A stretch of 64,000 bases of DNA from Phyllobates terribilis (taxonomy: Eukaryota), in assembly GCF_046119375.1 (NCBI RefSeq), contig NW_027362765.1, positions 386,260,001-386,324,000 of the forward strand, written 5' to 3'. Under the pieces are notes generated by a model that was given only the letters and a program-made list of their open reading frames with translations, was not told where the DNA came from and searched no databases. Shown here one piece after another: positions 1 through 64,000 of this stretch. A program made the translations under genes and the position numbers. Each line of letters opens with the position of its first letter. Position 1 is the stretch's first letter.

Positions 1-220
1 CTAATATTCAGAAAGGAGAATGTTAGGCTCACCTAATGAAATGGATCCACTAAAATACAGGTTTGGGTGTACACACGCACCGAGGGCGATAACACAGCAA
101 TGAGGACCAAAGGAAATGGGCTACTCTGAATGGCAAGCAAGCGTGAGCAGGACATATTAGGAGCCACAGATGTCAGCAAAGATGATTACAATGTAATGTG
201 AACAGTGTATAAGTATTATT

Positions 221-1412
221 ATTTCTTTATATAGCGCCATTGATTCCATGGGCTGTACATGAGAAGGGGTTACATACTAAATACAGATATCACTTACAGT
301 AAACAACATAACAATGATAAACTGGTACAGAGGGAAGAGGACCCTGCCCTTGCGGGCTTACGTTCTACAGGAACGGGGAAGGAGACAGTAGGTTGGGGGG
401 TTGCAGTACCTCCGGTGTTGTTGAGGTGGCAGCAGGCAAGGTCATGGCAGGCTGTAAGCTTGTTTGAAGAGATGGGTTTTCAGGTTCCATCTGAAGGATT
501 CAGGTGTGGTGGATAATCGGATGTGTTGAGGCACAGAATTCCAGAGGACGGGGGATATAAGGGAGAAATCTTGGAGGCGATTGGGTGATGAATGAATAAG
601 TGTGGAGGAGAGAAGGAGGTCTTGGGTGGACCGGAGATTACCTAAGGGAATCTAGGGAGATTAGTTCAGAGTAGTGATAAGTGAGTATGTTTTGTTAACC
701 CTTTCGCCGAGTATACTCGGGCCGAGCACCGAGTAGTTACAGCTGTTGAAAGCAGAAGACAGGTCAAGAAGGAGTACAGAGAATTGTCTGTTAGCTTTGG
801 CTGTAAGTAAGTCATTAGTAATTTTGGTAAGGGCAGTTTCGGTGGAATGGTGGGGGCAGAAGCCGGATTGTCGGTTGTCGAAGAGAGAGTTAGATGAGAA
901 GTGGGAGGAAAGTTCACCATGAACGTGTTGCTCAAGGAGTTTGGAGGCAAATGGAAGCAGCGATATGGGGCGGTAACTTGACAAGGTGGTTGGGTCGAGC
1001 GATGGCTTTTTGAGGATGGGTGTGATTGTGGCATGTTTGAAGGCAGCGGGGAAGGTACCAGAAGTTAGTGATAAGTTGAAGAGACGGGTTAGGGAAGGGA
1101 TGAGTGTGGGGTTGAGGTTAGGGAGGAGGTGGGATGGGGTGAGGTCAAGTGCACAAGTGGTGAGGTGTGATTTGGAGAGGAGACAAGTAAGGCCGTGTCT
1201 CCTCTCCAAAGACCTTCTTTCGTGATGTTGGAAAGGGAGGTTATGAGGGAAGGGCAATGTTCTGGAAAACAAATGGGTTGTGATGGTTGGACAGTAAAGA
1301 CTTGCCTTGTTTGGTCAATCTCGTTTTTGAAGTGTGTGGCAAACCACCTCACCAGAGATGACGGAGGTCGGAGGGGGCAGTGGAGGGCGGAGAAGAGAGT
1401 TAAAAGTGTTGA
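221..1412 (-). mobile_element. L2-clade LINE fragment (RT region plus 3' end), internally deleted
   Basis: ORF 661-1272 has L2/CR1 RT motifs ([53 protein letters not shown]). The minus-strand 3' end reads GGCGCTATATAAAGAAATAATAAT near 221-245. Confidence 0.85.
672..738 (+). mobile_element. Short hAT left-end remnant at the L2 deletion junction
   Basis: TAGTGATAAGTGAG resembles the TIR TAGTGATGAGCGAG at 5065 and is followed by the same CGAG/CTCG subterminal motifs. Confidence 0.4.
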
Positions 1413-2889
1413 ATAGTTGTTTGCAAAAATTTGTAATGCTTAAATGGATATTTTCAAGATCTTAAATTGCTTTACTTAGTTAGATAGCATGAAATAAGCA
1501 AGTTGCAATTGACTTGCTTTTTGTATCTGCTGTCAGTCTTTTGCATCTAGAACTCTATGTTTTATAGTGTACAGCTCATTTCCATGAGTGTGCTAGTAGT
1601 TACATTCCAGGACATGGGTTAACTCTTAACATCCTAGTTAGCTCTCTCCATCCCATTGATTTTTCTACAGCAGTTAACTGCTCACTTCCTTCCTCTTGTG
1701 ACATGCAGAAGTAGTGCTTTTGCAGAGTGTGACATTCAGAAGTAGTGCTGTTGCTTTAAAAGCATTCAGCAACTATTAGAAGTAACACAAGCACATGAGA
1801 CAGCAAGTGCTGTGCTCCAGAAGCATCCAGCAACTACAGGGGTTAAAACAGTCACCGGAGAAGGGGAGTGTTTTAGCAGAGCCCCAGGGGGATTGTGAGG
1901 AAGTTGTTTACTGTCTGGCTGGAGCCAAAGAGAAAGGTGGCGTGTGTGTTCTGTATCTCACAGTAGCGCCCCTGCAAGTAAAAAGGATTCAAGTCAGGAG
2001 TGAAGCTAAGCACAGGTTAGGTAGAGTTCTTGAACTAGCAGTGCAGAGTATTGTCAAGCAGAAAGATAAGGACTGTAAGAAATGGTGTCACGGGGATCAT
2101 CTCCCTCAGCAAACCCTCCCCCTCCTCCATCTCGCTGTGCTGTAAAGAATGCTGTGTTCATTAATGTGCCTTTGCATTAGCACTGTGCTATCCTGTATTA
2201 CTGGGAAGACTGTGAACTGCGGGGCTGCTAAGGAAACTGTACTGTTTATCACAGGAGCCTGTTGCTCATAAGACTTAACTTGCACTGGCTGTGCGGCTTC
2301 TTATTAAATGGTACTCTTCTACCGTTTATGAGGACTTTTGTCAAGTGTGTCTGGTCAGCAAGTGAAACAACCTACGTGTCTGTGCCTGAGGGTCAATACA
2401 ACTGTGTGCCTGAGAGAAGCTGAAGCACATGGTCTATTGTCGCCCTGAGTAACGGTTCCCCCAGGATTCCAAAGAATTCATGTAACCTGCCTCACCCCTA
2501 TCTGAACCTAGCGGCGTGCGTGTAACACTCTCCGTCTCATCTTCTGAAGAGATGCAGTTATGAATCACCAGCCCTGCAGTTTTCACAGCAGATCAGTCCC
2601 CGAGATGTGTGCTTGTTCAAAAGCCTTGTAATCTCTATTTGTAAATACAGTGATAGCAGTGTACTCTCCAGAACAAACCACTGATAGCTGAATGTGTTAC
2701 AGCAGAAATTGTGCTGAGCTTTGTAGTTTTACTTAATATTATTCACCTGATCCACAAAGCCATAGTCCGTTTCATGCCCCTCTGCAGGACCAGGGCCCAC
2801 AAGTCAATACACACTGCATTTAGATGCACCTTATCAGCCATCCAAAACCTGTCATCACCATGTTCAAAATAAAAATGATTCACTGCCAC

Positions 2890-4462
2890 GCCCCACTCCT
2901 GCAGAGAAAATTAGAAATCTCCCGATTAACTTTTATTTTGGCCTTGTTCAACTTTTCGGAATGAGCGTTCTGCCAATTTTTCCGTGGTACGATCTTAGAT
3001 CACACTGTAACGATCTCAGAGAAGGATGCCCAGAGATGCAACATATTGTGTTTAATGTCTCTGACCTATTCTCTGAATGGGAAAACCTATAAATCGTTAC
3101 CCCCCACTTGTTTCGCCAAAATGTCCGGGGCCTTATCTAACCTGACGAAACAGTGGTTATCCTTCAATACTCTATTCCACCCCATCCCTCTAAAACCGAG
3201 CCACCTGATCACCTCTGTCTCCTTGGGGAAACCGAGCTGTCTACCTTTGCTTCTGTGGCGCCCCTGAGGGTTCAGTCGCCACAGAGGTACTGCACCTCAC
3301 CCCGAGGTGTGGTGCCTCCCTTCACTCAGGTAAAGAGGGAGTGCTGCACAGAGCCCCAAACACCTGCATCCAACACTACAATGCTCCAGGCCGGCTGGAG
3401 GGGCAATATGCAGAGCGCAGCCGCTGAGCCCTGACCCTGGCTGGAGTGGGGGGAACCCAAAGGTAGGGGGAACCAGTAGTGGGTGTGGGTGGAGGAAGGA
3501 GTTAAAGGGAGCTCTTGTAGAAGGAGGTATAAATAGAGAAGCCATCTTGGGTTCAGTCAGATCAGTCTGAGGAGGAAAGGGAGAGGAGCGGAGGCTCTGC
3601 AAGAGCTCTGCTCCAGAGGCGGGCCTAGCCGGAGAGGCCCAGAAGGGGAGCAGGGAGTAGGCTCCGTTATACAAAGGGATCCCAGGGGGTACGGCGCGTG
3701 CAGTATGGCACCCGTACGCCCCGAATCTGCCAGGTGTCAGAGGGATCGGTTGCCGCGTTCTAATCCCCAGGGGGTCAGGTTGGTCCCGGATCCGACGTAC
3801 AGGAAGGACTTCAGCATACCCGAGCGGGATTGAGAGCGGGCAGCGCAGGGCAGCAGGGAGAAGGACCAAGTGTGAAGACGGTCAAATTAGGTACATATGA
3901 AAGTTGGGTTCTGCCAGGCATTCCTATGCTGCCTGAGGAAGGATTGAACCCCTGCCCGGTGAACACAGTGCGACGTGGGAGGCTTGCACCAGTACAGTGC
4001 ACCTGTGGATTGTCTAAGAACTGTGAGTAAACCTTGGATGACTGCATCGAACTGCCTCCGTCCCTTTCTTTCACCGGCACCATTTCCCTCCCTGCACTAC
4101 AACGCCCAGCGTACCTCCATATATTCATTTTACACTGCAATGAGGCCTGCTCCACCGGTGGGGAGCCGTTCCATCTATAGCTGCCGTATCATCTGCCTCA
4201 GAGGACTGTTGCAGCGCTGGTGATCCTCACCAGACACCACAGGTGGCGTCACGAGTCACGACAAATCCCTTGTAAATAATTCCCTTTCATTGCACTGACC
4301 GCCCTGGGTCACGGACCGGGCCAGCCACCGTGATAACCCCCCCGCAAGCAGCCATAAGGCCCGGCTGCCGAGTACCCCACGGCCCTGGGGGCAAGTCACT
4401 TCTCATGTCCACCCAGACCGCTCCCCAATACACTTATGAGTGGTCCATAATCCAAATCAACA
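2890..4462 (-). pseudogene. SGNH/GDSL hydrolase ORF of the Ngaro element, split by the solo LTR at 3254-4398
   Basis: Joining across the LTR gives LIWIMDHS*VYWGAVWVDMRSKGRQLGFPKETEVIRWLGFRGMGWNRVL..RLDKAPDILAKQVG(G)NDL..IVPRKNW..KLNKAKIKVNREIS, i.e. degenerate block I G-x-S and block III GxND motifs. Contains stops and frameshifts. Confidence 0.75.
3254..4398. mobile_element. Solo LTR, family A (TGTGGCGCCCCTGAGGGTTC...GTCA)
   Basis: TG...CA termini, 4-bp TSD CTTC (3250-3253 / 4399-4402), homologous to copies at 28959, 31863 and 49337. Confidence 0.9.
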
Positions 4463-5759
4463 GAGAAGAGCCTGCAATAAACAACAACAAACCAATAACA
4501 ATCATTATCAACTTCAATATCTACTCATCCTGTACTGCAAAACTTTACCAGCCCCTGGGGCCTAACATAAGATGAAAAAACACAGAGATTCCCATGAGCC
4601 AATGCGCTGAACAATTTCTTGACTCAAACTGCAGACCGCAGCTTCCGTAGAAGACCCTATGTGGAAAGAATGAGGGGTGCCAAACAGCTTAGGTCAAGCC
4701 CAAACCTATCAAGCATCTCCTAAACATCTTTGTAAATTGGTACCTTGACAGAAAAGAACCATTTTAATGACGTAGTAAGGGGCCTTTGGCCGCAGCCTCA
4801 AAAAATGCTTGAGGTTTGTCAAGGGGCACATAACCGAGTCGAGAACAACACGTAAAACTACCTTTCAACCTTTTCCCATATGATCAGTCATTGATTTCCT
4901 GATCTAAAATTCCACCCTTTTGAATGTGGTGACCACGTCTCTGCTAACATGGCTCCTGCCTACTTCTTCGTAGGAGCAATCAGTTCACCTACCCTTAAAG
5001 CACCGAAGAAGGCCAACGGAAAAGCCAACTGAAAAAGCAGGATCTCAAAGTTTAAACTGCTAACTAGTGATGAGCGAGTATACTCGTAAGTACTCGGTAC
5101 TCGCCCGAGCATCTCAGTACTCGAGATGCTCAGAGCTCGCCGAGTACTTGCGAGATGCTTGGGCGGATGCTCGGGTCCCCTCCTTGCATTTTTGGCGCTC
5201 TTTAGAGCAGGGATTGCCTGCCACTCATAGTAATGCCGCAGCCATGTTGGTTGTGGCATTACTGTGATTGGCTGGCCGCACAGCATCATCAGCTCTATAT
5301 CAGACCTGGCGCCGCTGTGCTCGTCAGTCTACTCCGCAATCAGGCAGTGTAGGGAGAGGTGCTACTGAGCTAGGGAGAGATTTGGTTGTGTACTGTATTA
5401 GGTAGTGTAGGGAGAAAAACTGTACATTACACATATCCATCTCAACAAACAGTCCTTCTGAGGACTAATCCATCTGCAGAGATATCAGGCAGGCAGTGTA
5501 CAGTATATAGGCAGGTAGTCAGTGTATATAGCAGACTGCAGTCCATATAGCACAAGAGGCTCCATTCCAGTTCTGCCATCTGCTGCTGCTAGACATTTCT
5601 ATACAAAGGCCCAGGTCTCAGGGGCCAGGAATACCTTTTTTTGGATCTTAATCCTCATTATTTGCTTAAAAAGCAATCCAGAGAACACCATTTTTCTGCA
5701 CCATTTGCTTGTTGGCACTGCAGAATACAGCCAGGTCCTTTCCATATTACAGCGCTAGA

Positions 5760-6130
5760 AATCCAGCTATTTAAAATTGTGGTTTGTCCGTCACATGGAT
5801 CACATATAATTGCGCTGAAAATACTGCCATATTTGGCCTCCATTCAAATTTTTTTTCAGTGTGTCAGCAATGTTTTTGACACTGGTTTGCTGTTCAAAAT
5901 AGTTACCTACAGGCCAGGTATTTAAAACTGTGGTTTGTCCGACACACGGATCACATATACGTTTTCTGAAAATTCAGCCATTTCTGGCCTCCATTCTATT
6001 TTTTTTCAGTGTGTCAGCACAATTTTTGACACTGGTTTGCTGTTCAAAATAGTTACCTACAGGCCAGGTATTTAAAACTGTGTTTTTTCCGTCACACTGA
6101 TTACATATAACTTCGCTCCAAATTCAGCCA
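5760..6130. repeat. ~148-bp tandem repeat (about 2.5 copies) upstream of the hAT-1 transposase; equivalent array in hAT-2 at ~24020-24400
   Basis: Repeated GGCCAGGTATTTAAAACTGTG...GGATCACATATA...GTTACCTACA units. Confidence 0.75.
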
Positions 6131-6168
6131 TTTGTAGTGAGCGTGGAAGGTATTGTCCTCCATTTGAA

Positions 6169-9066
6169 ATGGGCAAGGTGCTTGGCAAGGGAGGGGGAAC
6201 TGGACTTGATGGCGATGGTGATGGTGCATGCAGAGGCCGAGGCCATGGGCAAGCTAAAATTGTGCCACAACAAACACCCACATTTTCTCATCCGACCTTC
6301 ACATCCCAATTCCTAGGGGACTGCAGCACACCACTATTGAACCCAGAGCAGTGTCAAAAGGTTGTTGGTTGGATAGCGGAAAATGCTTCCAGTCACTTTG
6401 CCACCACCACCACCACCGCCACCCTGTCTTCCACACGGTCAAGTCTCAGTAGCCGTGAGTCTGGACTGCATATTCCTCACCCTGATCCTCCTTTCTCCCA
6501 CCATGCTGAGTGCCCGGAGACAACTGATCACACACTTGGACACTCCGAAGAGCTGTTCACTTTTCCATTTATAGATTTGGGCCTCTCGCCAGGACCACTT
6601 GAAGCTGGGCAAGAGGAGATAGCATGTAGCGATGCCGAAATATTTGAGCACCCACGGTCACACAAAGGTGAAAGGGAAAGTATCACAAGAGGTGGATGAT
6701 GATGAGACACAATTGCCAGAAAGTCAGGAGGAGGAACAGGGTGCGGAACTGGAAGACGAGGTGATGGATGATATAGTAACTGACCCAACCTGGCAGGAGG
6801 ACATGCAGAGCGAGGACAGCAGCACACAGGGGGAGGGAGGCAGAGCACCCCAACAGGCAGGAAGAAGCAGTGTGGTGGCCGCAGAAAGAAGGCAGGCAAC
6901 CATTCCCCGTAACATCAACATGAAGGAAGTTACCAGTACAACTGTTAGGTCTTCCCGAGTCTGGTTGTTTTTAAAAGACTCTGCGGACAACCCCAAAAAG
7001 GCCATTTGCACCATCTGCCAGGCCAGCATCAGCAGGGGATGCAAAACTAGCAGCCTGACCACCACCGGCATGATCAGGCACATGGCAGCAAAGCACCCGA
7101 CTTTGTGGGCCGAACCCCAGAGTCGAGGAACAGTGTCTGTGGGTGGCACCACTGCTTCTTCCGCTGTTGTGCATGCAAGCCAATCCCTTGTCCATGGTGC
7201 ATGCGAAGATGCCTCCTGCCCTGCACCTGTCATTGCACACTCTCAAGTAGCAGCATCAGGAAGCATGTCCACGTCCTTGTCCCAGCGCAGAGCTTAGTTA
7301 TCCATACCCCAGTCCTTGGAAGGCAAGCGCAAATACGCAGCCAACGCCCCACAGGCCACACTACTAAATTCCCACATTTCATGACTGCTTGGGCTCGATA
7401 TTTTGCCTTTTAGGCTTTTGGAGACAGAAGCATTCCGCAACCTGATGGCGGAGGCCATCTCTCGGTACTCGGTCCCCAACCGCCACTACTTCTCCCGGTG
7501 AGCCTTTCCCGCATTACACAAGCCATGCCCTCAACAACGCAGTTACCGGGAAAGTCCACCTAACCATGACGGCACACTGGGTTAACATAGTGGAAGCCGG
7601 GACCTAGTCGGACCTTGGAGCGGAACACGTCCTCCCGACGCCAAGGATTGCGGGCCCTAGGTCAATCAGGGTTGTCCCCACAGTCTACAGCTCCTGCACC
7701 TCATCCTCCTCAGCCTCCTCCTCCTCTTCAGCCTCCATCTCCGAAATGACCACATCAGTCACAAGCTGGAAGCACTGCAGCACTGCCTCGGCCAAGCGGC
7801 AACAGGCTGTGCTGAAGTTAATATGCTTAGGTGACAAACCGCACAATGCTGAATAGTTGTGGACAGCTCTGAAAGATCAGGCAGATCTGTGGCTCACACC
7901 GCTGAACCTACAGCCAGGCATAGTCGTAACCTGGTGGCGGCTCTGAGGCGAGGCGAGCTCACACACGTACCATGCCTGGCCCATGTGCTTAACCTCGTGG
8001 TTAAGCAGTTACTCAAGTCCTACCCAGAGCTACCGGATCTGCTTGTTAAAGTACGCCGCCTGTGTGCCCATTTTAGAAAGTCACCTACAGCTTCCGCCGC
8101 CCTTGCCGTGTTTCGGCAGCGTTTGCAGCTTTCGGCTCACAGACTGGTGTGTGATGTCCCCACGTGTTGGAACTCTACACTCCAGATGTTGGGAAGGATT
8201 TGTGAGCAGAAGAGGGCAGTTGTTGAGTACCAGCATCAACAAGGCCATCAGTATTCAGTTCAGACTCCACACATAAGACCTCAGGAGTGGACATGGATGT
8301 CAGACATATGTACCATCCTCCAAAACTTTGAGGACACCACCAAGATAGTGAGTGGCGATGACACCATAATTAGCGTCACCATCCCGCTTCTCTGTCTTCT
8401 GAAACGCTCTCTGCTCACAATCAAAGAGGATGCATTGCAGGCGGAGCATGATGAGATAGAGCAAGGAACCATACAGGGTGATTACACACAGCCCAGACTC
8501 ATCTCATCCCAACGTGGATTGGATGACAATGAGGAAGAGGAGGAGGAGGAAGAACAGGAGCTAGTTTCATGCGCTGTAGACGGTACTATCTGCACAACTG
8601 TCATACCGTCTGTTCAGCGTGGATCCTGAGGACAGAGAGGAGGAGGAGAGCATGGTCAGTCATCCTCTTGGTGAGGACCAGGAAGTCTTGCCTGTTAGCA
8701 GTCTGGCACGCATGGCTGAGTTTATGTTACGCTGCCTTTCCCATGACCCTCGCTTTCTCAAAATTTTGGGTGACAGTCATTACTGGTTGGTGACACTTCT
8801 AGACCCACGTTACAAGGAGAACTTTATATCTCTTTTTCCTGAGGCGGACAGGTCTACAAAATGGGACGGTAACAGAAGGCCCTTGTTGCGGAACTATTAA
8901 AAAATTCCCATCTGAAAACGCTGGCGGCAGAGGGCACACTTCCTTGGACAACCAAAGAGTACAGGCGAGAGAGACACAACTTCAATCCAGCAGAGGCAGG
9001 GGAACACTGTCAAAGTTCTGGGAGAATTTTCTCAGATCCTCCCATCGCACAGGCCCTGAGGCGCGG
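6169..9066 (+). pseudogene. hAT transposase with BED zinc finger, frameshifted and lacking the C-terminal dimerisation domain
   Basis: BED finger SRVWLF..AICTIC..GMIRHMAAKH, CLAH motif, DVPTCWNSTLQML. The sequence leaves the hAT-2 alignment after GPEARG (~9066), before SERVFS. Confidence 0.9.
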
Positions 9067-10365
9067 GGTTATTGGGGTGCATCCAAATTTTCAAAGTGTT
9101 ATTGGGGTGCGTCCAAATTTTGGGCAGCCATGCCACTCACTGCATACGCAATAACAGTATAGGAGACGCACTTTTTAGTAATGGGAACAATAAAACATAG
9201 CCGGCTGATGGCTCTCTAAGAATAGTGAGGGCTGACTGCTGGCCCTTTAAGAATAGTAAAGGCTGCCTGATGGCCCTATAAAAATAGGCTTTGTTACTTT
9301 CAGAGTCCCTCCTTCATAAATGAAACAGGATGTGTCTGATGATATCTCACACACCACATGGCCAGATAAGGTTGTAAAATGTTAAAACTACATTTCCTGG
9401 TGAATGCATTTGTCACAGTTGAAAGCAATGCAAAAGTGCAAAAATGCATCAAAAATGCTAAATGTGAACATAGCGCAAGGTGTGGAGGAGTATTTTTGTT
9501 TTCGGTTATTTATTTTGCTTTATATACAAGTCATTACCCTGGAAAGGATGTTCCTTAACACATTTCCCAGGAAAATCCATTTTGGTTTCGTTTTTGTATG
9601 TTTTATTGTGAGTCCGTAAAAGTGGCGTAATACCTCTGACAACATTGTTCACAGCAGTGACCTGGGGCTCAGAAATGCTTCCAGGGGTCTTCCCCATGCT
9701 GTTCCCATGTCATTTGAGCACTGTTCCCATCGATTTGTGCAATTTTTAGGCCCTCTGCAGACCACCGGGGGGGGGGGGGGCGCCGGAAAAATGCTCGAGT
9801 TTCCCATAGACTTACATTGGGCTCGTTGCTCGGGTGACCCGAGCATCGAGCACCCGAGCATTTTAGTGCTCGCCCATCACTACTGCTAACTGTTGACAAT
9901 TCTTTACCCGAACATTCTAGCAAACAAAAGGAAACAGGATGCTTCCCACCCCTTAGAGACCCGCCCCTCTGTAAGCCCTTTAGGGCCTGTTTCACCAAGA
10001 AGTTCTTTGTCAAATCTCTCTAACCCCGCAATTTAAATCCAAAAGCTAAACCCGAAATCAAGCGATTAACCTTCGCAAAAGACCATTTTTCGAACGCCCC
10101 CCTTCTCAGCCACAGAAACAATTTGCCTACCTGATCTTCTGAGACTGCTCTACCAAATGATGCTAACCACTTCTCCCAGAGTTTCCAAACCGACGGATAC
10201 GCTACCTATGTATTACCAGAAAGAGATGACCTAATCAGGGAAACCAAGGTCCAATACCTGCGGAGGGCACTCCAATCCAATGGAGCCAACATCCGGAAAC
10301 ATTCCCACTGAAAGCGAGAGAGTTAATCAGCAATTGAAATCTGAACACCTGACACGTGAGATGCC

Positions 10366-10765
10366 TTAACCCCTTAGTGACTGGACCAATTTTTTGAAAT
10401 ATGACCAGTGTTACTTTATGTAGTAATAACTATGGAATACTTCAACATATCCCATTGATTTTAAGTCTGTTTTTTTTGTGACACGTGATACTTTTTAATA
10501 ATGGTAAATTTAGGTTGATATGTTTTGCGTTTATTTATAAAAATATCAGAAATTTTACAAAAATGTTTTAAAAATTGCTATTTTCAAAATTTGAATGACT
10601 ATCCCTTTAATCCCAATAGTAATACCACACAAAAACATTAATAAATAACATTTCCCTCATGTCTGCTTTACATCAGCACCATTTGTAAAGTGTTGTTTTA
10701 TTTAGTGAGCATTTTATAAGGTATAAAAATGTAGCAGTAATTTTTAATTTTTTCAAGTAAATTTA
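10366..10765. mobile_element. Non-autonomous TTAA-type (piggyBac-like) DNA transposon left-end fragment
   Basis: Begins TTAACCCCTTAGTGAC with an AT-rich interior and interrupts the Ngaro RNaseH. No second end found. Confidence 0.4.
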
Positions 10766-10848
10766 CAAAGAGAAAAGGAAGGTACATCCAGCACTGGGTC
10801 CTCATAAAAAGTTCTTCTTTATTGCAAATCCATAAAAAGAGAGTGATC

Positions 10849-10886
10849 GCATACGCGTTTCAGACGGTTACGTCCTTAGTCACTGC
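10849..10886 (-). ncRNA. Minimal hammerhead ribozyme motif in a Penelope-like 3' end
   Basis: Minus strand GCA-GUGACUAA-G-GAC(GUAACC)GUC-U-GAA-AC(GC)GU-A-UGC: stem I GCA/UGC, stem II GAC/GUC, palindromic stem III ACGCGU, GUA cleavage triplet; followed by AATAAA. Confidence 0.65.
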
Positions 10887-12229
10887 ATACATTCTTTAAA
10901 CTAAAACTAGACAAACTAAAACTATATACAGGTCCTAAACAAATCATGCTCAAAATTGTCAACTACTTCATCTATCAACAAAGACCGGACGTTGTAATGT
11001 TCCAAAAATTCACCCAAACTGCTAGATCTGACTTATGCTTACTTGACAAGTGCACATAATGATGAGGAGCCTTAACTCCTACTTTCGCACTAGCTAGCCT
11101 GCGAGAAAAAAACTCTTTCCTTGGGCATTATCCTAGAAGCAAAATTAAGCTTGCCCAGAAGGGATTGAACCTCCCTCAGAGTGAGATTTTTCAAACAACG
11201 TGCCCTCGCAACCTCCAACCTCAATGCAATTATCTTCTCTACCGAAAGACGAAACTCCCGTTTTTCAGCGTCGATAACAATGCCCAGAAAACAAATACTG
11301 TACACATAGCTTCCCCCTACATCTTACCAGGAGCCAGTGGAACTCCAAAGCACCTAGCATCATTCTATGGTCCCAAGAATTGATCCACACAGTGTGGAGC
11401 CCTTAGGGACGATACACAAAGAATCATCTAAATAGGGTATAATGGATTCAGAACCTGAAACATCGAGAACTACTCACTGCAAAAAAGGTACTAAAAGATT
11501 TAAACAATGAACAAGAAAGAGAACATACCATTGGTAAGCAATGTTCCAAAAACATCCCAATAACAATTCACTGTAGGGATGAAGTGGCAACAATCTAAAG
11601 GCCTATTCCACATCTGTCTTAGTCAATAAAGCACCTTTTCCAAACCTACTAACCCACCTCAACAAAGGATGAGTATGCCACAGAGCAAAGCTCTGCTCAA
11701 TACCATCATTAACTGACAAACCCCGAGGATAGGAAAGATGATGAATCAACCGAAACTTGTTCGGCTCCTTTTTAGGGACAATTCTTAATTGATAAATTAG
11801 CAGATCTGTGAGCGGAGGAGTATCAAATGGACCAGCTTCTCTGATATCACCGCTGAATGCTGGTACTCGGATTTTAAGTTCTTAAGGCAATGAATTTTAA
11901 ACGGGGGCACAGAATCCTAAAACCCTCATCGAAACTCGTTATCAACAAATCCGCTTTCTCCCGATTTATAATCCAATTTAGATAAGGAAGCATTGTGTTA
12001 ACTTCACCAGCATCACTCCCTTGAGGATCACTAGAAGCTGCCTTTCCCTTGCCTTTTTAAAACATTGTACGGCAATGATCCATTACAATGTGATCAGAGG
12101 TGCTTGAACTTGCAACTAGACCCAAACTTGCACTGGCTTTCATTAAATTGCCAACCCCTGGCTTCTGCGGAACCACTTGCCTGGATTGATAACCAGCTTC
12201 TTGACATCATGGCTGGTCGGCAGAACCAC

Positions 12230-12720
12230 CCCCTCCCTCTTGAAAGGAATGGCCAAATCTAGTTGGGGCCATCACGTGCAACCAAAGGCAAGTGTCCTTT
12301 TAGTCCCAAGTCGTATTGGCCGGGTGAATGGCTTTCCTCTGACAAAACTGTTCATCATATCTCAACAACTCCCGGTCCCCTTACACCCTGTGTGCCTCAC
12401 CACTAGAATCCATATAGCAAAAGAGAGTGCGACAATGTTTGGTTGCCTTCTCGTCAATAACACTAGCTAAGATCACAAATGCTTGCATACAGTTAATGAA
12501 AGTCTGCGGGATCAAGCCCCATCTGCACTTCTCTTCCACTTCTTTTTTGCTATCATCCTTTTTCCACTTATCTAACTTAAATTTTTCCAGCAGTAGCAAG
12601 GAAAAATTTTTTTACATATTCATGTATCCAAATTTTTTACCTTACCTTTTTTTTAAGGTGAACACCCAGGGAACCTTCAAAGCAAACATACATTTTGCCC
12701 TATCGTCCAAATGAATCCTA
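12230..12720 (-). pseudogene. Gag-like ORF1 of the Ngaro element
   Basis: IPQTFINCMQAFVILASVIDEK..LFCYMDSSGEAHRV*..LRYDEQFCQRKA, a motif pattern typical of amphibian DIRS/Ngaro ORF1. Confidence 0.75.
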
Positions 12721-13875
12721 TCCTCCTTTTCTTTCTCCGTCTGTACCGATACCGACACCGGTGCCCTAACCTGTGACCACTCCAGGAGGAACCAACGAAG
12801 CCTAGTGCCCCATATTATGCTTACCACCCTCCAGCCAAAAAATCCCTTAGTCTCCCCAACAAATCTCTAATCCCGTCACCTACTACATTATCTCCATCTG
12901 CCGTATTCTCACCCCTGATAACGTACCTGATAATCCTGCTACCTGGCTACCCTCTAAACCTTGTGACATTAAAATAGAAGGAAACGGACAAGACATGGAG
13001 TAATACTCACAAGGCCGCGTGGGAGCTGGATATCCAGAATTCAGATGACAGTCCTCGAATTTGGTGCTGTTATTTCTTCTAGTTGAACCTTCAGTGGATA
13101 GAGAACCTGACGGGTATGGGAGGAGAGGCCCCTGTCCATGGGACCCCTAAGGCCGCAGAGCACCCATAAAGGATGGAGCCATAGAAGGGAGAGGACCAAT
13201 AAGCTGCCGGAGCAGAGGAGACCCTGCTGAGCATAACCCACTGTCCGATACTGGCCTGTCCTGCATCAGAGGGAGGAGCTGGTTCACCATTAGGGTTGAC
13301 TGTCAGTTAGTGCCAGGGGTGCGGTTACAGCCGCCGCTCTCCATACACAGAGTGGTAACTGGACCCGTGCCGGTGCCGCCCTTATGACTGAAACCCTAAC
13401 ACTGCCAGATGGAGTAAAGTTCATTAACCCCACACCAGTGTCTGTCTAAGTGCCGGTGCCAGGCAGGTTCAGAACGCTATTAACCTGCCGATTACCTCAT
13501 ATCTACAGGTTAATAGCATTTTTTCAGGTTTAACGTCTATTTAAAACGGACCATTCATTTTGTTATCTGTTTAATACATTTTTTTCTAGCACTTTGCATG
13601 CTTGGAACACTAAAGGTGTAATATCTAATGCTGACCGACGCCAAAAATTGTATTTTTAATGGTATCCATTTGACATTTCCACCTATTTGTGCACTTATAT
13701 ATTTCACTTGCTTAAATAGCAACATTAAAGTCCTACAACGCTTTACAGACATAACAATTAAAAGTGTAAACTTTGAGTTCAATTTAGTATGTGTTTGTAT
13801 CTATTTTCCTACACATTTGTTTTTTTCTACTGGAGTCATTACACATGTACACCAAAAAGACATGTGAACAATAAC

Positions 13876-14805
13876 CTAACAAAACAATTGTTTCTTTATT
13901 CTGCAAAGAGCTTTCTTCACCTCCTGATTTTTCAAGCTGTAAATGAGAGGGTTGAGCATTGGAATGACTCCGGCATACAATATGGCAAACACCTTGTCCT
14001 GGTCCATGGAATAGCTGGACTTTGGTCTCATGTACATGCCGAGGACCATTCCATAAAACAGGAGGATGACTGTGAGGTGTGAGGAGCAGGTGGAGAAGGT
14101 TTTGTGTCTTCCTTCTTTTGAGTTAATCTTCAAGATGGTAGAGATGATATAGATGTAAGACACCAAGGTCATAGTTGAAGGAAAAAAGGCGATGATGACA
14201 CTCGGTCCAAGTATTACTGTTTCTATGGTCCGTGTGTCACTACAAGAAAGTTTTATAAGAGGCTTCATATCACAAAATAAATGGTCAATTTCATTTGATT
14301 GACAAAATGTACAAGATGATATTAGAATAGCATAAAGAATGCCCTCGATGACGCCTATACTCCAAGATGTCCATGCCATCCAGAAACAGACCTGCTGGCT
14401 CATGAAATAAGAGTAACGTAGGGGATGACAGATGGCCACGTAACGATCGTAAGCCATGGCAGCCAGGATGAAGTATTCCGACACCATGAGCACCACAAAA
14501 AAGAAAACCTGAGAGATACAACCATGGTAGGAGATGACATTGTTCCCAGTTAGAAACATGTCCAATAACTTTGGTAGAACCATTGAGGTGAAGGACATAT
14601 CCAATACTGACATGTTACACAGGAGTATATACATGGGACTGTGGAAGTGAGGATCAAAGCAAAATAGAACAGTCGTTAATGAATTTCCAACCAATGTTGT
14701 TACATAGATGACCAGAAATATGAAAAATAAAACCAACTGGAAGTCTGGAAGATCATGGAAGCCGAGGAGAACAAATTCAGAAATGCTGAAATTTTGCACC
14801 TTCAT
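13876..14805 (-). CDS. Olfactory receptor (class II/gamma type), intact, 309 aa (OR-1)
   Basis: Single-exon 7TM ORF with GN (TM1), PMYILL, MAYDRYVAICHPLRY, FCD, KTFSTCSSHL, PMLNPLIYSLKN and an N-terminal NFS sequon. Confidence 0.97.
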   Translation of the reverse strand: MKVQNFSISEFVLLGFHDLPDFQLVLFFIFLVIYVTTLVGNSLTTVLFCFDPHFHSPMYILLCNMSVLDMSFTSMVLPKLLDMFLTGNNVISYHGCISQVFFFVVLMVSEYFILAAMAYDRYVAICHPLRYSYFMSQQVCFWMAWTSWSIGVIEGILYAILISSCTFCQSNEIDHLFCDMKPLIKLSCSDTRTIETVILGPSVIIAFFPSTMTLVSYIYIISTILKINSKEGRHKTFSTCSSHLTVILLFYGMVLGMYMRPKSSYSMDQDKVFAILYAGVIPMLNPLIYSLKNQEVKKALCRIKKQLFC

Positions 14806-14979
14806 TTAGTAACGTAGAAGAAATAATTTCCTTTTGAGAATTGAGTCGCATAATCTCATGCATGGAAGGAATGGTTGTTTAGTTTTAATGACAATGGAAA
14901 ACTACAGTTAATATATAGAAACTTTATTCCATAAAAATATGCACCGGAGGTTTGAGTTTACTATCAATTATAACAACGA

Positions 14980-15025
14980 CTCCCGGGAATGACGACAAGT
15001 TTAATAATTAAGATGTCTTAATGAT
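14980..15025. promoter_or_regulatory. Candidate O/E (EBF)-like plus homeodomain motif pair upstream of OR-1
   Basis: CTCCCGGGAA (14980-14989) followed by TAATTA/TAATGA; a similar arrangement lies upstream of the other three ORs. Confidence 0.3.
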
Positions 15026-15609
15026 TACATTCCACAAAGTGATATAACAAATAGTTCTAACTCTCCAAAAAGTGAATAACTATTGATAGTATTTATTAAA
15101 AAAAAAACAAGCAATGTCAAGGCTAGAATTAATCGAAACTGACAAATTGGATGAGGAGCAGCTCAGTAGATCAAACCAGATTCAGTAGAATCACTACACT
15201 TGTAGTTTATTCTACGGCATTTTTTTTAACTCTATGGTGTGTTGCTCAATAATTTCTGAATATTCAACAACTACGACGTGTTAGACCAAATCTCACAATC
15301 ACATTAAACTTTATTCTAAAATGGAGTTAAAATCAGGCACAAAAATGAGGGAGAAAAACATATCAGGAAAACTACTGGAAGGTAATGTAACACAAGTCTC
15401 ACAAAAAGTATTAAAACCCAAGCAAACACCCACCTAGGCTGACTATTATTTTACGTAATTGTCAATTATCAGGTGTACATTAAAAAAAAAAGTAAATAAA
15501 TATACCATATCAAGTGCACAGGCCCTATGGTACAGTACATTAAAAATTAAAGGCTATATGCATATGCCAAATGCCTGTTTATGAGGTCTGAAACTAGGGG
15601 AAAATCTTC

Positions 15610-15640
15610 CCTATGAGAAAGCTGTGCGAAACGTGTCAGG
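15610..15640 (+). ncRNA. Degenerate minimal hammerhead-like motif (Penelope-type end)
   Basis: CCU-AUGAGAAA-GC(UGU)GC-GAA-AC(GU)GU-C-AGG has the same layout as the other motifs, but positions 3/8 are an A/A mismatch. Confidence 0.45.
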
Positions 15641-15958
15641 CCGTTTCGCTACCTAAGGCTCGGTATGTTTGTCTCTATATAACTCTCTGATTTATGGGAA
15701 TTTACCTCTCCTTGGACGCATCCGTGTTTCAGAGAATATGTAGCATAGTTGGAGTCTGGACTAGTCTGTCGCTGCCCCGGCCGGCTTCTCCCTGCAACAC
15801 TTTGGGTGATTGATTGGTCTCTCTTTCTGGATAACACCTGTCAACAGGGGCGTAATTATCGTTGTCGCAGAGGGTGCGAACAGGCCCATGCGGGAGGGGG
15901 GCCTGCCGACACCAGCCCCTATTTTGGTTGGATAAGCATCGGGGGATGTAGGGTGCCA

Positions 15959-16074
15959 GCCTCTGATTGACTGGCGGCATGTATTGCAGTGCAGGGAGAT
16001 GGCGGGTCTTTGCACTGTAATACATTTCAGCCATCTCCCTGCACTGCAATACATGCCGCCAGTCAATCAGAGGC
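15959..16074. repeat. Perfect 45-bp inverted repeat with 26-nt loop (MITE interior)
   Basis: 15959-16003 is the exact reverse complement of 16030-16074. Confidence 0.9.
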
Positions 16075-16242
16075 CGGCAGCCTCCATCCGTGTGCTTGTC
16101 ACGGGTGGCGCATGGCAGTGATGTTACACACCGCTCGTAGCTGGTATGGCGAAGTCACGAGCCTGCATCTGCGCCAGCTATAGAGGAGGATGCTGCACAT
16201 CGTTGGAGTGGGAGAAGGTAAAAATAATCTTTATTTTTTTAA

Positions 16243-16749
16243 ATCAACAAAAAAACGAAAGCTAAATCAGCCCAGTTTCAAAGGAAGATATAAACACAAT
16301 CATTAAAATAAATAGTTTTTATTTCCATTCAATTTAAAAAGTTATTTTGTTAAAATATTGGTACTTTCAAAATAAAAAAAAGTCAAATCTCAATCACAAC
16401 CTATGTTATTACGGTAAATTTTCTCCATAAATATAGTTAACAATATTAGAATACTCAAATATCCAATTCTATTGTACCCATTCCTTGATAATAAAGTGCT
16501 GAAAGGAATTTTTTATTTTTTGCCCGAGATTGTTAATATTCTAATATTGTTAACTATATTTATGGAGAAAATTTATCGTAATAACATAGGTTCTTGATTG
16601 AGATTTGACTTTTTTTGATTTTGAAAGTACCAATATTTTAACAAGAAAAACTTTTTTAATTGAATGGAAATAAAAACTATTTATTTTAATGATTGTGTTT
16701 ATATCTTCCTTTGAAACTGGGCTGATTTAGCTTTAGTTTTTTTGTTGAT
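16243..16749. repeat. AT-rich foldback element, ~211-bp inverted arms
   Basis: 16243-16453 is a near-perfect reverse complement of 16537-16749, with an ~83-bp spacer. Confidence 0.9.
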
Positions 16750-16835
16750 ATGAAACCTTGAACGGGAAGTTGTAATTTATATTTGACCTCTTTCTTGATA
16801 TATATTTTTTTTAAATGTGTTGGAGAAGAGCGGAA

Positions 16836-17225
16836 AATGGGGGACATTATTACTGGAAGGGGCTCAGGAAGGGAAACATTATACAAGGATGGGAGACATT
16901 ATTACTGGAAGGGGCCCAGGATGGAGGACAGTATACCAGGATGGGGGACATTATTACTTGAAGGGGCTCAGGAAGTGGGACATTATTGCAGGAAGGGGCC
17001 CAGGATGGGATACCTCAAACCAGGAAGGGGTATAGGATGGGGGAAAATATTACTGAAAGGGGCCCTGGATTGCAGACATTACTAAAATTGGCCCAGGATG
17101 GAGGACATTATACCAGGAACGTGCCAAGGATGGGGGAGATTATTACATGGACGGGTTCATGATGGGGGACATTACAGAAAGGTGTTAGAATTGGGGAGAT
17201 TATTACTGGATGGGAGATATTATTT
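16836..17225. repeat. Degenerate ~32-bp minisatellite (GGGGACATTATTACTGGAAGGGGCCCAGGATG)
   Basis: About a dozen imperfect tandem copies; the overlapping ORFs are repeat artefacts. Confidence 0.85.
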
Positions 17226-17530
17226 CATGGGGGAGGGCAACACGTATGTCTTTATAAGATCTAGAACACTACAAGCGCCCATACACCTGACCAACATGTA
17301 TGTGGGGGTCCAGGTCCAAATTTTGCACAGGTTACACCATTAATTGTTAATCACCTCTAGCAGTGCTGGGAAGAACTGCACCAGTCTCATCTCCTTCTAT
17401 GGTACCTGGCCAGATATTTTCAGAAGATTTCAGAGAAAGATATACGGATCTGATTCATGCAGCCCGTGGTTCGAGCAGCATGAATCAGATAACAGATTCC
17501 CTTTAATATTTGTAAACTTGTAAACTGTTG

Positions 17531-17939
17531 CACCTAAAAAGAGATGCTATCTCTAAATTTGACAAGATATGGGGTCTATGGATTGATGGCTCTGGTTTGA
17601 CATCTAGGAAAGTGAGGAGATTTCGCCTCGGCTTGCTTTGAGTTACGTTTATATGATGCCTCAAATTAAACTTCTTTCAAAATTAATAAAAAGGTTATTA
17701 ATAATTCCACAAATTATATGTAATTGGATTGACTATTGTTACTATGTTCAAATATTTGCGCTGGTTTTGCAGAGCCAAGATGTATAAATAACTCGTGTTT
17801 AATGCTTCTTAAGGTTGGGAGGTGGAGACCTGTTTCTCCAATGTTTGTCTGGTTGTTGTTGTTTTTTCCTTTTTTTATTTTTTCCTTTGTGTAAATCTTT
17901 ATAAAAATCAATAAAAAAAAATTGATTTAAAAAAAAAAA
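17531..17939 (+). mobile_element. 5'-truncated L1-clade LINE (ORF2 end, 3'UTR, polyA)
   Basis: Starts with ORF2 C-terminus KRDAISKFDKIWGLW and ends AATAAA...poly(A); TTGTAAACTGTTG is duplicated on both sides as TSD. Confidence 0.75.
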
Positions 17940-18870
17940 TATTTGTAAACTGTTGAATTATATACTTTTTATGCATTGGTGGGTTCTGGGAGCGACTTAC
18001 CTCAAAATCAGGACTTTCTAAGTGTATGTGCACACATTGAGTATTTTCAGCAGATTTTTCTGCACAAAAACAGGATTTTGGTAGTTTTTTAGGTGTTTTT
18101 ATGTGCTTTTTCCCATTTTATTTGAAGGGGTGAAAAACGCTAAAAATGTCGAAATTTGGAAAAAAGAAACAAAATTGGTTTGTGTCACCATTTTCTGAGA
18201 CCCATAACTCTTCTGTATTTCAATCGTTGGAACTGAAGGCTCGTTTTATGAGAGGTGAGCTGCAGTTATTATTGGTATTTTGGGGGCACATATGACGCTT
18301 ACTGTTGCAGCTTGATAGATTTGACTTCTCCAGATGTGGCAATATCAAATATGTTTTTCTTTCATTATTTTAACTAGAGGTGGGTATTTACATTTTTATG
18401 TTTGTTCGTGTTGTTTTTTTTCTTTGTCTTTTTTTTTCATATTAATATATTTTTTTTCTTTTTGCTTAATTTATCAGTCCCTATTGGGGACTTTGGGAAC
18501 CTGTTCTGATCTCTTGTTCTATCTGCTGCAATGACACATTAATACAGTTCATAGTGAATACCCCCTATGCCTGTCGCTCGGCTTCATAGGTGGACCAGGA
18601 TGGCAGTGACCTATTGTTATATAACCTAAGGGAAAGAGGGAAAAAGGGAACGTCACCTCACCACATCATCTTATTGCTGTGTAGCCAGGAAATCCTCAGT
18701 AGTATTGGCCCAAAGACGTCCTAATCTGGAACGTAGGTACGAAATTCAGAAAAAAGAGAGAGAGAAATCATCCAGCGAAAAAATATGTATAATATAATAT
18801 AAGTCTATATTAGTCCATGAGAAGATGATAAAAAACACGCAGATGCCTCTTAGACATCGATGGAACACAG

Positions 18871-18905
18871 ACCGACGCGTTTCAGCAGAATGCCTTAATC
18901 ATGGT
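18871..18905 (-). ncRNA. Minimal hammerhead ribozyme, A3-U8 variant (inverted pLTR copy)
   Basis: Exact reverse complement of the motif at 19395-19429. Confidence 0.7.
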
Positions 18906-19394
18906 AAGTGTGCATTGGTTGGTTTGTAGGTCAGTGTTAGTAGTTTGAACTGGATATGCTGGGGGAATGGGAGCCAGTGATGGGATCTGCAAAGGGGAGA
19001 AGCAGAGGAGTAACGATGTAAGAGATATAGCCAGGCTTTACACGGATTGTGACCGCACCTGTAAAACCCTCTCAAAGAGAGCCAAGTGGAAGAGTTATTT
19101 GACCATTTACTCTGAAAGTAGCTAGGTGACAGAATATTAGCTAATGTCGGTGCTTTAGTTGCTATAAACCTGACATCCGTTTTTTGCAAAACCGCTGCCA
19201 TTTTAGCATCTTCGCTTAACATGAGTAAGTTTCCTTCTTTCTGTCTTTCATTTATAGTCCAGTTGGTCAGTCTTTCTGATTATCTGATTAATTAGGGTTA
19301 CATTTTAGGTGAATGTGATTGCTGCTAGTTTCCCTACCCCTTCCTATACTCGTTTGTATTTCTATTAGAAAGTTTGTCAGTTTAATGCACACTT

Positions 19395-19429
19395 ACCATG
19401 ATTAAGGCATTCTGCTGAAACGCGTCGGT
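19395..19429 (+). ncRNA. Minimal hammerhead ribozyme, A3-U8 variant
   Basis: ACC-AUGAUUAA-G-GCA(UUC)UGC-U-GAA-AC(GC)GU-C-GGU: stem I ACC/GGU, stem II GCA/UGC, palindromic stem III ACGCGU, GUC cleavage triplet. Confidence 0.7.
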
Positions 19430-19791
19430 CTGTGTTCCATCGATGTCTAAGAGGCGTCTGTGTGTTTTTTTATTGTCTCCTGATGGATTAATAAAGACTT
19501 TATATTTTATTATACATATTTTTTCGCTGGATGATTTTTCTCTCTTTTTTTTTTCTGAATGACGTATTATTATGTTACTTATGGACCTCTGGTGGTCTAG
19601 AGACAAAAATAGGAAAATATTCTCACCTACAAGACCGGCTCTGCTCCTTTGCATTGCTGCCTGTGTTCCCTGCCAGTCTTATGCTCATTCCTTATTATGG
19701 AGGACGCAACTTACCAGTGACTGGCTGTAACCTCGATGTTCCATCCAAGACTGAATTAATAGTCCAACTTCTGGATAGGAAGGAAAGTTAA

Positions 19792-20035
19792 AGGGGTTGT
19801 CTGCTCCGAGGTCTGCGCCAGGACAGGAAGTGGAGACATCACCTTTCAACTAGTCGCTAAACTGCTGAGGCTTGTGATTGGCTGCAGCAGTCAGATGACT
19901 TTGATCAGCGGTCTGGTGGTTGAATGGTGATATCTTCAGTGACACAGACCACGGAGAACTGCACCGGATCCAGGTGGGTGCCAGTAGGTGAGTATTAATA
20001 AGTTTATTTTTTTATACAGTCATCTTTTATTTCCT
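19792..20035. mobile_element. TTAA-flanked T2/Kolobok-type MITE, degenerate
   Basis: TTAA-AGGGGTTGTC ... CCT-TTAA; a similar left end starts at ~21314. Confidence 0.45.
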
Positions 20036-21605
20036 TTAAGGTGCAGCCAATGAATGAAGAATGAGATGGTTAGCCGATCCAGATGAAATCGGGGTATTGG
20101 CTGATGTAATTCTATTGTGTATGGCCGCCTTTGCTCTATACAAATATATAATTCATTATCAGGACAATATCTATAACCACGGAAATCATTTTCAATGGAG
20201 AAATTCATTTCCATCTTTGAAAAAAATTGAAAAAAATTACATTCTCAGCCAACAGTTTGAAATATACTATAGCCAAGAAAAACGAACACCCGAGAGAAAT
20301 GATGAAGACGGTCCAATGAATTCTCAGTTCAATAAATCAGATGGCGGAAATCTAAGGACTCTGTGCCATGTAGATCATCATAAGTCGTCTGTTAAAGAAA
20401 AATAAATTATATATAACTTTAGTTTACTTTTTTTTTTTACCTTTTGAGCATTCAAAACCCCAAAAATACATTAAGAAAAAAATAATTGAAACTTGACGCA
20501 GAAAAGGCCTTTAAACTAATGTTAAAAAGAAAACAATCTAAAAAGAAAGTTTCCAGTCAATGGTGGGGACGGGGTTATACTGATTAGCCTGACTTGCTGG
20601 CACGAGACACCTAGTCCTGTAGTGCTAATCTCCTGCTGATAAAACACTGATTTTATTGAAACTGCAACACGGAGTCCATTAAGTGACACTTCACTTGAAT
20701 CAGGCTCTCTGTCCCTATATCATGCTGCTCTCAAATTATATATCAAAACCCTGCTGATAGTTTCCCTTTTTCTGACTATGTCTGGGTGTTCCTATAACTT
20801 TTAACTTGTGAACTCTGCTTGCAGCTGTATCTCAAGGAACATTTGATGTCTTTGAATCTTTTTCATTGTTTAGGCAAGAAAACGATAATTTCTCTGAGGT
20901 TTTGGGACCACACTCGCAAGCAAACCTCACTGCCCATAATTCCCCAGCCAGTCCGGGTATTTGATGTGTTTTTTCTTAAGCACATCTGATGCAACTAATT
21001 ATGTAGTTTGCTTGACACCTGACTTACAAATGTGTGCTGTTACGAGGGTTTATATTTAGGGGGATAAATAATTCCGAGACTGCAGTAGTTAGTGAAAATG
21101 CCATTTTATGTTGAATTTGGAGAAAAAAAATTGTTAAATTAGTTGTAATTTGCTATTTACATATGTTTCTTGCAAACAGAAGAAAGTTCTGATTGCAACT
21201 GTATAGCATAGCAATCTATCTAACATATAGAACTATAGTTATATATTTCACAAAAGCCATTTACGAATTTGTAGATCAATCATGAACGGTCTGTATATGA
21301 AACATGCATTAAAGGGGTTGTCCCAACGTAGCAAATTGTCCTCAATCCACAATTGATCATTGTGTCCCACAACGGGGCTATGAAGTGGCCCGTTCAAATT
21401 GAGCAATGGCTGCACATTCACACCACCTCTCCGGCTATTGTCTATAGGACAACTGAAGATATTGACTAAGAAAGTACTTCAGAGCTTTGTTTTTTAGATC
21501 AGTGGGGGTCCCTCCGGTGAGACCATCTAGCGGCAATCAAGTTTCACAAAGTCTGTGGATTCTCTTCTGTGAAGGTTAGGAAAGTTAGAAAAATTTTCTT
21601 AAATA

Positions 21606-22583
21606 TTAGAAAAACATGGCTTTGGTTTTTGGTTTTACATTTAACATAGTCTGATAAAATATATATTTTTTCTTTATTCTGCACAGAGCTTTCTTCACCT
21701 CCTGATTTTTCAAGCTGTAAATGAGAGGGTTGAGCATTGGAATGACTCCGGCATACAATATGGCAAACACCTTGTCCTGGTCCATGGAATAGCTGGACTT
21801 TGGTCTCATGTACATGCCGAGGACCGTTCCGTAAAACAAGAGGATGACTGTGAGGTGTGAGGAGCAGGTGGAGAAGGTTTTGTGTCTTCCTTCTTTTGAG
21901 TTAATCTTCAAGATGGTAGAGATGATATAGATGTAGGACACCAAGGTCATGACCGAGGGGACAAAGCCAATGATGACACCAAGAACAAATATTACCATTT
22001 CTATAGTCTGTGTGTCGCTACAAGAAAGCATCATTAGAGGCTTCATATCACAGAAGAGATGGTCTACTTCATTTGACCTACAAAATGTACAAGATGATAT
22101 CAGAATGATGAAGAAAATGCCCTCGAGGATTCCTATACTCCAAGATGTCCATACCATCCAGAAACAGACCTGCAGGCTCATGAAATAAGAGTAACGTAGG
22201 GGATGACAGATGGCCACGTAACGATCGTAAGCCATGGCAGCCAGGATGAAGTATTCCGACACTATGAGCACCACAAAAAAGAAAACCTGAGCGATACAAC
22301 CATGGTAGGAGATGACATTGTTCCCAGTTACAAAGATGTCCAATAACTTTGGTAGAACCATTGAGGTGAAGGACATATCCAATACTGACATGTTACACAG
22401 GAGAATATACATGGGACTGTGGAAGTGAGGATCAAAGCAAAACAGACCAGTTGTTAATGAATTTCCAAGCAACGTTGCGACATAGATGACCAGAAATATG
22501 AAAAAGAAAACCAACTGCAAGTTTGGAAGATCATGGAAGCCGAGGAGAACGAAATCAGTGACAGTGAGGTTTATTGTCTCCAT
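21606..22583 (-). CDS. Olfactory receptor (class II), intact, 325 aa from the ATG at 22583 (OR-2)
   Basis: Same OR motifs as OR-1. The ATG (METINLTV, NLT sequon) is homologous to the OR-3/OR-4 starts; the C-terminus is extended by 16 aa relative to OR-1. Confidence 0.96.
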   Translation of the reverse strand: METINLTVTDFVLLGFHDLPNLQLVFFFIFLVIYVATLLGNSLTTGLFCFDPHFHSPMYILLCNMSVLDMSFTSMVLPKLLDIFVTGNNVISYHGCIAQVFFFVVLIVSEYFILAAMAYDRYVAICHPLRYSYFMSLQVCFWMVWTSWSIGILEGIFFIILISSCTFCRSNEVDHLFCDMKPLMMLSCSDTQTIEMVIFVLGVIIGFVPSVMTLVSYIYIISTILKINSKEGRHKTFSTCSSHLTVILLFYGTVLGMYMRPKSSYSMDQDKVFAILYAGVIPMLNPLIYSLKNQEVKKALCRIKKKYIFYQTMLNVKPKTKAMFF

Positions 22584-22737
22584 TACCCTCTGATGAGACA
22601 AGTATTTTTTGTGCTGATCAGAGATTCGTGACGTTGCATGAATGTCTTATAGGGAACAGAGGATCTCTATGGTGGATTTATACAATGTGTATCTAAGGAG
22701 AGTTCACTTTGGAGATTTAAGGTGTTGATTTGTAAAG

Positions 22738-22798
22738 CTCCCGAGAATCATAAGGCAATTACCAACTAAATGTAATTATATACAATAAATATAATTAG
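22738..22798. promoter_or_regulatory. Candidate O/E-like plus homeodomain motifs upstream of OR-2
   Basis: CTCCCGAGAA at 22738 and TAATTA at 22773 and 22792, ~155 bp upstream of the ATG. Confidence 0.3.
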
Positions 22799-24431
22799 AG
22801 AATTTCACACAATTATAATTAATAAGGAGAAAATGTCATTGAATTAGTTTTGCTAACAAGACAGCGAACTGTCTATTTCCCGTTCTATAATAATCACCAA
22901 ATACAAAAAATAAAAAACAACAGCCCCATAATCAAGATATCACCAACCATTTGCATTTATAAAAGGTATACACTTCTTATACGGGGAGCCGGAATAGTGT
23001 CCCCCACCTCGCCAAGAGCTTTATTTGAATCCGACCTCAGGTCTCCAATAACGATATAGAGTTTGTAACATATAAATATTAGTTTTCTCCAATCTTCTTA
23101 CATTGTTTAGTAAATAAAAATCATTTAAAAAAATATCAATAAAGAAAATAAAAAAAAAAGTCAGATTTGAGTTGACGCGTTTCAGGAAATCCTCAATTTA
23201 TTTAATATAAACAAAAAATAATTTATGAAAACGTGAAGAAAACAAAAACATCTAGATTAGAATCGATGTGTTTCATGAGAGCACTGATTTGATTAATAAA
23301 TAAAAATCATTTCTAAAAAATATGAACAGTGATGAGCTAGCGTGCTCGCTACTGCTCAGTGCTCCCCCGAGCATCTAACTGCTCGAGATGCTCTGCGCTC
23401 GCCGAGTATTTCTGGGGTTGCTCGGCGGGAGTCCGGGCCCCTCCCTGCATGTTTGGCGCTCTTTAGAGCACCAATCAACATACAGGGATTGCCTGCCACT
23501 CATTGTAATGCCGCAGCCATGGTGGTTATGGCATTACAGTGATTGGCTGGCCGCACAGCGTCATCAGGTCTATATCAGACCTGGCGCCGCCATGCTCGTC
23601 ACAGTCACTCTGGATCAGACAGTGTAGGGAGAGCTGCTGCTGAGCTAGGGAGAGATTTGATCGTGTATTAGGTAGTGTAGGGAGAAAAACCGTACATTAC
23701 ACATATCCATCTTAACAAACAGTCCTTCTGAGGACTAACTAATCCATCCAGAGATATCAGGCAGGCAGTGTATATAGGCAGGCAGAGTATATAGCAGACT
23801 GCAGTGCATATAGCACAAGAGGCTCCATTCCAATTCTGTTGGTTGCTGCTGTTAGATATTTCTGGAAATAGGCCCAGGTCTCAGGGGCCAGGAATACTTT
23901 TTTTGGATCTTAATCTTCATTATTTGCTTAAAAAGCTATCCAAAGAACACCGTTTTTCTGCGCCATTTGCTTGTGGGCACTGCAGAATACAGCCAGGTCC
24001 TTTTAATATTACAGCGCTAGAAATCCAGCTATTTAAACCTGTGTTTTCTCCGTCACACGGATCACATATAAGTTTTCAGAAAATACTGCCATTTCTGGCC
24101 TCCAATCCAATTTTTTTTCACTGTGTCAGTGAAGTTTTTGACACCGGTTTGCTGTTCAAACTACTTACCTACAGGCCAGGTATTTAAAACTCTGTTTTCT
24201 CCGTCAAACGGATCACATATACGTTGTCAGAAAATACTGCCATTTCTGGCCTACATTAAAAATTCCCTTTAGTGTGTCAGTGAAGCAATTCACAGCAGTT
24301 TGCTGGTCAAACTACTTACCTAAAGGCCAGGTATTTAAAACTCTGTTTTCTCCGTCACGCGGATCACATATAAGTTCGCTCCAAACTCAGTCATTTGTAG
24401 TGAGCGTGGAAGATACTGTCCTCTATTTAAA

Positions 24432-27400
24432 ATGGGCAAGGCACGTGGCAAGGGACGGGAACTGAACGTGATGGTGATGGTGCATGCAGAGGCCGAGGAC
24501 AAGGCCATGGGCAAGCTGAAATTGTGCCACAACAAACACCCACATCTTCTCGCCTGACCTTCCTGTCCCAATTTCTAGGGGACCGCAGCACACCACTATT
24601 GAACCCAGAGCAGTGTCAAAAGATTGTTGGTTGGATAGCGGATAATGCTTCCAGTCACTTAGCCACCACCACCACCCTGTCTTCCACACGGTCAAGTCTC
24701 AGTAGCCGTGAGTCTGGACGGCATATTCCTCACCCTGATCCTCCTTCCTCCCACCATGCCGAGTGTCCGGAGACAACTGATCCCACACTTGGATACTCTG
24801 AAGAGCTGTTCACTTTTTCATTTATAGATTCGGGCCTCTCGCCTGGTCCACTTGAAGCAGGGCAAGAGGAGATTGCGTGTAGCGATGCCCAAATATTTGA
24901 GCAGCTACGGTCACACGAAGGCAGTGGTGGGAAAGTGTCACAAGAGGTGGACGATGATGAGACACAATTACCAGAAAGTCAGGAGGAGGACTAGGGTGCG
25001 GAAGTGGAAGACGAGGTGGTGGATGATATAGTAACTGACCTAACCTGGCAGGAGGACATGAAGAGCGAGGACAGCAGCACACAGGGGGTGGGAGGCAGAG
25101 CACCCCAACAGGCAGGAAGAAGCAGTGTGGTGGCCGCAGACAGAAGGCAGGCAACCGTTCCCCGTAACACCAACACGAAGGAAGTTGACAGTACAACTGT
25201 TAGGTCTTCCCGAGTCTGCTTGTTTTTTAAAGACTCTGCGGATAACCCCAAAAAGGCCATTTGCACCACCTGCCAGGCCAGCATCAGCAGGGGTGGCAAA
25301 ACGACCAGCCTGACCACCATCAGCATGATCAGACACATGGCAGCAAAGCACCTGACTTTGTGGGCGGAACCCCAGGGTCCAGGAACAGTGTCTGCAGGTG
25401 GCACCATTGCTTGTTCCTCTGTTGTGCATGCAAGCCAATCTTCTGTCCATGGTGCATGCGAAGATGCCTCCTGCCCTACACCTGTCATTGCGCACTCTCA
25501 AGTAGCAGCATCAGTTAGCACGTCCATGTCCTTCTCCCAGCGCAGCATACAGGTGTCCATACCCCAGTCCTTGGAACACAAGCACAAATATGCAGCCAAC
25601 GCCCCACAGGCCACACTACTAAATTCTCACATTTCACGACTGCTTGCGCTCGAAATGTTGCCTTTAGGCTCGTGGAGACGGAAGCATTCCGCAACCTGAT
25701 GGCGGCGGCCGTCCCTTGGTTCTTGATCCCCAGCCGCCACTATTTCTCCCGGTGTGCCGTCCCTCATTACACATGCACGTATCCCAAAACATTAGCCGTG
25801 CCCTCAACAATGAAGTTACCGGGAACGTCCACCTAACCACGGACACGTGGACAAGTGCTTTTGGGCAGGGACGGTACATCTCGCTGATGGCACACAGGGT
25901 TAACATAGTGGAAGCCGTGACCCAGTCGGACCTTGGGACGGAACATGTCCTCCCGACACAAAGGATTGCGGGCCCTAGGTCAATTAGGGTTGCCCCCACG
26001 GTCTACAGCTCCTGCACCTCATCCTCCTCAGCCTCCTCCTCCTCTTCAGCCTCCAGCTCCGAAATGATCACATCAGTCACAAGCTGGAAGCACTGCAGCA
26101 CTGCCTCGGCCAAGCGGCAACAGGCTGTGCTGAAGCTAAAATGCATAGGTGACAAACCGCGCAATGCTGAAGAGTTGTGGACAGCTCTGAAAGAGCAGGC
26201 AGATCTGTGGCTCACACTGCTGTACCTACAGCCAGGCATGGTCATGTGTGACAATGGTCGGAACCTGGTGGCGGCTCTGAGGCGAGGCGAGCTCACACAT
26301 GTACCATGCCTGGCCCATGTGCTTAACCTCAAGGTTCAGCGGTTTCTCAAATCCTACCCGGAGCTGCCGGATCTGCTTGTTAATGTACTCCACCTGTATG
26401 CCCATTTTAGAAAGTCAGCTACAGCTTCCGCCGCCCTTGCCGTGTTTCAGCAGCGTTTGCAGCTTCCCGCTCACAGACTGGTGTGTGATGTCCCCACGCG
26501 TTGGAATGCTACACTGCAGATGTTGGGATGGATTTGTGAGCAGAAGAGGGCAGTTGTTGAGTACCAGCATCAACAAGGCCGTCGGTATTCAGTTCAGACT
26601 CCACACATAAGACCTCAGGAGTGGACATGGATGTCAGACATATATATCATCCTCCAAAACTTTGAGGACTCCACCAAGATGGTGAGTGGCGATGATGCCA
26701 TAATTAGCGTCACCATCCCGCTTCTCTGTCTTCTGAAACGCTCTCTGCTCACAATCAAAGAGGATGCATTTCAGGTGGAGCACGATGAGATGGAGCAAGG
26801 AACCATACAGGGTGATTACACACAGCCAAGCCTCATCTCATCCCAAAGTGGATTGGGTGACAATGAGGAAGAGGAGGAGGAAGGACAGGAGCTAGTTTCA
26901 TGCGCTATAGACTGTACTACCTGCACAGCTGTCATACCATCTGTTCAGTGGATAGAGTGAAGGAGGAGGAGGAGAGCATGGTCAGTCATCCTCTTGGTGA
27001 GGACACGGAAGTCTTGCCTGTTAGTAGTCTGGCACACATGGCTGATTTTATGTCATGCTGCCTTTCCCATGACCCTCGCGTTGTCAAAATTTTGGGTGAC
27101 AGTCATTACTGGTTGGTGACACTTCTAGACCCACGCTACAAGGAGAACTTTATATCTCTTATTCCTGAGGCGGACAGGTCTACAAAAATGGGGCTGTACC
27201 AGAAGGCCCTTGTTGCGGAACTATTAAAAAAATTCCCATCTGAAAACACTGGCGGCAGAGGGCACACTTCGTTAGACAACCAAGGAGTAAAGGCAAGAGA
27301 GACACAACTTCAGTCCAGCAGAGGCAGGGGAACACTGTCAAAGTTCTGGGAGAGTTTTCTCAGACCCTCCCATCGCACAGGCCCTGAGGCGCGGGGTACT

Positions 27401-27730
27401 CTCACAAGGAGTGCAGAGTTTGGGAAGATGCTGAGGGAGTACCTTGCCGACCGTACCAACGTCCTCCATGATTCCTCTGTGCCTTATAATTATTAAGTAT
27501 CCAAGCTGGATACCTGGAATGAACTGGCTCTCTATGCCTTGGAGGTCCTGGCCTGCCCTGCCGCCAGCGTTTTATCAGAGCGGGTTTTTAGTGCCGCTGG
27601 TGGAATTATAACTGATAAGCGCATCCGCCTGTCAACTGACAATACTGACAGGCTGACTCTTACAAAAATGAACAATGGCTGGATTGGGCCAGACTTCTCA
27701 ACACCACCGAATGATAGCAGCGTAGCATAA
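24432..27730 (+). pseudogene. Full-length hAT transposase pseudogene (BED finger, DDE, hATC dimerisation domain)
   Basis: SRVCLFF..AICTTC..MIRHMAAKH; HLTTDTW (D1), CDNGRN (D2), CLAH, ACPAASVLSERVFS (E). Several stops and frameshifts (e.g. TAG at ~24992 and TAA at ~27494). Confidence 0.92.
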
Positions 27731-28249
27731 ACTCAAAACCAGTGTCTTTTCCTGGGAGGTGTATTCCCATGCACCTTTTCACACCCAGACATGGGTATAT
27801 GCTTCCTGATTTTGGCCATTTGCTCTTGTCCTCCTCCTTCTCCTCATCCTCCACCACCATATCACCAGGGTGACCGTGGTCCGTGATGCAACACCCACAT
27901 AATTTTTTTAAAGGGTGTTTATGATGCCCGTAAAAAAAATTTTTATACAGTATGTTCATGTATACCCCCCAGGGGTAAATGTTTGTCAGCCCATACACTT
28001 AGTGCATGGGCATTACATACAAGTATAGGAGGCCCTCCTCCACGTCTCTTCCAAGGGGCATTGGAGTGCCTCCAAATTTTTGGCAACCCTTGCATTCACT
28101 GCATAGGCCAACATTATGGGAGACCCACTTCCTAATAATGGGAACATTGTTTTGAGGAAGCCCTCTGATCTCTATGTCTCTTCCAAGGGACATTGAAGTG
28201 CCTCCAAATATTTGGCAGCCCTTGCATTCACTGCATAGGCCAACACTAT

Positions 28250-28850
28250 GGGAGACTCTCTCCTTTCTAATGGGAATTTGTCATTACTGTGGCCCTGCTC
28301 TATGTCTCTTTAAATTGTTAGTGGGGTTTTTCCTAAAATTGTCAGCCATTGGACTCACTGCATACCCTATAACTGTATAGCAGACCCTCGCCTTTCTAAT
28401 TGGAACATGTCGTACTTGTTAATGTGGCCCTGCTCTATGTGTCTTTAAATTCTTAGTGGGGTTTTTCCTAAATTTGGTCAGCCGTTGGACTCACTGCATA
28501 CCCTATAACTGTATAGCAGACTCTATTCTTTCTAATGGGAACATGTCGTACTCGTTACTGTGGCCCTGCTCTATGAGTCTTTAATTTCTTAGTGGGGTTT
28601 CTCCTAAATTTGGTCAGCCCTTGGACTCACTGCATACCCTATAACTGTATAGCAGACTCTCCCCTTTCTAATGGGAATTTGTCGTTACTGTGGCCCTGCT
28701 CTATGTGTCTTTAATTACTTAGTGGGGTTTTTCCTTAATTTGGTCAGCCGTTGGACTCACTGCATACCCTATAACTGTACAGCAGAATCTCTCCTTTCTA
28801 ATGGGAACATGTCGTACTCGTTACTGTCGCCCTGCTCTATGTGTCTTTCA
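28250..28850. repeat. ~135-bp tandem repeat (4 full copies plus a partial) downstream of the hAT-2 transposase
   Basis: TGTGGCCCTGCTCTATG-like starts at 28288, 28423, 28559, 28689 and 28825. Confidence 0.9.
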
Positions 28851-28958
28851 AAGTCCCTCCATCAACAATGAATCAAGATTCGTCTGATGATGTGTCACAC
28901 ACCACATTGCCAGATAAGGTTGTAAAATGTTAAAATGACATTTCCCGGTGAATGCATT

Positions 28959-30347
28959 TGTGGCGCCCCTGAGGGTTCGGCCACCACAGGAATGCTGCAC
29001 TTCTTTAATGGAGTGTGGTGTTCCTCCTCTGAGGTAAGTCCGGTGAGATGGTAGTAACCTAGTTTTTGCATCCAACACCACATTTCTCCACCAGAGGGAG
29101 CTAGTATGCACTAGGTGCTGCTCCCCTGGTTACAGGGAGACTGGGGAACACAAAGTGGTAGGAACCAGTTAGTGGGTGTGGGTGGAGGAACAGTTAGTTA
29201 GTGACACTTCTAATTTCATATTTAATAGAATGTCATCTTTGATCTTGGTTCTTTTTGGTCCTTTTTGTTCTTTTTGGTCCTTCTGTCTGGTCTTCTGTCG
29301 GATCATCTGACCTGTGTGGTCTCGGACAGTGTGTCTGTCAAGTGGTCGTACTGTGCTGTCATGAACTGTGCATAAAGTGACTTCCCTCCGGGAGCGCAGA
29401 TCCTGTGTGGGCCTGCACCGGCTTGGGACACAGCCCTCGTACCCCGATCTATGGGACGAGAGGGAGGTTGCAGACAAGGAATGTCTCAACCCGACCAAGG
29501 ACCAGGATCAAGAAGGCCCGGGAGCTTTAGAGTGTGGCTCCCTAGCAAATGGGTCCCGGGGAGGATGCAGACGGAGCGGAGCACGCCACCTGTCCTCTTC
29601 TACCTGATCTATTCAGAGGGATTCCGGCTGCAAGAGGGGTACCGGCCCCCGACACCCGACCTCGTACTCTATGTCCAGACCGGGGAAAGCCCGGTTAGGT
29701 CCTGAGGATCCCGCTGGGCTTGGGATGGAGAGGAATTGCCACCCGAGCCGTACACCTGAGAGGAGCTCAGAGGGAGACCCGGCCTATCCACACACGCACA
29801 GACGGGAAGGGGTAAAGTCTGTAGTGCAGGAACACTCTGGTGTAGGGACGCTACCAAACCCTGGACTTCCTCGAAGGTAGTCGGACCCCCGTCCCTGGTG
29901 GCCGCAGGACTCCGCGAGGAGCAGGTAGAAGCCTTGCGCTGCTTATGAGAACTGTGAGTAAAGCCTTGGAATTTCATCCCTATGGCCTCCGGACTGTTCA
30001 TTACGTGCCATACCACGCGACACGGTGCCCTACTCCCGCACTACTACCCCCCCTTTATTCTGCCTTGACTGCCATGAGGCCGCGCTACGCCTGTGGGGAG
30101 CAGCGAGAACTTTAACTGCCATGACACCGGGCCTCAGCGGACTGTAGCGGCGCTGGTGGCGCATCACCAGACACCACAGGTGGCGTAGTCGACAATTACC
30201 ACTCAACCCGGATAGCCCTAACATCATTTTCAATGTGACGGCCCTGGGCACGGAACGGGTCGAGGCCACGACTGCATCCCCGTCCTCAACATCTGACCCG
30301 GCTCCGAGTACCCCATCTTCCCAGGGCAGGGCTTGAGAGGCGTCACA
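28959..30347. mobile_element. Solo LTR, divergent subfamily of family A
   Basis: TGTGGCGCCCCTGAGGGTTC...GCGTCACA; 4-bp TSD CATT (28955-28958 / 30348-30351). Confidence 0.88.
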
Positions 30348-31036
30348 CATTTGCCTTAAAAAATAAGGTAAAAAAACAGTAGGAACTTTTTTTAGTATAA
30401 AAACAGAGTCGCCAATGTAACCTCAATGTAATCACATTGTTCAGCTCCTGCACCTCCTCCTACATCTCCGAAATGACCACATCAGTCACAAGCTGACAGC
30501 ACTGCAGCACTGCCTTGGCCAAGCGGGAACAGGCTGTGCTGAAGATAACATGCTTAAAGCTTAGGTGACAAACCGCCCAGAGCTGCAGAGTTGTTGAAAG
30601 CTGTAACACAGCAGCTTGATCTGTGGCTCTCACCGCTGAACATACAGCCAGGCATGGTCGTGTGTGACAATCGGCGGAACCTGGTGACGGAGAAATGACA
30701 GCCGGAGTAGATACGGTTTCCCTCTATGCCAGTCCTTTCACCGAGCTAAAGAATATGGCTGTGGTGAAATACAACTCCCACTGAGAAGCTGTTTCAGATT
30801 GAAAAACATTGTGCCCACCAGAGGATTTGATTCTGAGGGCTCACCTTTCTCCCCCGCTCAAGAGCCCCATAGCAGCTGCAATGTTAGCGCTATCATGAAC
30901 TCTCCTGTTGTAGAAGCCAGGGCACACCAGATTATTCTCTGGTGGGACCGTCCAACCCTGCCGAGAAGCAGTCCTGGCTAAGAAAAGTGTGTGGGAAAGT
31001 TCCCAGACACTCTATAGCTGCTTTTTTACTGAAGTG

Positions 31037-31162
31037 GTAACCCACGCAAACATGGGGAAAACATACAAAGTCCTTGCAGATGTTGTCCTTGCTGGGATTT
31101 GAACCCAGGATCCCAGCGCTGCAAGGCTTCAGTGCTAAGTAACCACTGATCCAATGTGCTGC
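31037..31162 (-). mobile_element. tRNA-derived V-SINE 5' fragment
   Basis: A-box TGGATCAGTGG, B-box GGTTCAAATCC, then ACAACATCTGCAAGGA..TGTATGTTTTCCCCATGTTTGCGTGGGTT (V-domain-like). Confidence 0.8.
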
Positions 31163-31419
31163 GGTTCACCCTCTAATATCTAACAGGCTGGAGAAACTTG
31201 TACCTACTGCCACTCTATCGTCAGCTCCTTTGTGAGAAACTAATGTATTTGTGCAGCCACTCAGTCTACCAAATAAAATTCCTGAGAAGGAAATTGGGGA
31301 TGGCTTCGCTACTGGTACTGGGGGCACTGCTAATACCATGGCGTCATACCATAGTTTACTGGAAATATTCCAGGCTGGTAGGAGGCAAGCAAATTCCCAC
31401 AGAAAAGTACCAGCAGTAA

Positions 31420-34060
31420 TGTTCAGGGACCCGCGCTTGTAGAAGGTGGAGACAACACCAGGAGAAATAGTGACGGCTGGGGACCGAGTGTGGACACGAG
31501 GCATGAGGCACGAGGTTGTGAAAAGCTTCTGCCTCCATAAGCCTAAAAGGCCACATTTCAAGTGCAAGCAGCTGCCCAGAAATCTGACAGTTTAGTATTG
31601 CAGCATGTGGGTGGGTGGCTGGCTGCATACTTGCACTCCAAGTAACAGAAAACTAAGCAGATGGTGGCCTCTATCATCATCATGGCCTCACCTCGGCACT
31701 ATGAACTCTCCTGAAGGAGAAGCCAGGGCCCACCGGAGGAGTCTCCGGTTTTCTGGTGGGTCCGTCCAGCATTGCCGAGAAGCAGCCCTGGCTAAAAAAA
31801 GTGTGGGGGAAGGTTCCCGGACACTATAGATGCTTTTTTAATGTGGATCGGACGTGCTTATGTGTGGCGCCCCTGAGGGTTCGATCGCCACAGAGGTACT
31901 GAACCTCAACTTGAGGTGTGGTGTCTCCCTTCTCTCAGGTAAGGCGGGAGTGCTGCACGGGACCCCAACACCTACATCCAACACTACACTACCGCAGGCC
32001 AGCAGGAGGGGCAAGACGCAATGTAGTTTTCTGCTGAGCCCTGTCCCTGGCTGGGGTGGGGGGAACCCGAAGGTAGGGGGAACCAGTAGTGGGTGTGGGT
32101 GGAGGAAGTAGTTTAGGGGAGCACTTATACAGTAGATATATAAAGGTAGACATCTTAACAGTAGCTGGAGTAGCTGGAGTAGCGTGTGATGGAGTAGGAA
32201 CAGTCTGGGAGCAGAGTCTTTGTAGGAGCTCTGCTCTACTACAAGGGCCTATGACAGAGGCCCAGGAGGGGAGCAGGCAGTAAGCTCCGTTTTACAGAAG
32301 GGATCCTAGGGGAGTACAGCTAGTGCAGGCGGCACCCGTACACCCCGAACCTGCCAAGTGTCAGGAGGATATAGGCCACAAGAAGGGGACCGGCCCCTGG
32401 CCCAGTCGTGCAGCTTCAAGCCTCGGCTGGAAAAACCGGAGGCTTCTGACTTCTATAGCCAGGAGCCAAACCCCCACTTCAATCCAAGTAAGGTCAAGCA
32501 GGTCTGTGCAACTCTGACGGACAGGGGGGACCTCGCAGCACCTGAACAGGATTCACAGTGGGAAGCGCAGGACAGGAGGGAGTAAAGACCCAGCGTGAAG
32601 TCGGTCTAGAGAATTACATAAGAAAGTGGGGTTCTGCCAGGTACACCCGAATTGCCTGAGCAAGGACTGAACCCCTGCCTGGTGAATGCAGCGCGACGCG
32701 GGAGGCTTGCACCAGTACTAGATGTTAGGGCAGGATATCACAAGCTGCTCTAACATCTGTCTCAGAGGACTGTTGCAGCGCTGGTGATCCTCAACAGACA
32801 CCACAGGTGGCGTCACAAAAAATCACAAAAACCCCATATAAAAGTATTCCCCCATTTCACTGATAGCCCTGGATCACGGACCGGGCCAGCCGCCGTGATA
32901 TCCCATGCAAGCAGCCAGAGGCCCGGCTGCCGAGCACCCCACGGCCCTGGGGGCACGTCATATGCATGTTATTTCTCAAACCGGATTGAAGATCAGGCCA
33001 TTGCCCAACTCTGTAGTCATGAAATTAAATGCGCAAAGAAAGATGTTTGTGCGTCAAAGCACCACTGACAAGTGCAAGTTGATGTTGGACGGGCTGCCAT
33101 TGCTTCTCCAAAAGCTGCTTTAGAGGACTTCCTGGGAGAAATGACACCCAGAGTTGATACGGTTTCCCTCTATGCTAGTCCTTTCACCGAGCTAAAGAAC
33201 ATGGCTGTGGTGAAATACAACTCTCAGCAAAAAAAGCTGTGGACTGGCTCCATACCATCCCTGGCCGCATTCACCTGTCCACGTGTTTGTGGTTAGGCGG
33301 TCCTTCCCAGTAAGTGCACTGGGGAGCGCACGGGTAATGTTGTGGGACCCGTGCTTGTGGAAGGCGGAGAAGATACCGGGAGAAACAGTGTCGGCTGGGG
33401 ACTGAGTATGGACACCCGGCCACCGCCGGCATGAGGTTATGAAAAGCTTCCGCCTCCACGAGCCTAAAGGGCCACATTTCAAGTGAAAGCAGCTTTAGGG
33501 GACTTCCTGGGAGAAATGACAGCTGGTAGATATAGTTTCCCAAGTCCTTTCACCAAGCTAAAGAATATGGCTGTGGTGAAATACAACTTAGCAAAAAAGC
33601 TATGGACTGGCTCCGTACAGTCCCTGGCCACATTCACTTGTCCACGTGTTTGTGGTTAGGCGGTCCTTCCCAGTAAGTGGACTGGGGATGGCATGGGTAA
33701 TGTTGTGGGACCCGTGCTTGTGGAAGGCAGAGACGACACCGGGACAAATAGTGGCGGCTGGGGACCAAGTATGGATACCCGGTCACCGCCGCCATAAGAT
33801 TGTGGACAGCTTCCGCCTCCACGAGCCTAAAAGGCCACATTTCAAGTGCAAGCAGCTGTCAAAAATTTGGCAGTATAGTATTGCAGCCTGTGGCTGGGTG
33901 GGTGACTGCCTGCATACTTGCTCTTGCATTCCAAGGAATGGGGTAGGGACAACTGAACGCTGCACTGGGACAAGGACGTGGACGATGATTGTTTCAAGTC
34001 TGCAATGACAGGTGGATGGCAGGAGGCATCTTCGCATGCGCCAATGATCGCTTATGATGG
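31420..34060 (-). mobile_element. Three inverted fragments of hAT transposase sequence inside hAT-2 (~31420-31640, ~33240-33490, ~33600-34060)
   Basis: Minus-strand LEMWPFRLVEAEAFHNLM..VPSRHYFS.. is homologous to the plus-strand segment near 25650-25800; 33130-33490 and 33495-33850 are tandem copies. Confidence 0.75.
31863..32960. mobile_element. Solo LTR, family A
   Basis: TG...CA termini; 4-bp TSD TATG (31859-31862 / 32961-32964). Confidence 0.9.
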
Positions 34061-34627
34061 GCACACTTTTAGTCAGTGACCTGGGAGTCAGAGATGCTTC
34101 CAGAGGTCTTCCCCATGCTGTTCCCATGTCTTTTCAGCACTGTATGCATGTGTCTGATGATGTGTCACACACCACATGGCCAGATAAGGTTGTAAAATGT
34201 TAATATGACATTTCCTGGTGAATGCATTTGTCTTGGTTGAAAGCAATGCAAAAGTGCAAAAACGCATCAAAAACGATATGTGTGAACAAAGCCCAAGGTA
34301 TGGAGGAGTATTTTTGTTTTTGGTTATTCATTTTGCCTTATATACAAGTCATTACCCTGGAAAGGATATTCCTTAACATATTTCCCAGGAAAATACATTT
34401 TGGTTTTGTTTTTGAACGCTTTATTGTGAGTCCGTAAAAGCGGCGTAATACTCTGACAATGTTGTTGACAACAGTGATCTGGGAGTCAGAAATACTTCCA
34501 GGGGTCTTCCCCATGCTGTTCCCATGTCATTTGAGCACTGTTCCCATCGATTTGGGCAATTTTTAGGCCCTCTGCAGACCGCCGGGGGGAGCCGCATGAA
34601 AAATGCTAGAATTTCCCATAGACTTAC

Positions 34628-36270
34628 TGTAACATCCCTGGCGGCGTGCTTGCATAGTGCACCACCTCCCACTATGTAAGACCGCAATCTTACCTGTCAG
34701 TCCAGCCTGATAATCTTGCTCCAGTTCATGCTGTGTACATGCCTCTTGACTGACTGCTTAGGGCGGCGGCCCGGTTGCTTCCTGATTCTTATAGCTGCTG
34801 TGAGCGCACCCCTAATGCGTCTCCAGCCTATTGCTGTGAGCCACTGGATATTTAAACCTCCTCCACCCAGTTGGAGGTGCCTGAGCAACACCTTCACTCA
34901 GTTTGTCTTTGCAACTGTATTGCCAGGTCCTGTCCTGTTATCTCTGACTTCTAGTCCGTTTCCACCACTCTGGGGGCTGCATTCCCAGGCCTGTTACCTG
35001 TGACTTCTAGTCTGTTTCCGCCACTCTGGGGGCTGTATTCCCAGGTTCGTTTTTGTATCTCATTGCAGTAGCAGTTCCTATCTGAACTGTATCCTAGCTT
35101 GTTACCTGTTTATCTCTATGTCCGTACCTTCCCTTTTCCTGCAGTATCTAAACCTGCACCTAACTCCAACTCTTTGTCTCTGTACTTGTGTTTGTGAGTT
35201 TTGTGTCCACTCGCTACTTCATTGTAAGTACCTTGTGTGTATCTGGTTCTGCTTGTCCCTTTTCCCTTCCTCCGTATCTTCCTGTATTTTCCAGTCCGTT
35301 CCATGTGAACAGAGCCCTGTCCTCTCTGCCTGCACCTTCAGCCCTGTTCTGCTCTGCCTTGTCCACCGCACCTGCGGTTTTGCTCCGCTCTGTCTTGCCC
35401 ACCGCTCCGGCGGTTTCTCTCTGCTCTGACTTACCCACCACTCCGGCGGTTCCGCTCTGCTCTGCCTTGTTTACCGCACCTGCGGTTTCGCTCCGCTGTC
35501 TTGCCCACCACTCCGGCGGTTTCTCTCTGCTCAAACTTACCCACCGCTCTGGCGGTTTCTCTCTGCTCTGACTTACCCACCGTTCTGGCGGTTTCTCTCT
35601 GCTCTGCCTTGTCCACCGCTCCAGCGGTTATGCTCTGCTCTGCCTTGCCCACCGCACCTGCGGTTTTCGCTCCGCTCTGCTTGCTCACCACACCAGCAGT
35701 TCCTCTATGCTCTGCCTTGTCCTCCGCTCCGGCGGTTTTGTTTTCCTCTGCTAGTCTACCGCATCTGCGGCTCTGTACCTGTCTCCCAGTCTGTACTGGA
35801 CCCTATCCAGCTTGCGCTCCAACCTGCTAGTACCTCCCTGTCTGCACTCCAGCCGTGCTTGCCAGAATCTCCCTGTCTGCACTTCAGCCGTGCTTGCCAG
35901 TATCTCCCTATCTGCACTCCAGCCGTGCTTGCCAGTGCCCACCTGTCTGCATACCAGCCGTACTTGCCAGTACCCACCAGTCTGCATACCAGCCGTACTT
36001 GCCAATACCCACCTGCCTGTATGCCAGTCTAACCTGCCTGTTCCTGCATTCCCCGGTGTGGGTCAACAACTGTGACCGGGGTCTGACCTGGAGTCGCACC
36101 TGGTCCCTCTGCTCGGTTCCTCCTTGGTCCACGGAGTCGACTAAGCCGCCGTGCGACCTTGGTCGGATCGGGTTGATACTTAGTTACGCCCCTCCAGGCA
36201 CTCCTCGGTTCATGGTACAGTGGGATCACTAATCACGCTCACGCCAGTCAGTCCGGGCGCGAGAGTAACA
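34628..36270. mobile_element. Solo LTR (family B), 1643 bp, with internal minisatellites
   Basis: TGTAACA...GTAACA; 5-bp TSD CTTAC (34623-34627 / 36271-36275); interrupts the hAT subterminal sequence that is continuous in hAT-1. Confidence 0.88.
35335..36030. repeat. Two GC-rich minisatellites inside the LTR (CCACCGCTCCGGCGGTT.. units at ~35335-35740; CAGCCGTGCTTGCCAG.. units at ~35820-36030)
   Basis: Recurrent tandem units visible directly; they generate the Ala/Ser/Cys-rich ORFs in the track. Confidence 0.85.
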
Positions 36271-36655
36271 CTTACATTGATCTCATTGCTCGTGTTGAGC
36301 ACCCGAGTATTCCAATGTGTGTATGAACAAAGAAAAGAAAAACATTCAGATTAAAATTGACGCATTTCAGGAGATCTCCGATTTGTTTAATAAATAAAAA
36401 TCATTTATAAAAATATTAATAAGGAAAATAAAAACATCCAGATTAGAATCAACGCTTTTCAGGAAATCCCTGATTGGAGAGAATTGATATTTATATTCTA
36501 TAGACTCTATATCCTTATTGCAGACCTAAGGTCGCATTTATATAAAGCTCCCTGTGAGGTGGGGGACACTGGTCTGGTACTTATTATACCTGCACAGAGA
36601 TGACATTTTCATTGTGGATCCAGTGGGCTGGCGCTCCCTTGTGATTTTGCATTAA

Positions 36656-38591
36656 AGGGGTATTCCCATCTCCAAGATCCTATCCCAATATGTAGTAGGT
36701 GTAATAATAATAATATTAGCAATATTAGCCAATTAGAAATGTAGTATAGAATTGTTGATTCTCTATGTCTCTTTCCTCTTGTGCAGGCATTGCAGGACCT
36801 TAGGTATCCATGGTTATGTCCACTGATAAAGTAACAGTTAGCTAGCTGCTAGTGGTCTTAACCATGGATACCTAAGGTCCTGCAATGCCTGCACATGAGG
36901 AAAGAGACATAGTGAATCAACAATACTATACTACATTTCTAATTGGAGGTATTTGCTAATATTATTTCTATTACACCTACTACAGTCATGGCCAAAAGTA
37001 TTGAGAATGACACCAAAATTATATTTTCACATGATCTGCTGGCCTCTGGTTTTTATTAGTGTTTGTCTGATGTTTATATCACATACAGAAATATAATTGC
37101 AATCATATTATGAGTACCAATAGGTTACATTGACAGTTAGAATGAGCTAATGCAGCAAGTCAATATTTGCAGTGTTGCCCCTTCTTCTTCAAGACCTCTG
37201 TAATTCTCCCTGGCATTGCCTCAATCAACTTTTGGACCAAATCCTGACTGATAGCAGTCCATTCTTGCATAATCAACGCTTGCATTTTGCCAGAATTTGT
37301 TGGTTTTTGTTTGTCCACCCGTCTCTTGATGATTGACCACAAGTTCTCAATGGGATTAAGATCTGGGGAGTTTCCAGGCCATGGACCCAAAATCTCTATG
37401 TTTTGTTCCATGAGCCATTTAGTTATCACCTTTGCTTTATGGCAAGGTGCTCCATCATGCTGGAAAAGGCATTGTTGGGCGCCAAACTGCTCTTGGACGG
37501 TTGGGAGAAGTTGCTCTTGGAGGACATTCTGGTACCATTCTTTATTCATGGCTGTGTTTTCAGGCAAGACTGTGAGTGAGCCGATTCCCTTGGCTGAGAA
37601 GCAACCCCACACATGAATGGTTTCAGGATGCCTTACAGTTGGCATGAGACAAGACTGGTGGTAGCGCTCACCTCTTCTTCTCCGAATAAGCTGTTTTCCA
37701 GATGTCCCAAACAATCGAAAAGGGGATTCATCAGAGAAAATGACTTTGTCCCAGTCCTCAGCAGTCTACTCCCTGTACCTTTTGCAGAATATCAGTCGGT
37801 CCCTGATGTTTTTTTCTGGAGAGAAGTGGCTTCTTTGCTGCCCTCCTTGAAATCAGCCCTTGCTCAAAGAGTCTCCGCCTCACAGTGCGTGCAGAAGCAC
37901 TCACACCAGCCTGCTGCCATTCCTGAGCAAGCTCGGCACTGCTGGTAGTCCGATCCCACAGCTGAAACAGTTTTAAGATACGGTCCTGGCGCTTGCTGGT
38001 CTTTCTTGGGCACCCTGGAGCCTTTTTGACAACAATGGAAGCTCTCTCCTTGAAGTTCTTGATGATGCGATAGATTGTTGACTGAGGTGCAATCTTTGTA
38101 ACTGCGATACTCTTCCCTGTTAGGCCATTTTTGTGCAGTGCAATGATGGCTGCACGTGTTTCTTTAGAGATAACCATGGTTAACTGAAGAGAAACAATGA
38201 TACCAAGAACCAGCCTCCTTTTAAAGTGTCCAGTGATGTCATTCTTACTTAATCATGACTGATTGATCGCCAGCCCTGTCCTCATCAACACCCACACCTG
38301 TGCTAATGGATCAATCACTAAAATGATGTTAGCTGCTCCTTTTAAGGCAGGACTGCAATGATGTTGAAATGTGTTTTGGGGGTTAAAGTTCATTTTCTGG
38401 GCAAATATTGACTTTGCAAGTACCGTAATTGCTGTTAAGCTGATCACTCTTTGACATTCAGGAGTATATGCAAATTGCCATTACAAAAATGAAGCAGTAA
38501 ACTTTGGAAAAATTACTATTTGTCTCATTCTCAATACTTTTGGCCATGATTGTACATATTGGGATAGGATTTTGGAGATGGGAATACCCCT
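36656..38591. mobile_element. Palindromic T2/Kolobok-type MITE hosting a Tc1 insertion
   Basis: TTAA-AGGGGTATTCCCATCTCCAAGATCCTATCCC ... GGGATAGGATTTTGGAGATGGGAATACCCCT-TTAA; the arms are reverse complements once 36983-38554 is removed. Confidence 0.88.
36983..38552 (-). mobile_element. Tc1/mariner element with DD35E transposase (Traveler-type), frameshifted
   Basis: TA TSD; short TIRs CAGTCATGGCCAAAAGTATTGAGAATGA; ORFs 38177-37758 (HTH) and 37714-37160; QHD-GAPCHKAKVITKWLMEQNIEILGPWPGNSPDLNPI-E gives 35 residues between D and E. Confidence 0.93.
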
Positions 38592-40293
38592 TTAAGTATA
38601 GTCACTCACATGGCATGCTTGGCTTTTCAGGAGTCCGGGAGTGGAAGCTCGAGACCTGCTGAGGAGAGCAGAGAAAAGACATGCTTCAAATGTGAGTGGC
38701 AAGTGGTCACCACTCGCAAAGTGTAAGTCATTTCATTCATCTTTGATACGTCTGCTGGATCGTGGTTGGAAGTGCTCTGAAAGAACTTCTTTTTTGTTTA
38801 CTTTTTTTTTGTTCGTACAGGATAATCATCAATTAATTGATATTGCAAGTGGATTAGTAAAAGCCTCACTTCTACACATTAGCAAAAATTTGTCCAAACC
38901 TTCCGATTTATCTATCTAGTGTGTATGAAGGCCTCCCTACTCCTTCCTAATGACAAATATTGAATGAAGAAGGATCATGCGAGTTTAATTTCAATATGCC
39001 AAAACTTAACACATAATTCAACCGTTACCAAGAGGAGTGAGGGTCCAATCTGTGAGGAAATAGGGTAGGGGGGCACAAAAGATAAGTGGTAAAATGTGCT
39101 TGTAAAAACCAAAATATACTAAATAGCGTGTTCACATAACACTGCAAGGGCTATTAAATGCATGGAGGGTGTGTGAGCAGAAGCTACGAGGGTCCTGATT
39201 TGGAGGAAAAGTCTTGGAGACGAGAATGGGAGAGTCGGATTATTGAGGATGTTAGTCCTAGGTCATTAGCGGATCAGAGGGCACTGGTAGGGTGGTAGAC
39301 TGAGACAAGGGAGGAGATGTAGGGTGGTGCTGATCTGTGGAGAGCTTTGTGGATGAGAGTGATAAGTTTATATTGAACTCTGTAGCGGATGGGCAACCAC
39401 TGCAACGACTGGCACAGGGAAGAGGCATCGGTGTAGCGGTTGTTGAGGAATATGATCAGGGCTGCTGCATTCAGGACGGATTGTAGAGGGGAGAGTTTGG
39501 TAAGAGGGAGACAGATTAGTAGAGAGTTGCAGTAGTCCAGACGTGAGTGAATAAGAGCTACATTAAGAGTTTTAACAGAGTCAAATGTAAGAAAAGGTCG
39601 ATTTCTAGAGAGGTGTAGGTGACATGAGTGAGCAAGTGATCATATGTTGGGAGTGAAAGAAAGATCTGAGTCAAATATAACCCCAAGACAGCAGGCATGT
39701 TGCTGGGGAGTAATGGTGGAGCTACACACGGAAATGGCAATATCGGGCAAAGGTAGGTTAGTGGAGGGAGGAAACACAAGGAGTCCAGTATTCAGTTTTA
39801 GATAGAAGGAAGGAGGACATAGTTTTAGAGATAGTGGAAAGACAATCACTGATATCTGTAATAATGCGGGGGTGATGTCAGGAGACGAGGTATATAATTG
39901 GGTGTCTTCAGTATAGAGATGGTACTGAAAACCAAATTTACTGATGGTTTATCCAATAGGAGCAGTGTATAGAGAGAAGAAGAGAGGGCCTAGGACTGAA
40001 CCTTGAGGAATCTCGACAGTAAGTGGAAGAGGAGCCGGCAAAAGACACAGTGAAGGAGCAGTCAGAGAGGTCGGAGGAGAACCAGGGGAGAGCAGTATCC
40101 TAGAGGCCAATGGAGCAGGGCATAGTGAGGAGGAGCTGGTGATCCATAGTGTCGAATGGTGCAGTGATATCGAGGAGAATCAGCAGGGAGTTGTGACCAT
40201 TTGATTTAGTGGTTAGTAGATCATTAGAGACTTTAGTAAGGGTAGTTTCAGTAGCGTGTAAAGAGCAGAGACCAGATTGTAAAGGGTCATGAA

Positions 40294-43200
40294 TAGTGTT
40301 GTGCGATACCTTCCGATATCAGGAAATATCGTATCGGATTGGATCGGACCGATACCCAAAAAGTATCGGATATCGCCGATTCCGATACCGGAAACCAATG
40401 CAAGTCAATGGGACACAAATATCGGAATGAAAATAAACCCTTTCTTTCCTTGTAGGTTAATTCTACATGAAGTAAAACAACTAAGAATAATGTAGAATGT
40501 ATTACGCGAAAAGCCGGCAATTCATCAGCGGCATACACCGGTACCCGACAATTTATAACAGACAGAATAGAGCTTCACACATAGATTAGATAGATAGAAA
40601 CATGTCAGTCACATATATATGAAGTACAGTGACAGTGTTGATTACTGTACATGTCATTTAGTGTTAAAATAAAGGATTTATTTTAAAAAAAATTGGCGTG
40701 GGGTTCCCCTTAATTTTAGGCTCTAGCGGAGGTTAAGCAGACAGCTGGAGCAGATGTTTGAAGCCTGGGAAGGGGGTAATACCCACGGAGCTTCCCAGGC
40801 TACTAATATCAGCCCCCAGCTGAATACCTAGCCTTTACTAGCTATTAAAATGGGGGACCTCCCCAAAAAAATGACGTGGGGTCCCCCCTAATTTAATAGC
40901 AAGCAAAGGCTAGGCAGACAGCTGGGGGCTGATATTAATAGCCCAGAAAGGGTGCCATGAATATTGGCCCCCTCCCAGGCTAGACACACCAGCCGTCAGC
41001 CGCCCCAGAAATGGCGCATCCATAGGATGCGCCAATTCTGGCACTTAGCCTCGCTCTTCCCACTGCCCTGTAGCGGTGGCAGTGGGGTAATAGGGTTGGG
41101 GTTGATGTCAGCTTATAATGCCAGCTGACATCAAGCCCAGGTTAGTAATGGAGAGGCGTCTATAAGACACCCCCATTACTAACCCCATAGTCAAAGTTAA
41201 AGAAAAACACAAACACCCAGAATAAAGTCCTTTAATTGAAATAAACACACAATTCTTTATTGTTCTAAATTAAACCATACTTACCATCACGCCCATTCCA
41301 GCTGAAGCCAACGATCTCCTGCAATAAAAGAAAAATAATAAAGCAACCTCATCCTTACCTTTCCATGGTAGGAGCGCTAGCATGCCTGCGCATCTCAGTG
41401 TCTGCGGGATGACAGGCTGGATGGCAGCGTTCTGCTGCGGTCCAGCCTGTCATCTCGATGTAGCAGAGCTGAAGCTGTCGTGGGAACCATGGAAAGGTAA
41501 GGATGAGGTTGCTTTATTATTTTTCTTTTATTGCAGGAGATCGTTGGCTTCAGCTGGAATGGGCGTGATGGTAAGTATGGTTTAATTTAGAACAATAAAG
41601 AATTGTGTCTTTATTTCAATTAAAGGACTTTATTCTGGGTGTTTGTGTTTTTTTTAAATACTTTACTAGAAATTCATGGTGGTCATGTCTAATATTGGCA
41701 TGACCCCATGAATTTCGGGCTTAGGGCCAGCTGATAATACCAAGCTGGCCTTAACCCCTTTATTACCCAGTGAGCCACCGCACCAGGGCCCTGGATGAGT
41801 TGGGTACAGCGCCAGAAGATGGCGCTTCTATGAACGCGCCATTTTCCGGGGTGGCTGCGGACTGCAATTTGTAGCGGGTGGGGCCCAGAAAGCTTGGGTC
41901 TCCCTGCGCTGCAGATTCCAGCCCCCAGCTGCCTAGTTGTACCTGGCTGGACACAAAAATAGGGAGAAGCCCCACGTATTTTTTTTTTTAATTATTTCAT
42001 GAAATTCATGAAATAATTAAGAAAAAAAGGGCTTCCCTATATTGTTGTGTCCGGCCAGGTACAAATAGGCAGCTGGTGGTTGGGGGCAGCCCGTTCCGGC
42101 CTGCTGTACCTGGCTGGACACAAATATAGGGCGAAGCCCCACATCAATTTTTTTTTAATTATTTCATGAATTTCCTGAAATAATTTTTAAAAAAATTGAC
42201 GTGGGGCTTCGCCCTATTTTTGTGTTCAGCCAGGTACAACTAGGCAGCTGGGGGATGGAATCTGCAGCGCAGGGAGGCCCAAGCTTTCTGCCCCCCCCGC
42301 CGCTGCAAATTGCAGTCCGCAGCCACCCCGGAAAATGGCGCGTTCATAGAAGCTGGATGCTGTACCTGGCTGGCATACAAAAATATGGCAAAGCCCACGA
42401 AAAAAATTTTGGGAAAAATTAATTAAAAAATAAATAATAATTTAGGGACTGCATCTTTATTAACTCCTCAAATGTCATTTAGTGTTAAAATAAAGGATTT
42501 ATTTTAAAAAAAATTGGCGTGGGATCCCCCATAATATTAGTCTCTAGCGGAGGTTAAGCAGACGGCTGGGGCAGATGTTTGAAGCCTGGGAAGGGGGTAA
42601 TACCCACGGAGCTTCCCAGACTACTAATATCAGCCCCCAGCTGAATACCTAGCCTTTACTAGCTATTAAAATGGGGGACCCCGCCCAAAAAAAATGACGT
42701 GGGGTACCCCCTATTTTAATAGCTAGCAAAGGCTAGGCAGACAGCTGGGGGCTGACATTAATAGCCCAGGAAGGGTGCCATGAATATTGGCCCCCTCGCA
42801 GGCTAGAAACACCAGCCGTCAGCCTCCCCAGAAATGGCGCATCCATAGGATGCGCCAATTCTGGCACTTAGCCTCGCTCTTCCACGCTGCCCTGGTGCGG
42901 TGGCAGTGGGGTAATAGTGGTGGGGTTCATGTCAGCGCCAGCTGCCATGAAGCCCAGGTTAGTAATGATGGGCATCTATAAGACACCCCCATTACTAACC
43001 TACAAAGTGTTAAAAAGAAAAAACACACTACACCCAGAAAAAAATAATTTATTTGAAATAAAGCACACCATTTTATTTAATTCTTAGTTTACTAAAATAA
43101 AATAGTTACCTGTCCACGTTCCTGCGCTGATCTCCCATGCACAGCTGTCACATCTGGAGACGGTACAGCAGGGCCGTAAAGGAGCTAACCGGCGCAGCGC

Positions 43201-44545
43201 TGCCTGAACTCCGGTGAACCCGCTTATGCAATGACGGGGCTGCTTTACGGCCCCATCATTCTAGCGACGGCAGCGGTTCAGAGCGGTCACATTCTATGTG
43301 GCTGCTCTAAACTGGAGATCATCGTGGGACACTCGTGGACTACTACGGAGGGGTAAGGATAAGGTTGTGGTTTATTATTTTATATTTTATTACAGGAGAT
43401 CGATGGCTTCGGGGAATTAGGTGTCTAGGTGAGTATAGGTGTAGTTTTTTATTTTTTACTTTATTTTAGGTGGCGATCGGCGGGGACAGGTAATGTATGA
43501 ACTAATTTATTGTAGGCAACCACTGGCCACCAATGACATGTATTTAAAATTTATTGGGGACACAGTAGGGCAATTTAAATAGCAGGATCAGGCTGATGGG
43601 AACTACTGCTCCCATCGAGCTGATCCTGCTGGCACGAGTGGACGGGGGACAGACATAGGCCGATGGGAGTAGTAGTGTCACATCGGCCTATGTCTGCCTG
43701 CACGCACACACCCGCAGACATCGCACAGACACCGCGCACACCCGCACACACCCCCAGACACCGTGCACACCCGCACACATCGCACAGACATCGCACACAC
43801 TCGCAGACATCGCACAGACACCGCACACACTCGCAGACATCGCACAAACACCGCACACACCCGCACACATCGCACAGACACCCGCACACACCAATCATGA
43901 CAGGCTGATGGTCTGGGAGGTGAGGCTGACCTGTGCGGCCGTGGGAAAGTTCATGTGAGTTCATGCAGTCAAGCATGAACTCACATGAACCCTCTGATGG
44001 CACCGCGGCTACTTCAAATGAACAGCTGATCGGCATCACCTGATACCTCAGCTGTTCATTTGAAATAACTGGCGGGAAAGCGCAGCACAGAACGGGAAAG
44101 CCGGCGGTGAAGTATTTTCACTGTCGGCTTCCCCGCCCGGGTCCTTCGCTCCCCGCTCCTTGGTGCTGCGCTTTCCGCCCGGTCCTAACTTACGATCAGG
44201 ATGGGAGGTGGCGAGGGGAGCGTAGGATCGGGGTGGGAGGCTGCGGGGAAGCAGTATGGGGCTGTGTGATTGTTTAAAAGCCGGCGGCTTTTTACCGCCC
44301 GCCGGCTTTTAAACAATCAGGAGAATTCTCTCACGCTGGGATGGCATTCTGATGACAGGCTGGATCGCAGCTGAGCGCTGCCATCCAGCTTGTCATCCTT
44401 CAGAGACCCTGCAGAGCGCAGGCATTATGGGAACTTCCGATTCCGGTATTCGATATTGTAAAAGTATCGGAATTAAGTATCGGAATTCCGATACCGCGAA
44501 TATCGGCCGATACCCGATATTTCAGTATCGGAATGCTCAACACTA
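40294..44545. mobile_element. Non-autonomous hAT element, 4252 bp, with internal direct and inverted repeats and no transposase
   Basis: TIRs TAGTGTTG(T/A)GC; exact 8-bp TSD GTCATGAA (40286-40293 / 44546-44553); ATCGG/CCGAT subterminal arrays; empty site in the paralogous L2 near 55525. Confidence 0.93.
43700..43890. repeat. CA-rich low-complexity minisatellite (CACCCGCACACATCGCACAGA-type)
   Basis: Direct tandem iteration within the non-autonomous hAT. Confidence 0.85.
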
Positions 44546-45545
44546 GTCATGAAGAGCGTTATCTGAGAGATAGTGGATGAGACGGGAGTGGACCAAGCGT
44601 TTCAGGAGTTTAAAGATGATGGGAAGATTAGAGACCAGTCTGTAATTAGCAGTGCAGTTCTGTTTGAGGGATGTTTTTTTTTTAAGTAATGGGTGTTTGC
44701 TGTCATGTTTAAATGAGGAGGAAAAGATACCAGATTAGAGAGAGACATTAAATATTTAGTTAGGTGAGTGGTGATAGCAGTGGAAAAGGACTGAAGGAGA
44801 TGTGAGGGAACAGGGTCACTGGTGCAGGTAGTACGGCGAGATGATGCGAGGTGATGGGTAACCTCTTCTTCTGTGACCTGTTCAAGGACAGAAAGAGAGC
44901 TACATGGAGTACAGGAGGGAAAAGAAGGCATGATATTTGGGGATTGAGAGAAAATTTCCTGTCGGCTATGGTCATTTTTTTCTTTGAAATAATTGGCCAG
45001 ATCGTGAGCTTTGAAGTTAGTTGTTGGGGCCCGAACTCTTGGACTGAGGAGGGAATGAAAAGGGTCAAAGACTCGTTTAGGATTGTTGGATAAGGATTTC
45101 ATGAATGCGGTGAAGTAGTCTTGTTTGGAGAGGGGGAGAGCAGAGTTGTATGTTTTAAGGAATGATCTATAACTATGGAAAGGGTTCAAAAATATCATTG
45201 TGTTTAAGGTTGAATCAATGTAAGGCAGGGATGGGCAATTAATTTTCCCAAGCGGCCACATGAGAGACCGTGACTGTTGTGGAGGACCGAACCAATAAGC
45301 TGAAATTATTTCTTCTCAATATTAATATTAACAGTGCGCACTGTGCACACTGTTAGGATGCACAAATCTCCAGTCACATAGAATGGCTGCAGACTTGTCC
45401 CCGAGCAGACATGATATTATAAAAATAAAAATGTAGAAATTGTTGCATTTTTTTTAATTACATTTTTGATGTAACTATTTTATATCCTTTAACTCAGCAT
45501 ACACTGCACCACTTCAAGAAGTGGCATTTGACAGCACTGCACATT

Positions 45546-46541
45546 TGACAGAGGACAAACATAGACCTTGGTGCCCCAGACAATCACTCGTACGGACCCA
45601 CTTAGGAAGCCAGCAGTCCATCGAGGTACAAGGCCAGGAGACCCGAGGTTCCCACCGTGGCCTCTCCAACAGTTTCAATGGGGCCAGATGACTGGCTGGT
45701 CCCAATCTGGCTTCTCCGAATGTCTCCATGGGTTCCAGGCGACCGGAGAGTTCCACCTGGCAACCCCAAACAACATATCCATGGGGCCAGGTGACTTCAT
45801 CGCCCCAACATAGTCTCCCCAAATGTATCCATGGGCTCTCTGATGGTCAATGGAGTATATCCGTATCTTTTTAGTCAGGCCATATACCCTTAGGCTGGAA
45901 TCATGAAGAATCCAATCTGTGTCTCTTTGGGTAAAGCCATGCTACCAAGCTGATGGTGTGATGAGAGTTTGACCTTTGATTCGCCTTGTAACGTCTCTTT
46001 TAATTCTCTGTTTCAAATCTCTCTGTTACAGAGGCACATGTCCCTTAAAATAGTTACAGTTGTTCTTTCAAGTACACATTCACAGGTAAGAGGTTAGGGG
46101 GGCATTACTCACAGGGCTCAGGTCTCATTGTTTGAGCTAATCAGTTTACATTGTTGGTATAGCAGGGGGCTCTGGTAAATAAACATCTACCTAGCTTAGT
46201 ATAATATGCAATTAGCATAGTAACAGACATCATTGTTTACAGACCAATAGAAGACAATATTCAGGGTTATACAAATACTAGTCTGTCCTTCTTGACCAAC
46301 CACAGAAATACACATATATTCATAAGTCAACAGAAACAAAATAGTGTATTTCTCTTGGCTTAACAAATCTAATCATCTAGCTGATTACGATTATAAGCTG
46401 TTCTGTCACATTGACCAAGTCCAAACTTTTACTTTTATTTTTCACTGCAAGCACAGCTGTTTCTGTGATTGCAATTCACTCTATGCGCATTCTAGGAGAT
46501 ACATACCGTCCCTCACATATAATTCCCCTCACTGCCTCACA
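45546..46541 (-). mobile_element. Possible LTR (ERV-like), ~1 kb
   Basis: TG...CA ends and LTR-like composition; only its first ~60 bp occur in the paralogous unit. No TSD found. Confidence 0.3.
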
Positions 46542-46584
46542 AATCCTACAAAATCCCTGACTTGGTGCATCTGTACTTAGAAGA

Positions 46585-46775
46585 ATTGATGCTGTTTTGA
46601 AAGTTAAGGGCGGTCACACCAAATATTGATGTGATTTAGATTTCTCTTTTGTTCATTCACTTTACATTTTTCTAATTGATAAAAAAAATATTAACACTTC
46701 TGTTTTTGAAAGCATTCTTCTTACTGTGCATCATTTTTCCACACCCACCTAAAACTTTTGCTCAGTATTGTATAT
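46585..46775. mobile_element. Tc1 terminal fragment; paralogous copy at ~59035-59222
   Basis: AAGGGCGGTCACACCAAATATTGA (transposase end) through TIR CCTAAAACTTTTGCTCAGTATTG-TA. Confidence 0.75.
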
Positions 46776-47555
46776 ATTATTTTTGATATAGTATATATTT
46801 ACAAAAAATAATTGTTTCTCTATTCTGCACAGAGCTTTCTTCACCTCCTGATTTTTCAAGCTGTAAATGAGAGGGTTGAGCATTGGAATGACTCCAGCAT
46901 ACAATATGGCAAACAACCTGTCCTGGTCCATGGAATAGCTGGACTTTGGCCTCATGTACATGCCGAGGACCGTTCCGTAAAAGAAGAGGATGACTGTGAG
47001 GTGTGAGGAGCAGGTGGAGAAGGTTTTGTGTCTTCCTTCTTTAGAGTTAATCTTCAAAATTGTAGAGATGATATAGATGTAGGACACCAAGGTCATGACT
47101 GAGGGGACAAAGCCAAAGATGAAACCAAGAACAAATATTACCATTTCTATAGTCTGTGTGTCGCTACAAGAAAGCATCATTAGAGGCTTCATATCACAGA
47201 AGAGATGATCTACTTCATTTGACCTACAAAATGTACAAGATGATATTAGAAGGGTGAAGAAAATGCCCTCGATGACTCCTATACTCCAAGATGTCCATGC
47301 CATCCAGAAACAGTCCTGCAGGCTCATGAAATAAGAGTAACGTAGGGGATGACAGATGGCCACGTAACGATCGTAAGCCATGGCAGCCAGGATGAAGTAT
47401 TCCGACACCATGAGCACCACAAAAAAGAAAACCTGAGCGATACAACCATGGTAGGAGATGACATTGTTCCCAGTTAGAAAAATGTCCAATAACTTTGGTA
47501 GAACCATTGAGGTGAAGGACATATCCAATACTGACATGTTACACAGGAGTATATA

Positions 47556-49163
47556 CAGTACAGACCAAAAGTTTGGACACACCTTCTCATTTTAAGATTT
47601 GAAAATTGTACATTCACACTGAAGGCATCAAAACTATGAATTAACACATGTGGAATTACATACTTATCAAAAAGTGTGAAACAACTGAAAATATGTCTTA
47701 TATTCTAGGTTCTTCAAAGTAGCCACCTTTTGCTTTGATGACTGCTTTGCACACTCTTGGCATTCTCTTGATGAGCTTCAAGAGGTAGTCACCAGAAATG
47801 GTTTTCACTTCACAGGTGTGCCCTGTCAGGTTTAAAAAGTGGGATTTCTTGCCTTATAAATGGGGTTGGGACCATCAGTTGTGTTGTGCAGAAGTCAGGT
47901 GGATACACAGCTGATAGTCCTACTGAATAGACTGTTAGAATTTGTATTATGGCAAGAAAAAAGCAGCTAAGTAAAGAAAAACGAGTGGCCATCATTACTT
48001 TAAGAAATGAAGGTCAGTCAGTCCGAAAAATTGGGCAAACTTTGAAAGTGTCCCCAAGTGCAGTTGCAAAAACCATCAAGCGCTACAAAGAAACTGGCTC
48101 ACATGAGGACCGCCCCAGGAAAGGAAGACCAAGAGTCACCTCTGCTTCTGAGGATAAGTTTATCCGAGTCACCAGCCTCAGAAATCGCAGATTAACAGCA
48201 GCTCAGATTAGAGACCAGGTCAATGCCACACAGAGCTCTAGCAGCAGACACATCTCTACAACAACTGTTAAGAGGAGACTTTGTGCAGTAGGCCTTCATG
48301 GTAAAATAGCTGCTAGGAAACCACTGCTAAGGACAGGCAACAAGCAGAAGAGACTTGTTTGGGCTAAAGAACACAAGGAATGGACATTAGAACAGTGGAA
48401 ATCTGTGCTTTTGTCTGATGAGTCCAAATTTGTGATCTTCGGTTTCAACACCGTGTCTTTGTGCGATGCAGAAAAGGTGAACGGATGGACTCTACATTCT
48501 TGGTTCCCACCGTGAAGCATGGAGGAGGAGGTGTGATGGTGTGGGGGTGCTTTGCTGGTGACACTGTTGGGGATTTATTCAAAATTGAAGGCATACTGAA
48601 CCTGCATGGCTACCACAGCAACTTGCAGCGGCATGCTATTCCATCCGGTTTGCCTTTAGTTGGACCATCATTTATTTTTCAACAGGACAATGACCCCAAA
48701 CACACCTCCAGGCTGCGTAAGGGCTATTTGACCAAGAAGAAGATTGATGGGGTGCTACGCCAGATGACCTGGCCTCCACAGTCACCAGACCTGAACCCAA
48801 TAGAGATGGTTTGGGGTGAGCTGGACCGCAGAGTGAAGGCAAAAGGGCCAACAAGTGCTGATCATCTCTGGGAACTCTTTCAAGACTGTTGGAAGACCAT
48901 TTCCGGTGACTACCTCTTGAAGCTCATCAAGAGAATGCCAAGAGTGTGCAAAGCAGTCATCAAAGCAAAAGGTGGCTACTTTGAAGAACCTAGAATATAA
49001 GACATATTTTCAGTTGTTTCACACTTTTTTGTTAAGTATATAATTCCACATGCGTTAATTCATAGTTTTGATGCCTTCAGTGTGAATGTACAATTTTCAA
49101 AGTCATGAAAATACAGAAAAATCTTTAAATGAGAAGGTGTGTCCAAACCTTTGGTCTATACTG
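47556..49163 (+). mobile_element. Tc1/mariner element with DD38E transposase (Intruder-type), single frameshift
   Basis: TA TSD (47554-55 / 49164-65); ~200-bp TIRs starting CAGTACAGACCAAAAGTTTGGACAC; ORFs 47949-48515 and 48461-49000; D at 48686-88 and E at 48803-05 with 38 codons between. Confidence 0.95.
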
Positions 49164-49336
49164 TACATGGGACTGTGGAAGTGAGGATCAAAGCAAAACA
49201 GACCAGTTGTTAATGAATTTCCAACCAATGTTGCGACATAGATGACCAGAAATATGAAAATGAAAACCAACTGGAAATCTGGAAGCTCATGGAAGCCAAG
49301 GAGAACGAAGTCAGTGACGGTGAGGTTTATTGTCTC

Positions 49337-50617
49337 TGTGGCGCCCCTGAGGGTTCAGTCATCACAGGGGTACTGCACCTCACCCAGAGGTGTGGTGTCT
49401 CCCTTCACTCAGGTAAGGAGGGAGTGCTGCATGGAACCCCAAACACCTGCATCCAGCACTACACTACTCCAGGCCGGCTGGAGGGGCAACATGCAGAGCG
49501 CAGCTGCTGAGCCCTGACCCTGGCTGGAGTGGGGGGAACCCAAAGGTAGGGGGAACCAGTAGTGGGTGTGAGAGGAGGAAGTAGTTAGAGGAAGCACTTG
49601 TAGAAGAAGATATAAATAGGGAAGACATCTTAGAGAGTGTGTTCAGTCAGAGGAGGAGAGTGAGAGGAGCAGATCCTCTACAGGGGCTCTACTCCAGAGG
49701 CGGGCCTAGCCAGTGAGGCCCAAGTCTGAAGAGAACAGTGCAGAAGTAGTGTGAGTTCTAGGGAGCAGTTCAGAAGAACAGCTCGGGACCGTTCAGGAGA
49801 ACAGTCCGGGAGCAGAGTCTCATTAGGAGATCTGCTCCACAGTTAGGGCCAGGTCAGAAGGCCCCGGAGGGGAGCAGGGAGTAGGCTCCGTTCTACAGAA
49901 AGGATCCCAGGGGATACGGCGCATGCAGGAAGGCACCCGTACGCCCCGCATCTGTCAGAAGACAGAGGGATTGCTGTGACATTCTAATCCCCCAGGAGGG
50001 TCAAGTAGGTCCCGGATCCAACGTACTGGAAGGACTCTAGAGCACCTGAGTGGGATTGAGAGTGGGCAGCGCAGAGCAGGAGGGAGAAGGACCAGAGTAA
50101 AGATGGTCAAAATAGGAACACGAGAAAGTGGGGTTCTGCCAGGTACTCCAAAGCTGTCTGAGGAAGGACTGAACCTCTGCCCGGTGAACGCAGCGCGACG
50201 CGAGAGGCCTTTACCTGTAAAGTGCACCTGTGCAGTGTCTAAAGAACTGTGAGTAAAATCTTGGATGACTGCACTGCACTGCCTCCGTCCATTCTTCATC
50301 GACACTATCGTTCCCCCTGCCCTACAACGCCCAGCGCGACCCACTCTCTTCTACTACACTGCCCTGAGACCCGCTCCACCTGTGGGGAGCCGTTCCATCT
50401 CAAGCTGCCCTAACATCTGCCTCACAGGACTGTAGCAGCGCTGGTGATCATCACCAGGTACCACAGGTGGCGTCACAAACTTTCCCAAATCCTCATATAT
50501 ATAATATCCCCCTTTTTGAGTGACCGCCCTGGGCCACGGACCAGGCCAGCCACCGTGATATCCCCCGGCTACTGGAGGCCCGGCTGCCGAGTACCCCACG
50601 GCCCTGGGGGTGCGTCA
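49337..50617. mobile_element. Solo LTR, family A, inserted immediately after the OR-3 start codon
   Basis: TG...CA termini; 4-bp TSD TCTC (49333-49336 / 50618-50621); OR-2 shows the empty site TTATTGTCTCCATTACCCTC. Confidence 0.93.
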
Positions 50618-50779
50618 TCTCCATTACCCTCTGATCAGACAAACATTTTTTGTGCTGATCAGTTAATTCATGAAGATGCATGAATGTCTTATAGGGAACA
50701 GAGGATCTCTATGGTGGATTTATACAATGTGAATCTAAGGAGAGTTCACTTTGGAGATTTGAGGTGTTGATTAGTAAAG

Positions 50780-50845
50780 CTCCTGGGAACCATAAGGCAA
50801 TTACCAACTAAATGTAATTATATACAATAAATATAATTAGAGAAT
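50780..50845. promoter_or_regulatory. Candidate O/E-like plus homeodomain motifs upstream of OR-3
   Basis: CTCCTGGGAA at 50780 and TAATTA at 50815, 156 bp upstream of the ATG. Confidence 0.3.
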
Positions 50846-51113
50846 TTCATGCAATTATAATTAATAAGGAGAAAATATGTGATTTCATTAGTTTTGTTAA
50901 CAAGACAGCAAACTGTCTATTTCTCATTCTATAATAATCACCAAATACAAAAGAAAACAGCTCACAATCAAGATATCCACCAACCCTTTGCATTTATAAA
51001 AAGGCACACAATTGTTATAGGTGGGAACCGGAAAAGTGTCCCTCACCTCGCCTAGAGCTTTATTTGAATCCGACCTCAGGTCTCCAATAACGATATAGAG
51101 TTTATAGAATATA

Positions 51114-52712
51114 CAGGTGCTTCTCACTAAATTAGAATATCATCAAAAAGTTGATTTATTTCAGTTCTTCAATACAAAAAGTGAAACTGATATATTATAT
51201 AGAGTCATTACACACAGAGGGATCTATTTCAAGTGTTTATTTCTGTTAATGTTGATGATTATGGCTTACAGCCAATGAAAATACAAGAGTCATTATCTCA
51301 GTAAATTAGAATACTTTATAACAACAGCTTGAAAAATGATTTTAAAATTCGAAATGTTATCCTACTGAAATGTCTGTTCAGTAAATGCCCTCAATACTTG
51401 TTCGGGCTCCTTCTGCGTCAATTACTGCATCAATGCGGCAATGTGGCATGGAGGCGATCAGCCTGTGGCCCTGCTGAGGTGTTATGGAAGCCCAGGTGGC
51501 TTTGATAGCCGCCTTCAGCTCGTCTGCATTGTTAGGTCTGGGGTCTCTCATCTTCCTCTTGACAATACCCCATAGATTCTCTATAATAGATTCTCTATGG
51601 GGTTAAGGTCAGGCGAGTTTGCTGCCAATCAAGCACAGTGATACTGTTGTGTGTAAACCAGGTATTGGTATTTTTGGCAGTGTGGACAGGGGCCAAGTCC
51701 TGCTGGAGAATGACATTTCCATCTCCAAAAAGCTTGTCGGCAGAGGGAAGCATGAAGTGCTGTAAAATGTCCTGGTAGACGGCTGCGCTGACTTTGGTCT
51801 TGATAAAACAAAGTGGACCTACACCAGCAGATGACATGGCCCCCCAAACCATCACTGATTGTGGAGACTTCACACTAGACCTCCAGCAGCTTGGATTGTG
51901 GCCTCTCCACTCTTCCTCCAGACTCTGGGACCTTGAATTCCAAATGAAATGCAAAATTTACTTTCATGCATTTGACACGAGGAATACGACACTAGTAGCC
52001 CATGTCCTGGATACATCTGTGTGTGGTGGCTCTTGAAGCAATGACTCCAGCAGCAGTCCACTCCTTGTGAATCTCCCCCTAATTTTTGAATGGCCTTTTC
52101 TTAACAATCCTTTCAAGGCTGCGGTTATCCCGGTTGGTTGTGCACCTTTTTCTACCACACTTTTTCCTTCCACTTAACTTTCCATTAATATGCTTGGCTA
52201 CAGCACTCTGTGAACAGCCAGCTTCTTTTGCAATGACCTTTTGTGTCTTAGCCACCTTGTGGAGTGTGTCAATGACTGCCTTCTGGACACCTGTCAAGTC
52301 AGCAGTCTTCTCCATGATTGTGGAGTCTACTGAAACAGACTAAGTGACCTTTTTAAACGCGTAGGAACCCTATACAGGTGTTTTTTGTTAACTATTCTAA
52401 TTTACTGAGATAATGACTTTTGTGCTTTCATTGGCTCTAAGCCGTAATCATCAACATTAACAGAAATAAACACTTGGAATAGATCACTCTGTGTGTAATG
52501 ACTCTATATAATAGATCACTCTGTGTGTAATGACTATATAATAGATCCCTCTGTGTGTAATGACTATATAATAGATCACTCTGTGTGTAATGACTATATA
52601 ATAGATCACTCTGTGTGTAATGACTCTATATAATATGAGTTTCACTTTTTGTATTGAAGAACTGAAATAAATTACCTTTTTGATCATATTCTAATTTAGT
52701 GAGATGCAGTTG
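51114..52712 (-). mobile_element. Tc1 element (DD34E-type, IR/DR long TIRs), fragmented transposase
   Basis: TA TSD; TIR CAGGTGCTTCTCACTAAATTAGAATAT with an inner repeat at ~51297; HTH ORF 52315-52079; QQDLAP..DW(P)ANSPDLNPIE after repairing a 1-nt deletion; empty site in the paralog near 23070. Confidence 0.92.
52479..52632. repeat. 5 x 30-32-bp tandem amplification inside one TIR of the Tc1
   Basis: ATAGATCACTCTGTGTGTAATGACT(CT)ATATA units; single-copy in the opposite TIR (~51197-51228). Confidence 0.92.
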
Positions 52713-52901
52713 TATATATCAGTTCTCTCCAATCTTCTTGCATTGTTTAGTAAATAAAAATAATTTTTTTTAAAAAAACGTCAATGAAGAAAATAAAATT
52801 CAGATTTGAATTGACGCGTTTGAGGAAAATCTTGATTTATTTAATAGCAACAAAAAGTAATTTAGAAAAATATGAATAAAGAAAATAAAAACATCTAGAT
52901 T

Positions 52902-53009
52902 TTCCCCATTGATGTATATCTATGTTGATGTGATTATCTCTGGATGTTTTTCAATACCAAATGCAATGTATAATTGTTTATAAAATTGCTTAATAAACAA
53001 ATCAAGTTT
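52902..53009 (+). mobile_element. 108-bp L1-type 3' tail insertion
   Basis: Ends AATAAACAAATCAAGTTT(A)n; 15-bp TSD AAAAACATCTAGATT (52887-52901 / 53010-53024); absent from the paralog at ~23245. Confidence 0.75.
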
Positions 53010-53617
53010 AAAAACATCTAGATTAGAATTGACGCGTTTCGTGAGATCAGTGATTTGTTTCAGAAATAAATATAATTTATAAAAATATGAATAAAGAGAA
53101 GAAAAACATCCAGATTAAAATCGACGCATTTTGGGAGATCTCCGATTTGCTTAATAAATAAAAATAATTCATAAAAACATAAATAAAGAAAATAAAAACA
53201 TCTAGCTTAGAATCAACGTTTTTCAGGAAATCCTTGATTGGAGAGAATTGATGTTTATATTTTATAGACTCTATATCCTTATTGGAGACCTAAGGTCACA
53301 TTTATATAAAGCTCCCTGAGAGGTGGGGGACACTTGTCCGGCACCTTTTTATATGTGCATAAAGTTGACTAGATAATCATACGGGATAATCATCAAGTCA
53401 TTGATATTGCAAGTGGATTTGTAAAAGCCTCACTTCTACACATTAGCCAAAATTAGTCCAAACTTTTGGATTTATCTATCTAGTGTGTATGGAGGCCTCC
53501 CTACTCCTTCCTATTGGCAAATATTGGATATAGAAAGATTATGCAAGTTTAATTTCAGCATACCCAGACTTTTGCTCCCCAAGGAGATGAGTGTTGGCCA
53601 ATATGGTCCACTAATGA

Positions 53618-56196
53618 TGATAATAATAGTAATTTTAATTTCTATTGTGCTAAAGTATTCCACAACACTTTACAATTTAGAGGGAATAAATACAGATAAT
53701 GAGGACATTAAACAGTAACACAGAGTTCAACATATTCCAAGAGGAGTGAGAGCCCTGCCCTGTGGAGCTTAGAAATATTGTTGAGCGAGCGCGCTCGGTC
53801 AACCCCTTCACCGAGCACGCTCGGGTTCTGCTCGGTATGTTCGGCATGCTCGACAACTATGTTCGAGTTGCCGCGGCTGCATGTGTCGTGGCTGTTAAGG
53901 CAGCTGTGACACATGCAGGGATTGCCTGTCTAACAGCCATGACGCATGCAGCCGCGGCGGCTCGAACATCGTTGATGAGCACCCCGAAAATACTCGGGCA
54001 GCACCCAAGAGTGCTCGGTGAAAGGGCTAACCGAGCAAGCTCGCTCATCACTACTTACAATCTATGAGGAAATGGGGGAGGGGGGGCACAAAAGGTTAAT
54101 GGGAAAAAGTGTTTGCATTATACAGTTCAGCCATCGATATGATAAATAGGGTACACTATTCACGTAAAGGTGCATGAACCGGTCACCAGCCAGTATCTGT
54201 ACAGTACAGACACAGAGGGCTATCAAGTGCATGGAGGGTGTGTGAACAGATGCTACGAGGGTCCTGATTTGGAGGAAAATTTTGTAACGGCAATACAGGG
54301 ACAGTTAGATAAGTGAGATGAGGTGATAGGCCAGTCTAAAGAAATGCATTTTTAGGGAACGCTTAAAACTGTGGGTATTGTGAATTGATCGAACTGTCCT
54401 AGATAGTGTGTTCCAGAGAAGTGACGCAGCTCATGAGAAGTCTTGGAGACGGGAATGGGAGGTTCGGATTATTGAGGATGTTAGTCCTAGGATATTACTT
54501 GAACAGAGGACATGGGTAGGGTGGTAGATAGAGATGAGGGAGGAGTTGTAGGATGGTGCTGAACTGTGAAGTGTTTTGTGGGTGACAAGTTTATATTGGA
54601 CTCTGTAGCGGATGAGTAACTAGTGCAATGACTGGCACAGTGTGGAGGCTTCGGTGTAGCGGTTGGCGAGTAATATGATCCTGGCTGCTGCATTCAAGAC
54701 GGATTGGAGAGGGGAGAGTTTAGTAAGAAGCAGACCGATTAGTAGAGAGTTACAGTAGTCCAGACGAGAGTGAATAAAAGCTACAGTAAGAGTTTTAGCA
54801 GAGTCAAAGGTAAGAAAAGGTCGATTTCTAGAGATGTTCTTGAGGAGTAGGTGACATGAGCGAGCGAGTGATCGGATATAGGGAGTGAAGGAAAGACATG
54901 AATCAAGTATGACCTCAAGACAACAGGCATATTGCTGGGGAGTAATAGACCACACATGGAAACGGCAATAACGGGCATAGGTAGGTTAGTGGAGGGAGGA
55001 GACACAAGGAGTTCAGTATTTGACAAATTCAGTTTTATATAGAGGGAGGACATAATGGTAGAGACAGCAGAAAGACAATCACTGGTATCTGTAATAATGT
55101 GGGGGTGATGTCAAGAGACGAGGTATATAATTGGGTGACATCAGCATAGAGATGGTACCAAAAGTCAAATCTACTAATGATATGTCCTACAGGGGCAGTG
55201 TATAAAGAGAAGATGAGAGGACCTAGAACTGAATGTTGAGGAACCACGACAGTAAGTGGAAGAGGAGAGTAAGAGGAGCCAGCAAAAGAAACAGTGAGGG
55301 AGCGGTCAGAAAGGTAGGAGGAGAACCAGGAGAGAGCGGTGTCCTAGAGGATGATGGAGCATAGCATAGTGAGGAGGAGCTGGTGATCCACAGTGTCGAT
55401 TGCCACAGAGATCCAGGAGAATCAGCAGAGAGTTGTGGCCATTAGATTTAGCTGTTAGTAGATCATTAGAGACTTTAGTGAGGGCAGTTTCAGTGGAGTG
55501 TAAAGAGCGGAAACCAGATTGTAAAGGGTCATCAAGAGCGTTATCTGAGAGATAGCAGATAAGACGGGAGTGGAGCAAGTTTTCAAGTTTAGAAATGAAT
55601 TGAAGATTAGGGACAGGTCTGTAATAAGCAGAGCAGTTCTGGTTGAGGGATGTTTCTTTAAGTAATGCGTGTTTGCTGTCGTGTTTAAATGAGGAGGAAA
55701 AGATAGCAGATTAGAGAGAGAAATTAAATATTTAGTTAGGTGAGTGGTGATAGCAGTGGAAAAGGACTGAAGGAGATGTGAGGGTATAGGGTCACTGGTG
55801 CAGGTAGAACAGCGAGAAGATACGAGGTGACGGGTAACCTCTTCTTCTGTGACCTGTTCAAGGACAGAAAGAGAGCTACATGGAGTGCAGGAGGGAAGAG
55901 AAGGCATGATATTTGGGGATTGAGAGTAAATTTCCTGTCAGATATGGTCAATTTTTTTTTTAAATAAATGGCCAGATTGTGAGTGTTGTGGTTAGTTGTT
56001 GGGGCCTGAACTCATGGACTGAGGAGGGAATGAAAAGGGTCAAAGATTTGTTTAGAATTGTTGGATAAGGAGGCGATGAATGCGGTGAAGTAGTCTTGTT
56101 TGGAGAGGGGGAGAGCAGAGTTGTATGTTTTAAGGAATGATCTATAACTATGGAAAGGGTTCAAAAATATCATTGTGTTTAAGGTTGAATCAATGT
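53618..56196 (-). mobile_element. L2 LINE (5'-truncated), paralog of 39000-45225
   Basis: RT fragments in ORFs 54620-54955, 55306-55578 ([23 protein letters not shown]) and 55455-55907; L2 3' end at ~53620-53770. Confidence 0.9.
53776..54053. mobile_element. 278-bp palindromic hAT MITE of the TAGTGATGAGCGAG family
   Basis: Ends TATTGTTGAGCGAGC / GCTCGCTCATCACTA; imperfect 8-bp TSD CTTAGAAA / CTTACAAT; foldback interior. Confidence 0.8.
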
Positions 56197-58065
56197 AAGG
56201 CAGGGGTAGGAAATTAATTTTCCCAAAGGGCCACATGAGACACCGTGACTGTTGTGGAGGGCCGAACCAATAGGCTGAAATTAATTTTGCTCAATATTAA
56301 TATTAACAGTGCGCACTGTGCACGCTGTTAGGATTCAAAAATTCCCAATCACATAGAATGGCTGCAAACTTGTCCCCGAGCAGACATGATATTTTAAAAA
56401 TAAAAGTTTATAAATTGTTGCATTTTTTTTATTATATTTTTTTATGTAATTATTTTCTATCCTTTGAGCCAGCACGCATTGCACCACTTCAAGAAATGGC
56501 ATTTGACAGCACTGCACATTTGACAGGGGACAAACATAGACCTTGGTGCCCAGAACAATCACTCATATGGACTCCTCACACTAAGCCACTGGTCTGAACA
56601 GTTAGAGTATTGTGCACAGGATGGGTTTTACATGTCAATTCGACAGATTGTGCATATGGTCCGTCTTTTTTCGTTTCTTTTAACCATTTCAGGCTTAAAA
56701 AGCCTTGAAGTGGCTAAAATAAGTGACCGGTCCATTCTTCTAGCAGCCTCCACTTTGCAGCTGCCGCTATATTGTATATGATATTATAAAAAAATAACAG
56801 CGGCAAAAGATCAGACAGCAGAAAAGACAATTCAGGGAAAATACTGCCAGCATTTTCCTGATGTGTCTTCTGCTTCAAAAGCGTTGTGGGAACGTTGATA
56901 TCTAAAAGACGCCGTCTCCACATACTCTAAGAAAGAAATGACACAAAAGGGTGGAAGCGGTACTGTGGAAAACATTTGATCTTCTTGTGTTTGAACCTTA
57001 AACTTCTGGATGACATTCAAACCATTTTTAGATCATTTTCTATGTAAAGGTAGGTTGAGTAGAATTATTTGGAAGTTATGAGTCCCATTTTGACCTGCAC
57101 AGAGCAAGTACAACATTCCACAAATCGAACATCATACCCACAGTCAAACATGGTGGGGGTCATGTGAAAGACCATCTACCTAGAAATTTATTATGATTGA
57201 CTTAGTCAATAATTTGGCAGATACATTTTTTAAGAGAATGTTAATTTTTACCTGAAATTGAATCCTATACTGTGGAGTTAAATTGGTTGTTTGGGACCAA
57301 CATATTAATGGTCTTTCTATTGGTACTACACCTTATTTCCTGTGAAAGAGGATAGATCATCAAAATGTAAATCCCAGACATGAATGCAAAATTAGAAAAA
57401 TGTAGCTCAGAATTCCAAATTCTTATCAGGAAAAATATCTAGATGCGTGTCCCATTTCCAGTAATCCAGAACATATAATATATATTATTCATTTCAATAA
57501 AGACATCTAGAATACTTGTGAACAGTAATTTAATAACCATGGAAAGATGTTGGTAAGTTCCAAAGTCCTACTGCTGTTACAGTAAAGAATCCCCTTCTAT
57601 GAAGGTTTTGAAAAAAAAAATGACCCAAAACATAGCAGAAAGTCTACATAAAAACAATAATATCAGTTTGAAATACAGTTGACAAGACCTGCACAAGAGC
57701 AACACTTTATGTAACTTATAGAATTATTTGTAATATTACCTCCCTTTTCTATTATCACTATTGGCAGCAAATCGTATTAAAAATAGAAGTATATGAAGAG
57801 TCTTTATGGTTAAACAAAGGTATCAATTATCTACTCAGGATCTGAAGATGTTACTTCTTTTCCATCTTCTTTTCCATTCATACCTTCAATTATTCCCCCT
57901 AAAATTGTCCTTTTTCCATTAACTTGGTTCTCAAATTATGACCAAAACGGTAAAAAATAAATGTTGTTACAGAAGCTGAGTGAGAACTGATGACATCCTT
58001 ATACCCAATTAAAGGGGACCGGTTATATTGCAAATCTGCAGACATTATAGTATAGAAAAGGTTTA

Positions 58066-58746
58066 CAGTACTGTGCAAAAGTTTTAGGCAAGTGAGGAAA
58101 AAAAGCTGCCCAGTAAGAAGCTTGTAGAAATAGAATTGATTGTTTATTTTTATTAATTAACAAAATACAAAGTGAATGAACAAAAGAGAAATCTAAATCC
58201 CATCAATACTGTATTTGGTGATTGTACTTTGCCTTTATCACTTCTTCTCGGTCCTTGTGACTTACACACAGTCTTTAACGGAACTTGGCAGTAGGTTGTT
58301 CCAAACATCTTGGAGGCCTCACCCCAGATCTTCTGTGTATGAGGCTTGTGCAGATCCTTCAGTCTCTTCATGTGATTCCAGACAGACTGGATGATGTGAG
58401 ATCAGGGCTTTGTGGGGGACGGATCATCACCCCCAGGACTCCTCGTTCTTAATGACATTGGCTGGATCTTTGGGGTCGTTATCCGGCTGCAAAATACATT
58501 TGGAACCAATCAGACATCTCCTGATATTACATGATGGGTAAGTATCTACCTGTACTTTTATACTTTTATGCTGTTTTGGAGGCAAAGGGCAGTCACAAAA
58601 TACTGATGGGATTTAGATCTCTTTTTTAATTCACTTTGCATTTTGTTAGCTGATAAAAATAAACGATTAACACTTGTTTTTTTAAAGCATTCTTCTTACT
58701 GTGCAGCATTTTTTCCACCGCTGCCTAAAACTTTTGCAGAGGACTG
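58066..58746. mobile_element. Internally deleted Tc1 derivative
   Basis: TA-CAGTACTGTGCAAAAGTTTTAGGCA ... TGCCTAAAACTTTTGCAGAGGACTG-TA. Confidence 0.85.
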
Positions 58747-59369
58747 TATATATCTATATATATTTAATTACATTGTGTCATGATGCTGGGTTCAGTCTTT
58801 CCATGGTATATGGCCTAAGATGTGAAACTATCTATCACAACCTCACCTTTGTAGCAGAGTTTGTCTGCTCCTCACCCAGTTTTAAGCCTCCTAAACAGCT
58901 GTTTCTGTTTCAGTTAATTAATTGTGTTTCAAGCTACATATGAAAATGATGATCATTATCCCCTGTTTGGTATAATTAGTTACTCATAAACCTGACTAGA
59001 ATCCTACAAAATCCCTGACTTGGTGCATCTGTACCTAGAAGAATTGATGCTGTTTTGAAGGCTAAGGGCGGTCACACCAAATATTGATGTGATTTAGATT
59101 TCTCTTTTGTTCATTCACTTTACATTTTACTAATTGATACAAAAAAATATTAACACTTCTGTTTTTGAAAGCATTCTTCTTACTGTGCATCATTTTTTCC
59201 ACACCTGCCTAAAACTTTGTATATATTGTATAATATATACAATATATATTTGTATATACATTGTATATATTATGTTTAATATAGTCTTTAAAAGAATTGT
59301 TTCTTTATTCTGCACAGAGCTTTCTGGAGTCATTTCACCTGAACGACAAACAGACATGTGAACAATAAC

Positions 59370-60299
59370 CTAACAAAACAATTGTTTCTTTACTCGGCAC
59401 AGAGCTTTCTTCACCTCCTGATTTTTCAAGCTGTAAATGAGAGGGTTGAGCATTGGAATGACTCCGGCATACAATATGGCAAACACCTTGTCCTGGTCCA
59501 TGGAATAGCTGGACTTTGGTCTCATGTACATGCCGAGGACCGTTCCGTAAAACAAGAGGATGACTGTGAGGTGTGAGGAGCAGGTGGAGAAGGTTTTGTG
59601 TCTTCCTTCTTTAGAGTTAATCTTCAAGATTGCAGAGATGATATAGATGTAGGACACCAAGGTCATGACTGAGGTGACAAAGCCAATGATGGCCCCAAGT
59701 GCAAGTATTATTGTCTCTATAGTGTGTGTGTTGCTACAAGAAAGTTTTATAAGAGGCTTTAAGTCACAGAAGAGATGGTCTACTTCATTTGACCTACAAA
59801 ATGTACAAGATGATATTAGAATAACATAAAGAATGCCCTCGAGGATTCCTATACTCCAAGATGTCCATGCCATCCAGAAACAGACCTGCAGGCTCATGAA
59901 ATAAGAGTAACGTAGAGGATGACAGATGGCCACGTAACGATCGTAAGCCATGGCAGCCAGGATGAAGTATTCCGACACTATGAGCACCACAAAAAAGAAA
60001 ACCTGAGCGATACAACCATGGTAGGAGGTGACATTGTTCCCAGTTAGAAACATGTCCAATAACTTTGGTAGAACCATTGAGGTGAAGGACATATCCAATA
60101 CTGACATGTTACACAGGAGTATATACATGGGACTGTGGAAGTGAGGATCAAAGCAAAATAGACCAGTTGTTAATGAATTTCCAACCAACGTTGCAGCATA
60201 AATGACCAGAAATATGAAAAAGAAAAACAATTGGAAGTCTGGAAGCTCATGGAAGCCGAGGAGAATGAAGTCCGTGACGGTGAGGTTTGACCACTCCAT
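59370..60299 (-). CDS. Olfactory receptor (class II), intact, 309 aa (OR-4)
   Basis: All OR motifs present (MAYDRYVAICHPLRY, KTFSTCSSHL, PMLNPLIYSLKN); NLT sequon. Confidence 0.97.
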   Translation of the reverse strand: MEWSNLTVTDFILLGFHELPDFQLFFFFIFLVIYAATLVGNSLTTGLFCFDPHFHSPMYILLCNMSVLDMSFTSMVLPKLLDMFLTGNNVTSYHGCIAQVFFFVVLIVSEYFILAAMAYDRYVAICHPLRYSYFMSLQVCFWMAWTSWSIGILEGILYVILISSCTFCRSNEVDHLFCDLKPLIKLSCSNTHTIETIILALGAIIGFVTSVMTLVSYIYIISAILKINSKEGRHKTFSTCSSHLTVILLFYGTVLGMYMRPKSSYSMDQDKVFAILYAGVIPMLNPLIYSLKNQEVKKALCRVKKQLFC

Positions 60300-60742
60300 T
60301 TCCCTCTGACGAGACTAGAGATCCAGCTGGGGAAAAAAGTCTTACAGGCAATGGTCAATTGGAGAAATTTAAATTTGCTCTCCACCAGAAGGAGGAGAAC
60401 TGCCACCTATAGGTAGTTAGTTACCCTATAGAGAATTAGGGATGTCAGCCAGACCAGAGACACTCATCTGTAGTTGATGCTGTTTCATACTTTTTGCTCC
60501 TCATCAGTATAAAGTACAGTTTAGAGTGGTTGTGTGAGATGAACTTGACACGACTAGGTACTAGCTTTGCAGATATCCAGCTGGAGTAGGGAGCCTTACA
60601 AGCAATGCAACAAAGGAATAAGAAATCAGTAATTTCTGAAGATGCGCAGATCGTTTTATTGAGAATAGAAGGTAACAACAAACATGGATTTATACAATGT
60701 GAGCGTTCAGTTTAGGGATTTGAGGTTGTTTTTTTTGACAAT

Positions 60743-60805
60743 CATCTGGGAGTTACAACCATTGGGATGAAGATTAAGAAATCTGATGTAATTACATATA
60801 ATTAG
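60743..60805. promoter_or_regulatory. Candidate O/E-like plus homeodomain motifs upstream of OR-4
   Basis: CATCTGGGAG at 60743 and TAATTA at 60789 and 60799, in a block alignable to the OR-2 upstream but displaced by extra sequence at ~60325-60680. Confidence 0.25.
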
Positions 60806-61205
60806 AAGGAGAAAATAAGAGAATTAATTAGTTTTGCCAACAGGTCAACAATCTGTTTATTCTTTTCACATAATAATATAACATCGTTGACATTGATGGA
60901 GGACATTTGCCTAGATTTCGCTCAGCTGGTCAATCTTAGTGTGAAGAAAAGACAATTTAACATATATCAGAGTCGCCCGACTGTCCCATAATGGAAGATG
61001 TTGGCGGGGAAGAAGTATTTCTAATGAAATAAAGCTGCATGCTAAATGTTTAGAGAAAATAGATGTCAACCAAACGAGCTGATAGTCTTCTCATGTGTGG
61101 GGACAACGTAAGAGTGACTATAAATGATAGAGATGTAACTAGAATTTCACTCTTGCTCACCTATAGCTAGGCTCAGACAAGGTACATATTCACACATGGT
61201 TAGTA

Positions 61206-62809
61206 CACTAGTGTTCATACTAATAGCAGTCCAATATGACTAACCAGATTAATCACTATTTTTGGTATAAATTATATTACCACATGTCAAACAATTTACC
61301 AGTTGGTGCAGTAGATTCTAAGAAAACCACCAGACTCAGCATTCGTGATCTGCAGGTTTTTGAGTCTGTGAATTTGAATAATTAATTGTTCGGGGATGTG
61401 TTCAAAATAATAGCAGTGTGGAGGTCAATCATTCGGTGAGGTCAATCATTCTGCGAAGAAACAGGTGTGAATCAGGTGGCTCTTATTTAAGGGTGAAGCC
61501 AGCACATGTTGGATATGCATTTCTCCTTGAAAGCCTGAGAAATATGGGTCATTCGAGATATTGTTCCGGAGAACAGAGTACTTTGATTAAAAAGTTGATT
61601 GGAGAGGGTAAAACTTATAAAGAAGTGCAGACAATGGTAGGCTGTTCAGCTAAAATGATGTCCAATGCTTTAAAATGGGAAGCAAAATCAGAGAGACGTG
61701 GAAGAAAACGGAAGACTATCATTCGAATGAATCGAAAAATAGCCACAATGGCAAAGGCTCGGGATGATCAGCTCCAGGATGATCACAGACAGTCTCAAGT
61801 TACCTGTGAGTACTGTGACAGTTAGAAGACGCCTGTGTGAAGCTAATCTCTTAGCAAGAAGTCCCCGCAAAGTCCTACTGTTAAAAAAAAGACATGTACT
61901 GAACATTTTGCCAAAGAACACATTAACTGGCCTAAAAGATAAATGGAGGAACATTTTGTGGACTGATGAAAGGAAAATGGTTCTTTTTAGGTCCAAGGGC
62001 CACAGACAGTTCGTCAGACAACCCCCAAACTCTGCATTCAAGCCACAGTACACTCTGAAGACAGTGAAGCATGGTGGTGCAAGCTTTATGATATGGGCAT
62101 GTTTCTCTTACTATGGTGCCAGACCTTTTTACCGCAATACAGGGATCATGGACCAGTTTGCATATATTAAAATACTTGAAGAGGTCATGTTGTCTTATGC
62201 TGAAGAGGATATGCTCTTGACATGGGTGTTTTACCAAGATGACGACACTACACACACCAGTAAACAAGCAAAATCTTGGGTCCAGTCCAACAAAATTGAG
62301 GTTATGGAGTGGCCAGCCCAATCCCTGGACCTTGATTCGATAGAAGACTTGTGGGGTGACATCAAAAATGCCGTTTCTGAGGCAAAGCCATCAAATGCCA
62401 AACAATTCTGGGATGTAGTCAAAGCATCCTGGGCTGGAATGACAGCTGACAGGAGCCTGAAGATGGTTGACTCTATGCAACATAGATGTGAAGCAGTTCT
62501 AAAAAACTGTGGGTATACAACTAAATATTAGCTTAGTGATTCACAGGAATGCTAAATCCTTAAAAAAAGAGAGCGTACATATAGTGAGTTTGTAAAGACA
62601 AATGCACACACTGCTATTTTTTTAAAACAGCCCAATGTTCATTTTTTGTTATTTTCTGTAAAGTAGTTAAAAATTATATACATTTCTCTTCATGTTTTGA
62701 ATTAGAACACAGTGTGCAATGTTCCCAATGCTGGAAATAAAAATTAGTATAAAGATTTTGTGCTTAACTCATGTTTTTGAACACACTGCTATTATTTTGA
62801 ACACTACTG
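61206..62809 (+). mobile_element. Tc1 element (DD34E, IR/DR), frameshifted transposase 61544-62531
   Basis: TA TSD; TIRs CA(C/G)TAGTGTTCA..TAATAGCAGT with inner repeats; YQD..WPAQSLDLDSIE gives 34 residues between D and E. Confidence 0.92.
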
Positions 62810-63476
62810 TACATCTACAATAGCACAAACAATGTGAAATATTTCCATCACATAAAACAATCTATAGTTTAACCTGAATCAAAAAATCATTACATGAGGG
62901 TTAAACCTAAAGCCTATGGTGGCGTTGCAGTGGATCACATGCAGACAAGTTCTCTCCGAAAATTGCTGATCGCTAGAGATCTGGGAAGCTGGAAACCTTC
63001 CTACCCAAATAAAATGCCCCCACAGAAAAAAAAGCCATTAAAACATCTTGCAAATATGTTTGCTATGTTGATCTGCAGAAGATGGCTTAAATGTGGTTTT
63101 AAAAGCTATGGACAACTTGGACATGGAAAAAGGATTTTTACATTTGCTATTGATTTCCTATCAGTTTTCATTCATTTTTAGATCTTCTGATATGCAGTTT
63201 GTAGCCAACTCCAAGTTTCTTCTGAAATACAGGCTGGGTGTGATCTCTGTGTATTCAGGCTACTCCTGTCTTCATTTGCTTTTATTCTGCAGTGATTTCC
63301 TCTTCATGTGCTTTCCTTATCTTCTATAGCCTGTTTTCTCTTCCTTCCCTGAGACTGCAGATACTTTCCCCCCTCTCCATTGGAGGTATGAGTACAACCC
63401 ATTTGCTCCTGCCATCCCTAACAGAAGGAAGAGGAGAGCACAGTGAACCAACAGAACTGAGCAGGAGCTCTGTGTA

Positions 63477-64000
63477 CAGTTGAAACCAGAAGTTTCCATA
63501 CACTATATAAAAAGTCAGATCTGCATGATTTTCGCAATATCTGACATGAAATCAGAATAAACCTTTCCCGTTTTAGGTCAATTAGGATTATACCATAATT
63601 TTTAACATTTGCCAAATGCCAGAATAATGAGAGAGAGAATGTTTTAAGGCATTTTTATTACTTACTGCAAAGTCAAAAGTTTCCATACATTTCAGTAGTA
63701 TTTGGTACCCATTGCCCTTAAACTGAATGACTTGGGTCACACGTTTGGGATATCCTTCCACAAGCTTCTCACAATAGTTGGTTGGAATTTGGGCCCATTC
63801 CTCCTAACAAAACTGGTGTAACTGATCCAGGTTTGTAGGTCTTCTTGCTCGCACCTGCCTTTTCAGCTTTGCCCATAAATTTTCATTAGGATTGAGATCA
63901 GGACTTTGTGATGGCCGCTCCAAAACATTGACTTTGTTATCCTTAAGCCACTTTGTTACCATTTTGGCAGTATGCTTAGGGTCATTGTCCATTTGGAAGA
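63477..64000 (-). mobile_element. Sleeping-Beauty/Tdr1-subfamily Tc1 element, 3' part (truncated by the window edge)
   Basis: TA-CAGTTGAAACCAGAAGTTTCCATACACT terminus with an inner repeat at ~63670; [59 protein letters not shown] (DD34E). Confidence 0.9.

Follow-up and report, generated by a model that had tools for sequence, protein, structure and literature searches.

The window (the whole 64,000-nt stretch of Phyllobates terribilis DNA analyzed here) contains, at approximately positions 18626–19566, a Penelope insertion that is decayed, 5'-inverted, and, as judged from its sequence, Neptune-like. This insertion carries two copies of a minimal hammerhead ribozyme motif in which the core bases C3 and G8 are replaced by A3 and U8. 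The most probable reading is that this swap, common to an entire branch of related elements, keeps the tertiary 3-8 pair of the ribozyme and allows slow cleavage after position 17 in dimers held together by a palindrome.

The Hammerhead Motif

The 35-nt motif with A3 and U8 is present in both inverted pseudo-LTRs, as the preliminary description had reported, in two identical copies read directly from the sequence. One is located at 18871..18905 on the minus strand (predicted cut after C17 at 18874), the other at 19395..19429 on the plus strand (A3 at 19398, U8 at 19403, C17 at 19426). Each copy consists of stem I (ACC/GGU), the core AUGAUUA followed by one extra A, stem II (GGCA/UGCU with a UUC loop), and a 3' part formed by GAA, the palindrome ACGCGU, and C17. 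Stem II had been given as GCA/UGC; these pairs are present, but the stem is one pair longer and starts with a G10.1-U11.1 wobble. Folding allows four further stem I pairs past a 2 × 2 loop; in the plus-strand copy this distal stem I is formed by 19389–19392 with 19432–19435 (+).

The motif matches the minimal type I hammerheads of Penelope-like elements (PLEs) at U4, G5, A6, A9, G12, A13, A14, A15.1-U16.1, and H17, and the minimal architecture proposed earlier is supported. Since it lacks C3 and G8 of the CUGANGA core, reading AUGAUUA instead, and at the same time retains a Watson-Crick combination at positions 3 and 8, it is a variant of these hammerheads rather than a plain member. A scan of 17000–21500 against Rfam yielded no hammerhead family among six weak matches (E up to 10), consistent with the claim that searches of the CUGANGA type overlook the motif. 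The monomer fold of 19393–19435 is no better than that of shuffled sequences (z 0.55), which is expected and uninformative, as the motif has no helix III in the monomer. The self-duplex of ACGCGU is assigned -7.5 kcal/mol, the palindrome itself being fixed by the descriptor used in the genome search.

Anatomy of the Insertion

The left pseudo-LTR is full-length (about 290 bp, 18626..18916, sense on the minus strand): blastn alignments to family copies reach 18618–18633, and the copies diverge at about 18626–18630. Hence the left boundary does not lie at 18735, where it had been placed. Adjacent to it, in the place of the endonuclease region, is a 110-bp scrap of a LINE-type reverse-transcriptase element (18914..19024, minus strand) with an 83% match to L094:393-503, whose frame matches RVT_1 at 5e-30; we take this scrap to be L2-like. 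It is followed by a remnant of the Penelope linker between reverse transcriptase and endonuclease, including part of the Cys motif (19025..19230, minus strand; 82% DNA match to the related element L083). The remnant is 43% identical over 67 aa to the intact protein of another relative, L197, and keeps the first two cysteines. The inverted segment comprises the 3' UTR of the element (19231..19383, plus strand; blastn to L006, L082, and L083) and a truncated pseudo-LTR (19384..19566, plus strand), inverted with respect to the left one and 91% identical to it. An AT-rich weak candidate for a target-site duplication is formed by 18612..18625 (+) and 19565–19578, with 11 of 14 letters shared and a longest exact common word of 6 nt.

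This mapping of family copies supports the earlier identification of a Penelope-like remnant with inverted pseudo-LTRs. A non-LTR retrozyme, composed of head-to-tail non-coding units, was considered and rejected, as the two copies in the window lie in inverted orientation with a coding remnant between them. The insertion is old and broken: its arms (18738–18916 and 19384–19566) differ at 17 of 183 columns, and family copies are 70–92% alike. The first 72 arm columns, motif included, are identical, a run of that length being seen in 0.3% of shuffles; gene conversion between the inverted arms is possible, as is chance.

The linker remnant is all that the window copy keeps of the coding part, and a Pfam search of the window frame returned no families. 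In L083, this linker is followed by a GIY-YIG domain (E 1e-4), and the hammerhead motif lies in sense orientation about 310 nt downstream. L197 encodes 834 aa in a single frame, with matches below the Pfam cut-offs to both RVT_1 (E 2e-6) and GIY-YIG (E 0.01). The linker of both elements reads C-x4-C-x2-C, and a CX2-5CxxC linker between the two domains defines the Neptune/Nematis type, according to the available text of PMC8557442. Thus, the Cys linker, rather than a tree with named references, points to this type. Among named proteins, the nearest relatives come from frogs (49–53%).

Near the 3' end of the left pseudo-LTR (18650–18675, minus strand), an ATG is followed by a donor-like word GTGAG; GGTGAG is kept in most family copies, possibly as the end of a first exon and the start of an intron. 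Elsewhere in the window, the element lies between two paralogous single-exon frames (13876–14805 and 21606–22646, both on the minus strand), presumably olfactory receptor-like judging by their motifs. Further repeats are present at 15944–16089, 16237–16755, and 16836–17214: two of the fold-back type and one degenerate tandem array of 32/52 bp.

Because the two motifs lie on opposite strands and point in opposite directions, away from each other, any one transcript contains a sense copy together with an antisense one, and a tandem dimer is ruled out at this locus. Folding of 18619–19566 predicts that in read-through RNA all 35 bases of the motif pair with the antisense copy, base for base; the dimer action suggested in the preliminary description does not apply here. 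Given this arrangement and the predicted pairing, this locus, an ordinary dead copy of the transposon, probably does not act as a ribozyme.

The Variant in the Family and the Clade

The 10.6-Gb genome was searched for family members with the part of the pseudo-LTR downstream of the motif, yielding 35 segments from 30 loci. As the query does not contain the core, it introduces no bias toward any core letters. Both positions could be scored in 21 segments, the other 14 being truncated or deleted at 3 or 8: 18 are A3-U8 (two of them the window's own arms), and single segments are C3-G8, U-U, and A-A, the last being a misalignment at a junction. In a search with a family-like pattern in which positions 3, 7, and 8 were left free, A3-U8 was observed in 39 of 48 matches. 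Hence the family is not mostly C3-G8, and the suggestion that A3-U8 is a family-level variant rather than decay is borne out; in fact, it holds at the level of the clade. The identity of the two arms, previously offered as a sign of this, carries no such evidence: the arms share private letters and therefore derive from a single insertion. The one C3-G8 segment, L115, coincides with L016 (G000:C2:902786321-902786380); this window-family copy differs at exactly both paired sites.

Most window-family copies begin at the motif's 5' edge. Three of the 35 start 3–6 nt past the cut site, one of them apparently by deletion; copy ends at the cut site, which would be a sign of cleavage in vivo, were not clearly found among these segments. 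Seven loci (L008, L013, L016, L018, L026, L073, and L080) have head-to-head inversion junctions within or just before stem I and the start of the core, and these junctions do not fall at the cut site.

One might suppose that some overlapping constraint, independent of the ribozyme fold, keeps A3 and U8 fixed, since in the window family the antisense strand reads ATG and then GTAAGT across stem I, and inversion junctions are often centered near CATG, a palindrome that could aid fold-back priming. This seems very improbable: U8, which covaries with A3, is part of neither feature, and other A3-U8 families differ in the letters of stem I. The antisense splice donor in particular is rejected as the cause of A3, as these families do not have it.

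The clade was surveyed by a protein search with the linker and endonuclease of L083, for which 20 regions were fetched. A3-U8 occurs in every one of the 16 endonuclease relatives whose downstream motif could be detected, at protein identities of 50–100%; nine more have no motif within about 2 kb, and the motif of L159 sits on an inverted piece. Nine C3-G8 elements, 31–35% identical to L197, are separated by a branch with 100% support from the A3-U8 elements, with which 10 unlabelled or doubtful rows are grouped. This is a quick, midpoint-rooted tree of elements from this genome only, containing no U3-A8 elements. Its simplest reading is a single origin of the swap, although the A3-U8 rows were chosen as the nearest relatives of the window's family; selection may then have maintained it.

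Covariation was assessed on 47 stem II strings, all distinct. Pairs 2 and 3 of stem I are each formed in 39 of them, and pairs 2, 3, and 4 of stem II in 43, 44, and 35, respectively, with several pair types in both stems. Four of these five values are reached in none of 2000 shuffles and that of stem I pair 2 in 13, the shuffles taking no account of relatedness. Position N7 takes all four letters, and the extra base after A9 is A in 45 strings. Position 17 is C in 25, U in 14, and A in 8, and when it was left free in the element search, no A3-U8 match had G17. The 10.1-11.1 pair is G-U in 24 strings, including that of the window, and G-C in 16; part of the G-U may be CpG decay.

One A3-U8 sister family is young. 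It contains 214 exact copies of the 30-nt motif, its copies are 98–99% alike, and its member L197 has the unbroken 834-codon frame with reverse transcriptase and GIY-YIG matches. The variant is therefore compatible with recent transposition. Contigs from four sequencing runs, in which transcript ends and expression are invisible, cover the young-family motif with no differing letter listed; among the sequencing runs listed for this family, none is of RNA. In the L197 motif, position 17 is U, a base that might pair with A3 in the manner of the C3-G17 trap; in addition, the 5' strand of its stem I complements core positions 5–9a, a possible alternative hairpin. The window motif, having C17, shares neither feature. 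About 26 near-identical copies of an element of the A3-U8 clade, spaced roughly 180–190 kb apart at G000:C12:198.6-201.3 Mb and on C337, suggest a very large tandem segmental array.

Genome-Wide Counts of the 3-8 Pair

The genome descriptor, with C2.1, UGA, A9, GAAACGCGU, H17, and G1.1 fixed, has 17,665 matches genome-wide and 20 in the reversed control. Among these, A3-U8 accounts for 1,304 matches (three in controls), U3-A8 for 1,453, and G3-C8 for three, at least one of them offset; as the fixed C2.1 places G3 within a CpG, some G3-C8 may be hidden. The remainder of 14,423, obtained by subtraction rather than by direct count, is mostly C3-G8, as are 79 of the first 100 rows listed. A3 occurs with a base other than U8 in 334 matches and U8 with a base other than A3 in 148, both counts being upper bounds because they include offset matches. 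Thus, 90% of U8 motifs have A3, and 80% of A3 motifs have U8. Independence predicts 135 A3-U8 matches; the odds ratio is about 420, which does not measure the number of events, as the copies are related.

A trivial explanation, by which both changes arose through decay of a single old insertion or the motif matches by chance, fits the age and broken state of the window copy (arms 91% alike, family copies 70–92%). It is hardly credible in view of 1,304 matches against three in controls, spread over many families, and of 214 identical copies in the young one. By these sequence counts, A3-U8 is neither decay nor chance. Outside this genome, the A3-U8 pattern has no match in viral contigs; of 21 matches in metagenome contigs, none has both an extended stem I and a stem II, and they were therefore taken as chance.

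Possible Mode of Action

In the hammerhead, C3 makes a tertiary Watson-Crick pair with G8, as stated in the available text of PMC3884650 and PMC8495972, and A3-U8 would replace it while keeping that contact, to judge by the known structure. Two motifs, supplied by head-to-tail copies or by two transcripts, would pair through the ACGCGU palindrome, and the resulting dimer would slowly cleave itself after position 17. PLE minimal motifs have no helix III as monomers; according to the accessible parts of PMC4209133, monomers are uncut and dimers are cut weakly. Natural head-to-tail A3-U8 tandems do exist, with periods of 43 nt (L098:1501-1572) and 42 nt (L054:1533-1743) and with junctions in stem I. 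Three tandem window-family units of about 400 bp with partly decayed motifs form a retrozyme-like array in L084 (G000:C10:131002461-131003418).

An alternative that we consider rather unlikely is that the A3-U8 motif keeps the hammerhead shape, hardly cuts, and is conserved as a folded cis signal, e.g., for reverse transcriptase pausing, fold-back, or template jump, or as a protein-binding site. When a type III hammerhead was put through a full double-mutant scan, the 3-8 pair was rescued by the G-C swap alone, and all other mutants at this pair were low (PMC9901934, part of the text), and PLE minimal motifs are generally low in vitro (PMC4209133, available sections). Nor is the active dimer the fold of lowest energy: the double hammerhead is predicted to lie above the best alternative by 3.6 kcal/mol for the window motif in trans and by 5.1 kcal/mol for the L098 tandem. 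The clustering of inversion and truncation points at the motif 5' edge would also agree with a signal of this kind. It explains poorly, however, why positions 3 and 8 are Watson-Crick in three pair types across families while N7 is free, and why no A3-U8 match has G17 when that position is left free. Slow cleavage of palindrome-linked dimers is thus the reading we prefer. That some Penelope clades thrive without hammerheads (PMC8557442, in the portions available) has to be kept in mind. The G-U wobble at 10.1-11.1 and the copy ends, which do not mark the cut site, also speak against cleavage.

G3-C8, the sole rescuing swap in the available account of that scan (PMC9901934), is nearly absent from this genome (three matches). 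Much more tentatively, C-G, U-A, and A-U could each be fixed in Penelope clades of one amphibian genome and G-C absent, nearly the reverse of the in vitro ranking, with the A-U branch, its recently active family included, using a deliberately weakened core as a dimer-gated timer. A slow cut would then let full-length transposon RNA be made and copied first.

A3-U8 is a third natural Watson-Crick state at a core pair of the best-studied ribozyme, observed at the scale of a clade and not as a one-off. Descriptors of the CUGANGA type and Rfam miss about 7% (A3-U8) plus 8% (U3-A8) of descriptor-matching motifs in this genome. The young, coding-intact family and the natural 43-nt tandem constitute a ready test set for whether, and how fast, Penelope hammerheads must cut for transposition. 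Small PLE hammerheads cleaving as dimers, i.e., the same element class and the same dimer mode, are reportedly the subject of a 2017 study by Lunse, Weinberg, and Breaker, to go by its title.

Comparison with Known Systems

No report of natural A3-U8 was found by wording searches of the literature, in which figures are unsearchable and key hammerhead papers fall outside the scope, so that novelty in print is unproven. The available text of bioRxiv 10.64898/2026.07.22.740005, PMC6155905, and PMC10085705 contains nothing bearing on it. What is already in print, in the portions available, is U3-A8, both in nature (PMC3088659) and in PLEs (PMC4209133).

The closest counterparts are the PLE minimal type I hammerheads (Cervera and De la Pena, 2014; PMC4209133). 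As described in the available text, they share with the window motif the location in a pseudo-LTR, the short helix I, the extra base between positions 9 and 10.1, and the palindromic helix III, and they are likewise thought to act as dimers; a further copy at the 5' end, on the opposite strand, is described too. Families with U3-A8 are reported there for Schistosoma, with about 1,300 matches. U3-A8 is the only exchange named in that text, and the available rows of Fig. S3 begin with CUGA or UUGA, a comparison that does not include the Xenopus and Latimeria families of Fig. S4, whereas the window motif has A3-U8. It also differs by G10.1-U11.1 in place of their G-C. Natural 3-8 covariation from C3-G8 to U3-A8, which follows the same principle, was described by Perreault et al. 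(2011; PMC3088659). A3-U8 is unnamed in the part of that paper available, whereas in this genome it is fixed throughout a transposon clade, in over a thousand copies.

The host element resembles the endonuclease-containing (EN+) PLEs of the Neptune/Nematis type (Craig et al., 2021; PMC8557442), which, in the accessible text, have reverse transcriptase, a CX2-5CxxC linker, and, C-terminally, a GIY-YIG domain in one frame, as do L083 and L197. In contrast, the window copy retains the linker remnant alone, and its clade is assigned by the linker motif. Inverted 5'-truncated copies that produce inverted pseudo-LTRs are described in the available parts of PMC8557442 and, for Pen2a_Av, PMC3846280. 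In these elements, as in the window, foreign DNA has been captured between the pseudo-LTRs.
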